DNA of 64,000 bases from an uncultured Neomegalonema sp. (GCA_937990185.1 CALKBI010000049.1:6849-70848), one strand, 5' to 3'. Shown: positions 1 to 64,000, counted from the stretch's first letter. The notes: generated by a model not told the origin, from the sequence alone. Program-made: numbers and translations.

Positions 1-621
1 CCGATGCGCCTGTCGTCAGAGGCATTGGGCATCGAGGCATGAAGAGTCCAACCATGATGGAACGATGCTTCGCCGGGTGAAAGCGGACAGAGCACAGCGC
101 CGCTTTCGCTAACACCCTTCACGGATTGCCCGCGAAAGAGGACGTTATTTTGATCGGCATTATCTTCGTGATCCATTTGGCCTTGTGTGTGACTGCCGGG
201 GAGCATCCGCATACACCCGCTGTCGGCATTGGCGGGTGAGAGAGCGAGCCACATCGACACCTGGTCATCGCTGGAAAGGCCCCAATATGTGAGATCCTGA
301 TGCCAGCTTACGAAGCTGTCGGTGTGAGGTTCCTTCACGATGTAAGTCGAGTCAAACAGCATAATGTCCGGGCCGAGCATCTGCTCTACCGCATCCAGTA
401 CGGCGGGGTGTGTCACCGCTTCAGCGGCGAAATCGAGAATTGTATGTGCTTTTGTGACGTAATGCAGAGGGCCGTGTTCGGCCTCTACCGCTTCCATTTT
501 CGCACGATGAGCTTGGGCTTCATCAGTTGAGAGAATAGAAATCGGAGACGCATAACCATCACGTTGATAGGTCGCGGCAAGCGAGGTCTGTGTGATGTTT
601 TGTTGTGCAATGGCGTGCATG
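1..621 (-). CDS. phytanoyl-CoA dioxygenase (PhyH) family Fe(II)/2-oxoglutarate oxygenase; C-terminal end lies outside the window
   Basis: I translated the minus strand from the ATG at 619-621. The ORF is absent from the track because it runs off the window. Sequence MHAIAQQNITQ...FVSWHQDLTYWGL...SFHHGWTLHAS shows the HxD...H facial-triad pattern and overall look of the PhyH family. Confidence 0.7.
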
Positions 622-741
622 GCAGTCTCCTCTTCAAGAGAAGATTTCTGCGCCATACACGATTTCCGCTATAGCATTTGCGTCAAAACCTGCCCGTTTG
701 CGACCAGTCGAAGTGTTTTTTGTGTAACGAATACAGTTCTT

Positions 742-2520
742 TTAAGGTCTGATATATTTGTTTTCTTTTAAGAATATCAGAAGCTCATCAGCGGCCTCTT
801 CCGGTGATTGGTTTGTCGTTGCCAGTCTGATTTCAGGGTTTTGCGGTGCTTCATAAGGGCTGTCGATGCCGGTGAAGTTTTTGAGCTCGCCTGAACGTGC
901 TTTGGCGTAAAGACCTTTGACATCCCGTTGTTCAGCGATTTCGAGCGGGGTATCGACATGGATTTCTACAAACTCGCCGTCTTCCATCATTTGGCGGGCC
1001 ATTTTCCGTTCTGAGCGAAACGGCGATATGAAAGAAACGAGGACGATCAATCCCGCTTCGACCATCAATTTGCCGACCTCGGAGACGCGGCGGATATTTT
1101 CCACGCGGTCGGCGTCTGTGAAGCCTAAATCCTGATTAAGACCGTGGCGGACATTATCTCCGTCGAGGATAGCGGTGTGATGCCCCATCGCATGGAGCTT
1201 TTGTTCCAGTGCATTGGCGATGGTCGATTTGCCCGACCCGGACAGACCCGTGAACCACAGGATTGCCGGACGCTGACCTTTGAGTTCTGAGCGCGCATGT
1301 TTGTCGATATCGAGCGCTTGCATATGAATGTTTGCCGCGCGGCGTAGGGCAAAATCGATCAGGCCAACACCAACTGTTTCGTTCGTTAGGAGGTCGGTGA
1401 TTGTAAACCGTCCGGTATCGCGGTTCTCAACAAAAGGGTCGAAGGCGATCTGGCGGTCGAGATTGAGGTGACAAACACCGATGTCATTTTTCTCAAGCGT
1501 TCGCGCCGCGCGCTCATCCATCGTGTCAATGTCGATTGCATGACGGGGTTGTGCGATGGTTGCTTGTGCTGTCATCGCTCCGAGTTTCATGGTGTAGGTC
1601 CGGCCCGGTAATAGCTCGTTGTCGCTCATCCAGAAAATCGTTGCGCGAAACTGGTCCGAGATTTCGCAAGGATGGGATGCCGCGCTGATAATCTCGCCAG
1701 TTGAAATTTTTAGCGGGTTAGCGAAAGAAAGAGTGACGGATTGCCCGGTTGTTGCTGAACCGAGAAGATCATCACCGGCTTTGATTTCAGAGACAGAGCT
1801 TTCTTTGATTGAAGGAAGCAATTTTACTTTATCATCGGGCGCGATTGTGCCGCTCACAATCCTGCCGGTTGCGCCAGACTCGGTCGCCGAGTCGACGATC
1901 ATGCGAAATGGTTTTTCCTGTGCGGTCTGATCGAGCTGAATATTTTCGAGCGCAGCCAGCAATGTTTGACCTGTGAACCACGGTATCTCGGTTGCCTTTG
2001 TCGTGATGTTGCCGCCCTTAAAAGCCGCAATCGGAAGGGCGGTGACTGAGCTGAAATTCAGATCTCTGGCCAGTGCATTGAAGTCTGATTCAATTTTGTC
2101 GAAGGCCGATTTTTTGTAGCCATTCAAATCGAGCGTGTTGATGCCAAGCACAATATTTTTGATGCCCAGTTGAGAGAGCAACACTGCATCCCATCGCGTT
2201 TGCGGGAGCACTCCGTTGCGGGCGTCTATCATCACCACCGCAATATCGGCAGAAGATTTAGAGCTTATCAAAGCGTCGGTAAATGTATCTTGGACAGCGG
2301 TTGCTGTGATTAAAACACGGCGCGTTCCGCAATCAACATAGCGATAATGCGCTTGCAGTGCTTCTTCGCTTGTGCCGAGTAACTGTCCGATCAGGGCAGC
2401 CTTGCCGGAATCACCAGCGCCGCAAACAACGACACGGAGCAAAGGCTTGTTTGAGTCCGAACTGCTATAAGCCGCACGGTCACTTTTCGCGATATCGGTA
2501 TAAAAAGGAAGGTGGGTCAT
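742..2520 (-). CDS. cysNC: CysN-like (degenerate GTPase) / adenylylsulfate kinase CysC fusion
   Basis: The C-terminal ~190 aa is a clean APS kinase ([16 protein letters not shown]...[11 protein letters not shown]...FISPF). The N-terminal part aligns to the EF-Tu-like CysN domains II/III, but G1/G3/G4 are degenerate. Start chosen at MTHLPFY (ATG 2520); the longer track ORF start gives an Arg/Cys-rich extension that looks noncoding. Confidence 0.8.
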
Positions 2521-2561
2521 TCGAAGCAGCCGAGCCTTTCGGTACGATAAAACAAGAGAAC

Positions 2562-3332
2562 TTACGCCAGAGTTACACCGGCAGCATAGGCTACGAAATG
2601 TGGATTGTAGAGGTCCGATTTTCCGTACAAAAGCGGGCCGCCTTCCATCCGTTCGACGAAACCGCCAGCGGCACGAAGGACGGCATCGCCTGCCCCTGTA
2701 TCCCATTCCATTGTCGGACCAAGGCGCGGATAAAGATCAGCTTCCCCCGTTGCGACCAGACAGAATTTCAGGCTGGACCCTGCGGATTTATAGTCTGACA
2801 CCTGATAGCGGGAAATGAACTCTTCTGTTTCCGGGTTCTTATGTGATTTTGAGGCGACGACGCGCAGGGCGCTGTTATCCGGTTTGGCCACCGTGATTTG
2901 TCGTGGGGTGTCGTTGCCTTCTTGAAGCATCGCTTTGCCATCGTCTGCGGTCCAAAACATACGATCCGGCACGGGCGCATATACGTAACCACGCACAGGG
3001 ACGCCGTTTTCAATCAACGCGATATTGACCGTGAAATCTCCGCCACGCTTAACGAATTCTTTTGTCCCATCGAGCGGGTCGATGAGGAAAAACTGATCCG
3101 GGCGTTCGCCTTCATGGGACGCCGCGCGCTCTTCAGTGACGACAGCAACGTCCGGAAAAGCGGTTTCCAGTGCAGCGACAATAATCCGATCGGCTGCAAG
3201 GTCAGCCTCAGTAACCGGCGAGTCGTCCGCTTTCGCGCGGGCTTCAAAGTCCGTGTCGTAGACTTTCATAATCGCAGCACCGGCTTCGCGGCAGAGCGGT
3301 AACAGCAGAGCGTCAAGGTTTGAAATCGTCAT
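2562..3332 (-). CDS. cysQ: 3'(2'),5'-bisphosphate nucleotidase CysQ (inositol monophosphatase fold)
   Basis: Motifs [24 protein letters not shown] and [10 protein letters not shown]. It lies directly upstream of cysNC on the same strand. Confidence 0.85.
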
Positions 3333-3361
3333 TGAATTACTCCAAACTAAAGAGGCAATAA

Positions 3362-4930
3362 TCAGTGCCGGAAATGGCGCATACCTGTAAAGACCATCGC
3401 AAGGCCGAGATCATTTGCCGCCGCAATGACCTCTTCGTCGCGCATTGAACCACCCGGTTGAATGAGCGCAGTCGCGCCTGCTTCTGCGGCAGTGACAACA
3501 CCATCGGCGAAGGGGAAGAAAGCATCGGAGGCAACAACGGACCCGCGCGTAAAAGGCTCCGGCAAGCCCATCGCTTCGGCCATATCGACGGCCTTGCGTG
3601 CAGCAATGCGGGTGGAGTCGACACGGCTCATTTGACCCGCACCGATGCCAACCGTTGCACCGTCTTTTACATAGACGATGGCGTTGGATTTGACATGCTT
3701 TGCAACGCGCCATGCGAACATCAAATCGCGTAACTCTTCTGCTGTCGGTTGGCGGGTTGTTGCTGTGGTGAGATCATTCGCGGAAACATGCCCGCCATCC
3801 CGATCTTGAAGTAAAAATCCACCGGAGACAAATTTAGGCGTGCGTGCGGCAGTTGCCGGATCGGGCAAGCCGTCGACGGTCAGAAGGCGTAGATTTTTCT
3901 TTGCGGCAAAGACGGCGCGGGCCTCTTCATCTGCGCCGGGTGCGATCACGACCTCGGTGAAAATTTCGGCGATCTTGTTCGCCGTCTCTCCATCCAGCGG
4001 ACGATTGCACGCGACGATACCGCCGAACGCAGAAACACGGTCGCAATTATAAGCACTCTCATATGCTGCGGCTAAGGATGGACCCGTTGCCACACCGCAT
4101 GGGTTTGCGTGTTTGACAATCACGATGGCGGGGTCATCAAATTCGGCGACCGCTTCATAGGCGGCATCGGTATCGTTGATGTTATTGTAGCTGAGTTCTT
4201 TGCCTTGAAGCTGAATAGCGGAGGCGACACCGGGGCGCTTATCGCCCGTCACGTAAAAGGCTGCTGATTGGTGAGGGTTCTCACCATAGCGCAAAGTTTG
4301 GCGGAGCGTTCCGGCAAAGGCGGCGGAGGTTGGTGTTTTCTCTCCCAGAGCCTCGGCATACCAACTGGAAATTGCAGCGTCATAGCGTGCGGTGCGGGCA
4401 TAGGCTTTAGCGGCGAGGGTTTTGCGCGCGGGATCATCCAATCCGCCCGGAAGCGCCGCGAGAATGGTTGCGTAATCTGCCGGCTCCGTAACGACAGCGC
4501 AATGTTGCCAGTTCTTTGCCCCTGCGCGGATCATCGCCGGTCCGCCAATGTCGATATTTTCGATACAGGTATCGAAATCAGCCCCGCCCGCGACTGTCTT
4601 CTCGAACGGGTAGAGATTGACCACAAGCAAATCGATTCCGCCGATGCCGTGCGCATCCATGACTTTTGCATGGTCGGGATTATCGCGGAGGGCAAGCAAG
4701 CCACCATGCACAGCCGGATGCAATGTTTTGACGCGGCCATCCATCATCTCAGGGAAGCCTGTTAGCTCGGCAACATCTTTAACTGGCATTCCGGCATCGG
4801 AAATTGCCTTAGACGTGCCGCCCGTGGATATTAATTCCACACCAGCATCATGAAGAGCTTGTGCAAACTCGAGCAGCCCAGACTTATCGGAAACCGAGAT
4901 CAGCGCGCGTTTTAAAGGTCTTACTGTCAT
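3362..4930 (-). CDS. purH: bifunctional AICAR transformylase / IMP cyclohydrolase
   Basis: Full-length PurH-like translation ([11 protein letters not shown]...TGGT...MRHFRH). Start set at [10 protein letters not shown] (ATG 4930). Confidence 0.95.
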
Positions 4931-5067
4931 GGAAATCTCGCTTTTGTGCAATGCACCATGACCTAGCGGAGAATACGGTCCGGCTCAAGTGTTGCGACAC
5001 TTTGACTCTCCCTGCGTTTGGCGTAGGCTCAGCGCCGCAACAAGTCGTGTTTTGGGAGATCAAATTT

Positions 5068-5400
5068 ATGAGTGAACAAAAAGAAAAGCTAGCCAAGTAT
5101 AAGGCCGAAGCCGAGGAACAACTGAAAGCGTCAGGCGAATCAAAAATTGATGATGCGATGCTGACCGAGCGCTGTAATGCCCTGCGCGTTCTTATGAACA
5201 ACCGCGATGCGCTTTATGTGGCCGGAACGGACCCGAGCGAATTGGAAACCGTGCGTAAGAATTTCATCGTGAAAAAGCTCGGCATTGAAGACAAAGCCAA
5301 GGGCGAGGCGACGTGTAAAGCAGTTGCGGAGAAAATGAAAAGCAGCCGGATGAAAAACCGCGCCGCGTTCTATTACCTTTGTGCAAAAGCACTCGGATAA
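5068..5400 (+). CDS. small conserved hypothetical protein, DUF2853-like
   Basis: 110-aa ORF starting at ATG 5068 (MSEQKEKLAKY...DPSELETVRKNFIVKKLG...NRAAFYYLCAKALG). The pattern resembles alphaproteobacterial DUF2853 proteins. The longer track ORF start is unlikely. Confidence 0.55.
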   Translation: MSEQKEKLAKYKAEAEEQLKASGESKIDDAMLTERCNALRVLMNNRDALYVAGTDPSELETVRKNFIVKKLGIEDKAKGEATCKAVAEKMKSSRMKNRAAFYYLCAKALG

Positions 5401-5505
5401 GTTTGAGATTTTAAAAATCTAATTTTTGAGCGTTTTGAGATTTTTCTGAATCAGGTTTCACGCCAAGAACCGCATGAAACCTGATCCTTGTAACTCAAAT
5501 CTATC

Positions 5506-6030
5506 TCAAAAAGCTCTAACAGAAAAGCCGCCCCGAATAAACGAGGCGGCTTTTTTGTTTGGATGTAAATATGGGGAGGCTGCGACGGCATTCTGATAGT
5601 TCAAATCGATACCCAGACAAACCGCCTCGGCCATCTCACCGACCGGCTCGAAGAGCGACCGGCGCCCCTGCGCCGCCCCAGTGGAGCGGTGAGCGATAGC
5701 GAACTCGCGTGAACTCAAACAAAATTCCCGATATTCTTTTAGCCGCTTCCTGATCCGCTCAGACGACAGGTACACATCCCGGACCCTGGCGCGCTTCGTA
5801 TAACCAGCCTTCAGATGCAAAACCTGCCTCACATCACCCTCGGCGTCATACACGTCGCCGATCTTGAGGGATGCCAACTCCTTGGCCCTCAGACCTAACC
5901 AGTAACTCAGGACCACAACCGTCTGATCCCGTTCGCCATGCATCGTCGTCCCGGCGATCCTGATCAGCCTCTTAATCTGATCCGCATCCAAAACAACAGC
6001 TCGTCCTGTATCACCTTTACCTCTGGCCAT
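5506..6030 (-). pseudogene. truncated tyrosine recombinase / phage-type integrase fragment
   Basis: LSYWLGLRAKELASLKIGDV...LKAGYTKRARVRDVYLS resembles the start of an integrase catalytic domain (box I Arg, beta-hairpin Lys). The HxxR...Y part is missing and the reading frame runs into the terminator repeat. Confidence 0.55.
5523..5556. terminator. bidirectional intrinsic terminator hairpin, copy 1 (left islet boundary)
   Basis: A-tract, then stem gccgcc / ggcggc with loop ccgaataaacga, then T-tract. Identical to the copy at 7338-7371. Confidence 0.7.
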
Positions 6031-6156
6031 ATCTCGCCCTCACTCACATAATTCGACATCATGCGAACGAGATTATCGCGCTTCAAAACTCAGAGAAAGA
6101 GCAATTAAATCAAGTAAATGAACAACAAGCCACATCCTTGAGACAAACTATGTAGG

Positions 6157-6615
6157 TTAGGATTGTATACCAATTACGCGCTTTTTGTCATTTTGACTGA
6201 TTGAAAGAGACAATTTGGTGCATTGATCAAAATAACTAGCAACCTCAGCAGGTATGCTTCTAATTTCCATTGAGACACTTGGCATCGTCACCAAACGATA
6301 TGATGCACCAAATCTAGGTTCATCCTCGACATCAAAACTGAATACTCCTCGTTTTGAAAAATCAGAGAATGATTCCAAATACCTCTGCCGTTGAGGCAAC
6401 GAGAAGCCAACTGGCAGATTTTCGTCCACAGTTATGAAACTACATTGAAAATCTAACCCGTAAACAAATTCAAATATTGCATCTTGGGTACTGAGATTTG
6501 AAGCCACATGATCAGGAATAAAACCATTGCCACCTGAGGCAAAATGTAAAACCTGCTTCGAAGGCAACATCCAAAACCAGTCCAGATCAATCTCTTGTAA
6601 ATTATGTTCGGTCAC
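6157..6615 (-). CDS. hypothetical cytoplasmic protein, putative immunity partner of the upstream deaminase-like toxin
   Basis: 152-aa ORF with no signal peptide. It starts 4 nt after the toxin-like ORF stop on the same strand and has markedly AT-rich codon usage. I recognise no domain. Confidence 0.45.
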   Translation of the reverse strand: MTEHNLQEIDLDWFWMLPSKQVLHFASGGNGFIPDHVASNLSTQDAIFEFVYGLDFQCSFITVDENLPVGFSLPQRQRYLESFSDFSKRGVFSFDVEDEPRFGASYRLVTMPSVSMEIRSIPAEVASYFDQCTKLSLSISQNDKKRVIGIQS

Positions 6616-6618
6616 AAC

Positions 6619-7302
6619 TTATTCCGCGCCAAACACGTCTACGCAGTTTTGACAGCGAGGAACAGGGCGTCCAGTCCTTGGTCTGATTGCTTGTGTAAAC
6701 TCAATATCGCTAATTCTCAAATTAGGGTTTCCTAGCAACAACTCATTAGCAACCCTGAATTCAGCGCATCGGCCAAGCACATTGCCACATGATGTTCGCA
6801 CGCCTAAACCACCTAAATCATCAGCATATCTTTGAAGATCTGGATGTATAACTGATGGAACATCTCCACTGGTGGTCGTAACAATACGACCAGTTTGAGG
6901 GTCCACAGCACCAATAGCTGTCGTTGGTGGATTTCGTTGACCTCTGATGGACGCCGCAAAATCGTCTAATTGTCTCTGAGCATTCCCTAGTAGTCCCCTA
7001 TTTGGAGCAACTGACACCGGATTAAAGTGTAGTGATGCCTGTTGAAACGTAGATGCTGGCAATGCATGGGTCGCCGCTGTTGTCGTCACAGGGCCGACGG
7101 TAGTGATGATATGTACGGCGGTCAGGGGCGGACCGCGCGCTGTGAATGCTCTATCCGCGGCTTTGATCGTCTGGTGAGACGCGAATGTGGGGTGGGTGAG
7201 CTTTTGCGATTCCATTGCTGGTAAAGACCAAGCTCCGCTGGTCCCAATCACTGTCAAAGCGAACAAGAGAAAACAATAGATAAGGCGGCGCAGTATGATC
7301 AT
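6619..7302 (-). CDS. secreted deaminase-fold toxin-like protein (YwqJ/CDA-like CAE...CxxC motifs)
   Basis: N-terminal Sec signal MIILRRLIYCFLLFALTVIGTSGA. The C-terminal ~100 aa carries GRCAEF (C179-A-E181) and PRCQNC (C217/C220), 35 residues apart. This is the zinc-ligand and catalytic-Glu spacing of the cytidine-deaminase-like fold. Confidence 0.5.
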   Translation of the reverse strand: MIILRRLIYCFLLFALTVIGTSGAWSLPAMESQKLTHPTFASHQTIKAADRAFTARGPPLTAVHIITTVGPVTTTAATHALPASTFQQASLHFNPVSVAPNRGLLGNAQRQLDDFAASIRGQRNPPTTAIGAVDPQTGRIVTTTSGDVPSVIHPDLQRYADDLGGLGVRTSCGNVLGRCAEFRVANELLLGNPNLRISDIEFTQAIRPRTGRPVPRCQNCVDVFGAE

Positions 7303-7337
7303 GCTTCTCTTATAGAGTGAACGCTCCGCTATGACAA

Positions 7338-7371
7338 AAAAGCCGCCCCGAATAAACGAGGCGGCTTTTTT
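7338..7371. terminator. bidirectional intrinsic terminator hairpin, copy 2 (right islet boundary; downstream of groEL)
   Basis: Same 34 bp as 5523-5556. It lies ~160 nt downstream of the groEL stop. Confidence 0.7.
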
Positions 7372-7528
7372 AGTTTTTGTATCTCGGAACGTTTGGCGGT
7401 CTGCTTATGCCGACCGTTTTTTGGCTTGGGTGCGGGCTTTCAATGGTGCTTCGCATCATTTGCCGCTGTGATATCGGGAGCCTTTGTCTGACTCCCTGCG
7501 TTCGACGGCTTCGCCATCGAAACGCTTT

Positions 7529-9196
<1,668 letters not shown>

Positions 9197-9238
9197 TCAG
9201 AATTCTGGATTGTTACGGGAAAGCGAGATGGAATTGGC

Positions 9239-9526
9239 TCAGCTGAGCACGCCCATGATGTCGCTTTCTTTCATGATCAACAGTTCTTCACCGTCGATTT
9301 TGACTTCCGTGCCTGACCATTTGCCAAACAGCACTTTGTCACCTGCTTTAACATCAAGCGGGGCAATCTCGCCGCTGTCTTTGCGGGCGCCGGTTCCCAC
9401 GGAGACGATTTCGCCTTCCTGTGGTTTCTCTTTTGCGGAATCAGGGATGATAAGGCCCCCGGCAGTTTTTTCGTCGCTTTCAATGCGCTTTACGAGCACA
9501 CGGTCGTGGAGTGGGCGAAAAGCCAT
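9239..9526 (-). CDS. groS: co-chaperonin GroES
   Basis: [14 protein letters not shown]...GGLIIPD...; start at ATG 9526. Confidence 0.97.
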
Positions 9527-9593
9527 AGCGTCGCTCCTGGATGCTAGATAAATTTTTGTTACCCTCAAGCGTCAGCCGAACCCGGAAGTGGTG

Positions 9594-9620
9594 TTGGCAC
9601 TCTCTTCAAGTGAGTGCTAA
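9594..9620 (-). promoter_or_regulatory. CIRCE element (HrcA operator)
   Basis: ttggcactc-N9-gagtgctaa, against consensus TTAGCACTC-N9-GAGTGCTAA (one mismatch). It lies in the groES leader. Confidence 0.85.
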
Positions 9621-9638
9621 CGCTTGCGAATGACGGAG

Positions 9639-9665
9639 GTAAGGGGCACGGCTCTCAGAGTCAAG
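9639..9665 (-). promoter_or_regulatory. sigma-32-type promoter candidate for groESL
   Basis: The minus strand reads CTTGAC-N13-CCCCTTAC immediately upstream of CIRCE. Confidence 0.45.
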
Positions 9666-9890
9666 AGATCGGTGCGACAGAATTTCCTGATTTTGGATTT
9701 TGCATCTCGAGGGGGGGTTGAGTGCTGGTTTGTGGCCCAAAAGAGTGCCGATTAACGGATTTTACCACGCATTTTGAGGGGTTTTCTCTGGCGGGTTCCT
9801 GATCTTGCAAGAGTTTTAGGGCGATTTTCCATGCCTCGACAAAGCTATGGTCTATGTGATCCTCTGAATGCTTGAACGAGGGGAGGGCTT

Positions 9891-10826
9891 ATGGCCGGAG
9901 ATTTCGAGTCGATTGATGATGTCCAGCGCCGTCTCGCAGAGGTCAATTACGTGTGCGGGAGGGGCCTCGCGACGGTCGTTTTCCTGTCTCTGAAGCTCGG
10001 ACGGCCCATCTTTCTGGAGGGTGAGGCCGGTGTTGGGAAGACTGAAATAGCGAAGGCAATCAGTACGTTATTAGGCCGAAAATTGATCCGCTTGCAATGC
10101 TATGAAGGTCTGGACGCGGCATCCGCCGTGTACGAATGGAACTATGCTGCGCAGATGGTCGAAATCCGTTTGGCCGAAGCGGTTGGGGTAGAGGACCGCG
10201 ATGCTATCGCTGCTGATGTCTTCTCCGAAAAACATTTGATTTCAAGACCTTTGCTCGAAGCGATGCGCCCACAGGACGGCGGCGCTCCGGTTTTGCTGAT
10301 CGACGAAATCGACCGCGCGGATGAACCTTTTGAAGCGTTTCTGCTGGAGGCACTAAGCGATTTTCAGGTTACAATTCCGGAGGTTGGCGTCATAAAAGCG
10401 CCTGAACCGCCCATCGTGATCGTCACCTCAAACCGTACCCGCGAAGTGCATGATGCTCTAAAACGCCGCTGTCTCTATCACTGGGTAGATTATCCGAACT
10501 TCGAACGCGAATTAGAGATTTTGCAGGCGAAAGCGCCTGAAGCTTCTGAGGCTTTGTCCCGTGAAGTTGCTGCGTTTATTCAAAGACTTAGAGGCGAGGA
10601 TCTGTTCAAAAATCCGGGTGTTGCCGAAACACTGGATTGGGCAAAAGCACTGGTTGCGCTCGATGCGGTCGCACTTGATCCTCAGTCCATTTCTGACAGC
10701 TTGGGCGCACTCCTGAAATACCAAGACGATATTGCTAAAATGCAAGGCTCAGAAGCAAGTCGTATACTGGATGAAGCGCGTCAAGATTTAACGGGCCGCA
10801 GTACTGAAGCAAAGGGCCGAACGTGA
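9891..10826 (+). CDS. MoxR-family AAA+ ATPase (CoxD-like)
   Basis: Walker A GEAGVGKT, Walker B LLIDEIDRA, SNRTRE sensor. It is followed by a VWA-domain gene. Confidence 0.85.
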   Translation: MAGDFESIDDVQRRLAEVNYVCGRGLATVVFLSLKLGRPIFLEGEAGVGKTEIAKAISTLLGRKLIRLQCYEGLDAASAVYEWNYAAQMVEIRLAEAVGVEDRDAIAADVFSEKHLISRPLLEAMRPQDGGAPVLLIDEIDRADEPFEAFLLEALSDFQVTIPEVGVIKAPEPPIVIVTSNRTREVHDALKRRCLYHWVDYPNFERELEILQAKAPEASEALSREVAAFIQRLRGEDLFKNPGVAETLDWAKALVALDAVALDPQSISDSLGALLKYQDDIAKMQGSEASRILDEARQDLTGRSTEAKGRT

Positions 10827-12145
10827 CAGCGGATTTTTACGATTCTCCCGCAAAACTATCTGAAAATATTACACATTTTGCGCGCGCTTTGCGTAAAGCG
10901 GGCATACCGTTGGGGCCAGCTAGATTGGTTGATGCCATTCATGCTGTTGAACAGGCTGGCTTTTCTTCGAAGACCGATTTTTACCACACCCTGCGAACTT
11001 GCTTTGTCTCTAAGCGCAGCCAAATAACTGTTTTTGATCAATGTTTTCGCATGTTTTGGCGTGACCCTCAATTTCTGGAACGCATGATGGGCGCGTTGAT
11101 GCCAGAAATGAAAGCACCCGCGAACCGCGAGAAGCAAGCTGCGGAACAACGTGCTTCGGAAGCCCTCTTGGATGGGGCAGAAAAACCACCTCTCCCGCCT
11201 TCCGCAGAGCAGGAAGAGGATACAATTGAATTTGACGCCAGCTTGTCGTTTTCGGGTACAGAAAAGCTGGCTTCCCGGGATTTCGAGCAAATGACGAATG
11301 AGGAAATCCGTGCTTCCCAAGCGATGATAGCGACGCTGAGACTGCCCGTTCAACCTCTGCCCACGCGCCGGATGATAAAAGCGCAGAGAGGGAGTCGCCC
11401 CGATTGGCGCGGTGCAATGCGGACTACAATGAAACCCGGTGCAGCCCCGATTTTACCGGTAAAACAACGATCTAAAGTGTGGCCTTCGCTTGTAGCTCTG
11501 TGTGATATTTCGGGGTCAATGAGCAACTATTCACGGATGCTGCTGCATTTCCTCCATGCGGCAATGCAGCATGAAGGGGATGGGTGGAGCAAGGTCCATA
11601 CTTTTACGATGGGAACTAAATTAACAAATATTTCCAGAGCCTTACGTCATCAAGACCCGGATGAAGCATTGGAGGCTGCGGGGGTTGAAGCCCAGGATTG
11701 GGAAGGCGGCACACGGCTTGGTCCGGCACTGGCGGACTTCAATCGGAATTGGTCTCGCCGTGTCCTTGGGCGCGGTGCGACGGTGCTATTGATTACCGAT
11801 GGTTTGGATCGCGCGGACCCTGATTTATTGCAAGCGGAAGCGCGCCGTCTGCGGCTCTCTTCGCGCAAATTGATTTGGCTTAACCCATTGTTACGGTGGG
11901 AAGAATTTTCACCTAAAGCGCGCGGCGTTCGGGCGCTGCTGAGTGAGGTCGACAGCTTTCGCGCTGCGCATAATATTACGAGTCTCAAGGATTTGGCGGA
12001 GGCTTTGATGCGTCCTGATGATGCGGGGGTTCGGGCGCGATACCGACAGGAGTTGGCGCAGATGGATACCGACGAAGCAAAACCGCTGCACGAAGCTTAC
12101 AGCAATCGGTGGTGGGAAGACCGCTCAAGATGGGGGATGACATGA
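10823..12145 (+). CDS. VWA domain-containing CoxE-like protein
   Basis: C-terminal VWA/MIDAS region (LCDISGSMSNYSR...ITDGLDR). Start overlaps the MoxR stop. Confidence 0.8.
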   Translation: MTADFYDSPAKLSENITHFARALRKAGIPLGPARLVDAIHAVEQAGFSSKTDFYHTLRTCFVSKRSQITVFDQCFRMFWRDPQFLERMMGALMPEMKAPANREKQAAEQRASEALLDGAEKPPLPPSAEQEEDTIEFDASLSFSGTEKLASRDFEQMTNEEIRASQAMIATLRLPVQPLPTRRMIKAQRGSRPDWRGAMRTTMKPGAAPILPVKQRSKVWPSLVALCDISGSMSNYSRMLLHFLHAAMQHEGDGWSKVHTFTMGTKLTNISRALRHQDPDEALEAAGVEAQDWEGGTRLGPALADFNRNWSRRVLGRGATVLLITDGLDRADPDLLQAEARRLRLSSRKLIWLNPLLRWEEFSPKARGVRALLSEVDSFRAAHNITSLKDLAEALMRPDDAGVRARYRQELAQMDTDEAKPLHEAYSNRWWEDRSRWGMT

Positions 12146-13179
12146 CGGCAACCCATGACCAAGTCCCTGAAATTGCACTGGAATGGGTGAGGAGCGGGCG
12201 CAAGGTTGCGCTGGCGACTGTTATCGAGACTTGGGGGTCTGCCCCGCGGCAACCCGGTGCGCTGTTGGCGATTTCCGGTGATGGAGAGCTGGCTGGATCG
12301 GTGTCGGGCGGCTGTGTCGAAGGCGCGGTGGCGGCGGAAGCCCTTGAAGCAATGGAGGATGGTCTCTGTAAACTGTTGAAATATGGCGTTTCTGACGATG
12401 ATGCGTTCGCTGTCGGTCTGGCTTGTGGGGGTACAATCCGCATTCTGGTTGAACCTGTGGGCCTTGGCGAAGGCTTACCTCTGGATACTCTTACGGCACT
12501 CTGCGAGGCGCGCTCTAAACGAGAGCGGACCGTCTTAGCAATCAATCTGAGCACGAAAGATCGTCAGGTAATATCCGTGGATTCAGAGGCAAAACTCTTG
12601 AATGATCTTGCAAAACCCTCGCGAAATGCTTGCAATTCTGACAAATCGGGCTTTGCGGACAGAGAAAATCCGGAATGGTTCCTCGCCGTCCATAATCCTC
12701 CGCTCAAAATGGCCATCATTGGAGCGGCTCATATAGCACAACCGCTATCGATCATGGCACGCATGACCGGCTTCGATGTCACTGTCATTGACCCACGAGA
12801 GAGCTTTTCGTCCGAGGCCAGATTCCCCGATGTGACACTTTCGCGTGATTGGCCGGATGATGCTTTACGCGCGCTGTCCCCGGATGCGCGCACGGCCATC
12901 GTTTGTCTCAGCCATGATCCAAAGATTGATGACCCCGCGCTCAAAGTCGCATTCGACTCGCCCGCATTTTACATCGGAGCGCTCGGGTCCACCCGCACCA
13001 GTGCAAAGCGGCACGACCGCCTGATCGCCGAAGGTCATGCCGCCGATGATCTCGCGCGCATCGCTGGCCCAATTGGTCTGGACATTGGTTCCAAAAGCCC
13101 CGCCGAGATCGCGGTTTCGATTATGGCTCAGATTGTGGAGCGCCTTCGCAAACCTCAAACCAAACCCGAGTCAAGCTAG
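12142..13179 (+). CDS. XdhC/CoxI family molybdoenzyme maturation protein
   Basis: WGSAPRQPGA...GSVSGGCVE and a Rossmann-like IIGAAHIAQ segment. ATGA overlap with the preceding gene at 12142-12145. Confidence 0.8.
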   Translation: MTATHDQVPEIALEWVRSGRKVALATVIETWGSAPRQPGALLAISGDGELAGSVSGGCVEGAVAAEALEAMEDGLCKLLKYGVSDDDAFAVGLACGGTIRILVEPVGLGEGLPLDTLTALCEARSKRERTVLAINLSTKDRQVISVDSEAKLLNDLAKPSRNACNSDKSGFADRENPEWFLAVHNPPLKMAIIGAAHIAQPLSIMARMTGFDVTVIDPRESFSSEARFPDVTLSRDWPDDALRALSPDARTAIVCLSHDPKIDDPALKVAFDSPAFYIGALGSTRTSAKRHDRLIAEGHAADDLARIAGPIGLDIGSKSPAEIAVSIMAQIVERLRKPQTKPESS

Positions 13180-14168
13180 TGGATTTTGGAACGGTCTCAT
13201 TAGATACCGCAGAGGGTGGCATCCTCGCACATTCCCTGCGCAGCAACGGGTTTGTCCTCAAAAAAGGAACCCTGCTCACGTCAGAGCATATCGCTAAATT
13301 GACGGCTTCCGGCATTGAAACGATCTGTATTGCGCGTCTGTCCGTGGATGATATCGAGGAAGACAAAGCGGCGTTGTCACTCGCGATGGCGGCACAGGGA
13401 GCAAACCTTACATGCGATAAGCCCTTTACGGGCCGGTGTAATTTACGCGCGGCCTCGTCGGGAGTGCTGCGGGTTGCGGCGCAAGCGGTCAATGCCGCGA
13501 ATGCGGTGGATGAAGCGCTTACGCTTGCCACCCCGCCGGATTATGCTCGCCTGAACGAAGGCCAGCTTGCCGCGACCGCGAAAGTCATCCCTTATGCTGC
13601 GCGAAACAGCTCGGTAGAGCGGGTCACAGACCTGCTAGACAACGCGCTCACGTTGCATCCGTTTCAACCGATGACGACCGCGTTAATTACCACACAGGCT
13701 GACGGCCAAAAGGATTCGATCATTACGAAAGGCGCGGAAGCGGTCAGCACGCGCCTTGCCTCACTTGGCTCGCCCCGGCCCGATAGTGTCACCGTACCTC
13801 ATTCAGAAAGGGCGATTGTCGATGCGTTGCAAAACGTACCGCCTGCTGATCTCGTTTTGATTTTGGGAGGCTCGGCAACGTCAGACCGGCGGGATGTCGC
13901 TCCGGCGGCAGTGTCCGCAGCGGGAGGAACCATCGAACGTTTTGGGATGCCGGTCGATCCCGGCAATCTTCTTGTCTTGGGTCAGTTCAGAGGTAAGCCG
14001 CTTGTGGTGCTGCCGGGATGCGCCCGTTCCCTCGCATTAAACGGAGCGGATTGGGTGCTGGAGCGGATTGCGGCGCGCTTACCCGTCAATGCCACAGACA
14101 TCGCGGCAATGGGTGTCGGCGGGTTGCTCAAAGAAATTCCGACACGGCCTCAACCCAGAGAGCGATGA
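13179..14168 (+). CDS. molybdopterin-binding (MoeA/CinA-like MoCF_BD) domain protein
   Basis: GTG start overlapping the XdhC stop. LILGGSATSDRRDV...GMPVDPGNLLVLG...LPGCARS resembles the MoCF-binding domain. Confidence 0.65.
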   Translation: MDFGTVSLDTAEGGILAHSLRSNGFVLKKGTLLTSEHIAKLTASGIETICIARLSVDDIEEDKAALSLAMAAQGANLTCDKPFTGRCNLRAASSGVLRVAAQAVNAANAVDEALTLATPPDYARLNEGQLAATAKVIPYAARNSSVERVTDLLDNALTLHPFQPMTTALITTQADGQKDSIITKGAEAVSTRLASLGSPRPDSVTVPHSERAIVDALQNVPPADLVLILGGSATSDRRDVAPAAVSAAGGTIERFGMPVDPGNLLVLGQFRGKPLVVLPGCARSLALNGADWVLERIAARLPVNATDIAAMGVGGLLKEIPTRPQPRER

Positions 14169-14200
14169 GTCCCGCTCTCTAAGTTTTGGCCGCTCGACAA

Positions 14201-14572
14201 TTAGTTTTCTTTGGCCATCAATTTGATGGTATCGCCGAGGTTGGCGACCAAACGACGACGGCTTTGCGTTTGCTGGCGGTCACGGACATTGATGTCCTTC
14301 TCCAGTTGCGCGAGCCGCTGCTCGAACTCTTTTTCCATCGTCGCAAAGCGCTCATCAGCGGCTTTCGCGAGCTTTTCAAAGCGCTCATCGGTGGAGGCTT
14401 CCAACTCGAGAACGCGATCTTCGAGAAAAGCGATTCGATCTGCGGTCGCACTTTGCGCATCACCGAAAAGCAGAGATTGAACAGTGTTAAGGCGTTGTGC
14501 CAATTCCGTTTCCGAAACGCTGTTTCTAGCGTCGTTCGCGTTTGCGACCTTCTGGGCGTTTGAAGCAGCCAT
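14201..14572 (-). CDS. hypothetical coiled-coil protein
   Basis: 123-aa ORF rich in heptad-like E/K/L/A segments, on the opposite strand inside the cox-accessory cluster. No domain recognised. Confidence 0.45.
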   Translation of the reverse strand: MAASNAQKVANANDARNSVSETELAQRLNTVQSLLFGDAQSATADRIAFLEDRVLELEASTDERFEKLAKAADERFATMEKEFEQRLAQLEKDINVRDRQQTQSRRRLVANLGDTIKLMAKEN

Positions 14573-14729
14573 TTTCTATTCCTTGATTCTGATCGAGGCT
14601 AAAATCTTCTGAAAGACATGGTTAAAGGTCTCCGAAACTTGTTTAGTTGGAATTAACGCGCCGGGTTTTGCTGCCGGCTAATCGTTAGCATTTGATTCAT
14701 TTCATAGGTCCGGTGGATTTATAAAAGCC

Positions 14730-15338
14730 ATGACCCAGCACAATCACATCGCCATCATTCTGCTCGCTGCGGGGGCGTCCAGCCGAATGCAGGGGCGGGA
14801 TAAGCTGCTTGAGGAGGTGTTTGACCGGCCTTTGCTGCGGCGGGTTGCTGAGGCTGCCTCCGACAGCATGGCCGAAAAGATCATCGTCGTTCTGGGTGCA
14901 TATGCGGACGAGCGACGAAAGGCGCTCGCGGCATTACCTTTACAATATGCCGTGAATGAAGACTGGAAAACCGGAATGGCTTCATCGATTCGCACCGGAG
15001 TCGATGCTTTATCAACCGATACGGAAGCAGCTCTGATTCTACTCGGTGATATGCCGGAGGTCGGCAAGAATGTGATTGATGCGCTCATCACTTCTTTTGA
15101 TCCGGAACAGGGCAAAGATATTGTGCGTCCGGTTTCCGGGTCAGGAGTGGGCGGAAATCCCATTTTGTTCGGTAAGCGGCATTTTCCCGCGCTCAAGGCG
15201 TTGACCGGAGATATTGGGGCAAAACCGGTCATTAAGGCTAATCCAGACAGTGTTTTGGACGTGCCGACAAAGACCGATGGTGTTCTGATTGATCTGGATA
15301 CCCCGGAAGCATGGGCGGCATGGCGGGCAAGGCAATAG
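14730..15338 (+). CDS. MobA/MocA-like molybdenum cofactor nucleotidyltransferase
   Basis: ILLAAGASSRMQGRDKLL N-terminal signature. Confidence 0.8.
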   Translation: MTQHNHIAIILLAAGASSRMQGRDKLLEEVFDRPLLRRVAEAASDSMAEKIIVVLGAYADERRKALAALPLQYAVNEDWKTGMASSIRTGVDALSTDTEAALILLGDMPEVGKNVIDALITSFDPEQGKDIVRPVSGSGVGGNPILFGKRHFPALKALTGDIGAKPVIKANPDSVLDVPTKTDGVLIDLDTPEAWAAWRARQ

Positions 15339-15477
15339 AGGATTGCAGGAGTACAATCACTCACCCCTTGCGCAGATTGTCGTGAAAACCTTTTGTTAAG
15401 ACGGTTGCACCGCGCAACCCGCCTGCTTAACGTGTGTGCAAAGGGAGGTGCGATACCACATGCATCCAATATCAAAA

Positions 15478-16602
15478 ATGGCGCTCCAAAGACTAGCTTT
15501 GGGGTTATTCACACTCTTCGTCGTATCAATCATTATTGCGGGGGCTGTCGAGTTCCTGCCGGGCGATTTGGCACAAGAGATCCTAGGACAAGCGGCCACA
15601 CCTGAAGCTGTCGCAGCATTCCGGGCCGAGGTTGGCCTCGATAAGCCCCCCGTCGAGCGGTATTTCTCATGGCTTGGCGGCGTTGCACAGGGTGACTTCG
15701 GTGTATCCTTGGCAACCAAACGATCTATTTCTGATCTGATTTCTGCTCGTCTTGGCAATACACTCTTCCTTGCTGGATTTGCTGCTGTGATTGCAGTTCC
15801 ATTGGCGGTGACCCTTGGGATGCTAGCTGCGCTTTACCGCAATACGTGGTTTGATCGGTTGATCAACGTATCGACCCTTTCGTCGATCTCCTTCCCGGAA
15901 TTTTTCGTTGCTTATGTTCTGATCCTCTTCCTTTCAGTTGGTTACGGTTTTGATGCGCGCTGGGTCTTGGCGCTGATCGGGCTGTTCCTACTGGTCGAGG
16001 GCTTTGGCGCGGTCAAAGAAGGTAAGAGGATTGGCCGGTTCTCTGTAATCGGCTCAATCTTCGGAATCATCGGTCTTGCGCTGGTCGTCAATGCGATCTT
16101 CGGATGGTGGAATTATAATGTCGGCGCAGTCAGTGCCTTCCCGTCGATTTCTAATATCTCACCGGACACACCCTTTGGAGAACGCGTTCATCGCAGCTTC
16201 TTGCCTGCTTTAACGCTGACCTTGGTTGTGACTGCGCATATGATGAGGATGACACGAGCATCGATCATCAATCTGATGGCTTCGCCTTATATTGAAATGG
16301 CGAGATTGAAAGGCATGTCTCCGGCGCGGATCATCGTGAAGCACGCGTTGCCGAACGCCCTTGCTCCGATCATCAACGTGATCGCGGTGAACTTGGCCTT
16401 CCTGATTACCGGCGTGGTCGTTGTTGAGGTGGTGTTTGTTTATCCGGGCCTCGGACAGCTTCTGGTCGATTCAGTATCGAAGCGCGACATTACGGTGGTT
16501 CAAGGCTGCTGTTTGATTTTCGCTGCGACGTATATTTTGCTTAACTTGACTGCGGATATTCTGGCCATCGCCACGAACCCGCGTCTTCTTCACCCGAAAT
16601 AG
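15478..16602 (+). CDS. ABC transporter permease (DppB/OppB type) with an extra hydrophobic insert
   Basis: Typical N-terminus (FLPGDLAQEILG) and EAA region (ARLKGMSPARIIVKHALPNA). About 50-60 extra residues with two hydrophobic segments lie between the middle TM region and LPALTL. Confidence 0.85.
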   Translation: MALQRLALGLFTLFVVSIIIAGAVEFLPGDLAQEILGQAATPEAVAAFRAEVGLDKPPVERYFSWLGGVAQGDFGVSLATKRSISDLISARLGNTLFLAGFAAVIAVPLAVTLGMLAALYRNTWFDRLINVSTLSSISFPEFFVAYVLILFLSVGYGFDARWVLALIGLFLLVEGFGAVKEGKRIGRFSVIGSIFGIIGLALVVNAIFGWWNYNVGAVSAFPSISNISPDTPFGERVHRSFLPALTLTLVVTAHMMRMTRASIINLMASPYIEMARLKGMSPARIIVKHALPNALAPIINVIAVNLAFLITGVVVVEVVFVYPGLGQLLVDSVSKRDITVVQGCCLIFAATYILLNLTADILAIATNPRLLHPK

Positions 16603-16614
16603 GAGGACGCATCG

Positions 16615-17517
16615 ATGGCAGACGCAACAAATGATCCGATGGCTCTATCCGCAGATGCAGAAGCCCCGCGCGTTGATCAGGAATCGCGATGGGTAACGTT
16701 ACGGCGCGCCTTCCGCACGGCGCCGATGACAGCTTGGTTCGGGATGATCGTCATCCTCCTCTATATTCTAACGGCAATTTTCGCGCCGCTACTCGCCCCC
16801 TTCGGTGAGAAGGAAATCGTTGGCGACGCCTTTGACGTACCCGGCGAAGAATTCTTTCTCGGCACGGATCAGCTCGGGCGGGATATGCTGTCGCGGATGA
16901 TCTATGCGGCCCGGAATACCGTCGGTATCGCCCTGGTGACGACTATCCTATCCTTTACGCTCGGCAGCCTTCTTGGGATGCTTGCGGCGGTAATGGGGGG
17001 TTGGACCGATAACATCCTGTCGCGGATCGTCGATGTTCTGATGTCGATCCCGCAACTGATCTTTGCATTATTATTGCTGACCATCCTTGGCGCAAATGTC
17101 GTGAACATGATTCTCGTGATCGCGTTACTTGACAGCACACGGGTCTATCGCCTGATGCGCGCGGTGGGCATGAACATCGTGGTGATGGATTACGTCGAAG
17201 CCGCCAAGCTACGCGGCGAAGGGCTGTGGTGGTTGATCCGCAAAGAAATTCTGCCAAACGCTTTGGCTCCGCTGATTGCGGAATTCGGTCTTAGGTTCTG
17301 CTTCGTGTTCCTGACCATTGCGGCACTTTCGTTCCTTGGCCTTGGTATCCAGCCGCCAACAGCGGATTGGGGAACCATGGTTCGTGACAATGCACAGCTA
17401 ATCACCTTCGGCGAGATCATCCCGCTTTATCCTGCTGCAGCGATTGCTTTGCTGACCATCGCGGTCAACTTCGTCGTTGACTGGATGCTGCACCGTTCCA
17501 GTGGTCTCAAAGAGTAA
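16615..17517 (+). CDS. ABC transporter permease (DppC/OppC type)
   Basis: LGTDQLGRDMLSR and EAAKLRGEGLWWLIRKEILPNA motifs. Confidence 0.9.
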   Translation: MADATNDPMALSADAEAPRVDQESRWVTLRRAFRTAPMTAWFGMIVILLYILTAIFAPLLAPFGEKEIVGDAFDVPGEEFFLGTDQLGRDMLSRMIYAARNTVGIALVTTILSFTLGSLLGMLAAVMGGWTDNILSRIVDVLMSIPQLIFALLLLTILGANVVNMILVIALLDSTRVYRLMRAVGMNIVVMDYVEAAKLRGEGLWWLIRKEILPNALAPLIAEFGLRFCFVFLTIAALSFLGLGIQPPTADWGTMVRDNAQLITFGEIIPLYPAAAIALLTIAVNFVVDWMLHRSSGLKE

Positions 17518-17608
17518 ATTAGATGAAGAAACCGGCCTGTTTTGGGCCGGTTTCCCGACGACCGATAAAGGCGCTGCCGAATGGCAGTGACATAAGAAAG
17601 AAATATCA

Positions 17609-19267
17609 ATGTCCGACGATACCATCCTCAAAATCCGCAATTTAAAGATCGACGGTAAAACCGGAGACGAGTGGTTGCCGATCCTCAAGGGGATCGACAT
17701 GGACCTCAAACGCGGCGAAGTCCTTGGTGTCATCGGCGAATCCGGTGCGGGTAAGTCCACAATCGGCCTTGCTGCGATGGGCTATACGCGCGGCGGGTGT
17801 CGTATTTCCGGCGGGACGGTCGATTTCGAAGGCACGGACCTTGTGAAGTCATCCGAGGCATATCGCCGTAAACTGCGCGGCAAGAAGATCGCTTACGTCG
17901 CGCAATCCGCTGCCGCCAGCTTTAACCCTGCCCATAAGCTGATTGATCAATATTCCGAAGCCCCGATTCAGCACGGCGTCATGTCGAGCACCGATGCGGC
18001 AACCGATGCGACCGAGCTTTACCGCCGTCTACAACTCCCGAATCCTGATGAAATCGGTTTCCGCTATCCGCACCAGGTTTCCGGCGGACAGCTACAGCGT
18101 GCGATGACGGCGATGGCGATGTCCTGCCGTCCTGATTTGATTATCTTCGACGAGCCGACCACGGCGCTTGATGTGACCACTCAAATCGAAGTGCTTTCCG
18201 CTATTCGTGATGCAGTTGAACAATTCGGCACAGCAGCGATTTACATCACGCATGACCTCGCGGTTGTGGCTCAGATGGCTGACCGTATCCAGGTTTTCAA
18301 ACTTGGCGAGACCATTGAAGAAGCCGAAACCCGCAAGATGCTCTCGGCCCCTGAAGAGGCGTATACAAAATCCCTCTGGGCGGTGCGCAGCTTCAAGGCG
18401 ACAGCCAAGCCAAAACCACCTGCTGATGAAGTTCCGATTGTCGAGCTTCGCAATGTCGATGCGGCTTACGGTGCAACGCCGGTGTTGTTTGATGTGAACT
18501 TTAAAATTCATAAAGGCCGCACGGTTGCAGTTGTTGGCGAGTCCGGGTCCGGTAAATCCACAGCGGCGCGTTGTATCACGGGTCTGTTGCCGCCGACAAA
18601 AGGCGAAATTCTCTTTAACGGTGAAGTCCTGCCCGCAGGGTATCGCAAGCGCAATAAAGATCAGCTGCGTCAAGCGCAGATGATCTATCAAATGGCGGAT
18701 ACGGCGCTGAATCCGAAACAGCGGATTGAAGACATCATTGGCCGTCCTGTCGGGTTCTACCTTGGCCTAAGCGGAAAAGCGCAGCGCGAGAGAGTGCGCG
18801 AGCTGCTCGACCTGATCGAGATGGAACCGGATATCTATATGCACCGCTTTCCCGGTGAGCTGTCAGGTGGCCAGAAACAGCGCATCGGGATTGCCCGTGC
18901 GCTCGCGGCTGACCCGCAATTCATCATTTGCGATGAAGTGACCAGCGCGCTCGATCAACTTGTCGCCGAGGGCATTTTGCGCCTTTTGGATAAGCTGCAA
19001 ATTGATTTGGGGCTGGCTTACATGTTCATCACCCATGACCTCGCGACAGTGCGCGCCATCGCGGACGAAGTTGTGGTGATGCAGCACGGCAAAGTGGTTG
19101 AACAAGGCCCGAAAGTCGAAATGTTCCAACCCCCGCACCACCCCTACACCGATTTGTTGTTGTCTTCGGTTCCTGAAATGGACCCCGATTGGCTCAGCAA
19201 TTTGCTCGGCGCACGGGAGCGCGGAGAGATCGTTGACGCCAAAACCGCAGGCTCGGCTGACAACTGA
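17609..19267 (+). CDS. fused double ABC ATPase (DppD-DppF type)
   Basis: Two Walker A motifs ([18 protein letters not shown]) and two signature motifs ([16 protein letters not shown]). Confidence 0.92.
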
Positions 19268-19290
19268 TCACCCTTTAGAACCATGTCTTC

Positions 19291-19320
19291 AAAAGCCCTG
19301 CTTAAAGCGGGGCTTTTTTA
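19291..19320. terminator. bidirectional intrinsic terminator between convergent genes
   Basis: aaaagccctgc-ttaaa-gcggggctttttt: 8-bp stem with one G-U pair, flanked by A- and T-tracts. Confidence 0.75.
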
Positions 19321-19375
19321 CTTTACGGTTGTGGATATCGGACCGACATCCGGGAATGGGTCAGTCCGACGGCTT

Positions 19376-20182
19376 TCATGCCTGTTGCCCTTTGGAATGA
19401 GATTGCAAAATGTCTTCGATGGCACGAACGATAGAAGCGGATTTCTGAGTATCAGCGGCGCTCTGATGCGGTGGAGCGAACTGTCCACTGTCATTGTCAA
19501 AATACTGACCGCTGGCATCGGCAAACTCATCCGACAATGCAGCGCGGATCAGGATCTCAGCGCCGACGCTCAGGTCTTTGCCTGCTACACCAAAGCCTTC
19601 TTTCACCATTTTGCTGGCGAGCAGAGAGCCGGGGTTCACCGCAACGAAAACCGGTCCCTCAGGATGCGTTTCCGCCATCGCGGCAGACCAGATTGTCAGC
19701 GCCAGTTTGCTCTGCGCATACGCCGCCATATCGTCGAGTTGTTTGTTCCCGGCCATCGCTTCGATGTCCACCGTCGCCTGTGCTGCGGAAGAAAGACTGA
19801 TCACTCTTGCCTTCGTGTCCATTAACGGAAGCAACCGCTGTGTTAGCAAGGCGACCGCGAGCGTGTTCACTGCAAAGCGTACATCCAGCCCGTCATCGGT
19901 CATGGGGTTGGGAACCTTCAAAACCCCGGCATTATTGATCAGCACATCAAGTACCTTGTGCCGTGCCTGCACCGCCTTAGCCAATGTTTCGACTTCCGCC
20001 ATGTCGGACAGGTCAGCGAGATAAGGCTCAACATTGCCGTCAGGCATCGCCTGCACCGCCGCGTCCAGTTTCTTCTTGCTACGGCCATGCAACAACAGCT
20101 TATGCCCCTTCGCAGCGAGCATCTTTGCCGTCTCCAATCCGATACCATCGGTTGCGCCGGTAATGAGGATCGTTTTTGTCAT
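19376..20182 (-). CDS. SDR family oxidoreductase
   Basis: TGATDGIGLETA cofactor motif and YAQSK catalytic motif. Start at MTKTILITG (ATG 20182). Confidence 0.88.
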   Translation of the reverse strand: MTKTILITGATDGIGLETAKMLAAKGHKLLLHGRSKKKLDAAVQAMPDGNVEPYLADLSDMAEVETLAKAVQARHKVLDVLINNAGVLKVPNPMTDDGLDVRFAVNTLAVALLTQRLLPLMDTKARVISLSSAAQATVDIEAMAGNKQLDDMAAYAQSKLALTIWSAAMAETHPEGPVFVAVNPGSLLASKMVKEGFGVAGKDLSVGAEILIRAALSDEFADASGQYFDNDSGQFAPPHQSAADTQKSASIVRAIEDILQSHSKGQQA

Positions 20183-20449
20183 GTGTTTCTCCCATCTGTT
20201 TTCATGGCGGTCTTGGTTATCCGGCTGAGGACAAAATTTGCGACGATGCCATGGGTCGCCTTCATGTGTTCGCAGAGGCGCGGAACGTTCATGTGCGTCT
20301 ATTACAGAACGCGATTTTTTCATGTCTCATAAAAAGCGGCATGACTATTTCTTTTTATGAGCAGCATGTCTGCAGGCTTCATGTGTGCAAGTACGTACAA
20401 ATAATGGGCGATGTCATATTTCACGTACCCACTTTGAGTGGGGTTTGAT

Positions 20450-21382
20450 ATGATGGCTACCGATGACGATTTTGATCCCATTGAAATGCTCTTTCCTCCT
20501 TGCGGGAGTGGGTTTGTAATGGCTCTGCGCGCATATTTTGACGCCTCTGTCAGAGAGCCAAGCAACTTAATTTGTGTTGCTGGCGTAGCATTCGGCTTGC
20601 AGTCAGCAAAGAAGGCCAATTCCGAATGGCAAAGTCTCTTCAAAAATAAGATTTGCCATATGACCGATCTCCACGCGAGGCGCGGGGAGTTTGAGGGTAT
20701 CTCGCGCGAAGAAGCCAGCTCCTACCTTGTAGAAGCGGTGAAGATAATAAAGAGCCATATGGCTTTCGCGGGCATTGCCTCATTCGATATGAATGAGTTG
20801 AAAGAACACCTACCCTCCGATGCAGTCAGAAAGCACGCAAAGAAGATGAAGATGGGCTTTGAAACGCCCTATGCGCTCGCCTGCCACGCCGCCATGTTCT
20901 CCCTCGCATACAACACCACCAATTCAATACATTATGTTTTTGAGCTTGGAGACAAAGGCCAGCCGGGCGCTAAAAAGTACTTGGAGTTCATCGGTGAGCA
21001 AGAAGGGCCAATAGCTGAGGCTTACAGAGTGGGTAGTTTGGCTTATGCCAAAAAGGAAAGCGCGCATCTTTTGCTCGGGGCCTCTGACATATTGGCTTGG
21101 GAGTGGGGCAAAGATGTTGAGCGTGCAAAGAAGAATAGCGGTTCTGATATGCGCCGCTCTCTAGCTGAAATTTTGTCTAACAAACCTGTTTTGACGTTGC
21201 CATCTGGAGCCCATTTAGTCCGAACTGATAAGTTCGAGTGCCAGCATTTCACTGGGGAAAAATTCCAAAGTATACTCGACCAAATGGGAGAATTATTGAG
21301 TTCCAAAGACTTTGAAGAGGTAGAGGCCGTGAGAGCTAAGTTCCGCCCTCCGCCTCATCCCGCTCCTAGGTTGCGCTGGTAG
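20450..21382 (+). CDS. hypothetical protein (accessory; weak DUF3800-like pattern)
   Basis: About 310-aa ORF that looks lower in GC than its neighbours. AYFDAS near the N-terminus and GASDILAWEW later faintly resemble DUF3800/RNase-H-like proteins. This is not a firm call. Confidence 0.5.
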   Translation: MMATDDDFDPIEMLFPPCGSGFVMALRAYFDASVREPSNLICVAGVAFGLQSAKKANSEWQSLFKNKICHMTDLHARRGEFEGISREEASSYLVEAVKIIKSHMAFAGIASFDMNELKEHLPSDAVRKHAKKMKMGFETPYALACHAAMFSLAYNTTNSIHYVFELGDKGQPGAKKYLEFIGEQEGPIAEAYRVGSLAYAKKESAHLLLGASDILAWEWGKDVERAKKNSGSDMRRSLAEILSNKPVLTLPSGAHLVRTDKFECQHFTGEKFQSILDQMGELLSSKDFEEVEAVRAKFRPPPHPAPRLRW

Positions 21383-21523
21383 AGAGCCTAGAGATCGTCC
21401 TCTCAAATCGCTCATCTGCCTCTGTGGGGTTTGGTTCGCCAGCGACTTTGAGGCCTGCTACTACCTATAGGAAGCGCTTTGATTGCTGCTCTTGCGTTTC
21501 GTCGTTCTTTTTTCGGTATCAGT

Positions 21524-21643
21524 GTATATCCGGTCGTGCCCCCAAAAGTGGAATATAGCCTGACAGAAAAAGGTCATCGGCTCACACCCGTTATTGAGGC
21601 ATTGTATTTTTGGGGCCGCGATGATGCTCTGAAACGCGCTTAG
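21524..21643 (+). pseudogene. C-terminal remnant of an HxlR-family transcriptional regulator
   Basis: My translation [39 protein letters not shown] matches the conserved wing/C-terminal helix of HxlR regulators. No matching N-terminal part appears in any frame upstream. Confidence 0.55.
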
Positions 21644-21910
21644 CTTCGTTGCTTGAAAAGACTTATCAGACGTCTACCGAAAGTAGATATGACAGCAGAA
21701 TGACTGCCATTTCATAGTCCATAGCAATCTTGCCCCCTCCAGCGATTTCCCCCTCTTTCAGTTGCGACATGCTACTTATGGCGGTCTTTATTGATGCAAT
21801 ATTTCTCCGGTTTTGCACTTTACTGCGCATTGCGACTTCAAACCCCTTGACCAAAGTACCTTGTAGAGCGAGGTAGTCCCTAGAAATTCGACTGTTGGAG
21901 AGAGACCGCC

Positions 21911-23122
21911 GTGACGCGCCCCCTCACACAAGCACCTGCGAATTCCGGTGCTGGCGAGAGGCCACGCTGGACTATTCCTGCGGTTTTGATCGCTTGCATG
22001 TGCGTTTCAATTCTTTCAACAGACCTCTACACGCCTAGTCTTCCGCACTTAACCCGCGTATTCGGTGTTGATGCGGGCATCGTGCAGATGACGATGAGCG
22101 CAAACTTTATCGGCTATGCGATTGGTCCCTTCGCGATTGGGCCATTATCCGACCGGTTCGGGCGCAGGCCTTTGCTCTCGTATTGTATGATCTTTTTTGC
22201 GCTGTTCAGTCTTGCCTGTGCTTTTGCACCGACAATCGAATTCCTGATCGGCGCGCGTGCTTTTCAAGGTGCGGCAGGTTCGGTCGTATCGGTGCTGGGC
22301 GTCGTGATTATCCGTGATCTCTACAAAGGGCCGGATGCCTTACGAGTTCTCAGCATCTATGGCGCGGCAATCGGTGTTGCCCCCGCTTTGGGTCCGGTGC
22401 TGGGAGGCTGGGTTCATGTTAATTTTGGTTGGGAAGCAAACTTTTTCATCCTGACTGGGCTAGGGGTTGCTGTTGCCGGGGCCGCATGGATCATTGTGCC
22501 GGAGACGGGAAGGCGGACACCCCTTGATATCCGTTTATCTTTACGGCGGTATTCCGGCCTTTTGCGCGATCCGCGCTTTGTCCTTCCCGGATTAGCGATC
22601 TCGTCGGTGTTTGCGGGCCTATTCGCTTATATCACCGCCGGGCCTTTCCTGCTGATAGATCATCTCGGTGTTCCGACTGAGAAATACGGGTATTATTATG
22701 GTGTGGGCGTTCTCGCCTATATTTTCGGCGCTGGTTTAGCGAACCAACTCGCAGAGAAAGCAGGTCCAAGAACCATTATGCAGATCGGGGTCGCCATATC
22801 GCTGATCGGTGCATTTTTAATGTTGCTTCTTGACCTTACCGATATGATTTCGGCGATCACAATCGTCTTCGCAATGTCGGTATTTTCGCTGGGCCTTGGC
22901 CTGACATTCTCTGCCGCGCCTTTGGTTATGTTGGCGCATGTGTCGAAACAGCATGGCGCGGCTGCGGGCGTCTTATTCGGAGCAGGGCAGAGCCTTGGCG
23001 CGGCAATCGGTGCGTATTCTGTCGCCTCTTATTATGACGGGACGGCGACGCCGCTTGTATTGGCAATTCTAATCTTCACGGGCCTCGGGGCTTTGTTCGT
23101 CGTTTGCGCGCGGCCCCGCTAA
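21911..23122 (+). CDS. MFS transporter, Bcr/CflA-type drug efflux family
   Basis: 12-TM-like profile with the GPLSDRFGRRP motif between TM2 and TM3. GTG start. Confidence 0.85.
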   Translation: MTRPLTQAPANSGAGERPRWTIPAVLIACMCVSILSTDLYTPSLPHLTRVFGVDAGIVQMTMSANFIGYAIGPFAIGPLSDRFGRRPLLSYCMIFFALFSLACAFAPTIEFLIGARAFQGAAGSVVSVLGVVIIRDLYKGPDALRVLSIYGAAIGVAPALGPVLGGWVHVNFGWEANFFILTGLGVAVAGAAWIIVPETGRRTPLDIRLSLRRYSGLLRDPRFVLPGLAISSVFAGLFAYITAGPFLLIDHLGVPTEKYGYYYGVGVLAYIFGAGLANQLAEKAGPRTIMQIGVAISLIGAFLMLLLDLTDMISAITIVFAMSVFSLGLGLTFSAAPLVMLAHVSKQHGAAAGVLFGAGQSLGAAIGAYSVASYYDGTATPLVLAILIFTGLGALFVVCARPR

Positions 23123-23261
23123 CACCTGACTTTCAAGGCTGTAAGCGAAAAGCGATTAACAAAAATCGCCGAAAACTCCCTCACGAAGCCATGCGTTGAA
23201 GCCAACGGCGAAATGCGTAGAGTGCAGCTCGAATAACGATTATTTTCGGGAAATGAATCGC

Positions 23262-25430
23262 ATGACGCAACGGATCGACGCAAACGGACTACAAGTCGCA
23301 AAAGAGTTGTATGATTTTATCGAAACCGAGGCTTTGCCCGGCACGACTATAGACAGCGCCGCATTTTGGCAGGGCTTTTCGGCCATTATCCATGATTTAA
23401 CGCCAAAAAACCGCGCTTTGCTTGGCAAGCGTGACGATCTGCAAGCCAAGCTGGATGCTTGGCATAAGGCAAATCCCGGAAAACCGGACATGGCCGCCTA
23501 CAAAAGTTTTCTCACAGAAATCGGCTATCTTATTCCTGAGGGCGCGGATTTTTCCGCTGATTCCCAGAATATCGATACCGAGATCACTACGCTTGCCGGT
23601 CCGCAACTGGTCGTGCCAATCACAAATGCCCGCTATGCGCTTAATGCTGCAAATGCGCGTTGGGGCAGCCTTTATGATGCGCTCTACGGCACGGATGCGA
23701 TGGGCGATTTGCCGGGCGGCAAAGACTACGATGTGGGTCGCGGCGATCGGGTGATCGACTGGACAATGGGTTTTCTGGACGATGTTGCTCCGCTTCAAGG
23801 CGCAGGTTGGGCTGATCGTTCAGGCTTCGCGATTGAGGGCGGTAAACTGCATGTTCTTGGCAAAGACGGACAGCCCCTCCGTTTGGCAAATGAAGATCAG
23901 TTTGTTGGGTATAATGGCCCGATTGAAAGCCCGACGGCGCTGGTGCTGCGCAACAACGGTCTTCATATCCAATTGATCATTGATCGCGCGCATCGGATTG
24001 GCGAGCGCGATAATGCCGGGATTGCTGATGTGATCCTCGAAGCCGCTGTCTCCACGATTTGCGATTGCGAAGATTCGGTCGCCTGTGTCGATGCCGAAGA
24101 CAAAACGCTCGCCTATCGCAACTGGCTCGGGTTGATGACCGGCGAGCTTGCGGATTCGTTTGAGAAGAACGGCGAGACAATGACCCGCCGCCTTCGCGCT
24201 GATTACGAATATACATCTACCTCAGGCGAGACGGTGCGCTTGCATGGACGCTCCATGCTGCTGGTTCGGAATGTTGGGCATTTGATGACCAATCCCGCCA
24301 TGCTCGATCGCGACGGAAACGAAGTATTCGAAGGGCTGATGGATGCCGTTGTAACCTCGTTGATTGCGCTTCGTGATCTCTCGAAAGAGGGCTCGCATCA
24401 ATTCCGCAACACGCGCTCAGGCTCGGTCTACATCGTCAAACCCAAGATGCATGGTCCCGAAGAAGCCGCGTTCACCGACGAAATCTTTGGCCGTGTTGAA
24501 GACCTGCTCGGGATGAAGCGGAACACGCTTAAAGTCGGTGTAATGGACGAAGAACGCCGCACTTCGGTTAATCTCAAAGAGACAATCCGCGCAGTGAAAA
24601 GCCGGGTCTTCTTTATCAACACCGGCTTCCTCGACCGCACGGGTGACGAGATGCACACCTCGATGGAGGCGGGTCCAATGATCCGTAAGGCCGAGATGAA
24701 AGGCAGCGAATGGATCGCCGCCTATGAAGACTGGAATGTCGATGTCGGCTTGGCTTGCGGTCTGCGCGGGAAAGCGCAAATCGGCAAAGGCATGTGGGCC
24801 GCGCCGGATCGGATGGAAGCAATGCTCGTCGAGAAAGTCGGACATCCGAATGCAGGCGCGAATACAGCTTGGGTTCCGTCTCCGACGGCGGCAACGCTGC
24901 ACGCCACGCATTATCACCGCGTCGATGTTGCGGCGCGCCAAGAAGAGTTGATCTCAAGCGGTCCCCGCGCTTCGCTCGATGGTTTGCTAACCATTCCGCT
25001 GGCATCCAATACCAATTGGCCTGACGAAGACCTGACCGCAGAGCTGGAGAATAACGCCCAAGGCATCTTCGGTTATGTCGTGCGTTGGATTGACCAAGGG
25101 GTCGGCTGTTCGAAAGTCCCCGACATCAACGACATTGGCCTTATGGAAGATCGCGCGACCTTGCGGATCTCTGCTCAGCATATCGCCAACTGGCTGCACC
25201 ACGGTATCGTCACCGAAGACCAAGTGATGACCGTGATGAAGCGTATGGCCGAAAAGGTGGATGGCCAAAACGCAGGCGACCCGCTCTATGAAGCCATGGC
25301 TCCCGGTTATGATGGCATCGCGTTCAAGGCCGCTTGCGATCTCGTCTTCAAGGGCGTCTCTCAACCGTCCGGTTATACCGAGCCGATCCTACATGCGCGC
25401 CGCCTTGAGAAAAAAGCGGCGGCAGGCTGA
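23262..25430 (+). CDS. glcB: malate synthase G
   Basis: About 720-aa translation typical of GlcB (RIDANGLQV...PGT...[11 protein letters not shown]...MDEERRTS...). The start could also be 23253. Confidence 0.95.
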
Positions 25431-25538
25431 TACGAACGGCGATGCCTTGAGACGAAGACTATCGGGCTTTTTCCATGATGTGATATTATGGAAAAAGCGC
25501 CCGCAGCCCTAAAGCGCCTTCCGAGGTAAGCGAGTTCA

Positions 25539-26432
25539 ATGACAGCGGACCGGCCCGTCACGGGTATCCTTCTCATGATCGGGTTTTGCGTCCTCGCGCC
25601 GCTGGGTGACGCGTTGGCGAAAGTCTTGGGTGAGACGATCCCGCTCGGACAGCTTGTGTTGACCAGATTCGCGGCGCAGGCTCTCTTGCTGTTGCCGATT
25701 GTGTGGTGGGTTGGCGGAACGCTTTGGATCAGCGGGCGCTTATTTCGCCTCACGCTGTTTCGTGCCGTTCTTCATATTATCGGTATCGGCGCGATGTTTT
25801 CGGCATTGAGATTTCTGCCGCTGGCTGATGCGCTTGCGATAGCTTTCGTGATGCCGTTTTTCTCGTTGCTTTTGGGGAAATATGTCCTCGATGAAGAGGT
25901 CGGTATCCGGCGCTTATCCGCGTGTTGCGTCGGATTTATCGGCACATTGCTGGTCATTCAACCCAGCTTTGCCGCCGTTGGTGCGCCTGCCTTATTGCCG
26001 TTGGTGGTCGCCGTGTCGTTCTCGCTCTTTATGCTCGTCACCCGCCATATCGCGAAGGAAATGGACCCGATCAGTTTACAGGCCACCAGTGGAGTGATCG
26101 CCTCCGTGATTTTATTGCTGATCTTCATCGCTGCGCCGGGTGACAGCGTAGAGGCATTAAAGGTGGTCGCCCCGGAGCGAGGGGAATGGATTCTGTTATT
26201 GCTTGTCGGAACCATAGGCACGCTCGCACATCTGTTGATGACTTGGTCGCTGCGCTTTGCGCCATCGGCCACCGTCGCGCCGATGCAATATCTGGAGATT
26301 CCGTTCGCAACCCTGATCGGCTGGTTGATTTTCAAAGACCTGCCGAACGGCCTTGCAGCGCTTGGGATTATCATCACGATGGCGGCGGGACTGTATATTA
26401 TCTTCCGCGAAAGAGCGCTCGCCACGCCGTAA
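25539..26432 (+). CDS. DMT superfamily (EamA-like) transporter
   Basis: 10-TM profile with two EamA-like halves. Confidence 0.8.
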   Translation: MTADRPVTGILLMIGFCVLAPLGDALAKVLGETIPLGQLVLTRFAAQALLLLPIVWWVGGTLWISGRLFRLTLFRAVLHIIGIGAMFSALRFLPLADALAIAFVMPFFSLLLGKYVLDEEVGIRRLSACCVGFIGTLLVIQPSFAAVGAPALLPLVVAVSFSLFMLVTRHIAKEMDPISLQATSGVIASVILLLIFIAAPGDSVEALKVVAPERGEWILLLLVGTIGTLAHLLMTWSLRFAPSATVAPMQYLEIPFATLIGWLIFKDLPNGLAALGIIITMAAGLYIIFRERALATP

Positions 26433-26437
26433 AGACC

Positions 26438-27544
26438 TTAAGTCTCGACTACCGCCTCGGCAACAGCATCTCCGATTGCAAGCGAAGCCGTCAGGCCGGG
26501 AGACTCAATTCCGTAAAGCATGACATGCCCCGGCAAATGCGTATCGACGACGTAATCCGGGTAGTCAGACCCTGCAATTTTTGGACGGATGCCAGAATAA
26601 TCCGCCGCGAGCACCCCACCGGGCAACCCTGGCCAATACCGCCGGATCGCCTCATAAAAACAGTCTCCCCGTGTCGGATCAACGCTGTAGTCTATTGCGG
26701 TAGGGTCATTCACGGGCAACCATTCCACATCAGGCCCGAACTTCGCGCGGCCCTGCATATCCAATGTCAGATGAACACCTAAGCCCCCGCCCGCCGGAGC
26801 AGGATAAATCAACCGCTTGAAAGGAGCCGCAACAGTTAGCGAGAAATAATTACCCTTTGCCAAGGCGAGAGTCGGGACAGTGGCTACCCCATCAATCTTT
26901 GCCGAAATTGATTGCGCCCAAAGACCACCCGCATTCACCACATGACGCGCAGTAATCAGTAATGGTTCATCGCCGCCCACTTTAAGGTCGATACGGCCAT
27001 CATCCCGAACATGCCCTCCTGTGACGGTGGAGCCGGTAACAAGCTGTGCGCCATGCGCTTCTGCCTCGCCGAGATACGCGAGCATCAAGGCGTGACTATC
27101 AATAATCCCCGTTTCCGGTGACAGCAGCGCACCGGAAACATTCAGTTCAGGCTCCAGTGCCAACGTCTCTGATCGGGAAAGTTGGCGCATTCCTTCAACG
27201 CCATTCGCGGCGGCTTTTTCCGCAACGCTATCGAGCATTGGAATCTCGGAGTCGTCTGCTGCAACAATCAGCTTGCCGCATTTCTTATGCGGAACACCAT
27301 TGACTGCCGCATAATTATACAGTGCGCGGCGTCCCTCCACACAGAACTGCGCTTTCAGTGATCCCGCGGCATAGTAAATGCCCGCATGGATAACTTCTGA
27401 ATTTCTGGCGCTTGTCTCCTCGCCAAACACCGCGTTCTTTTCGAGGACCAAGACCTCATGTCCAGCCCGTGCAAGTGACCGCGCACAAGCAAGGCCAATA
27501 ACCCCCGCACCGATAACAACAGTATCAATCTCGTAGTGATCCAT
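26438..27544 (-). CDS. FAD-dependent oxidoreductase (DAO / L-2-hydroxyglutarate oxidase-like)
   Basis: VVIGAGVIGLACARSLA...VLVLEK dinucleotide fold. Start at MDHYEID (ATG 27544). Confidence 0.85.
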   Translation of the reverse strand: MDHYEIDTVVIGAGVIGLACARSLARAGHEVLVLEKNAVFGEETSARNSEVIHAGIYYAAGSLKAQFCVEGRRALYNYAAVNGVPHKKCGKLIVAADDSEIPMLDSVAEKAAANGVEGMRQLSRSETLALEPELNVSGALLSPETGIIDSHALMLAYLGEAEAHGAQLVTGSTVTGGHVRDDGRIDLKVGGDEPLLITARHVVNAGGLWAQSISAKIDGVATVPTLALAKGNYFSLTVAAPFKRLIYPAPAGGGLGVHLTLDMQGRAKFGPDVEWLPVNDPTAIDYSVDPTRGDCFYEAIRRYWPGLPGGVLAADYSGIRPKIAGSDYPDYVVDTHLPGHVMLYGIESPGLTASLAIGDAVAEAVVET

Positions 27545-27606
27545 CCGGCGGTTATAACAGGTTGCCAAAGCACAGAAAGCGTTACGGATGCTAATTTCAT
27601 CGCCGA

Positions 27607-27715
27607 TAAAAAAACGCCGCACTTTCGTACGGCGTCTAGAGTTCAGGGAGGAACCAATGCGCGCGAGAGCGCTAAATTGGTTACACGATCACCCTGACTG
27701 TTATCCATGAAGATC
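27607..27715 (-). ncRNA. candidate small RNA or 5'-leader element with CCUCCC motif and intrinsic terminator
   Basis: The minus strand shows hairpin aaccaat...attggtt (27652-27682), then single-stranded ccuCCCugaac, then stem gacgccgtac-gaaa-gtgcggcg followed by U7 (27607-27636). The 5' end is a guess. Confidence 0.3.
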
Positions 27716-27863
27716 GCTGTGACGCAACGCACAGACGTGCTTTTCACCGGCAAGCATCTGAATTTTTGCCCTCACAAGGGCTTTCGGAGTGAAACCGCTT
27801 CACACTGACGCTTAAAATGCTCTATACCCCGCCAAAAGCTCAGTTCTCATGGAAAGTCCGGCT

Positions 27864-28430
27864 ATGGCCAAGATCAACGGCAACGAAATCCGCATCGGCA
27901 ATATCATTGAACATGATGGCGGTCTCTGGATTGCAGTGAAAACCCAGCACGTCAAACCCGGCAAAGGCGGTGCTTTTGCTCAGGTAGAGCTAAAGAACCT
28001 CAGAAACGGTTCCAAACTCAACGAACGCTTCCGGTCTGCCGATAAGGTGGAAAAGGTTCGTCTTGAACAAAAGAAACAGCAGTTCCTCTATGAAAATGAC
28101 GGAATGCTGGTGTTCATGGATAATGACACCTATGAGCAAATCGAACTGCCAGCGGACATCCTCGGCGAGCGCCGGGCCTACCTGCAAGACGGCATGATGG
28201 TCGAAATCGAATATTACGAGGAAGAGGCTCTGTCAGCGCAACTTCCTGAGAAAGTCATTTGCGAGATTGCGGATACCGAACCAGTCGTAAAAGGCCAGAC
28301 AGCGGCGAACTCTTTCAAGCCTGCAGTGCTCGATAATGGCGTTCGTGTCATGATCCCTCCTTTTGTCGGCGTCGGTGAAAAGATCGAAGTTATGACAGAA
28401 ACGGGCGATTACGTTTCGCGGGCATCGTAG
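27864..28430 (+). CDS. efp: elongation factor P
   Basis: [13 protein letters not shown]...[16 protein letters not shown]... Confidence 0.95.
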
Positions 28431-28526
28431 AATAAAGACTACACTCGTTATGAACGGGGGCGCTGTTTACACACTGAGTCCCTGAATATGAGGGGCAGTC
28501 CGGCCCTCAATTTAGTGGATAATCCA

Positions 28527-29315
28527 ATGGCCAATTATACCGCCAATCTCAATGTCATGGTCAAAGCCGCGCGGAATGCTGCGCGGGGATTGATCCGCGA
28601 TTTTGGCGAGGTCGAAAACCTGCAAGTTTCGATTAAAGGCGTCTCTGATTTCGTCTCTAATGCAGATGTCAAAGCAGAAGAGCGCATTCGTGCTGATCTG
28701 ACCTACGCACGCCCTGCTTATGGATGGCTGGGTGAAGAGAGCGAAGAAGTCATAGGCGATGATGAGACGCGCCGCTGGATTGTCGACCCGCTCGATGGGA
28801 CAACGAACTTCCTGCACGGCTTGCCGCATTGGGCGATTTCGATTGCGATGGAGCACAAAGGCGAGGTGGTTGCCGCCGTCGTCCTCGACCCTGCAAAAGA
28901 CGAGATGTTCACCGCTGAAAAAGGTCAGGGCGCATGGATGAACGGACGCCGCATCCGCGTTTCCGCGCGCCGTGATCTGTCCGAATGTATCTTTGCGACC
29001 GGCGTTCCTTTCGGGTCGAAAAAGACATTGCCCGATACGATGAACGAATTAATGCGCCTGATGCCGGTTTGCGCCGGTGTCCGCCGGTTCGGGTCAGCCG
29101 CTCTCGATCTCGCCTATGTTGCGGCAGGCCGCTACGACGGCTATTGGGAACGCGAGCTTAGCCCATGGGATGTCGCTGCCGGATTGCTCTTGGTTCGCGA
29201 AGCTGGTGGATTAGTCAGCGATCTTGACGGCGGACGGAATGTGTTCAGCACAGGTGATGTTCTTGCCAGCAATCCCGACATTCACGCCAAGTTCGTTAAA
29301 AGCTTGAAGGGTTAG
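28527..29315 (+). CDS. suhB: inositol monophosphatase family protein (SuhB-like)
   Basis: WIVDPLDGTTNF, WAISIA and PWDVAAG motifs. Confidence 0.9.
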   Translation: MANYTANLNVMVKAARNAARGLIRDFGEVENLQVSIKGVSDFVSNADVKAEERIRADLTYARPAYGWLGEESEEVIGDDETRRWIVDPLDGTTNFLHGLPHWAISIAMEHKGEVVAAVVLDPAKDEMFTAEKGQGAWMNGRRIRVSARRDLSECIFATGVPFGSKKTLPDTMNELMRLMPVCAGVRRFGSAALDLAYVAAGRYDGYWERELSPWDVAAGLLLVREAGGLVSDLDGGRNVFSTGDVLASNPDIHAKFVKSLKG

Positions 29316-29505
29316 AGCATAGACGCTCTTCGGCATTTGATGGGTCATGCCGAATCTGGTCCATATCTCTTGATACAAATATGAATGACCGTTTTGGATG
29401 TGATCTTTTGTAGAGAAGATCGTCAGGCACGATCATCCTTGAATGCATGATCTGCAATTGATAATCTCGGAATTGCGGGGCGCTCGAAACTACGGAGCGA
29501 GTTCT

Positions 29506-29934
29506 ATGAAAACTCTCACGTCACTTATTTTTATCTCGACCCTGACCGTCCTTTCCGCTTGCGCGACAACGGGTCAAAACGTGACCGCGACAACGGAAGC
29601 CCTTAAAGGAGAAATCGTCCTTTCAGAGCCTATCGAAAACATAAGCGCGACCGGCGGTAGAGCAGCGATTGCCGTTGGTTCCGCAGTCGTGGGCGCTCTT
29701 ATTCCCGGTCCTTGGGGAAGCGTTGCGAGTGTTGCCACTGGACAGGCAGGCAACGTCGCTGTTTCAAATTCGGGTGCGACAGGTTCGACCCGGTATCATG
29801 TACGCTTACCGGATGAGACTATCGTCGCTTACGATCAAGCGCAGGCTCCATCGCTTGCCACCGGGACGCCGGTAGACATCATTACGATGTCGGACGGTTC
29901 AAAACGTGTGATCCCGACAAAGGCAGCTCAATAG
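29506..29934 (+). CDS. hypothetical lipoprotein (Gly-rich)
   Basis: MKTLTSLIFISTLTVLSAC lipobox, followed by a Gly/Ala/Val-rich segment. Confidence 0.6.
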   Translation: MKTLTSLIFISTLTVLSACATTGQNVTATTEALKGEIVLSEPIENISATGGRAAIAVGSAVVGALIPGPWGSVASVATGQAGNVAVSNSGATGSTRYHVRLPDETIVAYDQAQAPSLATGTPVDIITMSDGSKRVIPTKAAQ

Positions 29935-30104
29935 CTGATCCTTTTGGGCGCATGATAGAGTCAGACGAACAACCGGTAGTTTAATGATTGCTTGAGTTTG
30001 CGCTAAACAAAAACAAGCTCATTGTAACAATTGTTTGATTATGAAACATAATAGGTTGGTCCACGTTGTTATTCAGTAAGTGAAAAACAACGGGGTCAAT
30101 CAAC

Positions 30105-33100
30105 GTGAGCTTTATATCAGAGTCGGACCGCTCTCAAGGTCAGTTACGCAGTATTGCAGCGCTATTTGAACGCTTTAACGCAAGATTTTCGAACAACGAC
30201 CGGGGCGGCAATAATAGCATTAGAGGCGGAGCACAAGGCCAATCGAATCCGAGTGGCAATGCATCCTCGAGCGAAAAACTCCGCCCAACAACACCAACAA
30301 TTGTGTCTCGCAGTGAAACACTTGACTCCGGTCCCGCGACTTCAGCACCGGGCGTCGCAGTTTCATTATCCGGCGGAGGAACGAACGCGGGCGCGTCGCT
30401 GCTGAATCAGGGAGCGATTGTTGGGCGCGGCCAAGCCCCCGCATCTGACGTGACCGCTGGGGATGGTGTGCGGTTCGAAGGTCCTCGCGCTGCTGAAGGC
30501 GGCTTCGAGGCTGCATCATTCGGGGGCATCGTTGCCAATCAGGGTAGCATCACTTCTGAAAGCGAAGTTGGTTCAACGGCGGGTCTGCGATTTGTGGATG
30601 GCGTTGGTGTGCAAGGGCCGGTCATTAATGCTCCCGGCGGCGAGATTTCGGGAACCAATAACGGCGTCTACTTTGGTGAAGCGGATCACTCTGGTGGACG
30701 CTTTGTGAATGCGGGAACTGTGAGTTCAGACAGCCGCGCTGTGAACATTGACGGTGACGGCCTACAGGTTGTGAATGCCGGCGCGATTGTCGGCACGGGT
30801 GATCAGCGTAACGGCACGGTTTATTCCGATAATACGGCGAGCAACTTCGATATCGTGAATACTGGCAGCGGTGTGATTGATGCTGGCGAAGGCAATGACG
30901 GCGCTGGCATTTCGTTATCGCTGGAGGCTGACGGTAGCAATGGCGAGATTAATGTCATCAACCAAGGTACTGTTGCCGGACGTGGCCAAGCTGATGCATC
31001 CGCTGCGACTGCTGGAGACGGCATTCGTCTTGAAGGCAACAGAAGCGCTGACGGTGTTCCGCCGGGTATCTTCGAAGGCAATGTCGTAAACCGGGGTAGC
31101 GTAACATCCGAAAGCGGTGTTGGCGCGACATCGGGCTTTCGCGCAGTTGATGGGCTTGGTGTTCAAGGCAACATCATCAATGGTCGCGGTGGCGAGATTT
31201 CGGGAACCAATAACGGCGTCTACTTTGGTGACGGTGATCACTCCGGTGGACGCTTTGTGAATGCGGGAACTGTGAGTTCAGACAGCCGCGCTGTGAATAT
31301 TGATGGTGACGGCCTACAGGTTGTGAATGCCGGCGCGATTGTCGGCACGGGTGATCAGCGTAACGGTACGGTTTATTCCGATAATACGGCGAGCAACTTC
31401 GACATCGTGAATACCGGCAGCGGTGTGATTGATGCTGGTGAAGGCAATGACGGCGCTGGCATTTCGTTATCGCTGGAGGCTGACGGTAGTAATGGCGAGA
31501 TCAATGTTGTGAACCGGGGCAGTATCTCTGGGCGTGGTCAGGGTGATGCATCCGCCGCTACCGCTGGAGACGGCATCCGTCTTGAAGGCAACAGAAGCGC
31601 TGACGGTGTTCCACCGGGTATCTTCGAAGGCAATGTCGTAAACCGGGGTAGCGTAACATCCGAGAGCGGTGTTGGAGCGACATCCGGCTTCCGCGCAGTT
31701 GATGGGCTTGGTGTGCAAGGCAACATCATCAATGGACGCGGCGGCGAGATTTCGGGAACCAATAACGGCGTCTACTTTGGTGACGGTGATCACTCCGGTG
31801 GACGCTTTGTGAATGCGGGAACTGTAAGCTCAGACAGCCGCGCTGTGAACATTGACGGTGATGGTCTGCAGGTTGTGAATACCGGCGCGATTGTCGGTAC
31901 GGGTGATCAACGTAATGGTACGGTTTATTCCGATAATACGGCGAGTAACTTCGACATCGTGAATACCGGCAGCGGTGTGATTGATGCCGGCGAAGGCAAT
32001 GAAGGCGCGGGCATTTCGCTATCGTTGGAGGCTGACGGCAGCAACGGTGAGATCAATGTTGTGAACCGGGGCAGTATCTCTGGGCGTGGTCAGGGTGATG
32101 CATCCGCCGCTACCGCTGGAGACGGCATCCGCCTTGAAGGCAACAGAAGCGCTGACGGCGTTCCGCCGGGTATCTTCGAAGGCAATGTCGTAAACCGGGG
32201 TAGTATCGCGTCTGAAAGCGGTGTCGGTCCAACAGCAGGCTTCCGCACAGTCGATGGGCTTGGTGTTCAGGGGAATGTCGTCAACCGCGCTGGTGGCGAA
32301 ATTTCTGGAACCAATAACGGCGTTTATTTTGGTGACGGTGATCACTCCGGTGGCCGCTTCGTGAATAGGGGGACTGTAAGTTCTGACAGCCGTGCGGTGA
32401 ACATTGACGGTGACGGCCTACAGACCGTTAACTCCGGTACAATCATCGGAACGGGCGATCAACGTAACGGCACGGTCTATGGTGATGGGTCGGCTGAAAA
32501 CTTCTCCGTTACCAATACTGCCAGTGGTGTGATTGATGCCGGTGAAGGTAATAACGGTTCTGCCCTCGCCCATGAAATCGGCGATGAAACCGGAGACCTT
32601 GTTGATGGCAGCATTAACAATGCTGGCACACTTCAAGGGCGTGGGACCGGAGACACGGCGGCGACAATCGGCCATGGGCTTCGCCTCAATGGCGGTGCGG
32701 GAACTGAAGGAACCGCAGCCTTTACTGGTGATATTGTCAACAGCGGAAATATTGCCGGTTCGGCAGATAGCGCCGCCGCCGCAGGCATCAGTATTGAGGA
32801 GGTCGGCGTTAGCGGTCCTATCGTCAACACTGGATCAGTTTCAGGGTCGGTCAATGCGATTGACGCTTCAACCGCGACCAGCGGCATTACCGTTGTGAAT
32901 GCTGGTGAGATTGATGGCAACGTGATCCTGTCGGAGAACGATGATGTCTTCACGCTGAGAGAAGGCGGGTCCATTGATGGTCTGGTCGATGGCGGAGAGG
33001 GTTTCGATACTCTCAATCTCGACTTCGATGATGAAGCTGCTGCGGTTCAATTTGCCAATAGCGAAGACATCAGCGGCTTTGAGCGTATTAACATTAGTGG

Positions 33101-33125
33101 GGTTCAGTACAACCCGACAGCTTAA
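30105..33125 (+). CDS. large repetitive beta-helix-like secreted/surface protein candidate
   Basis: 1006 aa with a GTG start. A Gly/Asn/Ser-rich N-terminus with no signal peptide is followed by four 184-aa near-identical repeats plus a degenerate fifth. The C-terminus carries DGGEGFDTLNLDF, an RTX-like nonapeptide. Confidence 0.75.
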   Translation: MSFISESDRSQGQLRSIAALFERFNARFSNNDRGGNNSIRGGAQGQSNPSGNASSSEKLRPTTPTIVSRSETLDSGPATSAPGVAVSLSGGGTNAGASLLNQGAIVGRGQAPASDVTAGDGVRFEGPRAAEGGFEAASFGGIVANQGSITSESEVGSTAGLRFVDGVGVQGPVINAPGGEISGTNNGVYFGEADHSGGRFVNAGTVSSDSRAVNIDGDGLQVVNAGAIVGTGDQRNGTVYSDNTASNFDIVNTGSGVIDAGEGNDGAGISLSLEADGSNGEINVINQGTVAGRGQADASAATAGDGIRLEGNRSADGVPPGIFEGNVVNRGSVTSESGVGATSGFRAVDGLGVQGNIINGRGGEISGTNNGVYFGDGDHSGGRFVNAGTVSSDSRAVNIDGDGLQVVNAGAIVGTGDQRNGTVYSDNTASNFDIVNTGSGVIDAGEGNDGAGISLSLEADGSNGEINVVNRGSISGRGQGDASAATAGDGIRLEGNRSADGVPPGIFEGNVVNRGSVTSESGVGATSGFRAVDGLGVQGNIINGRGGEISGTNNGVYFGDGDHSGGRFVNAGTVSSDSRAVNIDGDGLQVVNTGAIVGTGDQRNGTVYSDNTASNFDIVNTGSGVIDAGEGNEGAGISLSLEADGSNGEINVVNRGSISGRGQGDASAATAGDGIRLEGNRSADGVPPGIFEGNVVNRGSIASESGVGPTAGFRTVDGLGVQGNVVNRAGGEISGTNNGVYFGDGDHSGGRFVNRGTVSSDSRAVNIDGDGLQTVNSGTIIGTGDQRNGTVYGDGSAENFSVTNTASGVIDAGEGNNGSALAHEIGDETGDLVDGSINNAGTLQGRGTGDTAATIGHGLRLNGGAGTEGTAAFTGDIVNSGNIAGSADSAAAAGISIEEVGVSGPIVNTGSVSGSVNAIDASTATSGITVVNAGEIDGNVILSENDDVFTLREGGSIDGLVDGGEGFDTLNLDFDDEAAAVQFANSEDISGFERINISGVQYNPTA
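30399..32606. repeat. tandem array of 552-bp (184-codon) units inside the CDS
   Basis: The marker ggcga(g/a)atttc(g/t)ggaaccaataacggcgt recurs at 30639, 31191, 31743 and 32295, exactly 552 bp apart. Copies 2 and 3 are nearly identical at the DNA level. Confidence 0.9.
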
Positions 33126-33202
33126 GTGCGCCTAACAGGTTACTCAAAAACCGGTTGCAATATTTTTTCGTTTAACGAACGCGACAATCAAACGATAATT
33201 TT

Positions 33203-33234
33203 GGCCCTCCTGCATTGGAGGGCCATTTTTGTTT
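33203..33234 (+). terminator. intrinsic terminator after the repeat-protein gene
   Basis: ggccctcc-tgcatt-ggagggcc followed by atttttgttt. Confidence 0.65.
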
Positions 33235-33299
33235 CTGAATGTCTGTGTAGAAAACCAAAAGAACAATCGGGCATCGACTTCAGCCGGGGATACTTCCGT

Positions 33300-34622
33300 T
33301 CAGAGCGTTCTTACTGCTGCTTCGATTGCGGTTCGGTGCGCGTTGTGTATTACGATTTGCGGACGGGCGCGCTGTAAATGCATTATTGCGTCATCCACAC
33401 TGGCATACCCACCGTAACGGACAAGCCATGCGACGGCGACGCTGGCCGAGCGAGAAAAACCCAGCGCGCAGCAAATCTGAACCGGCGACCCACTCTTGTG
33501 TGCCAACTCCACCGATAAGGCGGCTCGGGCGATTGTCTCCGGTTCAGGAACGATCAAATCCAAAGTTGAATGTGCAATCCAGTCTTTACCGTTGCTACGC
33601 CCGGGCAATTCGGCGCACATATCTACAATAGTGGTCCCGGCTTTGGGACGGCGAGGGCGCGGGCCGATGCTGATGCCCGGCGCGAACTCAGCCGTTGCGG
33701 GCAGGCCGCGAGTCCAAATCGCAGCGTTCAGCTTCACCCCAAGCAGGTATGGTTCCAAGAGCCATTTCGCCGCAAAGCTCATCTCCCCGGTCTCATCTTT
33801 CTGAAAGGTTATCGTGCCGAGAAAAGCATAAGCCGATGCTACCATTGTCAGACTGAGCGTTGGCCACAATAACCAGAGAAACCATCCGCCAAAGCCAATC
33901 GCTGCGATGGCAGATAACGCGGCGCCAATCGCGTAGAACGATGCCAGCCGCCAGCGCTTAGGATTGCTGGCCAGTTTTGCAGAGGCGAGCGGACTACGTC
34001 CGGTTTCAGGCCACAGCCATAAACAAAACAGGCCGAGCGCCGCGCCGGTCGGTACATCGAAAAAATGATGCTGATTGGCTGTCAGCACGGATATGCCGAT
34101 CAGGCCCGCCCAGATGTGCATGGGGATGTGCCAGCGTTTTGGAATGTGCCGCGCGTAATGAACCCAGAGGATGACCAATAGCGCGATATGCAGTGATGGA
34201 GCGAGGTTGAACGGCTTGCCAACCATGTCTTCCAATGCTGCGAAGAAGAACGCAAAAATACCTGTATCTGCGGGGATCGTGGAGGTGAGTTTTAGGGGTG
34301 CGATGATAAAAATCGTCACCGCAATTACCTGTGCGCTCAACAACCGCAGACCAAGCCGATCCAGCTCGAACCGCGTAACGCATAGAAACAACGATAGCCC
34401 ATAGAGTAGATCAATCGACCAATAAGGTACGACCGTCCACGCGAGAAACGGAATGTGGCGTTCCCATTCGAATACCAAAACGGGGACATGCGAGCGCCAT
34501 GAGACGATCTCCAGCGAGCCAAGATAGGTAATGAAGAAAAACGGCGCGAGAAATGACAGCCAGAGCAACGCCCGCCAAAAGGGGCGAGCCACTTGGTCAT
34601 CCGTTGGGTGTTGAAAAGTCAT
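33300..34622 (-). CDS. PAP2-like (sphingomyelin/IPC-synthase-like) membrane domain fused to a dual-specificity phosphatase domain
   Basis: A multi-TM N-terminal domain carries APSLH and NQHHFFDVPTG, which are PAP2 C2/C3-like motifs. The C-terminal domain carries CALGFSRS, the CX5R(S/T) phosphatase loop. The ATG at 34622 overlaps the upstream stop (ATGA). Confidence 0.75.
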   Translation of the reverse strand: MTFQHPTDDQVARPFWRALLWLSFLAPFFFITYLGSLEIVSWRSHVPVLVFEWERHIPFLAWTVVPYWSIDLLYGLSLFLCVTRFELDRLGLRLLSAQVIAVTIFIIAPLKLTSTIPADTGIFAFFFAALEDMVGKPFNLAPSLHIALLVILWVHYARHIPKRWHIPMHIWAGLIGISVLTANQHHFFDVPTGAALGLFCLWLWPETGRSPLASAKLASNPKRWRLASFYAIGAALSAIAAIGFGGWFLWLLWPTLSLTMVASAYAFLGTITFQKDETGEMSFAAKWLLEPYLLGVKLNAAIWTRGLPATAEFAPGISIGPRPRRPKAGTTIVDMCAELPGRSNGKDWIAHSTLDLIVPEPETIARAALSVELAHKSGSPVQICCALGFSRSASVAVAWLVRYGGYASVDDAIMHLQRARPQIVIHNAHRTAIEAAVRTL

Positions 34623-36379
34623 TTCGACACCCGCTGTGCCAAGCTGACCGTGAAGATGCCCCACTTGTCGATGCGCTGGTCGATCTTTTGGAACCCTGCT
34701 TCTACGACGAGTTGGTCCATTTCGGCCTGCACCCGTCGCCGCATAACCCATGCTTCGCCGCCGCGATGCGAGGTCAACGCCCGCGCGATCAGCTCTAATT
34801 GCGGATGCCATGGTTGTCCGGTGTAAACGAGATAACCGCCCTCTGGTATTGCGTGTCCCAACCCTTTCAACGATCTGCCGACCATTTCGTTGTCGGGGAA
34901 AAGTTCATAAAGGCCGGACACAATGGCGAGCGTTGGCTGCGGGTCGAGCGCTGCCAAATCTTCGCCATCGAACGCATCGCCTTGTTCAAACCGCGCAATA
35001 TCCGCGAGGTCCTTTTCTGCGATTAATGCGCGGCCTGCTTCGACATTGATATCGCTATAATCGCGCAGCAAGATACTGTCGGGTTTATCTTCTCGGGCCG
35101 TCAAAGCCTCTAGCACATAGCGCCCGTGGCCAGCGGCTATATCGACAATTCTGCTCGGTTGACCTTCGGCTTTTAGGCGCGAAAGAGCCGTGCCAATCAG
35201 TTCCTCGGTATTGAGTTTGCGTTGTCTAATGCCGCGCCAACCGATTGAGTTGAGATAGTTCTTGTCAATCAGACGACCGATTGGAGACGTCCCGCGTGGT
35301 TCGTTACGATAAACGTAATCGAGTGTAGAACCAGAATCGAAACCTGTCTCATGTCCCAGTGCGACACCCTCGGAGAGCTTGCCGCCAAGACGCATTGATG
35401 CCCGTGTTGCGGCCCAGTAAAGACCGAGCGAGCCGGTCGCAGGCGAGGCGAGCGCTTCTGCTTCATCTCTCGTGTAGCCCATCCGGTGAGCATCTAATAA
35501 ACTGGCCTGTTCGACGGGCCGCGCAAAGCAATCCGTAATGAAGCGGTTAATTTCGGTCAACGGTATCGCACGATCTTTTTCGCCCAATGTGTCGTGGAAG
35601 AATCCCTCAAGCACATGCCGTTCTTTCTTGGCCGACCCGAGATTGACGAAGAAATCATGCTGTGCTTTTGCGCGTACCACTTTGTCTGCGCCGGAAATGA
35701 ATAGTTGCACGGGACAGGTGATGGCTTTGGCATCCGAGACAACTCTTTCAGCAACTTTGTAGACATCCAACAACAGCGTCGAGGAAATGGGCCGGGTTAT
35801 CAGTGGATCAGTTTTGTAACTTGCGATCCGTTCAGCATCATGGGTCAGCATCTCTGGCTTTACGTAGCTGTTGACCATGAAGTTGCCTCTGATCTTTTGC
35901 CACAGTGTCAGGGCAGGGCGTGCGCCGGGGACAATCAGGTCAATGTCAAAAGCAGGAGAAGCCAGAACCATTGCGCGGATACGCGGTGCGTAATCATGCA
36001 CCCAAGCCGAGGCGATCACCGACCCAACGCTTTGGGCAAGGATTGCAATGTCCTCAATGGCCACTTTATCTTCATCGCAAATGTGCCGCACAAACGCGTC
36101 GGCATCGCGGATCAGCGTTGCGAAATCGGGTGCGGAGCCGGGTGCGCCCTCGGACCTCCCATGCCCCCTCGCGTCCCACGCATAAAAGTCAAACTCAGCT
36201 AACCCGCTTTCCTCGACCAGATGCGCCATGCGTCCACCATGCTCGTGGCCCCGATGGAACATCACGACGGCCCCCTTGGACACACCGCTGCGGGTTGGCC
36301 AATGACGAAAGAAAATTGACGATCCATCATGTGCAGTGAACTGGCGTTCTATGAACGCATGATGTGATTTCTCTGGCAT
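34619..36379 (-). CDS. alpha/beta hydrolase (lysophospholipase-like) fused to a class I SAM-dependent methyltransferase
   Basis: The N-terminal half has HRGHEHGGR, the nucleophile elbow AQSVG and GFFHD. The C-terminal half has methyltransferase motif I VDIAAGHGRY and downstream IVSGLYELF. Confidence 0.8.
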   Translation of the reverse strand: MPEKSHHAFIERQFTAHDGSSIFFRHWPTRSGVSKGAVVMFHRGHEHGGRMAHLVEESGLAEFDFYAWDARGHGRSEGAPGSAPDFATLIRDADAFVRHICDEDKVAIEDIAILAQSVGSVIASAWVHDYAPRIRAMVLASPAFDIDLIVPGARPALTLWQKIRGNFMVNSYVKPEMLTHDAERIASYKTDPLITRPISSTLLLDVYKVAERVVSDAKAITCPVQLFISGADKVVRAKAQHDFFVNLGSAKKERHVLEGFFHDTLGEKDRAIPLTEINRFITDCFARPVEQASLLDAHRMGYTRDEAEALASPATGSLGLYWAATRASMRLGGKLSEGVALGHETGFDSGSTLDYVYRNEPRGTSPIGRLIDKNYLNSIGWRGIRQRKLNTEELIGTALSRLKAEGQPSRIVDIAAGHGRYVLEALTAREDKPDSILLRDYSDINVEAGRALIAEKDLADIARFEQGDAFDGEDLAALDPQPTLAIVSGLYELFPDNEMVGRSLKGLGHAIPEGGYLVYTGQPWHPQLELIARALTSHRGGEAWVMRRRVQAEMDQLVVEAGFQKIDQRIDKWGIFTVSLAQRVSK

Positions 36380-36448
36380 TCTCTATACCCCAATTTGATA
36401 GCGCATGACGGTAAGTCGGCGTGTTCTTGGGCGAGTATAGCAAAGAAA

Positions 36449-36481
36449 TGAACAATGTTCAATAAAAATGAACACCGTTCA
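36449..36481. promoter_or_regulatory. two palindromic sites (TGAACAnTGTTCA, TGAACnnnGTTCA) spaced 20 bp apart; putative operator
   Basis: aaTGAACAATGTTCAat at 36449-36461 and aaTGAACACCGTTCAgt at 36469-36481, 70-100 bp upstream of the hydrolase/methyltransferase start. Confidence 0.35.
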
Positions 36482-36506
36482 GTATTTTTAATCAGATAGT
36501 CGAATA

Positions 36507-36932
36507 TTAGCTTTGCGTTAATGGGCTATCGGGTGCGAGATGCGTGATGCTGGCATCATAAATCTGCAGTTCTTCCCCCGTTTGAAATGGCGGGTTTTCC
36601 AGAACCAAAACCGGACAGGCTTTCCAGTTCATTTGTGCCGCAACCAACGCACCGATGGGTAAAATCGCATCGCGTCCACCGAGGATCAAAGCCGCTGGTC
36701 CGATGCCGCGATATAATAGCTCCAGCATCACCGCGCTGGATGAGGATGAACCGATGAGATGCTCGATCACCAGAATTGTTCCGGCAAGGCGTTTACCCTC
36801 TTGCGGATGACCTGCAAGACAAATCGCCGAGGTTTCAGGGTCAACCCCGCCCCAAAAGCTTATCGGCGCATCGAGGCGTAAGACCGTCCCGCTTGCGGTT
36901 CCGCCAATCAGAGCGTCGGCCTTTATCTCCAT
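36507..36932 (-). CDS. aconitase X swivel-domain subunit (DUF126)
   Basis: ISFWGGVDPETS...GKRLAGTILVIEHLIGSSSSS pattern. Overlaps the large-subunit stop. Confidence 0.8.
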   Translation of the reverse strand: MEIKADALIGGTASGTVLRLDAPISFWGGVDPETSAICLAGHPQEGKRLAGTILVIEHLIGSSSSSAVMLELLYRGIGPAALILGGRDAILPIGALVAAQMNWKACPVLVLENPPFQTGEELQIYDASITHLAPDSPLTQS

Positions 36933-38173
36933 AGCGCTGCATCCCTGACGAGCCGCCCTGCAACCGCACTCTCGATACATTCACCGAGTGAGCCGAACAC
37001 CGGGTCATGGCCGGTGTTGCCTTTAGAGTAATGCGCAAATTTGGCTGAGTTCGTCATCATCACCGCGCCATCTTCGGGCAAAATCGGTGTGACGACCACA
37101 CAGGTATCAACCACAAATTCCACCCCGAGGGCTGCTAGGTTCGCATCGCTGTTATCTTGCGCCAGAACATCCATCACATGCCGTCCTGTGCAGATGAAAA
37201 TTGGAATTTTGCTGCGGCGGCCTTTGAGCAAACGCTGCACGGCGTGGCATTCATCCACTGAGAAATGCGGACTGCCCAATGCGATGCTGTCGATGATCTC
37301 ACCCGATGCAAGACTCAAAGAGTCGCGGGTTTCCGCAATCATCGCGGGGGTGACGACAATAGTGTCGCCGATAGTTTCCGAAGCGCTCAGGTTTGGGGCT
37401 TCCGGAGTGACGCCCACAATATGGATCAACGCCGCCGCCCCGGTAGATGCGGCACCCGCACAAAGCGCTTTGAGTTGATCTTCGCGGGGATTGCTGGTCT
37501 CCAATCCGGCAACCACCGGAACGCTCTCTCCCGCAAGTCGCCCGATTAACGCGCCCAGCACGGGATAGAACGCATCTTCACGCCGCAGGTTTAGATCGAG
37601 TTGACCGACATCAATAATCAGTCGTCCCTGCCGCGCCTCGGTTTTGTGCAGACCATAAAGTGGTGCGAGTCCCGCGATGGCACAGGCAATGTCGAGAAAA
37701 TCTCCATAGCGATTGGTTCGTGCGCCCAGCACCGTATTCGCAAAAGCAACGGCGTTTGACTCGCCCCACGCAATTTGTTCCCCCAGCGCTGGTCTTGCCC
37801 CAGCTTGGTAAGGTGCGCAGGTCCAACTCGGGCGACATCCCATGCGGCTATGTGCTTCCATCAACCGAAATGCCATTTGTCTACGTTCGGCTGGAACTCG
37901 GACTTGATCAGGCTTGAGCAGATTCAACGCGCCAACATTGGTTGTCGAGGGAATGGAAACCTTCGCACCGGCCTCGGCCAATCTTTCGCAATAGAGAACA
38001 CCTGAATCGCCATGATACAAACAGCCGTCAATATGACTGGAAACCACAGGGACCAGAGCCTCAGCTCCCAACATGCGAGCAGCTCCGGTGACAATCTCCA
38101 TTGCCATACGTGTGCCTTCATCGGCGGTTTCTCCCGCAAGGATAGCGCGCTCTGAAGGGGTTAGGTGTACCAT
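36923..38173 (-). CDS. aconitase X catalytic subunit (DUF521); AcnX type II, e.g. cis-3-hydroxy-L-proline dehydratase-like
   Basis: 416 aa; SSHIDGCLYHGD..., ...CAPYQ..., ...GSPH... pattern typical of DUF521. Confidence 0.85.
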   Translation of the reverse strand: MVHLTPSERAILAGETADEGTRMAMEIVTGAARMLGAEALVPVVSSHIDGCLYHGDSGVLYCERLAEAGAKVSIPSTTNVGALNLLKPDQVRVPAERRQMAFRLMEAHSRMGCRPSWTCAPYQAGARPALGEQIAWGESNAVAFANTVLGARTNRYGDFLDIACAIAGLAPLYGLHKTEARQGRLIIDVGQLDLNLRREDAFYPVLGALIGRLAGESVPVVAGLETSNPREDQLKALCAGAASTGAAALIHIVGVTPEAPNLSASETIGDTIVVTPAMIAETRDSLSLASGEIIDSIALGSPHFSVDECHAVQRLLKGRRSKIPIFICTGRHVMDVLAQDNSDANLAALGVEFVVDTCVVVTPILPEDGAVMMTNSAKFAHYSKGNTGHDPVFGSLGECIESAVAGRLVRDAALWR

Positions 38174-38223
38174 GGTCTGATTGAAAAGTTGACGTATGGG
38201 GATGTTTGCGCCAAGCGTGAGTT

Positions 38224-38877
38224 ATGGAAGCTTCACATGCAAGTTTAGATATTCTGTCTGACCCGATTTGTCCTTGGTGTTATATTGGTAAGGTCAAGCT
38301 CGATCGAGCCTTGGCGCAACGGCCTGAGCACGGGCTTGATATTTTTTGGCGGCCTTATCAGCTTAATCCTCAGATGCCTGCTACAGGAATGGATCGTACC
38401 GAATATCTGGAAACCAAGTTTGGCGGGCCAGACCGTGCGCGTGCGATTTATGGTCAAATCCGTGATGCTGCGATAGCGGCGGGTTTGGCTGTGGACTTTG
38501 ATAAAATCACACGCACGCCTAATACATTCGATGCGCATCGTTTGATCCGGTGGTCGCGTTCGGATGGGTATCAGCAGGCCGTCGTCGATTCGCTGTTTGC
38601 CCGGTACTTTGAACGGGGTGAAGATATTGGCGACCGTTCTGTCCTTATGGATGTTGCGGCTGAGGTCGGCATGGATGCCGACGTTCTTATGGGTCTTTAT
38701 GACGCAGATGCTGATCGTGACCTTCTGACGGGTGAGGAAGCAATGGCCCGCGAAATGGGTGTTTCGGGCGTGCCGACATTCATTGTCGGACAAAAATTCG
38801 CTCTGTCCGGTGCTCAGGAAACAACTGCTTGGCTGGATGTTTTAGATCGCCTTTCGGAAGAGAGTGAGAAAGCGTAA
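38224..38877 (+). CDS. DsbA-family (FrnE-like) thiol oxidoreductase
   Basis: DPICPWCYIG active site and the C-terminal GVSGVPTFIV motif. Confidence 0.85.
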   Translation: MEASHASLDILSDPICPWCYIGKVKLDRALAQRPEHGLDIFWRPYQLNPQMPATGMDRTEYLETKFGGPDRARAIYGQIRDAAIAAGLAVDFDKITRTPNTFDAHRLIRWSRSDGYQQAVVDSLFARYFERGEDIGDRSVLMDVAAEVGMDADVLMGLYDADADRDLLTGEEAMAREMGVSGVPTFIVGQKFALSGAQETTAWLDVLDRLSEESEKA

Positions 38878-39003
38878 TTGCCTGACGGATGAAAATAATA
38901 AATAGTACATTATTGTTTATGGCCGGTTTTTTGCGGCGCTATGCGTCGTTAAGTTTTGATTAACTAAGGAAGTTGCTCCCTTTTTCGGAGCCATCTGACA
39001 TCA

Positions 39004-40197
39004 ATGAACCATGTAGTTGTTACCAGTACGGATGAGTTAACCGCGATTTGCCGGGCTTATGCCTCGGCTCCATACGTTACAGTTGATACTGAATTCATGC
39101 GTGAGCGGACCTATTGGCCAATCTTGTGCCTGGTTCAGCTTGGCCGCCCGAAAATGGATGGCGAAAGCGACGAGGATTGGAACCGCGACGGTGCTGTTAT
39201 CGTCGATCCAATGGCCGACGGTATTTCACTGGACCCGTTGTTCGAGCTGATGGCCGATAAGAATGTGTTGAAAGTTTTTCACGCGGCGCGGCAAGATGTC
39301 GAGATATTCCATAACCTTGCCGGGGCTGTGCCGGTTCCCCTTTATGATACACAAGTTGCAGCTATGGTCTGCGGCTTTGGCGATCAGGTCGGATATGAAA
39401 CGCTGGTGCGTAAGGTCGTAAATGCGTCGCTTGATAAATCGAGCCGCTTTACCGATTGGTCCCGTCGCCCGCTATCCGACAAGCAACTGCATTATGCGTT
39501 GGGCGACGTAACGCATTTGCGCCAGATTTACGAAACGCTCTCCGAACGTGTTGCGAAAGCGGATCGGTGTCACTGGGTCGCGGAAGAGATGGATATTCTC
39601 ACGAATCCTGCGACATACATCACAGAACCTTCAGAGGCGTGGCGGCGTCTGAAAATGCGCAATCCTACTGCTAAGTTGTTTTCGTCTGCCCAAGTTTTGG
39701 CGGCGTGGCGGGAAGAAGAGGCACAGCGCCGCAATGTCCCCCGCAATCGGGTGATCAAAGATGACGCAATCATGGAGCTGGCGGCGTCGCGCCCGAAAGA
39801 TCTTGAGACACTGAATAAAAGTCGTTTGCTAACGCGCGATAATCGGTCTGGAGAGAGTGCGAAATCAATTCTCGATGCCTTGGCCAAAGCCGGCAAGGCT
39901 GGTTGCCCTGATCTTCCAAGCCCAAAAGACAATCTGCGGCCAACTGCAGTACAAACGGCCTTGTCGGAATTGATGCGGACACTTCTGCGGGCAAAAGCTG
40001 CTGAAGCCGATGTCGCCCCTCGTCTGATTGCGTCGACAGCCGAGATTGATAGGCTTGCGGTCGAAGATGAACCGGCAGACCTTCCTGCTTTGCAGGGATG
40101 GCGACGTGAGGTTTTCGGCAATGATGCGCTGCGTCTTAAAAACGGGGATATTGCGCTGTCTGCAGGCCCGCAAGGTGTGAAGGTCGTTGATCTCTGA
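39004..40197 (+). CDS. rnd: ribonuclease D
   Basis: DEDDy exonuclease motifs (VDTEFMR, HAARQDVE, YALGDVTHL) plus an HRDC-like C-terminus. Confidence 0.9.
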   Translation: MNHVVVTSTDELTAICRAYASAPYVTVDTEFMRERTYWPILCLVQLGRPKMDGESDEDWNRDGAVIVDPMADGISLDPLFELMADKNVLKVFHAARQDVEIFHNLAGAVPVPLYDTQVAAMVCGFGDQVGYETLVRKVVNASLDKSSRFTDWSRRPLSDKQLHYALGDVTHLRQIYETLSERVAKADRCHWVAEEMDILTNPATYITEPSEAWRRLKMRNPTAKLFSSAQVLAAWREEEAQRRNVPRNRVIKDDAIMELAASRPKDLETLNKSRLLTRDNRSGESAKSILDALAKAGKAGCPDLPSPKDNLRPTAVQTALSELMRTLLRAKAAEADVAPRLIASTAEIDRLAVEDEPADLPALQGWRREVFGNDALRLKNGDIALSAGPQGVKVVDL

Positions 40198-40847
40198 TGA
40201 GGGTCAGTATCATTGCAGGCTCGCGTGAAGCCGATCAGATTTACGCAAACCTATCGAATGCCACAATGATTGATGGTGATAACCTGCCGGATGTTTTTGC
40301 GGCGGATCGAGTGATTGACGCCTCGCATCCATGCGAAGTCAAGACACCGGATGTCGTCGCGGCGCGCTGTGCAGAACAAGATATTCCGTATTTGCGCCTG
40401 CGCCGCAGGGCATGGGAGCCATTAGCGGAAGATGCTTGGCTAGAAGTTACAGACGCAACCGAAGCCGCAGATGTTTTGCAACGGGACTGGCGACGGGTTT
40501 TCTTGTGCCTTGGTGAAGCGGATCGCTTGCCGTTTATGGCGGATGACCAGCGTTGGTATCTCGTTCGTACCAGACAGAGTATGGCTGCGGCGATGCCACC
40601 ACATTTTGCACTGACCGATAAAGAAGGTCCGTTCCTTGTTGAGCAAGAAATCAATCTGATGCGTCATCATAAAATTGACGTGCTTGTGACTCGCAATGCA
40701 GGTGGAAAAGGGGCTGTTCCTAAGGTCTCAGCCGCGCGAGCGATAGGTGTGCCTGTGGTGATGCTGGCTCGACCTGCCGCGCCGGGTACAGAAGTCGCAA
40801 CGATTCGGAAGGCTTTGTCATGGTTGGGTTCTTCCGCGCGGCGATGA
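40197..40847 (+). CDS. precorrin-6A/cobalt-precorrin-6A reductase (CobK)-like protein, N-terminally shortened
   Basis: VIDASHPCE, RVFLCLGEA, GPFLVEQEINLMR and VTRNAGGKGAVPKVSAARAIGVPVVMLARP parallel CobK blocks. The GGFGG-containing segment is absent. The start overlaps the rnd stop. Confidence 0.6.
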   Translation: MRVSIIAGSREADQIYANLSNATMIDGDNLPDVFAADRVIDASHPCEVKTPDVVAARCAEQDIPYLRLRRRAWEPLAEDAWLEVTDATEAADVLQRDWRRVFLCLGEADRLPFMADDQRWYLVRTRQSMAAAMPPHFALTDKEGPFLVEQEINLMRHHKIDVLVTRNAGGKGAVPKVSAARAIGVPVVMLARPAAPGTEVATIRKALSWLGSSARR

Positions 40848-42097
40848 TCGGAGGTGTGCTTTTGGCACAGCCTGTATTCGCAGCAGATATTGCGGTGGAC
40901 CTTTCGACAGGGACGATTTTGACGGCCAGCGAAGCAGACGCCCTGCGCCGCCCGGCATCCTTGGCCAAACTCATGACGGCTTTTGTTGCGTTTGAAGCTC
41001 TCGCATCTGAAGAGATCACCGAGGATAAGCGCGTTTCCGTTTCTGCCTTTGCCGCGCGGACACCTCCCGTAAAGCTGCGGATGCGCGCTGGCTCGAAGAT
41101 TGAATTCGCTGAAGTTCTTGGTGCTGCGGTGGTCGGGTCAAAGAACGATGCGGCTGTCGTTGTTGCCGAAGCGATTGCCGGCAGTGAAGCTGCTTTTGTT
41201 GAGCGGATGAATGTTGCCGCCTCGCGTTTGGGCATGAGCAATACACGATTTGCAAATGCAACCGGATTGCCTGCACCGGGGCAACAGACAACAGCTCGGG
41301 ATATGGCGCTTTTATCGCAAGCCTTGCTCGCTCAATTTCCGAGGCGTTCTGAACTTTTGTCGCGCCGGTCGGTGACTGCGTTAGGACGACGAGTATCCAC
41401 GACCAATCCGTTATTCGGACGGGTGAAAGGTGCGGAAGGCCTGAAAACCGGCTTTACATGTGCCGCTGGTTATTCCGTGGCGGCGTTGGTTGAGCGGAAC
41501 GGACGCCGCATCATTGCGGTGACCCTAGGACATCCGAGTAAGAAATCCCGTCTCAGTGGAGCGCGAGGATTGATCGAGGCGGCGTTTAAGATTGGGGATG
41601 GCATTGGGCCATTGGCCTCGGCGAAAGCCAAAACAGGATCACCCCCGGATATCGGCGCATGTTCCGGCGCGGCGGCACAACTGATCGCAACAGATATTTC
41701 GCCGGAGGAAAAGGCGCTCTACGCTGCTGAAGTTGCAAAGGCGCGTCAACGCGTGGCTGTTAATTTAGAATCGGCAGAACCGCCGGTCGTGCGTGTTTTA
41801 CCCAAAAAGGACCCGCCGAAGCCTTCGGCCCCACCACCACTTTCTGGGTGGGGCGTGTTTATTGGGGCACAGACTTCCGAACAAGTGGCGCGAACGCGGT
41901 TGCGGGATGCTCATCGACAGCTTGCTCAACGCGGAACGATTCGGATCGAACGCAGGCGACGTGATGGCCGTGTATTGGCGCTGATCTATGGCCTTGATCA
42001 ACGCGCGGCGATTAATTTTTGCAAAGCGTCTTCCAGATATTGCCTGACACTCACGCCTGCGCGACTACTGAATGCACGGGCGCAATGGCGACGATGA
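40820..42097 (+). CDS. D-alanyl-D-alanine carboxypeptidase (peptidase S11) with C-terminal SPOR-like domain
   Basis: Signal peptide, SxxK (ASLAKLM), SKND (SxN-type) and KTGF (KTG) motifs. The C-terminal WGVFIGAQTSEQVA...ALIYGLDQRAAINFC resembles SPOR. An alternative start at 40844 gives an ATGA overlap. Confidence 0.8.
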   Translation: MVGFFRAAMIGGVLLAQPVFAADIAVDLSTGTILTASEADALRRPASLAKLMTAFVAFEALASEEITEDKRVSVSAFAARTPPVKLRMRAGSKIEFAEVLGAAVVGSKNDAAVVVAEAIAGSEAAFVERMNVAASRLGMSNTRFANATGLPAPGQQTTARDMALLSQALLAQFPRRSELLSRRSVTALGRRVSTTNPLFGRVKGAEGLKTGFTCAAGYSVAALVERNGRRIIAVTLGHPSKKSRLSGARGLIEAAFKIGDGIGPLASAKAKTGSPPDIGACSGAAAQLIATDISPEEKALYAAEVAKARQRVAVNLESAEPPVVRVLPKKDPPKPSAPPPLSGWGVFIGAQTSEQVARTRLRDAHRQLAQRGTIRIERRRRDGRVLALIYGLDQRAAINFCKASSRYCLTLTPARLLNARAQWRR

Positions 42098-42160
42098 GTG
42101 CATGGATGGACGAGAAGGATCATCCACACTAGATATCCTCTGTAACGAGGAGGCTTATCC

Positions 42161-42583
42161 ATGACCGCAGAAACTTTCGATGAGCTTGTAGAGAATTTCG
42201 AGCTGTTCGATGATTGGGAAGAGCGGTATCGGTATGTCATAGACCTCGGGAAACAAATGCCTGATTTTCCGGAAGCATTGAAAACAGATGCGACGCTGGT
42301 TGAGGGATGTGTCAGCCGTGTCTGGCTCGAAGAAAAAATTACTGGCGAAGGCCCAGAAGCCATCATTGAATTTTCGGGTGATAGTGACGCCTTCATCGTC
42401 AAGGGTCTGATTGCTGTTCTACAAAAATTGTTCTCAGGCCAGACCGCTCAAAGCATTTTGGATACTGATGTGTCCAAAGAGCTATCGCGACTTGATTTGT
42501 CGGCCCATCTCAGTCCGCAACGCAGCAATGGTCTGAATTCAATGGTGGGGAGAATTCGGGGATACGCAGAATTGCAGCTTTAA
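42161..42583 (+). CDS. sufE: SufE-family cysteine desulfuration protein
   Basis: VEGCVSRVWL active-site region; 140 aa. Confidence 0.9.
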   Translation: MTAETFDELVENFELFDDWEERYRYVIDLGKQMPDFPEALKTDATLVEGCVSRVWLEEKITGEGPEAIIEFSGDSDAFIVKGLIAVLQKLFSGQTAQSILDTDVSKELSRLDLSAHLSPQRSNGLNSMVGRIRGYAELQL

Positions 42584-43099
42584 GTCTTTACACGTGAAAA
42601 GCTAAAGTTTCTATTTTTGAATTTATTTCGAAATCGTTCTGAAAGTTAATAAATATTAACTTATTAACCCATTTTGAACCACACAAGCATGTGATCGCGC
42701 ATGGACTCAAACGAATCCGAAAGCGGCCCAGTCAATCGTTACCGTCGCCTCTAGGATTGCGATCCCCGAATCGAGACACAGTCCAATGTTTATGGCGACC
42801 AATCGCTCTGCCCAGCTCATAGGGTCCCCCGACCGTTAATCTGTATGCTGAAGGACTGTTGTCTCATGAGACACGGCTTAACACAAGGTTAAAATTCTTT
42901 GCTCACTGAGGCGGCTTTGGCCTTGAAGAACAGAGTGTATTCTGTAATCTTTTGGGATCGAAAATAGTTAATGAATTAAGTGCGCGCATCTGCTTGATGT
43001 GCATTGATTGAGCAACTAACCGAGCAGTGATTCCAAGGGATGGGATCACGTCGGAAGGCGCGGAGCAAACGCTCCCGCTGAGGCGCGGGGAGCTTTTGC

Positions 43100-46000
43100 G
43101 TGGCGGCATTGAGAACTATTTCTCCATCGGAGTTCGTGCGTCGTTTGAAGCACGGTATCGTATCGCATGACAGTAAAGTCGTCTGGTTCTTGGGCGCGGG
43201 ATGTTCTGTAAGTTCTGGTGTCGACGATGCTGCAACACTGACAAATCGTTGGCTGAAAGAACTGATGTACCTTGAGACAGGTGAAGAGGATGGCTTGGAG
43301 GAGTGGGCCGAATCCCGGTTCCCGACCTATGACCGGAATGATCCTGCCTCTGCCTATATTCAAGTTCATGAAGCGCTGTTTTACACGGATCAGGATCAGC
43401 AACGCGAACAAGAAGAGTTGGCAAGTGAGGGCCAGCCGGGCTTTGGATATGCAACGCTGGCGCAACTCTTAACCCATGAAAAATGGGGTGATCGCTGCAA
43501 CACAGTCATCACCACAAACTTCGACGATTTGGCTGCCGATGCCCTTTACTTTTATTCCCAACGTAAGCCTCAGGTACTGACGCACGAATCTTTTGATCGG
43601 CATGTTCAAGTCAGCGATGCCCGCCCGACGATTGTTAAGCTGTATGGTGATGCTCACCTCAGCTCGGAATACCTCGATGGTAATCGTCGTTTACTACGGA
43701 ATGATGTGAAGAACCGCCTGCGTGCGTTGGCAACAGAATGTACGCTGGTATTTGTCGGATACGGTGGTCGGGACGATTGCATCCTCGATCTTTTCGAAGA
43801 AATGCCCCAAGGCGCTCCCTCTGGCGGTGTCTATTGGGTGAATGATAAAGCTCCCGGCAAATCGATGTCGCAATGGCTGGAAGATCGAAGAGCTGTCTGG
43901 GCGCAGAATGAGAGCTTTGATGATCTCATGTATCTGTTGCGCCGTGAGTTTCAGCTTGGCCATCCGCGCATTGATCGCTTTGACCAAATTTTGCAGAAAT
44001 ATGATGCCGAGTACCGCGCATTGGCATCGAAGAAAACGTTGCAGCCTGTCCCTGTCGATGGCCCGGTTTCCTCACCTGCCGCACCAGAGGTAAAACCTGC
44101 TGTTGTTGTCGAGCCAGTCGTTACCCGGCCTGTTGCCAATGAAGTTTCTGCGGTAAAAGAACCCGCCAATACGCCAAGCGAAACTTATATTGCGGCGACG
44201 GCAGAGGCCAAATCTTGGCCGGTTGCCACAGAACCTATGGCAGAGGAACGCTCTGAACTTCAGGAACCGACTATTGCGGCGTCAACGATGGTTGAGCCGA
44301 GCAATGACGATGAGTTGCGCGAACCTGAAATCGAAGTGCTCGATCCTGTAACACCTGATACATTGAAGACTGAACCTTTGGTCGCTGCCGCAATTGCGAT
44401 GAAAGCGCGTGAGAAGGTCGAGGCTGCTCAACGCGCCGATCCTTCCGCTCCAATGATTGAAAGTGAAGCCCGTCAGGATAATATCTCTCCTGATATAGAC
44501 AGATCGAATGACGCTGCTACAGCAAGCGCCTTTAGTGCTGCGGTTGCTGTTACGGAATCTCCCTCTAAGGCGTCATCAGTTGATGTGACCAATTTTTCTG
44601 TCAATTTGGATGAGGGTAGCTTTCCGCCAGTAAACGGTTCTGTTCGCGACTCTGAGTCGGGTGACGACGATATTTTCGAATTAAACACTGAAGCTACAGA
44701 AACTGACATCAGCGGAAATGAAACAAGCCCTGCCGCACTTGCTTCTGCGACAGTGGAAAATAACGAAGACGGATCTCGACATAAGATTGATGCGCTCATT
44801 GCCGCTGCAGTGAAAGCGATGGCCACTGATAGCCAGGAGCAAGACGCATCAAATCCTGTAGATATGTCCTCGGCCACTCTTGATAATATTACGGCGCCTC
44901 TCGGTGCATTGGACATTGACGTCGCTGATGTTGCGCCGCCTCTTGACTCGTTGGTTGCTCAACCTTTGCCAAATCGTCCTGTTGGCGCGCCAACACGTTC
45001 GACAGATGCCGAGATTATCGACATCGCAGAAGACACAGTTGATGCTGGTCCGCTGACGCCTCCGACCCGTCTGATGCGCCGCGATGATGCTGTTGCTTTA
45101 GATGCCCGATTTCGGTCAGCCCTAGCAGATAATCCCCGCGATGCGATGCTGCTCGCGGATTACGCGCAGTTCTTGACTGTGGGACGTCAGGACCATGATG
45201 GAGCGGAGCATTACTTCAATCGTGCAGTTGATGCTGATCCGCAAAACGATGCTGCATTGCGTTTGTTCGCGCGGTTTTTAACCGATATTCGCCGCGACCA
45301 TGAACGCGCTGAAGATTGTTATCGTCTGGCGATCCGCGCAAATTTCGAGAGCGCGGAGACGATGTGCAGCTACGCAGAGTTCTTGTGGCACGCTCGCGGT
45401 GATTTCGAAACGGCTGGCGAATGCTTCCAAGTTGCAGTGGATGCTGCGCCGCGCGATGCTGGGTCATTGATGCGGTATGCAGAATTCCTGAAACTTGTTC
45501 AGCGCAACGATGATGCGGCTTATGCGTTATTGAAACTTGCAGCAGCATCTGGCGGGACTGATCCGGCGGCGACGGTGGCGCTGGCAGAATTTACCGCAGC
45601 ACGTCGCGGTGATGTTGAAAAAGCTGACGTTATTTTTGAAAAGGCGCTGGAGATTGACGGCGATTCTGTAGAGACGCTGACAAGCGCTGCTCAGTTTCAT
45701 GCTCAGTATAAGGGTGACTTAAGCCGCGCTGAGACTTTGTTTGATCATGCATTAAGCGTCGATTCTGCCTCTACGGAGACGTTGTTGGCATTCGCTGATT
45801 TCCTTCGTATTCACCGATCTGATCCGGCTAAAGCCGAGGCGATGATTAAACGTGCCATGGAGGCTGATCCCGGTAATGCGGGGATTGCCGCAGCATATGC
45901 GCTCTTCCGTGATGAAGTTTTGGTTGATGATGAAGGCGCTGAGGACATGTTCCGCAAGGCCATCAATCTTGATCCCCGCGACGCGACTGTGCTGACGCAT

Positions 46001-46768
46001 TACGGACGGTTCCTCCAGTATTCTCGCCGTAAGCCTAGCGCTGCAGAAGATCGTTTGCGTAAAGCGGTTGGTATGGAGCCGCGCAATGCGCTGGCACTGC
46101 GTAGCTATGGCATGTTTTTAATTTTGGAGCGCGATAACCTCGAAGAAGGTGAGCGTTATTTGCGCCGTGCTGTCACCGCTGCACCGTCCGATGCTGAATC
46201 ACTGAGTGATTTGGCTGAATTTTTGGGAAAACGCGGCAGGAACCACGAAGAAACCGAAGATATGTTTCGCCGTGCCCTAGCTGCCGATCAATCGAGCAAA
46301 CGGACTTTACGCCGCTACGCACGTTTCTTGTCGGAAAGCAAAGGCGATACGGATGCAGCGGAAGAAATGTACCGTAAGGTGCTGGATGAACAGCCGGAAG
46401 ATGCCCGCGCGCTAAGCGGATCTGCCCATTCAATGTTTGTTCAAGGAAAACGACGGGAAGGACTTTCATTCCTGGATAAGGCTTTTGATGCCGTTATGGG
46501 TGATGAGCCACGCCGTCGTAGTATTGATTTATTGTTGGAGCTTTGGTTCTTCCGCTATTGCTTTGACGAGAACGCAAAGCGGGACGCTATTAAGGCCGCA
46601 ATCTGGTTGGTGAAAGAAGGCGCTAAAGTCACGCGGATTGATGTCAACTCTATGGTTACCCGTGCCGTTGCAGATAATCATACAGATCCAGATATTTTGC
46701 GCGAACTTGCCGGGGTTGTGAGTGGCTCTGCTGCGCCAGAACGGCTGGACAGATTCAACGTCGCCTAA
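43100..46768 (+). CDS. SIR2-like domain / acidic disordered linker / 13 x 35-aa TPR-like repeat protein
   Basis: GTG start preceded by a ggggag SD. Residues ~25-300 carry VWFLGAGCSVSSG, ITTNFDD, IVKLYGD and LVFVGYGGRDD, which are SIR2_2/ThsA-type blocks. Residues ~312-662 are low-complexity and rich in A/E/P/S/D/V. Residues 663-1128 are 35-aa repeats with pattern D..(A)E..F..A...DP.....L..YA.FL. Confidence 0.8.
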   Translation: MAALRTISPSEFVRRLKHGIVSHDSKVVWFLGAGCSVSSGVDDAATLTNRWLKELMYLETGEEDGLEEWAESRFPTYDRNDPASAYIQVHEALFYTDQDQQREQEELASEGQPGFGYATLAQLLTHEKWGDRCNTVITTNFDDLAADALYFYSQRKPQVLTHESFDRHVQVSDARPTIVKLYGDAHLSSEYLDGNRRLLRNDVKNRLRALATECTLVFVGYGGRDDCILDLFEEMPQGAPSGGVYWVNDKAPGKSMSQWLEDRRAVWAQNESFDDLMYLLRREFQLGHPRIDRFDQILQKYDAEYRALASKKTLQPVPVDGPVSSPAAPEVKPAVVVEPVVTRPVANEVSAVKEPANTPSETYIAATAEAKSWPVATEPMAEERSELQEPTIAASTMVEPSNDDELREPEIEVLDPVTPDTLKTEPLVAAAIAMKAREKVEAAQRADPSAPMIESEARQDNISPDIDRSNDAATASAFSAAVAVTESPSKASSVDVTNFSVNLDEGSFPPVNGSVRDSESGDDDIFELNTEATETDISGNETSPAALASATVENNEDGSRHKIDALIAAAVKAMATDSQEQDASNPVDMSSATLDNITAPLGALDIDVADVAPPLDSLVAQPLPNRPVGAPTRSTDAEIIDIAEDTVDAGPLTPPTRLMRRDDAVALDARFRSALADNPRDAMLLADYAQFLTVGRQDHDGAEHYFNRAVDADPQNDAALRLFARFLTDIRRDHERAEDCYRLAIRANFESAETMCSYAEFLWHARGDFETAGECFQVAVDAAPRDAGSLMRYAEFLKLVQRNDDAAYALLKLAAASGGTDPAATVALAEFTAARRGDVEKADVIFEKALEIDGDSVETLTSAAQFHAQYKGDLSRAETLFDHALSVDSASTETLLAFADFLRIHRSDPAKAEAMIKRAMEADPGNAGIAAAYALFRDEVLVDDEGAEDMFRKAINLDPRDATVLTHYGRFLQYSRRKPSAAEDRLRKAVGMEPRNALALRSYGMFLILERDNLEEGERYLRRAVTAAPSDAESLSDLAEFLGKRGRNHEETEDMFRRALAADQSSKRTLRRYARFLSESKGDTDAAEEMYRKVLDEQPEDARALSGSAHSMFVQGKRREGLSFLDKAFDAVMGDEPRRRSIDLLLELWFFRYCFDENAKRDAIKAAIWLVKEGAKVTRIDVNSMVTRAVADNHTDPDILRELAGVVSGSAAPERLDRFNVA

Positions 46769-46807
46769 TCGGTTGGGTCGTCCAAATAACCTTGAAATAT
46801 AAAGCCG

Positions 46808-46836
46808 AGGCTTCACGCTGAAATGCCGTGGAGCCT
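46808..46836 (+). terminator. hairpin downstream of the SIR2-TPR gene (weak terminator)
   Basis: aggcttcacg-N9-cgtggagcct (9 of 10 bp paired), followed by only a short T-containing tail. Confidence 0.35.
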
Positions 46837-47015
46837 ATAATTGTGTTCTCGAAGCATTTTTCTGGAATGTGTCTGCAAACATCAAAAACTGAGAGAATCT
46901 TAGGGTCGATTATGACCTTAAGCCCTTTGTTATGGATTTAAACACGGCGCTTGCTGTTCATGTAAAAACAATATAAGAAATTGTTTATATCATCATAATA
47001 CGCAGAGCTTTCGCT

Positions 47016-48032
47016 ATGTCTAATGCCCTTTCCCGGCTTCTTGAAACTCGTGATTGGCTGATGGCCGATGGTGCGACGGGCACAAACTTGTTCGCGATGG
47101 GATTGGAAGCGGGAGAGCCGCCGGAGCTTTGGAATATCGATCATCCGGAGCGGATTCGGGCCTTACATCAGGGGTTCGTTGATGCTGGGTCGGATTTGAT
47201 CCTCACTAACAGCTTTGGTGGAACGCGATACCGCTTGAAACTGCATAATCACCAAGATCGTGCGTTCGAGCTGAACAAAGCGTCGGCGGAGATCGCGCGT
47301 GCCGTTGCAGATGAGGCTGGTCGCCCGGTTATTGTTGCTGGTTCCGTAGGCCCGACAGGAGAAATTTTTGAACCTGTTGGTACGCTCTCAATTGCCGATG
47401 CGGTCATCGCTTTCGAAGAGCAAATCAAAGGCTTGATGGAAGGCGGCGCTGATGTGATTTGGGCCGAGACGATTTCATCGGAAGAAGAAATCACTGCCAT
47501 TGCTCAGGCTTGTGCCAATCTTGATGCACCGCTTTGCGCGACGTTGAGCTTTGATACTGCTGGACGGACAATGATGGGTGTGACCTCCACGGGCTATGCA
47601 GAGATACAAAAGACATTGCCTTCTCTGCCCCTCGCGTTTGGCGCGAATTGTGGAACAGGTGCACCCGATTTGCTGCGCACGGTGCTTGGGCTTACAGAAG
47701 CGTGCCCGGATGCCATTGTCATCGCTAAGGCCAATGCCGGCATCCCTAAATATGTTGATGGCATTATTGAATATGACGGCACACCGGAGTTGATGGCGGA
47801 CTATGCGCGTCTCGCTCGCGATGCCGGGGCGCGGATTATCGGTGGCTGCTGTGGAACGAAGCCAGAGCACCTTGTTGCTATGAAAGCTGCGATGGAATCG
47901 CATACTCCAACAAGGCGACCAGCATTAGAAATGATCATCTCCCGCATTGGCGATTTTTCATCAGAGGGCGATGGGACAGGCGATCAAAGCGCTGCTCCAA
48001 GACGTGAACGGCGCGGCCGCAAGCGGGCATAA
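47016..48032 (+). CDS. homocysteine S-methyltransferase domain protein (split MetH, Hcy-binding part)
   Basis: ADGATGTNL, ILTNSFG, GANCG and GGCCGT zinc/Hcy-binding motifs. No pterin-binding or B12-binding domains are present in this ORF. Confidence 0.88.
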   Translation: MSNALSRLLETRDWLMADGATGTNLFAMGLEAGEPPELWNIDHPERIRALHQGFVDAGSDLILTNSFGGTRYRLKLHNHQDRAFELNKASAEIARAVADEAGRPVIVAGSVGPTGEIFEPVGTLSIADAVIAFEEQIKGLMEGGADVIWAETISSEEEITAIAQACANLDAPLCATLSFDTAGRTMMGVTSTGYAEIQKTLPSLPLAFGANCGTGAPDLLRTVLGLTEACPDAIVIAKANAGIPKYVDGIIEYDGTPELMADYARLARDAGARIIGGCCGTKPEHLVAMKAAMESHTPTRRPALEMIISRIGDFSSEGDGTGDQSAAPRRERRGRKRA

Positions 48033-48043
48033 CCCGCGCGTGA

Positions 48044-48631
48044 CTAACCAACGTGCGGGGTTGTGCCTTTATCGCGTGTGAGAATCCACGCGGCAGCGGC
48101 CCCAGCCATTGCCCCAAATAAATGCGATTCCCACGAGATGCGTTGATCCGGCAATACGCCCAAGATCAACCCACCATAGAGCAAACCTGCAAAAACAGCC
48201 ATTGCGATTGCGCGTAAACTCCGCTCAAAAATTCCAAGCGCAACAACATATCCTAGATATCCGAACACCAATCCGCTCGCACCCACATGGACGCGGTTGT
48301 CACCCCGAGCCAACAGCCAGACCAGCAAACCGCCCAGAAGTACGATGATGATCGTCGAATCAAGAAATCGCTTTGGCGATGCCATCGCAGCCATCCCACC
48401 CAAGACGACCAGAGGAACAGTATTGGCGATGATGTGCCCAAACCCTGCATGGAGGAACGGCGAAGCCGGTATGCCGATCAATCCACCGAAATCTCTCGGC
48501 TCTAACCCAAACCATTGGTTTAATTCGTACCCCGAGATGAAATTCACAACTTGTGCGGCCCATATCACCACCAGAAGAGTGAAAATTGGACGGAGAAACT
48601 CAAAAGTCAGACTGTCTTTATTCAGTGCCAT
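48044..48631 (-). CDS. rhomboid family intramembrane serine protease
   Basis: FGHIIANT (H/N region), GASGLVFG (GxSG) and a downstream His in a 6-TM profile. Confidence 0.85.
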   Translation of the reverse strand: MALNKDSLTFEFLRPIFTLLVVIWAAQVVNFISGYELNQWFGLEPRDFGGLIGIPASPFLHAGFGHIIANTVPLVVLGGMAAMASPKRFLDSTIIIVLLGGLLVWLLARGDNRVHVGASGLVFGYLGYVVALGIFERSLRAIAMAVFAGLLYGGLILGVLPDQRISWESHLFGAMAGAAAAWILTRDKGTTPHVG

Positions 48632-48819
48632 TCAGCGTGCTCCGTGGCTTTGAGTAAACATCTGTTAACAAATAGCGATGCAGGCTTGCAAATGCTTACG
48701 TTTTATAGCTTGGGTCGGAATAAGATTCTGAATTGTCGCGTCCAGTTCACATAATTGACTTGATGCAGGCAATGGTCGCAAGCGGCCCGGCTCTGCCGGC
48801 GTGATTTGGAGTGCGTAAT

Positions 48820-49521
48820 ATGGCCGACGAAGAAGACGACATCATCCTCAGCGAGTTGAGCGATGATGAGCTTGTGCTGCAAATGCACGATGACCTTTAT
48901 GACGGTCTAAAAGATGAAATTTCCGAAGGTGTGAACATTCTGCTGGAGCGCGGATGGACTCCCTACGATGTGCTGACCAAGGCATTGGTTGAAGGGATGC
49001 GAATCGTCGGTATCGACTTTCGCGATGGCATTCTCTTCGTTCCTGAAGTCTTGCTCGCCGCGAATGCAATGAAGGCAGGAATGTTTATTCTGCGGCCTTT
49101 GCTGGCGGAAACCGGTGCTCCTAAGCAAGGCAAGATGGTCATCGGGACCGTCAAAGGCGATATCCATGACATCGGCAAAAACCTTGTCGGTATGATGATG
49201 GAAGGCGCGGGCTTTGATGTGGTTGATCTCGGCATCAACAATCCCGTTGAGAACTACCTCGAAGCCATCGAGAAAGAAGACGCTGATATTCTCGGCATGT
49301 CTGCTTTGCTGACCACGACCATGCCTTATATGAAGGTCGTGATTGACGAGATGACTGCGAAAGGCATTCGCGAAAATTATGTCGTTCTTGTCGGCGGCGC
49401 ACCGCTCAATGAAGAGTTTGGTAAAGCCATCGGTGCGGATGCCTATTGTCGTGATGCGGCGGTGGCGGTTGAAACTGCTAAAGAATTCATGGAACACCGC
49501 AAGCATAACCAGACTGCATAG
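48820..49521 (+). CDS. corrinoid (B12-binding cap + B12-binding domain) protein
   Basis: DIHDIGKNLV (DxHxxG), SALLTTT and GGAPL motifs. ATG 48820 is preceded by a ggag SD. Confidence 0.88.
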   Translation: MADEEDDIILSELSDDELVLQMHDDLYDGLKDEISEGVNILLERGWTPYDVLTKALVEGMRIVGIDFRDGILFVPEVLLAANAMKAGMFILRPLLAETGAPKQGKMVIGTVKGDIHDIGKNLVGMMMEGAGFDVVDLGINNPVENYLEAIEKEDADILGMSALLTTTMPYMKVVIDEMTAKGIRENYVVLVGGAPLNEEFGKAIGADAYCRDAAVAVETAKEFMEHRKHNQTA

Positions 49522-49530
49522 GCATAGCCT

Positions 49531-50241
49531 ATGCGTCGCGGAAAAAGACAACGCAGCGGCGCAGGGACTGGCACTCAGCCAGATTTCGCCGTTGCTCTCG
49601 AAGCCCGTCTCATGGAAGACGGGCTAGATGCTTCGCGAATAAAAGCCACCCCTGAGCAAGTCATGCTAATTGCTTGCGGCGCGCTGGCACGGGAAATAAT
49701 TGCAGTGAATGAGGCGAATGGCTGGGATAATGCCGTTCTAGAATGTCTCCCTGCCAAGCTGCATAATGCTCCACAACACATTGCCGAGGCAGTCCGGGTC
49801 AAAATCCGTGATGCTAAAGCGCGCGGATTTGAATCAATTTTCGTGCTTTATGCTGATTGCGGCACAGGGGGTGCATTAGATGCGGTTTGTGCACAAGAGA
49901 ATGTCGAACGTATTCCTGGCCCGCATTGCTATGCCTTCTTTGATGGGATCGACACATTCGAAACCCGTCACGAAGAAGAGTTGGGCACGCTTTATCTGAC
50001 CGACTTTTTTGCAAAACAATTTGATGCGTTGATCTGGCGGGGCTTTGGGTTGGACCAAGCGCCCGAAATGCGTGATATTTTGTTCGCTCATTACACCCGT
50101 GTTGTGTATCTGGCACAGACTGAAAACCCTGAATTGGATGCAAAAGCTCAAGAAGCCGCAGAGCGGCTTGGCCTTAGCTATGAGCGCAGGTTTACCGGAT
50201 ATGGTGATTTAGGGACGACACTCGCTGGGTTGGCAAAATAG
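49531..50241 (+). CDS. DUF1638 domain protein (corrinoid-system accessory)
   Basis: LIACGALAREI...YADCGTGGALD pattern. It lies immediately downstream of the corrinoid protein. Confidence 0.7.
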   Translation: MRRGKRQRSGAGTGTQPDFAVALEARLMEDGLDASRIKATPEQVMLIACGALAREIIAVNEANGWDNAVLECLPAKLHNAPQHIAEAVRVKIRDAKARGFESIFVLYADCGTGGALDAVCAQENVERIPGPHCYAFFDGIDTFETRHEEELGTLYLTDFFAKQFDALIWRGFGLDQAPEMRDILFAHYTRVVYLAQTENPELDAKAQEAAERLGLSYERRFTGYGDLGTTLAGLAK

Positions 50242-50254
50242 TTGGAAACCCTGC

Positions 50255-50932
50255 TTATGACCGCGGGGATTTTTCCTCATTCAGTAGCCATAAACAAAAA
50301 TACGATGCCGCCACCGCGCCGATCAGTTGAGCGATAATAAATACGGGCATATGGCCGGGATAAATCCCAGCAAACGTATCAGATAAGCTCCGTGCTATTG
50401 TCACAGCCGGATTTGCAAAAGATGTGGAAGCCGTGAACCAATATGCAGCGGTAATATAAAGTCCTACAGCCATCGGAACCGCAGTCTCTTTTGTTTTAAG
50501 TGTCGCGAGAATCGTAAAGACAAGCCCAAAGGTTGCGACAGCTTCAGCAAACCATTGCGCTCCTCCAGTCCGTGATTTTGTGGATAGTTGAAATAAGCTC
50601 TCGTCAAACATCAGATGTGCAGCCCACACGCCGAGTATCCCGCCAATAATCTGAACTGCTACGTAAACAAGGCTGTCGTAGTTTGTAATTTCTTTGCGGA
50701 GCCAGAAAACAAGCGTCACTGCCGGGTTAAAATGCGCCCCGGATATTGGCCCGAGCATGGTGATCAAAACCACGAGAATTGCACCCGTTGGGATCGTGTT
50801 ACCCAGCAAGGCAATCGCTACATTTCCACTCGCCAGAGCCTCCGCCATAATCCCGGACCCCACAACGGTGGCCAACAAAAAAGCAGTTCCAATAAACTCG
50901 GCAATATATCGTTGCATCGGGCGAAAGGTCAT
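50255..50932 (-). CDS. aquaporin / MIP family channel
   Basis: Two NPA boxes (GAHFNPAVT, FANPAVTIAR). The start could also be 50917 or 50950. Confidence 0.88.
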   Translation of the reverse strand: MTFRPMQRYIAEFIGTAFLLATVVGSGIMAEALASGNVAIALLGNTIPTGAILVVLITMLGPISGAHFNPAVTLVFWLRKEITNYDSLVYVAVQIIGGILGVWAAHLMFDESLFQLSTKSRTGGAQWFAEAVATFGLVFTILATLKTKETAVPMAVGLYITAAYWFTASTSFANPAVTIARSLSDTFAGIYPGHMPVFIIAQLIGAVAASYFCLWLLNEEKSPRS

Positions 50933-51059
50933 AGAGAGTCGTGCTTTCAATATGAAATTAATGAATTTTTACAGTGCCAGTGTGATCAGTTGATGAAGGT
51001 TAAGACTCCTTTGACCATACCGCGCGAAAAGGAGTGATAAAGCTAAAATAGGTAAGTCG

Positions 51060-52274
51060 ATGCGTGTTCTTCATATTCTCGATCATTCAGCGCCTTTGCA
51101 AAGCGGATATGTCTCCCGGACTCTAGGGATTTTGCGCGCACAGCGGGGACTTGGTTTCGATCCGGTGTGTCTCACGACCCCGCGCCATAGTGCGGATGCA
51201 GGCGAACCGGAAACAGAAGTCGAAGAAGTCATGGGCTTTCGCTTTCATCGGACCGGAACACCCCAAAAGAAACGTGTTCCCGGCCCGATGTTTATTACCG
51301 AAATGTTTGAGACGGCACGACGACTCGCAGATGTAATCGAAGCTGAGAAACCGGATGTTTTGCATGCGCACTCGCCTTGTTTGAATGCATTTCCGGCTTA
51401 TCATGTGGCGAAGAAACATGGATTGCCCTCAGTTTATGAAATTCGTGCGTTTTGGGAAGATGCTGCGGTTGATCTTGGCAATACGACGGAAGGCTCTTTG
51501 CGTTACCGCATAACCCGTGCGATGGAGACGCGCGCGTGCCGCGATGTCGACCATGTATTCACAATCTGTGAAGGTTTGCGGAAAGACTTGCTCGCTCGTG
51601 GCATCCCCTCGTCGAAATTATCACTTGCGCCTAACGCTATCGAACCGGAACGGCTGTCGCCCGTCGATCAGCCCGATGCAAAGTTGCGCGCAGAGATTGG
51701 TCTTGGCGATGGCCCTGTCATTGGATTTGTTGGTTCGTTCTATCATTACGAAGGTTTGGAGCTGCTACTCGGCGCCTTTCCAAAAATTCTTGAGGCGATT
51801 CCGAATGCTCAACTTTTGTTTGTTGGCGGGGGAATGCAAGATGCGAATTTGCGGGCTGCTGCCAAACCCTTCGGAGATGCTATAAAATTCACGGGGCGGG
51901 TTCAGCCTGACGTCGTACCGAGCCATTACAGTGTTATTGATCTGTTGGTTTATCCAAGGCTAAAAATGCGGCTGACTGATTTGGTGACGCCGCTCAAACC
52001 ATTAGAAGCAATGGCAATGAAACGACGGTTCATCGCGTCTGATGTTGGCGGACATCAGGAGTTAGTGCGACACGGTGAGACGGGAAGATTATTCACTGCA
52101 GGTGATGTTGGTGCTCTCGCCGGGTCAGCGATTGAAGCCCTTCAAAAAGCGAACACGCCCGAGGATCAGGGAATCCTCGAGCGCGCTCTGGCGTTCGTCA
52201 GGGAAGAGCGAAGCTGGTCAGCTGTCGCCCGGCGGTATGCGCCAATTTACGAACGCCTGGTTTCGCCTGCGTAG
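51060..52274 (+). CDS. glycosyltransferase family 4 (GT-B; resembles exosortase-associated type)
   Basis: MRVLHILDHSAPLQSGY N-terminus. The C-terminal half has a GT1/GT4 E-x7-E-like region (PLEAMAM...). Confidence 0.85.
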   Translation: MRVLHILDHSAPLQSGYVSRTLGILRAQRGLGFDPVCLTTPRHSADAGEPETEVEEVMGFRFHRTGTPQKKRVPGPMFITEMFETARRLADVIEAEKPDVLHAHSPCLNAFPAYHVAKKHGLPSVYEIRAFWEDAAVDLGNTTEGSLRYRITRAMETRACRDVDHVFTICEGLRKDLLARGIPSSKLSLAPNAIEPERLSPVDQPDAKLRAEIGLGDGPVIGFVGSFYHYEGLELLLGAFPKILEAIPNAQLLFVGGGMQDANLRAAAKPFGDAIKFTGRVQPDVVPSHYSVIDLLVYPRLKMRLTDLVTPLKPLEAMAMKRRFIASDVGGHQELVRHGETGRLFTAGDVGALAGSAIEALQKANTPEDQGILERALAFVREERSWSAVARRYAPIYERLVSPA

Positions 52275-52418
52275 CCATGCGGGGGGCTGCTACGGACGAA
52301 ACGTGTAGTTAGTGCAAAACGCCAACGGACCGATTAAGTTATTGAATACAATAATTTAAGTATTGTATTTTTTGATTCTCGATTTGATGACGTTGCACTT
52401 TCGCCTATTCGATCTGTT

Positions 52419-53024
52419 TTAGAAGTCCGCACATGTTCGCGGTTCTGAACTTTCTACGGATGGATACGTTACCCGTTGATCTAATGTGCGAGGTTGGTGG
52501 AAAATTGTCCCACCCATCTCGTATGTCGTCCCAACAGTACGTGCAATTGTTGGCATGTAATTGTAGGTACTCTCGGTAAAGATCAGCGTGTCGCCTTGGT
52601 TGATTTCAAGGTCGTCAGGAAGTTTATTAAACTCGGAATCCACGGCGTTAGGTGATGGCCTGACCGTACCTGAGTCCCATTCTCTACTCCACAGAACATG
52701 AAATGACAGATTTGTTCTGTTGGCCGCGTCTTCATAACATCCGATCACTGATGTGACCGTAAATTTCAAATCATTCTGCGGATACGGTCTCAGGACAAGC
52801 GGGCCTGCAGCGCCGAGTGCCAGAAATTCATTGTCGGTCAACTCTGAAGTTCTTGAAATCAAATCGCCGATGGTACTTGTGGCCTGTTCTACTTTCCCGT
52901 CCGCCCACACGCTCTGCATTATTTCTGTCGAACCAATTGTCAAAGCGAGTAAGAGCGGCGCAAGCAAAGCGAATTCAACTGCTGCGATACCTTCCTCATT
53001 TTTCGAGAAACGACCGAGTGGCAT
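52419..53024 (-). CDS. TadE/TadG-like pilus assembly family protein
   Basis: N-terminal EEGIAAVEFALLAPLLLAL is the TadE-like motif. The start is uncertain (53024 or 53084). Confidence 0.65.
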   Translation of the reverse strand: MPLGRFSKNEEGIAAVEFALLAPLLLALTIGSTEIMQSVWADGKVEQATSTIGDLISRTSELTDNEFLALGAAGPLVLRPYPQNDLKFTVTSVIGCYEDAANRTNLSFHVLWSREWDSGTVRPSPNAVDSEFNKLPDDLEINQGDTLIFTESTYNYMPTIARTVGTTYEMGGTIFHQPRTLDQRVTYPSVESSEPRTCADF

Positions 53025-53095
53025 CTTGTAGCCCGAAAGAAAGGAAGCCCCGTTTTTATTCAACTTTTTGAATTTCTTATACATGATTCAATTCC

Positions 53096-53659
53096 TCAAG
53101 TTGTCGGTGCGACACAGCCGTTGGAAGATCCAAACGGTTCATTGCGGAAGGCAAGATTACTGATGAGAATTAGCTCGCCATCATCTCCGCCGAGCGCGTT
53201 ATCGAGAAGAGGAAGTATCACTCTCCATCGGTGGAACACTTGCAACGCCATAACGGAATCTGCAGTACCATTGTTCACTACGCTCGTTATGTTTTCGAAC
53301 TCTTCATTGGTCGCCGCTGGATTAGAAGAAAAGCTTGCAAGTTCTTGCACCACAACTTTTGTGTTCATGTTGCAATCTCCAACGGAGAATGCGAGCCTGC
53401 TGCACAGTTGATCGATATAATCATCTGCGGTGAGGCATTGGCCTTCACCGGTCTTGATCTGACGCGACGTGTCTTCAACAGCCGCAGTCAATGCAGATCT
53501 GGATAGATGGATGAGTGCAATTTCAAAAGTGCCAACGGTTAACAGCAGAAATGGTAGAAGAACCACTGCAAATTCGACGGCTGTCGAACCCTTGCGATCA
53601 CGTCGGAAGCGGCGTACCAATCCACCCAACGTCTTTGATGCTGTAGGTCGCATGAACAA
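53096..53659 (-). CDS. TadE-like pilus assembly family protein
   Basis: RKGSTAVEFAVVLPFLLL N-terminal TadE-like motif. Confidence 0.7.
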   Translation of the reverse strand: MFMRPTASKTLGGLVRRFRRDRKGSTAVEFAVVLLPFLLLTVGTFEIALIHLSRSALTAAVEDTSRQIKTGEGQCLTADDYIDQLCSRLAFSVGDCNMNTKVVVQELASFSSNPAATNEEFENITSVVNNGTADSVMALQVFHRWRVILPLLDNALGGDDGELILISNLAFRNEPFGSSNGCVAPTT

Positions 53660-53797
53660 TCCCCCGATATGTTCAAAAGTTGATAATGGAAAGATATAGA
53701 TACAATTCGTTACATGCTGATTAATGGTGGGCGAAAATCGAAGTATACACTGGATAAATTACGTCGAATTCAAAAAATACAATGAATAGAAAACGAA

Positions 53798-54487
53798 ATG
53801 GATAATAATAGACGTAACTTGTACGGTAGGCGAAGAGGCCCGAAACTCAGGGATAACAGGGCATCTTTAATGCGCGACCGGCTGTCCGACTATGCCGCTT
53901 TGCCAGACGGCCTTGATCAAAAGCTGGATCTAGAATCTTTGTTTTCTGCGCCATCTGAGCTGTGGCTTGAGATTGGTTTTGGAGCAGGGGAGCATGTTGC
54001 AGCACAAGCATTGGCAAATCCAAGTGTTGGTTTGTTAGCCTGTGAGCATTACTTGAACGGTGTGTCCTCTTGTCTTGCTCATTTAGAAAAAAATGAAATA
54101 AAAAACACAAAATTACATAACGGTGATGCTCGTGATTTGATGGATCAATTGCCTGACGCATCAATCTCGAAGGTTTTTCTGCTTTATCCCGATCCTTGGC
54201 CGAAGGCACGACATCATAAGCGGCGCTTTATCAATCCTGACAATTTGGATGCTTTTGCGCGTATTATGCACGGCGGGGCAGTACTGCGCGTCGCATCTGA
54301 CATTCCAGATTATATTCAATGGACGATGGACCATCTGGAGGAACGGACGGAATTTAGCTTATTAGGAGACCCTGCAAGCGGCTTTCGAGAGCCTTGGACT
54401 GATTGGCCCGGAACACGGTATGAAGCCAAAGCGCTGCGGGAGGGCCGAACACCGGCCTATCTGACTTTTGAGCGAAATCCCCAATGA
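53798..54487 (+). CDS. trmB: tRNA (guanine-N7)-methyltransferase
   Basis: LEIGFGAGEH, LLYPDPWPKARHHKRR motifs. Confidence 0.9.
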   Translation: MDNNRRNLYGRRRGPKLRDNRASLMRDRLSDYAALPDGLDQKLDLESLFSAPSELWLEIGFGAGEHVAAQALANPSVGLLACEHYLNGVSSCLAHLEKNEIKNTKLHNGDARDLMDQLPDASISKVFLLYPDPWPKARHHKRRFINPDNLDAFARIMHGGAVLRVASDIPDYIQWTMDHLEERTEFSLLGDPASGFREPWTDWPGTRYEAKALREGRTPAYLTFERNPQ

Positions 54488-55026
54488 TCCGCCCGGAAGT
54501 AGTGGCATTATTTCGCCGATGGGCAGAACCGGCCATAGCGCTGGGCGGGACGCTTATCGCCCTTTGGATTGTCGGAGCGACAAATCTGCGGTGGGGGTGG
54601 CTCTCTTTGGCTTTAGCCGCAATTATTACCGTCAGCGGTGGATTGTGGGTCAGAGAAGCAATCCGGCGGGTCAGGTTTGCAACAGGCGATGCTTCTGGTG
54701 CGGGCAGAGTCTTTGTTGAAGAACAACGTATTCTCTATGTTGGCGGCCTTGGAAATATCCAAATCGAATTAAGAGATGTGAACCGCGTTGATATCGCGGT
54801 TTCTAAATCCGGCGGCAGCGCGAATGCGAGTGTCTTGCTTTACACCGAAAGTGGATTACCGGCGGCCATTCCGCTCAATGCAGAAGGCCATGACGCCTTT
54901 ATAGATGCGCTTTGCAGCCTGCCGGATTTCCGCTTTGACGCCCTGAGTGCTTCAATTTCGGAACAAAAAGCGGCGGAAAGTTCCGCTCCAATTATCACGT
55001 TTTGGCGTCGAAAAGCGCTAAGGTAG
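54484..55026 (+). CDS. hypothetical membrane protein
   Basis: Two N-terminal hydrophobic helices. ATGA overlap with the trmB stop. Confidence 0.5.
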   Translation: MIRPEVVALFRRWAEPAIALGGTLIALWIVGATNLRWGWLSLALAAIITVSGGLWVREAIRRVRFATGDASGAGRVFVEEQRILYVGGLGNIQIELRDVNRVDIAVSKSGGSANASVLLYTESGLPAAIPLNAEGHDAFIDALCSLPDFRFDALSASISEQKAAESSAPIITFWRRKALR

Positions 55027-55092
55027 TTACCTAAGCTTGCCTTCCCGTCACGCAGCCTTAATGTCGCGGCTCCAAAGGGTCGGAGAAAATCT

Positions 55093-56457
55093 ATGTCCAT
55101 TCCACAAGAGGGCGGTGGTCCCATTGAGTCGCGTGATCAACTCGCTGCCTATCTCGAATCCGGCTGTAAACCACGCCAGGATTGGCGAATTGGTACGGAA
55201 CACGAAAAGTTCGGATATCGCAAAGCTGATTTGAAACCCATCGGCTACGAGGGCGCTTGCGGTATCAAAGGGATGTTGGAAGGGCTGCGCGACACGTTCG
55301 GTTGGAGTGAACTGCTGGAAGGCGACACTCTGATCGGTCTAACCAAAGGGAAGGCTAATGTCTCATTGGAACCGGGGGGACAACTTGAGCTTTCAGGCGC
55401 ACCACTAGAGACGATTCACGAGACATGCGAAGAAGTAAATCAGCACCTTGCCGAAGTGCGAGAGATTGCGGATAAATGCGGCGTCGGTTTTATGGGGCTT
55501 GGCGCGTTGCCCAAATGGGAGCGCGAAGATTTGCCGGTGATGCCGAAAGGCCGTTACGGAATCATGCGCCGGTATATGCCACAAGTCGGGTCGAAGGGCC
55601 TCGACATGATGTTCCGCACCACGACAATTCAGGTGAATCTTGATTTCTCTTCAGAAGCGGACATGGCGAAAAAACTGCGGGTTGGGTTGGCATTGCAGCC
55701 GATTGCTACAGCGCTGTTTGCCAACTCTCCGTTTTTAGGTGGTAAGCCGAATGGATATCTGAGTTATCGCGGTGAAATCTGGCGCGATGTTGATAATGCC
55801 CGGGCTGGCATTCCGGCCTTTGTCTTTGAGGACGGTTTTGGATTCGATGCCTATGTCGATTATGCGCTCGATGTGCCGATGTATTTCGTTTATCGCAACG
55901 GCCAATATATCGATGCTGCAGGGCAATCCTTCCGTGATTTTCTCGATGGGAAGCTGCCAGCACTGCCCGGCGAGACGCCGACGCTTTCAGATTGGGCAGA
56001 CCATCTAACAACGATCTTCCCGGATGCGCGGATCAAGAAATTTATGGAGATGCGCGGGGCTGATGGCGGGCCGTGGCGGAAGATATGCGCGTTGCCTGCC
56101 TTTTGGGTCGGGCTGCTTTATGATGACGGTGCCTTGGATGCGGCATGGGACATCGCAAAAAATTGGACGCAGGAAGACCGTATAGGACTGCGGGACTCTG
56201 TTCCGGCTAAGGCGCTTAAGGCGGACATCCAAGGGCGTAGTGTACTCGATATTGCGAAGGAACTGCTCGCGATCTCAGATCAAGGTTTGCACAATCGCGC
56301 CAAAGCGGGAGCTTTTGACCGCGACGAAGCGCATTTCCTTAATGCTCTGCGGGACGTTGTTGATCGGGGCGAGACGCCTGCAGATGAGATGCTGTGGAAA
56401 TACGAAAATCAATGGGGCGGCGATATTGATCGCGTCTATGCTGAATACAGCTACTGA
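55093..56457 (+). CDS. gshA: glutamate--cysteine ligase (plant/alphaproteobacterial GCS2 type)
   Basis: 454 aa; RIGTEHEKFGY...SLEPGGQLELSG... typical of the GCS2 family. Confidence 0.9.
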   Translation: MSIPQEGGGPIESRDQLAAYLESGCKPRQDWRIGTEHEKFGYRKADLKPIGYEGACGIKGMLEGLRDTFGWSELLEGDTLIGLTKGKANVSLEPGGQLELSGAPLETIHETCEEVNQHLAEVREIADKCGVGFMGLGALPKWEREDLPVMPKGRYGIMRRYMPQVGSKGLDMMFRTTTIQVNLDFSSEADMAKKLRVGLALQPIATALFANSPFLGGKPNGYLSYRGEIWRDVDNARAGIPAFVFEDGFGFDAYVDYALDVPMYFVYRNGQYIDAAGQSFRDFLDGKLPALPGETPTLSDWADHLTTIFPDARIKKFMEMRGADGGPWRKICALPAFWVGLLYDDGALDAAWDIAKNWTQEDRIGLRDSVPAKALKADIQGRSVLDIAKELLAISDQGLHNRAKAGAFDRDEAHFLNALRDVVDRGETPADEMLWKYENQWGGDIDRVYAEYSY

Positions 56458-56461
56458 CGCT

Positions 56462-56962
56462 TTATCCGGCGCGCACCAATCCTAGTGTGCGTGCCATCCA
56501 ACCAAACAAAACCGCCAAGACAGGTAACACGAATAGCCCAACAAAAAACGCGGCGAATCCTGAAAAGAGCGCCGCTATGGGCAGGGAAAACTCGTCTTGT
56601 TCGGTATCGCTTGCTGCTTGTGCCTCTTGAAAAGACTGCGCGAGTTGCCCTGACAGATCAGCGCCCAACCCTTCGGCAATGAGGATCAATGCCGGGAAAA
56701 TGGCCAATGAAGCAGCGTTCGCGGCTAGCCCTGCCATCACATAAGGACGCAACTCTGTCTCACCGCGTTTTGCCGCGCGCCAGGCAAGCCAAGCGAAGAC
56801 GGTCAGCCACGCGGGCAAAGATACAAACAAGGACAGATTGCCGACATACCCGAACCGAGCCGCATACGGGCCTGCCATTGTAAAAAGCGCTGGGACAATC
56901 GCGAAAATAATCGGCGCAGCCAATAGACAGGTCACGAAAGTCATTACGGAAGGTTTTTTCAT
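56462..56962 (-). CDS. hypothetical membrane protein coupled to the ABC ATPase
   Basis: 166 aa with 4-5 hydrophobic segments. ATGA overlap with the upstream ATPase gene. It does not look like an ABC-2 permease. Confidence 0.5.
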   Translation of the reverse strand: MKKPSVMTFVTCLLAAPIIFAIVPALFTMAGPYAARFGYVGNLSLFVSLPAWLTVFAWLAWRAAKRGETELRPYVMAGLAANAASLAIFPALILIAEGLGADLSGQLAQSFQEAQAASDTEQDEFSLPIAALFSGFAAFFVGLFVLPVLAVLFGWMARTLGLVRAG

Positions 56963-57918
56963 GCCGCAGATCCACTGGTCATAGCGACGAAGACATCTTC
57001 AAGGTCAGCCTCTTCTGTGGAAAGATCCCGCACAACGACTCCGGCTGATTGCACCTCAGTCAGAATGGCCCCTAATTGCATTTGAGACTTTGGGTAAGTC
57101 ACGATCAGCGCGCCGTCCTCGCGTAGACGGACATCCAATGTTTCATGCGAATCGAGCGTTGCGGGCACTGAATCCAAAGGTGTCTCAGGCCATATGACCG
57201 CGCTCTTGCTATCCATACGTTTCATCAAGACGGATTTATCTTCACAGGCGACGACTTCGCCATGATTTATGATGGCAATCTGGTCGCACATTTCTTCGGC
57301 TTCTTCGAGGTAATGGGTGGTGAGCACCACGGTAACGCCGCCCTCGTTTAGCTCGCGAACGTAATCCCACATCTGTTTGCGCAATTCGATATCGACGCCT
57401 GCGGTTGGCTCATCGAGAATTAGAACCGGCGGCGAATGGCAAAGCGCTTTACCAATCAATAGCCTGCGCCGCATCCCTCCCGATAGCGACCGTGCATAAG
57501 CATCGGCCTTATCTTTCAAACCAAGCGCTGCCAGCAGTTCAATCGTGCGTCGCTCTCGTTTCGGAACCCCGTATAATCCGGCCTGTATTTCAAGGGCTTC
57601 ACGGGGTGTGAAGAATGGATCAAGAATCAGTTCCTGCGGAACAACCCCGATACTTGCGCGGGACATGCGCGGGTTTACGTCCTGATCAAAGCCCCAAATG
57701 CTGACCGATCCGGCAGATTTGACGACCAAACCCGCTAGAATATTGATGAATGTTGATTTTCCCGCGCCATTTGGCCCAAGCAGACCAAAGACAGACCCCA
57801 CGGGTACTTGCAGCGATACCCCTTTAAGCGCCTGTTTTTCAGGAGCATTTCCCTGCGCAGCATAGGTTTTGCGCAAATCGCGGGCGTCGATGGCGAAGCT
57901 GGGGGCCTCAGAAGTCAT
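56959..57918 (-). CDS. ABC transporter ATP-binding protein (ABC-2 exporter type)
   Basis: GPNGAGKST, LSGGMRRR, LILDEPTAGVD. Confidence 0.9.
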   Translation of the reverse strand: MTSEAPSFAIDARDLRKTYAAQGNAPEKQALKGVSLQVPVGSVFGLLGPNGAGKSTFINILAGLVVKSAGSVSIWGFDQDVNPRMSRASIGVVPQELILDPFFTPREALEIQAGLYGVPKRERRTIELLAALGLKDKADAYARSLSGGMRRRLLIGKALCHSPPVLILDEPTAGVDIELRKQMWDYVRELNEGGVTVVLTTHYLEEAEEMCDQIAIINHGEVVACEDKSVLMKRMDSKSAVIWPETPLDSVPATLDSHETLDVRLREDGALIVTYPKSQMQLGAILTEVQSAGVVVRDLSTEEADLEDVFVAMTSGSAA

Positions 57919-58002
57919 ACTGGCTCCGGGAAAAGGAAAAAGCGGTTCGCGAGACGGCTATCATCGTGTACCCAAGAGCGCAAACGACTCATGAGGATTA
58001 AC

Positions 58003-58194
58003 ATGGCTGGAACATTGACCCGCATTACACCGGAACAGCGTGACCTCGCCTTGGTTGAGGTGGCAACCAAGTCTGTTGCGTGTGATGGCGGCGGCGGACC
58101 ATTAGGGCATCCACTGACCTATTACGAGATTGGTGCAGAAGGGTCTGCGTCCTGCGGATATTGCGGCAAAAAATTCGTTCTCAAAGCGCAATAG
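58003..58194 (+). CDS. zinc-finger (zf-CHCC, NDUFS6-like) domain protein
   Basis: VACDGGGGPLGHP...CGYCGKKF. ATG 58003 follows an AGGA SD. Confidence 0.7.
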   Translation: MAGTLTRITPEQRDLALVEVATKSVACDGGGGPLGHPLTYYEIGAEGSASCGYCGKKFVLKAQ

Positions 58195-58198
58195 ATCG

Positions 58199-58897
58199 TC
58201 AGCTAACGCCGACATATTTGTGGATCAAATCGAGGTTGTTTTTCAGATCGGCGGCAAGGGCTTCATCTCTGCGCTCGCCATTTTCAATGAAAACCACGCG
58301 ATCCGCAATGGAGAGTACCGCATCAATGCGTTGTTCAACTAGAACAGTCGCAACGGCTTGCTCTTTGAGGCTAACAACAACATCGCGGATCAACGAAATC
58401 ATCGAAGGCTGTAGACCTTCGGTTGGCTCATCAAGCAAAAGCACATTCGGCTCAATCGCGAGGGCGCGCGCCATCGCAAGCATTTGTTGCTCACCGCCTG
58501 ATAATGTCTCCGCGCGCTGGCGATAGCGATCCCGCAAGCGGGGAAAGAGCGTCAGCACTTTTTCGCGTGTCTCCTCACCTTTGTTCCGTGTTAACAACCC
58601 GACGTCGATGTTCTCGGCAACGGTCATTTCTGCAAAGAGTCGACGTCCTTGGGGGACATATCCAATCCCGCGCTTGGGTACTTCATGTCCCGCCAAACTG
58701 TTCAGGCTTTCTCCATTGAGCGTGATGCTGCCGGATCGGGCCGAGACAATGCCCATGATCGCCTTGAGTGTTGTGGTCTTCCCTGCACCATTGCGTCCGA
58801 GCAAGCAGAGAATCTCGCCTTGCCGCGCCGTCAGGCTCATATCGCGCAAGACTTGCACGTCGCCATAAAAACAATTGATGCCTTTGACCTCTAACAT
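58199..58897 (-). CDS. livF: branched-chain amino acid-type ABC transporter ATP-binding protein (LivF-like)
   Basis: GRNGAGKTT, LSGGEQQML, LLLDEPTEGL. Confidence 0.88.
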   Translation of the reverse strand: MLEVKGINCFYGDVQVLRDMSLTARQGEILCLLGRNGAGKTTTLKAIMGIVSARSGSITLNGESLNSLAGHEVPKRGIGYVPQGRRLFAEMTVAENIDVGLLTRNKGEETREKVLTLFPRLRDRYRQRAETLSGGEQQMLAMARALAIEPNVLLLDEPTEGLQPSMISLIRDVVVSLKEQAVATVLVEQRIDAVLSIADRVVFIENGERRDEALAADLKNNLDLIHKYVGVS

Positions 58898-59611
58898 CTA
58901 CCCACCCAAATACGCGGTTTGCACATCGGCATTGCCCCGGATTTCTTCAGGTGTGCCCTCGGCGAGAGTTTCGCCAAAGTTCAAGACGGTAATACGGTCT
59001 GCCAGTGCCATCACGACATTCATGTTATGCTCGATCAGCAGGACAGTGGCATCTTTCGCCACGGCACGGATCAACTCTTTGAAAGTCTCGATTTCGCCCT
59101 CTGACAAGCCTTGTGTCGGTTCATCAAGAATGAGGAGTTTGGGCGCAAGTGCAAGACCCATAGCGACTTCGAGTAATCTCTGATGTCCATAGGCTTGTGA
59201 TCCGGCGCGCTCGAATGCGCGGCTGCTAAGACCAACCCGTTCCAGCGCGACCATGGCGCGGTCTGCGGCGTCATTACTCGCGTTCAGGCTGGCTCTGCGT
59301 TGAGCCGGTAGCATAACGTTATCGTAGAGTGTCAAGTTCGGATAGATGCTTGTGATCTGGAAAGTATAGGCAATGCCGAGTGCAACCCGATCATGGGCAG
59401 GTAATCGCGTTATGTCACTTTCCTCAAAGTGAATCGCGCCTTGCGTGGGCGCGATGCGTCCACAAAGCAAGCTGACGAAAGTCGTCTTACCCGCTCCGTT
59501 CGGACCGATCACAGCGCGTATTTCTCCTTGTGGCAACGCGAATGCATCCACGTTCACAGCACGGAGGCCGCCGAAGTCTTTGATCAGATTTTTTGCGGAA
59601 AGCAGCGTCAT
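58898..59611 (-). CDS. livG: branched-chain amino acid-type ABC transporter ATP-binding protein (LivG-like)
   Basis: GPNGAGKTT and LILDEPTQGL. The ATG at 59611 overlaps the livM stop (ATGA). Confidence 0.88.
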   Translation of the reverse strand: MTLLSAKNLIKDFGGLRAVNVDAFALPQGEIRAVIGPNGAGKTTFVSLLCGRIAPTQGAIHFEESDITRLPAHDRVALGIAYTFQITSIYPNLTLYDNVMLPAQRRASLNASNDAADRAMVALERVGLSSRAFERAGSQAYGHQRLLEVAMGLALAPKLLILDEPTQGLSEGEIETFKELIRAVAKDATVLLIEHNMNVVMALADRITVLNFGETLAEGTPEEIRGNADVQTAYLGG

Positions 59612-60549
59612 GGTAACCATCCATCCGTGCGCCGCCTTATCGAGCCAAGAACACCTTTGCGCGCGAAGAGGATTAGCAAAACGAGCGCGACACCAACGAC
59701 GATTAGATAGGCTGTCGTGATCTCACGGGCATAATCTATCAGATAGAAAATCAGGATGGAGCCGACCAAGGGACCAAGCACCACGCCTGCTCCGCCAAGT
59801 AGGACAAAGAGCAAAGGCTCGATAGAATATTGGATAGACGCAAAACTTGCGCCGACTGATCCAAACAGCAATGCATAGGCTGCACCAGCAGCACCAGCAA
59901 ACGCTCCCGACACAACAACAGCGCCGAGCTTATAAGGGAACGGATTAAAGCCGAGCATTCTCGTGCGTTCTTCGTTTTCGCGAATGGCAATCAACACGCG
60001 GCCCGCTTTAGAGCGCACGATTGCCAGCGCAATCAACAAGCCAACGGAAAAGATCACCCACGCCGCAATGAAGCGCGTATCGTCAGCGGATAGGTCTATC
60101 ATGCCAATGGCGCGGTCGGCTTGAGGCAAGACAAAACCCTCATCACCGCGTGTATATTCGTTGAAGTAAAGCAGCGTCAGAAACCCTGCCTGCGCGAACA
60201 TGAGCGTGACAATCATAAAGGCAACGCCGGTTGTTCTCAGCGCAAGCGTGCCGATAAGAAATGCAAGCGCGGTAGCGGCAATGATGCCGGTCGGGAAAGC
60301 AGCAATCGCAGGAAAATCCCAGTACCGCATCGTCATACCGGCCCCGTACATCCCCGCTGCAAAAAACAGCGCATGGCCGAGACTCAGCAAGCCGGTATAT
60401 CCGAATAAAATATTATAGCCGGTCGCATAAGTCGCGAGCACCAAGATCCTTGCAAGGTTGCCTTGGTGATAGGGCGACATCACGTATTGCATCGCGAACA
60501 GCAATGCGATGACTGCAAGGTGTAGGATAAGAGCGCGATCAACCCTCAT
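59608..60549 (-). CDS. livM: branched-chain amino acid-type ABC permease (LivM-like)
   Basis: Multi-TM protein with a GYTGLLSLGHALFF motif. Confidence 0.85.
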   Translation of the reverse strand: MRVDRALILHLAVIALLFAMQYVMSPYHQGNLARILVLATYATGYNILFGYTGLLSLGHALFFAAGMYGAGMTMRYWDFPAIAAFPTGIIAATALAFLIGTLALRTTGVAFMIVTLMFAQAGFLTLLYFNEYTRGDEGFVLPQADRAIGMIDLSADDTRFIAAWVIFSVGLLIALAIVRSKAGRVLIAIRENEERTRMLGFNPFPYKLGAVVVSGAFAGAAGAAYALLFGSVGASFASIQYSIEPLLFVLLGGAGVVLGPLVGSILIFYLIDYAREITTAYLIVVGVALVLLILFARKGVLGSIRRRTDGWLP

Positions 60550-61454
60550 TGTGCTTTGGCTCCGAACAAACCTTGCGGACGGAACACAAGCACCATTGCA
60601 ACAACCAGCGTCGCGATAATCTTTGCAAGCGTGGGGGTGAAGAAAACTGAGATGATGCCGTCACTCATTCCGATCAACAGTGCGGCAATGAGCGTCCCGC
60701 GCAGACTGCCCAAGCCTCCGATGATGACGACGATGAAAGACAACAGCAGCGGGTCACCGCCCATCAAATAATCGGCTTGCTGAATGGGAACGATCAGCAC
60801 CGCCGACAATGCGGCGAGCGCAGCCCCAAAACCGAATGTCAGCGCGTAGACTTTTTCGACGGGAATACCAAAAGCCTGCGCTGTCTCGCGATCAAGCTGC
60901 GTTGCGCGCATGACGAGGCCCATTTTCGTCCGCGATAACAGCAACCAAACAGCAAGTAGAATCGTGATTGCAGCCGCAATAACAAACAGTTTGTAACTGG
61001 TGGTGAAAAGACCCCAGCCGACATTGCTGCCTTCGAACCACGGGATTTCAATCCGGTGATTGAACGGCGCTTCGACGGCTTGAGCGACAGGACCAAACGT
61101 CACCAAAGCGCCTTGCTGCAAGATATACAGTAAACCGATGGTGGCGACGATGGTTGCTTCCGGTTCATAATCGAGTCTTTTCAGAATCAACCAATCGGCA
61201 CTTGCAGCAATCGCCCCGACAAGCAGCGGAGCAATAATCAATGCGCCGACAAATCCGATTGCCGGATGTCCGGCTATATTGCTGGCGACGAACCACGCGA
61301 TCATCGCGCCAAGCATAAAGAACTCGCCATGCGCAACATTCACAACGCGCATCACTCCGAAGACCAGCGACAAGCCAAGCGCGGTGAGTGCCAGTACAGC
61401 CGCACCGACAGCACCATCAAGCGAGGCGAGCATAAGTTGAGGGCCGAGGTCCAA
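60546..61454 (-). CDS. livH: branched-chain amino acid-type ABC permease (LivH-like)
   Basis: VNVAHGEFFMLGA motif. Overlaps the livM start. Confidence 0.85.
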   Translation of the reverse strand: MDLGPQLMLASLDGAVGAAVLALTALGLSLVFGVMRVVNVAHGEFFMLGAMIAWFVASNIAGHPAIGFVGALIIAPLLVGAIAASADWLILKRLDYEPEATIVATIGLLYILQQGALVTFGPVAQAVEAPFNHRIEIPWFEGSNVGWGLFTTSYKLFVIAAAITILLAVWLLLSRTKMGLVMRATQLDRETAQAFGIPVEKVYALTFGFGAALAALSAVLIVPIQQADYLMGGDPLLLSFIVVIIGGLGSLRGTLIAALLIGMSDGIISVFFTPTLAKIIATLVVAMVLVFRPQGLFGAKAQ

Positions 61455-61554
61455 GAAAGATTCTCCAGTCCCATTAAACCAGGGGCATGATTTGAAATTT
61501 AGGACAATGCTTAGACGAATACCCCCGACCTATGCCGAGGGTAATCTATTTCCG

Positions 61555-62874
61555 TCAGAGTTTTTGTGTCGTGTAATCTACTTCGTCAGGGTAATAGCCG
61601 TCAAAGATCGAGGTCTTATGGACAGGAGTTAATCTGCCGCCCTCGACCTTTGAAATAAACTGATGGCCGAAAGATTGGTGAGTGCGGCCGTTGAACAGCT
61701 TGTCGCCCTGTGGATGCGCGCGGCTGTGGGGCATGACACCGATATTTTCCACAGCTTCGATGAGTTTGGCGCGGTCGTCCGGCCCGGAATAATCCGCTGC
61801 TTCCATGCCTGCTTTGATGATGTGCAGTGTCTCCCAACAGCCGAACATATGAGAGTAGGTTGCGATGTCTTTGCTGTCGCTAACCGATGCGCCGGTATCA
61901 TCCACGCCCACCGCTTTACGATAAAACGCGTCATGCTCTGACGACATATCGCTGGTGTAGCGTGGATTGCCTTCCCAGAAATATGATCCGTTGAGGAATT
62001 CCAAACCGGGGGTATTGATATCGACTGCTTCGAGCGAATCGAGAAATCCAAAAATCTCCGGTCCTCTGCCGCCGAAAAATTCACCAAGCTCTTTTACGAA
62101 TGTCAGTACCGCAGGACCAACCATGACATGGTAAAGCACATCCGTATCGCGGGGAATTTGAGGGAAGTATTTCGTAAAAGATTTTTCCGTCGGCGGAATT
62201 GCGATCTTGGCAACGACTTCGCCGCCTTGTTTCGCGATTGCTTCCGAGAAGAAATCGCGGTGATCATGGCCAAAGGCAAAATCAGGATAGATCATTGTGA
62301 CCTTTTTCCCGAGATTGTCTGCAACCCACGGGGCCATAGATTGCACTTGCGATTTTACATCTGTAATGCCGGGTTGCAGCGTGTAACGGTTTAATCCCCC
62401 GCTGGCGACATGGTGGCCTTCGGAAACGACGAAATACGGCATTTTCAGCTCACCCGCGCGCGGGGAAGACCCGATGACGACATGGCTGAACAACGTACCG
62501 AAGGCGACGTCTGTTTTATGCTGTGTTGCAAATTTTTCGATAACTTCAGCGCCGCGTTTAGGGTCCGTGCCATCATCTTCAGCGACGATTTCGATTTCAC
62601 GGCCATTGATGCCGCCTTCTTCATTAATCAGCTTAGCCGCCGCGCGGGTGGTGCGATCATACCAACGACCATAGGCAGCACCGATCCCGGTTTTATGAAC
62701 CTGAAATCCGATTTTGATTGGTTCGGATGACTGGGCTTGAATGTACGGAACCATCCCCGGAAGCATTTGCGTTCCCGCTGCGAACGCACCAACCGCGGCA
62801 GCGCCCTTGAGCAAAGAGCGGCGATTTTCATCAACAGGTGTTTCCGTTGCTTTTGGCGTTGCTTGATCGGTCAT
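61555..62874 (-). CDS. ABC transporter substrate-binding protein (type I PBP, Liv/amide family) with Tat signal
   Basis: NRRSLLKGAAAVGAFAAG twin-arginine signal, then a PBP1-like body (IKIGFQVHKTG...). Start at MTDQATP (ATG 62874). Confidence 0.85.
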   Translation of the reverse strand: MTDQATPKATETPVDENRRSLLKGAAAVGAFAAGTQMLPGMVPYIQAQSSEPIKIGFQVHKTGIGAAYGRWYDRTTRAAAKLINEEGGINGREIEIVAEDDGTDPKRGAEVIEKFATQHKTDVAFGTLFSHVVIGSSPRAGELKMPYFVVSEGHHVASGGLNRYTLQPGITDVKSQVQSMAPWVADNLGKKVTMIYPDFAFGHDHRDFFSEAIAKQGGEVVAKIAIPPTEKSFTKYFPQIPRDTDVLYHVMVGPAVLTFVKELGEFFGGRGPEIFGFLDSLEAVDINTPGLEFLNGSYFWEGNPRYTSDMSSEHDAFYRKAVGVDDTGASVSDSKDIATYSHMFGCWETLHIIKAGMEAADYSGPDDRAKLIEAVENIGVMPHSRAHPQGDKLFNGRTHQSFGHQFISKVEGGRLTPVHKTSIFDGYYPDEVDYTTQKL

Positions 62875-62942
62875 CGCTATATCCTCCGGTTCTCTATCTT
62901 TTGCGAAAGGATTGAGCGCGCGCCGCAGAATGTCCAGCAAAA

Positions 62943-64000
62943 TTAAGCTGTCGGTTGCGCCAGCAACCATAGTCCAAAGAAAGTGTATGCCACCATCAAT
63001 ACTGCCAGCGGTATTTGCCCTATTGCGGCGCGTCGGCTGTCTCGCCAGAGATCAAGCGCCATATGATGCGCGACGCAGACGGCAATGACATGCCCCGCGA
63101 TGATTGCTCCCGATTGAACCTGCCAAATTAATGATACGCTTTCTCTCGTATTTAAGAACGAGGTGGTGACGTAAAACTGGCCCAAGTTCAGAAAATCAGC
63201 ACCGGTTGCCATCGGGTCGGTTGCGGCGGCGAGTGCATACTGTCCATTGACCAAAAGCGCGATCAGGTAATGAGCGAAATGATAGGCCAGTGAGATCGGA
63301 ATGATAGAGAGAGCCAAGCGGCATACTGCTTTGCGCAGTGAAGGCGGTGTTCGGGTCAACCAAAGTCCCAGCATCAGGCTGAAGATAAAGATACCGGATA
63401 GTAAGGTCGCGGCGAAAAACAGACCGTTGGTGTTCTGATCTATTACGGCTGAGCGACCGGGAAACTCCAACGGATTAATGCCTAGTTGCGCGAGCCACCA
63501 CCATGTCTCGCTCGTACCATCGAAGGATACCGTCGCTAAGGCGATTAACACAAACAAAGCCCCCGATAGTGATGGTGGAGGAGAATGAATCAGACCTGCT
63601 CCGGGGAAAGAAAGCGTCACGCGAATAAGCTTATCCCGATTGAACCGAAGCGGCGCGAGCCTGCCAATAAATTCGAAAAAGACATGTAGGAACTCTCCGC
63701 GCTCCAGCCATACCCGTTCCCCGAAAGCCATCATCGCTAACAATGTCACGGCCCAGTAAATTGAAACAGCGGTTGCAACGCGCGCCGGATCATCCGGGGC
63801 TAGATCAACGATTTCAAACCAGCCGAACGCAAGCAACCCGATTAATGCGGGGGTATATCCGATCTGCTCGGGCAATCGCAGGGGCGGCGAGCGTGCCGCG
63901 ATAAGCCGGACCAACCCGCTCCACGGATTCAGCAAGCTCCATAGATTGCCGAAAATCGCACAGGCGATTGTCAGTCCGATCCAGAGCAATGTCCAAACGG
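62943..64000 (-). CDS. hypothetical polytopic membrane protein (reading frame open to the window edge)
   Basis: More than 350 aa with many hydrophobic segments. The frame has no stop up to position 64000, so the true start may lie outside the window. No domain recognised. Confidence 0.5.
   Translation of the reverse strand, partial: VWTLLWIGLTIACAIFGNLWSLLNPWSGLVRLIAARSPPLRLPEQIGYTPALIGLLAFGWFEIVDLAPDDPARVATAVSIYWAVTLLAMMAFGERVWLERGEFLHVFFEFIGRLAPLRFNRDKLIRVTLSFPGAGLIHSPPPSLSGALFVLIALATVSFDGTSETWWWLAQLGINPLEFPGRSAVIDQNTNGLFFAATLLSGIFIFSLMLGLWLTRTPPSLRKAVCRLALSIIPISLAYHFAHYLIALLVNGQYALAAATDPMATGADFLNLGQFYVTTSFLNTRESVSLIWQVQSGAIIAGHVIAVCVAHHMALDLWRDSRRAAIGQIPLAVLMVAYTFFGLWLLAQPTA

What the first reader, a model, noticed from the sequence alone, without database searches (positions are those of the whole stretch)
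43100..46768. Single-gene island encoding a SIR2 - disordered linker - 13x35-aa TPR-like protein: candidate novel NAD-linked defence or sensor system
Seen in the sequence:
- One 1222-aa ORF sits between housekeeping sufE and split-metH genes. It is separated from them by unusually long AT-rich spacers of 515 bp upstream and 247 bp downstream.
- The first ~300 aa carry the SIR2_2/ThsA-type blocks FLGAGCSVSSG, ITTNFDD, VKLYGD and LVFVGYGGRDD.
- The last ~470 aa before a ~95-aa tail are helical repeats.

Established knowledge: SIR2-domain NADases are the effector modules of Thoeris ThsA, DSR1/DSR2, SIR2-HerA and SIR2-pAgo systems. DSR2 is likewise an N-terminal SIR2 domain plus a C-terminal helical-repeat sensor in a single polypeptide.

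Inference: this may be a DSR-like single-protein abortive-infection or sensor system. The sensor (TPR-like solenoid) and the ~350-aa acidic linker would be a previously undescribed combination.
Basis: partly seen in the sequence, partly recalled or inferred. Interest (0 to 1): 0.8.

Follow-up and report, generated by a model that had tools for sequence, protein, structure and literature searches.

The report
Anciently fixed SIR2-TPR gene, rewired active site
The 1222-aa SIR2–linker–TPR gene is real, but it is not a mobile defence island: it entered this bacterial lineage once, has been inherited vertically under strong constraint, and has lost the histidine that related immune NAD-destroying enzymes need, so it probably now does a lineage-specific NAD-linked cellular job.

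Summary
The sequence observation is confirmed: ORF 43100..46768 (+) has an immune-type SIR2 head, a 350-aa acidic low-complexity linker, about 13 × 35-aa TPR/HAT-like repeats and a 95-aa helical tail.

The "island / novel NADase defence" reading is only partly supported.
- **Single event.** All 25 Neomegalonema-lineage species representatives carry the gene directly after SufE. Gene tree and RNaseD+SufE tree are congruent. A sister clade shows the empty site (SufE abutting MetH-N).
- **Strong constraint.** ω is 0.017 for SIR2 and 0.056 for the TPR array, as low as or lower than most housekeeping neighbours. Repeat number is fixed.
- **Catalytic His lost.** The position (DSR2 H171, GsSir2 H186) is Tyr here and Y/F/A in 21 of 25 clade species, but His in 53 of 54 readable loci from other phyla.
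- **Pocket kept but rewired.** All other NAD-pocket residues are invariant, and the water-holding +4 Arg has become a clade-invariant His (H186).

The wider family is unnamed but large. Its tail occurs in over 1000 protein clusters behind interchangeable heads (SIR2, ParA-like, STAND-like, metallophosphoesterase, Mrr nuclease), which looks like a conflict system. The upstream "spacer" hides a conserved 37-aa micro-ORF.

Best reading: a domesticated, active-site-rewired descendant of a candidate immune family.

The parts
43100..46768 (+). Full SIR2-linker-TPR-tail gene (1222 aa, GTG start; stop codon 46766-46768)
43100..44029 (+). SIR2 domain (aa 1-310), immune-type (SIRim-like) fold with the NAD pocket retained
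   Evidence: Pfam SIR2_2. PADLOC Aga_SIR2 E 2e-26. Model pLDDT 89.9; Foldseek SPARSA SIR2 E 1e-12, TMq 0.64-0.68. omega = 0.017.
43517..43519 (+). Codon N140, equivalent to catalytic Asn DSR2 N133 / GsSir2 N142; invariant across the family
43643..43645 (+). Codon Y182, at the position of the catalytic His (DSR2 H171, GsSir2 H186, ThsA H152). Y/F/A in 21 of 25 clade species; His in 53 of 54 readable loci from other phyla
43655..43657 (+). Codon H186, invariant in the clade (26/26). Equivalent to GsSir2 R190 / DSR2 R175, the +4 residue that helps hold the catalytic waters in GsSir2. Arg in 29 of 51 other-phyla homologs, His in 4 of 51
44030..45079 (+). Acidic low-complexity linker (aa 311-660), a clade-specific insertion with variable length and sequence
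   Evidence: pI 4.06, net -40, 1.7% aromatic. omega 0.17 and 10-83 gap columns in close relatives. Absent from homologs in other phyla, whose TPRs start at about aa 375-410. No Walker A motif and no Pfam hit.
45080..46480 (+). Array of about 13 x 35-aa TPR/HAT-like repeats (aa 661-1127)
   Evidence: Exact 35-aa spacing. TPR/HAT Pfam hits. Solenoid model pLDDT 92; OGT, SPINDLY, Ctr9 and Ski3 as structural neighbours. omega 0.056 with 0-1 gaps in six relatives.
46481..46765 (+). Conserved C-terminal helical tail (aa 1128-1222; LELWF.RY...GHP/H.DPD motifs), the family-defining module
   Evidence: Conserved in distant homologs. Tail profile finds 1067 cluster representatives, always C-terminal. 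omega 0.021.
42707..42820 (-). Conserved 37-aa micro-ORF (MSWAERLVAINIGLCLDSGIAILEATVTIDWAAFGFV), divergent from the SIR2-TPR gene and absent from empty-site lineages
   Evidence: omega 0.031
42821..43099 (+). Divergent promoter / 5' leader region: invariant blocks (CAAGGTTAAAATTCTTT, GGCCTTG, TTCTGTAAT), two hairpins with compensatory changes (43021-43053, 43058-43078), and RBS GGGGAG at 43087-43092
42161..42583 (+). SufE, the upstream anchor of the insertion site
47016..48032 (+). MetH N-terminal module (homocysteine S-methyltransferase), the downstream anchor; it directly follows SufE in empty-site lineages

Best explanation
The gene is an anciently acquired, vertically inherited member of an uncharacterised modular family with the layout head domain - TPR array - conserved C-terminal tail. 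That family is most likely of conflict-system origin.

In the Neomegalonema lineage one copy was inserted between sufE and the split metH genes, and it has co-diverged with the housekeeping genes since. A small divergent micro-ORF accompanies it in part of the clade.

In this lineage four things changed or were held fixed:
- The SIR2 head kept every residue needed to bind NAD+.
- Its catalytic centre was rewired: the catalytic His was lost repeatedly (Tyr in this window), and the +4 Arg that helps hold the catalytic waters in the closest solved homolog became an invariant His.
- A long acidic disordered tether was inserted.
- The 13-repeat TPR array and tail came under strong purifying selection with a fixed repeat number.

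I infer that it now works as an NAD+-linked sensor or switch. The TPR/tail platform would bind a conserved, probably cellular, protein partner. The SIR2 head would report or use NAD+ by non-canonical chemistry: either binding without turnover, or slow or altered ADP-ribosyl chemistry. This differs from a phage-triggered NAD+-depleting suicide enzyme.

Shown here: fold, residue mapping, synteny, co-phylogeny, selection, family modularity. Inferred: NAD+ binding, the nature of the partner, loss or alteration of NADase activity.
For: **Synteny.** SufE lies directly upstream in 25 of 25 clade species and in 0 of 55 loci from other phyla.

**Single clade.** The SIR2 gene clade has 200/200 bootstrap support. 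In the RNaseD+SufE tree, 7 empty-site lineages split from 22 SIR2-bearing lineages in 300/300 bootstraps. They attach where the outgroup roots the gene tree, and the internal topologies are congruent. The empty site is SufE, then about 100-130 bp, then MetH-N.

**Selection.** omega is 0.017 for SIR2, 0.056 for TPR, 0.021 for the tail and 0.17 for the linker. Neighbours: RNaseD 0.056, SufE 0.034, MetH-N 0.063.

**Catalytic site.** The His column is Y16/H4/F3/A2 inside the clade and H53/Y1 outside, while G32, G34, S36, N140, D142, D184, Y221 and G223 are invariant. H186 is 26/26 in the clade; outside it the position is Arg in 29 of 51.

**Mapping to experiments.** DSR2 H171A is the catalytically inactive mutant. 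In GsSir2, N142A, H186A, F143A, D144A, Y226A and F287A are dead, and Y89 + R190 hold the catalytic waters.

**Context.** No defence genes, tRNAs or mobile-element genes nearby, and normal GC. The linker is clade-specific. ORFs are intact at 988-1270 aa in all clade loci checked but one.
Against: No biochemical or genetic data exist.

The family context points to immunity (swappable effector-like heads), and the NAD pocket is fully intact, so an NAD-consuming role is not excluded.

Four clade species still carry the catalytic His, and H186 may functionally replace it. Class-M sirtuins show that a His-less SIR2 can be a robust enzyme.

Low omega and stable inheritance are unusual for defence genes but not impossible, since some sensors target conserved phage proteins.

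I could not measure the geometry of H186 relative to NAD+ because no model coordinates were available. Trees are neighbour-joining on limited columns. All genomes but one are MAGs. Completeness of presence across the lineage could not be tested with a second flank-anchored genome scan.
Confidence: 0.5

Rival explanations
1. It is still a DSR-like single-protein abortive-infection system. The TPR/tail senses a phage protein and releases an NADase activity of the SIR2 head, with H186 or other residues substituting for the lost His. It just happens to be stably inherited in this lineage.
For: Immune-type SIR2 fold; the nearest structures are all antiphage NADases and the best PADLOC hits are pAgo-associated SIR2. 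The NAD-binding and Asn residues are invariant. H186 occupies the position of GsSir2 R190, which sits at the catalytic waters. H186 was fixed before H182 was lost, as the H/H combinations show. The TPR + tail module is fused to typical effector-like heads elsewhere. It is a single gene with no conserved partner across phyla.
Against: His-to-Ala mutants are dead in DSR2 and SPARSA, and ThsA H152 is described as part of the catalytic dyad; here the position tolerates Y, F and A. Strict vertical inheritance at one locus through divergence where SufE is only about 47-60% identical. Sensor omega is 0.056 with a fixed repeat number. No defence-island context. The really variable spot lies 7-13 kb upstream.
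Confidence: 0.25
2. It is an active but different enzyme: a SirTM-like, OGT-like protein ADP-ribosyltransferase. The 13-TPR superhelix would recruit a conserved cellular substrate to a His-independent SIR2 active site.
For: SirTM lacks the catalytic His yet ADP-ribosylates robustly. The top structural neighbours of the C-terminal region are the substrate-recruiting TPR superhelices of OGT and SPINDLY. The NAD pocket is intact and the domain has omega 0.017. H186 is invariant in the active-site region.
Against: In SirTM the replacement residue (Gln) is absolutely conserved together with a partner Arg, whereas position 182 here varies among Y, F, A and H. There is no macrodomain, GcvH-L or LplA2-type operon partner. 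The OGT resemblance is generic to TPR solenoids (TMq 0.34-0.40).
Confidence: 0.15
3. It is a decaying relic: a defence gene that lost its catalytic residue and is on its way to becoming a pseudogene.
For: Loss of the catalytic His. One relative (L016) has an ORF truncated at 365 aa.
Against: omega is 0.017-0.056, as low as or lower than most housekeeping neighbours (RNaseD 0.056, SufE 0.034, MetH-N 0.063). Full-length ORFs are intact in 22 of the 23 clade loci checked. The rest of the pocket is invariant and new invariant features were gained (H186, A185). The L016 break lies in the low-complexity linker on a 5.8-kb MAG contig and may be an assembly error.
Confidence: 0.03

Closest known systems
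SPARSA SIR2-APAZ (GsSir2 of Geobacter sulfurreducens; PDB 8jkz, 8jl0, 8in8)
   Same: Closest SIR2 domain by sequence (profile E 8e-14) and by fold (E 1e-12, TMq 0.64-0.68). Shared motifs: GAG.S, TTNFDD, K.(H/Y)GD, GY.GRD. The NAD-contact residues F143, D144, Y226, F287 and Y89 are all conserved here.
   Different: No APAZ domain and no adjacent short pAgo gene. The catalytic H186 is Tyr here, and R190 is His here.
DSR2 (defence-associated sirtuin 2, Bacillus subtilis)
   Same: Single polypeptide with an N-terminal SIR2 and a C-terminal alpha-solenoid sensor. N133 aligns with N140, D135 with D142, and the HGD.R motif region aligns.
   Different: The C-terminal part is unrelated (DSR2 has HTH, helix-bundle and HEAT-like domains; this protein has 35-aa TPR/HAT repeats plus a tail). 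There is no sequence match beyond aa 138-237. H171 is Tyr here. DSR2 is patchily distributed in defence contexts; this gene is vertically fixed.
Avs5 / SIR2-STAND and other STAND-TPR sensors
   Same: A SIR2 effector combined with a TPR sensor in one protein. Relatives of the TPR + tail module are fused to STAND-like P-loops (P0142, P0152, P0196).
   Different: No NTPase domain here: no Walker A motif, and the linker is low-complexity.
Unnamed SIR2_2-TPR-tail family (annotated only as 'tetratricopeptide repeat protein' or 'PilF')
   Same: Same three modules, SIR2 40-46% identical, shared tail motifs. Found in Myxococcota, Chloroflexota, Verrucomicrobiota, Gemmatimonadota, Actinomycetota, Methanosarcinaceae, Methanoperedenaceae, Heimdall- and Odinarchaeota.
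   Different: Those proteins are 670-870 aa with no long linker, fewer repeats, an intact Asn-His dyad with Arg at +4, unrelated genomic contexts and no SufE linkage.
SirTM (class M sirtuins)
   Same: A SIR2 fold lacking the catalytic His yet functional.
   Different: Different clade of the SIR2 superfamily. Fixed Gln/Arg replacement. Operon with GcvH-L, macrodomain and LplA2. No TPR.

Membership tests
Prokaryotic immune-type SIR2 (SIR2_2 / SIRim-like) domain | SIR2 Rossmann fold with GAG.S, (T)N.D and G(Y)GG motifs | tested here: met
   Pfam SIR2_2 E 1e-12. Model pLDDT 89.9; Foldseek hits to SPARSA, KomC, ThsA, HerA-SIR2, DSR2 and Avs5. Motifs invariant.
Prokaryotic immune-type SIR2 (SIR2_2 / SIRim-like) domain | Catalytic Asn-His dyad | tested here: not met
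   Asn is present (N140). The His position is Tyr (Y182), aligned to DSR2 H171 and GsSir2 H186.
DSR2 | C-terminal domains homologous to the DSR2 MID/CTD that binds the phage tail tube protein | tested here: not met
   Only SIR2 residues 138-237 align. No Dsr model in the PADLOC output. The C-terminus is TPR.
DSR2 | Phage-triggered NAD+ depletion and abortive infection | not testable with these tools
   Needs expression, phage challenge and NAD+ measurement.
SPARSA (SIR2-APAZ + short pAgo) | APAZ domain fused to SIR2, and a neighbouring short pAgo gene | tested here: not met
   PADLOC Aga_SIR2 matches cover only the SIR2 part (model positions 4-279 of 558). The neighbours are SufE and MetH modules.
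Thoeris ThsA | SIR2 + SLOG/Macro sensor domain with an adjacent TIR (ThsB) gene | tested here: not met
   ThsA models score only E 1e-3 over short stretches. There is no TIR gene in the window segment checked (30-50 kb). The TIR/SEFIR gene seen 8.5 kb upstream in relative L001 is absent here.
Avs / STAND NTPase sensors | Central P-loop STAND NTPase | tested here: not met
   No Walker A motif and no NTPase Pfam hit.
Canonical sirtuin deacylases (CobB/Sir2) | Zn-binding Cys4 module, catalytic His, match to the deacylase family model | tested here: not met
   No CxxC motifs. NCBIfam deacylase model E 0.063 over 24 aa. His absent.
Unnamed SIR2-TPR-tail family | SIR2_2 head + TPR/HAT-like array + conserved ~95-aa C-terminal tail in one polypeptide | tested here: met
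Mobile defence island | Variable presence among close relatives, atypical composition, and neighbouring defence or mobile-element genes | tested here: not met
   25 of 25 clade species carry it at the same site. Co-phylogeny. Normal GC. No defence, tRNA or mobile-element neighbours. Presence versus absence maps to a single split.

The most novel reading that the evidence does not exclude
The clade carries a new kind of SIR2 active site produced by catalytic-residue migration: Asn140 plus His186 at the former water-holding Arg position, with the ancestral His182 made dispensable. This would support new chemistry, for example ADP-ribosylation of, or NAD+-gated binding to, a conserved cellular protein recruited by the 13-TPR arm, possibly together with the co-located 37-aa micro-protein. 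It would be the first documented bacterial 'housekeeping' descendant of the antiphage SIR2 lineage. In addition, the TPR + tail module would define a large, unnamed effector-swapping immune family.
Probability: 0.2. Interest if true: 0.75.

Novelty: new variant of a known kind. Interest (0 to 1): 0.5.

Why it matters
Immune-type SIR2 domains are known as suicide NADases. Cases where such an effector becomes fixed in a bacterial lineage and is re-engineered are rare, and they show how immune modules are recycled into cell physiology. That parallels eukaryotic SIR2-like proteins such as FAM118 and SAMD9.

This locus offers a natural experiment:
- A dated single insertion, with the empty site still visible in a sister clade.
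- Repeated loss of the catalytic His after a new His was fixed four residues away.
- A cultured representative for genetics, N. perideroedes DSM 15528.

Separately, the family-specific C-terminal tail flags more than 1000 protein clusters with interchangeable effector-like heads. That is a candidate defence family that could be tested directly with the His-bearing short homologs.

Tried and rejected
- **Rfam on the whole window:** no hit at gathering thresholds, so neither spacer holds a known riboswitch or sRNA.
- **Promoter and terminator scan of 42500-47100:** no more sites than in shuffled sequence.
- **Exact-protein contig lookup for the window protein:** not on record.
- **Thoeris link:** the TIR/SEFIR gene near the ortholog in L001 is absent from the window, and that segment is variable.
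- **Partner-gene search around 54 homologs in other phyla:** nothing recurs in more than 4 loci.
- **First flank tree (SufE + MetH-N + partial fragments):** it interleaved empty-site and SIR2-bearing lineages (73/200 bootstraps). I rejected it as noise from short fragments and a probably non-orthologous MetH-N in N. perideroedes. The RNaseD+SufE tree on long loci gave 300/300.
- **Biopython tree run:** timed out and was redone with numpy.
- **Micro-ORF:** no Pfam hit. The rerun found only 22 lineage-restricted clusters.
- **RNAalifold on the leader:** overall covariation term is negligible (-0.12 kcal/mol), with only two local hairpins showing compensatory changes.
- **Considered and rejected:** canonical deacylase (no Zn module, no His), STAND sensor (no P-loop), pseudogene (omega far too low).


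Full report
**1.

An ORF of 1222 aa runs from 43100 to 46768 on the + strand. It follows SufE (42161..42583) and precedes a split MetH: S-methyl_trans at 47016..48032, B12-binding at 48811..49521 and DUF1638 at 49531..50241.

The four SIR2 motif blocks are at aa 30, 137, 179 and 217. Pfam finds SIR2_2 (aa 135-252) and many TPR/HAT families over aa ~660-1130.

The repeat anchors are exactly 35 aa apart. The linker (aa 311-660) has pI 4.06, net charge -40 and 1.7% aromatic residues.

AlphaFold models are confident: pLDDT 89.9 for aa 1-330 and 92.0 for aa 640-1222.
- The N-terminal model matches antiphage SIR2 structures: SPARSA best (E 1e-12, TMq 0.64-0.68), then KomC, ThsA, SIR2/HerA, DSR2 and Avs5.
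- The C-terminal model is a long TPR superhelix with a helical cap. Its neighbours are generic TPR scaffolds such as OGT, SPINDLY, Ctr9, Ski3 and APC/C subunits.

**2. It is not a variable island**

About 80 SIR2+TPR protein clusters exist. Orthologs at 83%, 66%, 62% and about 50% identity, and one in a Neomegalonema MAG, all sit directly after SufE.

A scan of species-representative genomes returned 80 loci:
- All 25 from the Neomegalonema lineage (including cultured N. perideroedes DSM 15528) have RNase D and SufE immediately upstream.
- None of the 55 from other phyla do.

The SufE-linked genes form one clade (200/200 bootstraps).

Those loci were all found through the SIR2 gene itself, so I also anchored a search on SufE. 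It recovered related lineages with RNase D, SufE, about 100-130 bp of spacer, then MetH-N, B12-binding and DUF1638. They have no SIR2-TPR gene and no micro-ORF.

On an RNaseD+SufE tree (513 columns), the 7 empty-site lineages separate from the 22 SIR2-bearing ones in 300/300 bootstraps. They attach on the branch where the outgroup roots the SIR2 gene tree, and the internal topologies match. So there was one gain (or one loss), followed by vertical co-divergence. An earlier tree that included short fragments was noisy and is superseded.

Other evidence agrees:
- GC content is ordinary.
- There are no tRNAs, Rfam hits or meaningful PADLOC hits among the neighbours.
- The truly variable spot lies upstream, between the inositol-phosphatase-like gene and AcnX.

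**3. Selection**

Against the closest relative, where dS is unsaturated, the values are:

| Region or gene | omega |
|---|---|
| SIR2 domain | 0.017 |
| Tail | 0.021 |
| TPR array | 0.056 (0-1 gaps in six relatives) |
| Linker | 0.17 (many indels) |
| RNase D | 0.056 |
| SufE | 0.034 |
| MetH-N | 0.063 |

ORFs are intact (988-1270 aa) in 22 of the 23 clade loci checked. The gene is functional and constrained like a housekeeping gene.

**4. The active site is rewired, not simply broken**

Y182 aligns with DSR2 H171 and GsSir2 H186. N140 aligns with DSR2 N133 and GsSir2 N142.

Published mutagenesis gives the following:
- DSR2 H171A is catalytically inactive, and ThsA N112/H152 is the catalytic dyad (PMC11263360).
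- In GsSir2, N142A, H186A, F143A, D144A, Y226A and F287A abolish NADase activity.
- Also in GsSir2, the catalytic waters are held by Y89 and R190. The double mutant is dead, while R190A alone stays active (PMC10781750).

In this family F141, D142, Y221, F273, Y86, N140 and the GAGCS loop are invariant. The two exceptions are positions 182 and 186:

| Position | Neomegalonema clade | Other phyla |
|---|---|---|
| 182 (catalytic His) | Y16 / H4 / F3 / A2 of 25 species | H53 / Y1 of 54 readable loci |
| 186 (+4, water-holding) | His in 26 of 26 | Arg 29, Leu 9, His 4 of 51 |

H/H combinations exist inside the clade, and the His-bearing species are interleaved with F and Y sisters on the tree. So H186 was fixed first, and H182 was then lost at least four times.

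NAD+ binding is therefore very probably retained, and canonical His-dependent hydrolysis is probably not. Whether H186 substitutes catalytically is open. SirTM shows that His-less sirtuins can be enzymes (PMC4518038).

**5. Clade-specific additions**

The long linker is absent from homologs in other phyla, whose TPRs start at about aa 375-410.

The 516-bp upstream "spacer" contains a conserved 37-aa ORF on the minus strand (42707..42820):
- Its mismatches among relatives have 3-nt periodicity.
- Its omega is 0.031.
- It is found in the Y and A subclades but not in the H/F subclade or in empty sites.
- Its family is 22 clusters in 5.8 billion proteins, several on contigs whose lengths match SIR2-TPR-bearing contigs.

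Between it and the SIR2-TPR start lie invariant non-coding blocks, two hairpins with compensatory changes, and an invariant RBS.

**6. The wider family**

The 95-aa tail is conserved in distant homologs. A tail-only profile finds 1067 cluster representatives, and the match is always at the C-terminus. Among the top 146 hits, 44 have a SIR2 head.

Full-length non-SIR2 members carry other heads:
- CbiA/ParA-like ATPase (matches PADLOC candidate PDC-M28B)
- AAA/STAND-like NTPase
- Metallophosphoesterase (matches PDC-S60)
- Mrr nuclease + MraZ
- Signal-peptide or coiled-coil N-termini

No partner gene recurs near the SIR2 versions. I found no paper describing SIR2-TPR or TPR-SIR2.

**7. Verdict**

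The feature is real. It is a new variant of a known kind: an anciently fixed, active-site-rewired, linker-expanded descendant of an uncharacterised SIR2-TPR-tail family.

My probabilities are:
- About 0.5 for a domesticated NAD+-linked sensor or switch acting on a conserved partner.
- About 0.25 for a still-functional defence NADase.
- About 0.15 for a His-independent ADP-ribosyltransferase.
- About 0.03 for a decaying relic.

Biochemistry on Y182 and H186 variants, and genetics in N. perideroedes, would decide between them.

Noticed in passing
window 42707..42820 (-): Unannotated, conserved 37-aa micro-ORF (MSWAERLVAINIGLCLDSGIAILEATVTIDWAAFGFV), divergent from the SIR2-TPR gene. It is a lineage-restricted orphan family (22 clusters, no Pfam). 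It is present in the Y and A subclades and absent from the H/F subclade and from empty-site lineages. It may be a partner of the SIR2-TPR protein.
   Followed up: yes
window 42821..43099 (+): Strongly conserved non-coding blocks (for example CAAGGTTAAAATTCTTT, which overlaps a promoter-like -10 at 42890-42895). Two hairpins just upstream of the RBS (43021-43053 and 43058-43078) keep pairing through compensatory changes in relatives. This may be a regulatory 5' leader.
   Followed up: partly
window ~29400..36400: This is the truly variable segment of the region. The window has a 1006-aa ORF (30105..33125 +) with no Pfam, PADLOC or PDB-sequence hit, a 503-aa protein with a C-terminal DSPc phosphatase domain (33300..34811 -), and a Hydrolase_4 + Methyltransf_20 fusion (34619..36379 -). 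The closest relative L001 has a SEFIR/TIR_2 protein there, and L003 has Patatin + AMP-binding genes. It may be a defence or variable hotspot.
   Followed up: partly
outside the window: proteins P0083-P0228: The family-specific C-terminal tail + TPR module occurs in more than 1000 protein clusters behind interchangeable N-terminal heads (SIR2, ParA/CbiA-like, STAND-like P-loop, metallophosphoesterase, Mrr nuclease + MraZ, secreted or coiled-coil forms). This is a candidate large, unnamed effector-swapping family.
   Followed up: partly
L033 (N. perideroedes DSM 15528, NZ_KB893653.1), locus 8991-8994: In N. perideroedes the SIR2-TPR stop overlaps the start of the downstream S-methyltransferase by 4 bp, which suggests translational coupling. 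In the window the gap is 247 bp. In the L018-L025/L073 subgroup, thiamine genes follow instead.
   Followed up: no
L016:1641-2738: One relative's ORF is truncated at 365 aa by a frame break in the low-complexity linker, although the TPR part is still detectable downstream. It is either an assembly error on a 5.8-kb MAG contig or a real pseudogene.
   Followed up: no
L014:9525-11715: A 2.2-kb insertion lies between the SIR2-TPR gene and MetH-N in one close relative. Its content was not examined.
   Followed up: no
L044 (Methanosarcinaceae MAG, CAVSHT010000011.1): This is the only homolog outside the Neomegalonema clade with Tyr instead of the catalytic His, an independent occurrence of the same substitution.
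   Followed up: no
window 34619..34811 (-): The ORFs 33300..34811 and 34619..36379 overlap by 193 bp on the same strand. The start codon of the downstream (DSPc) ORF is probably miscalled by the mechanical ORF list.
   Followed up: no
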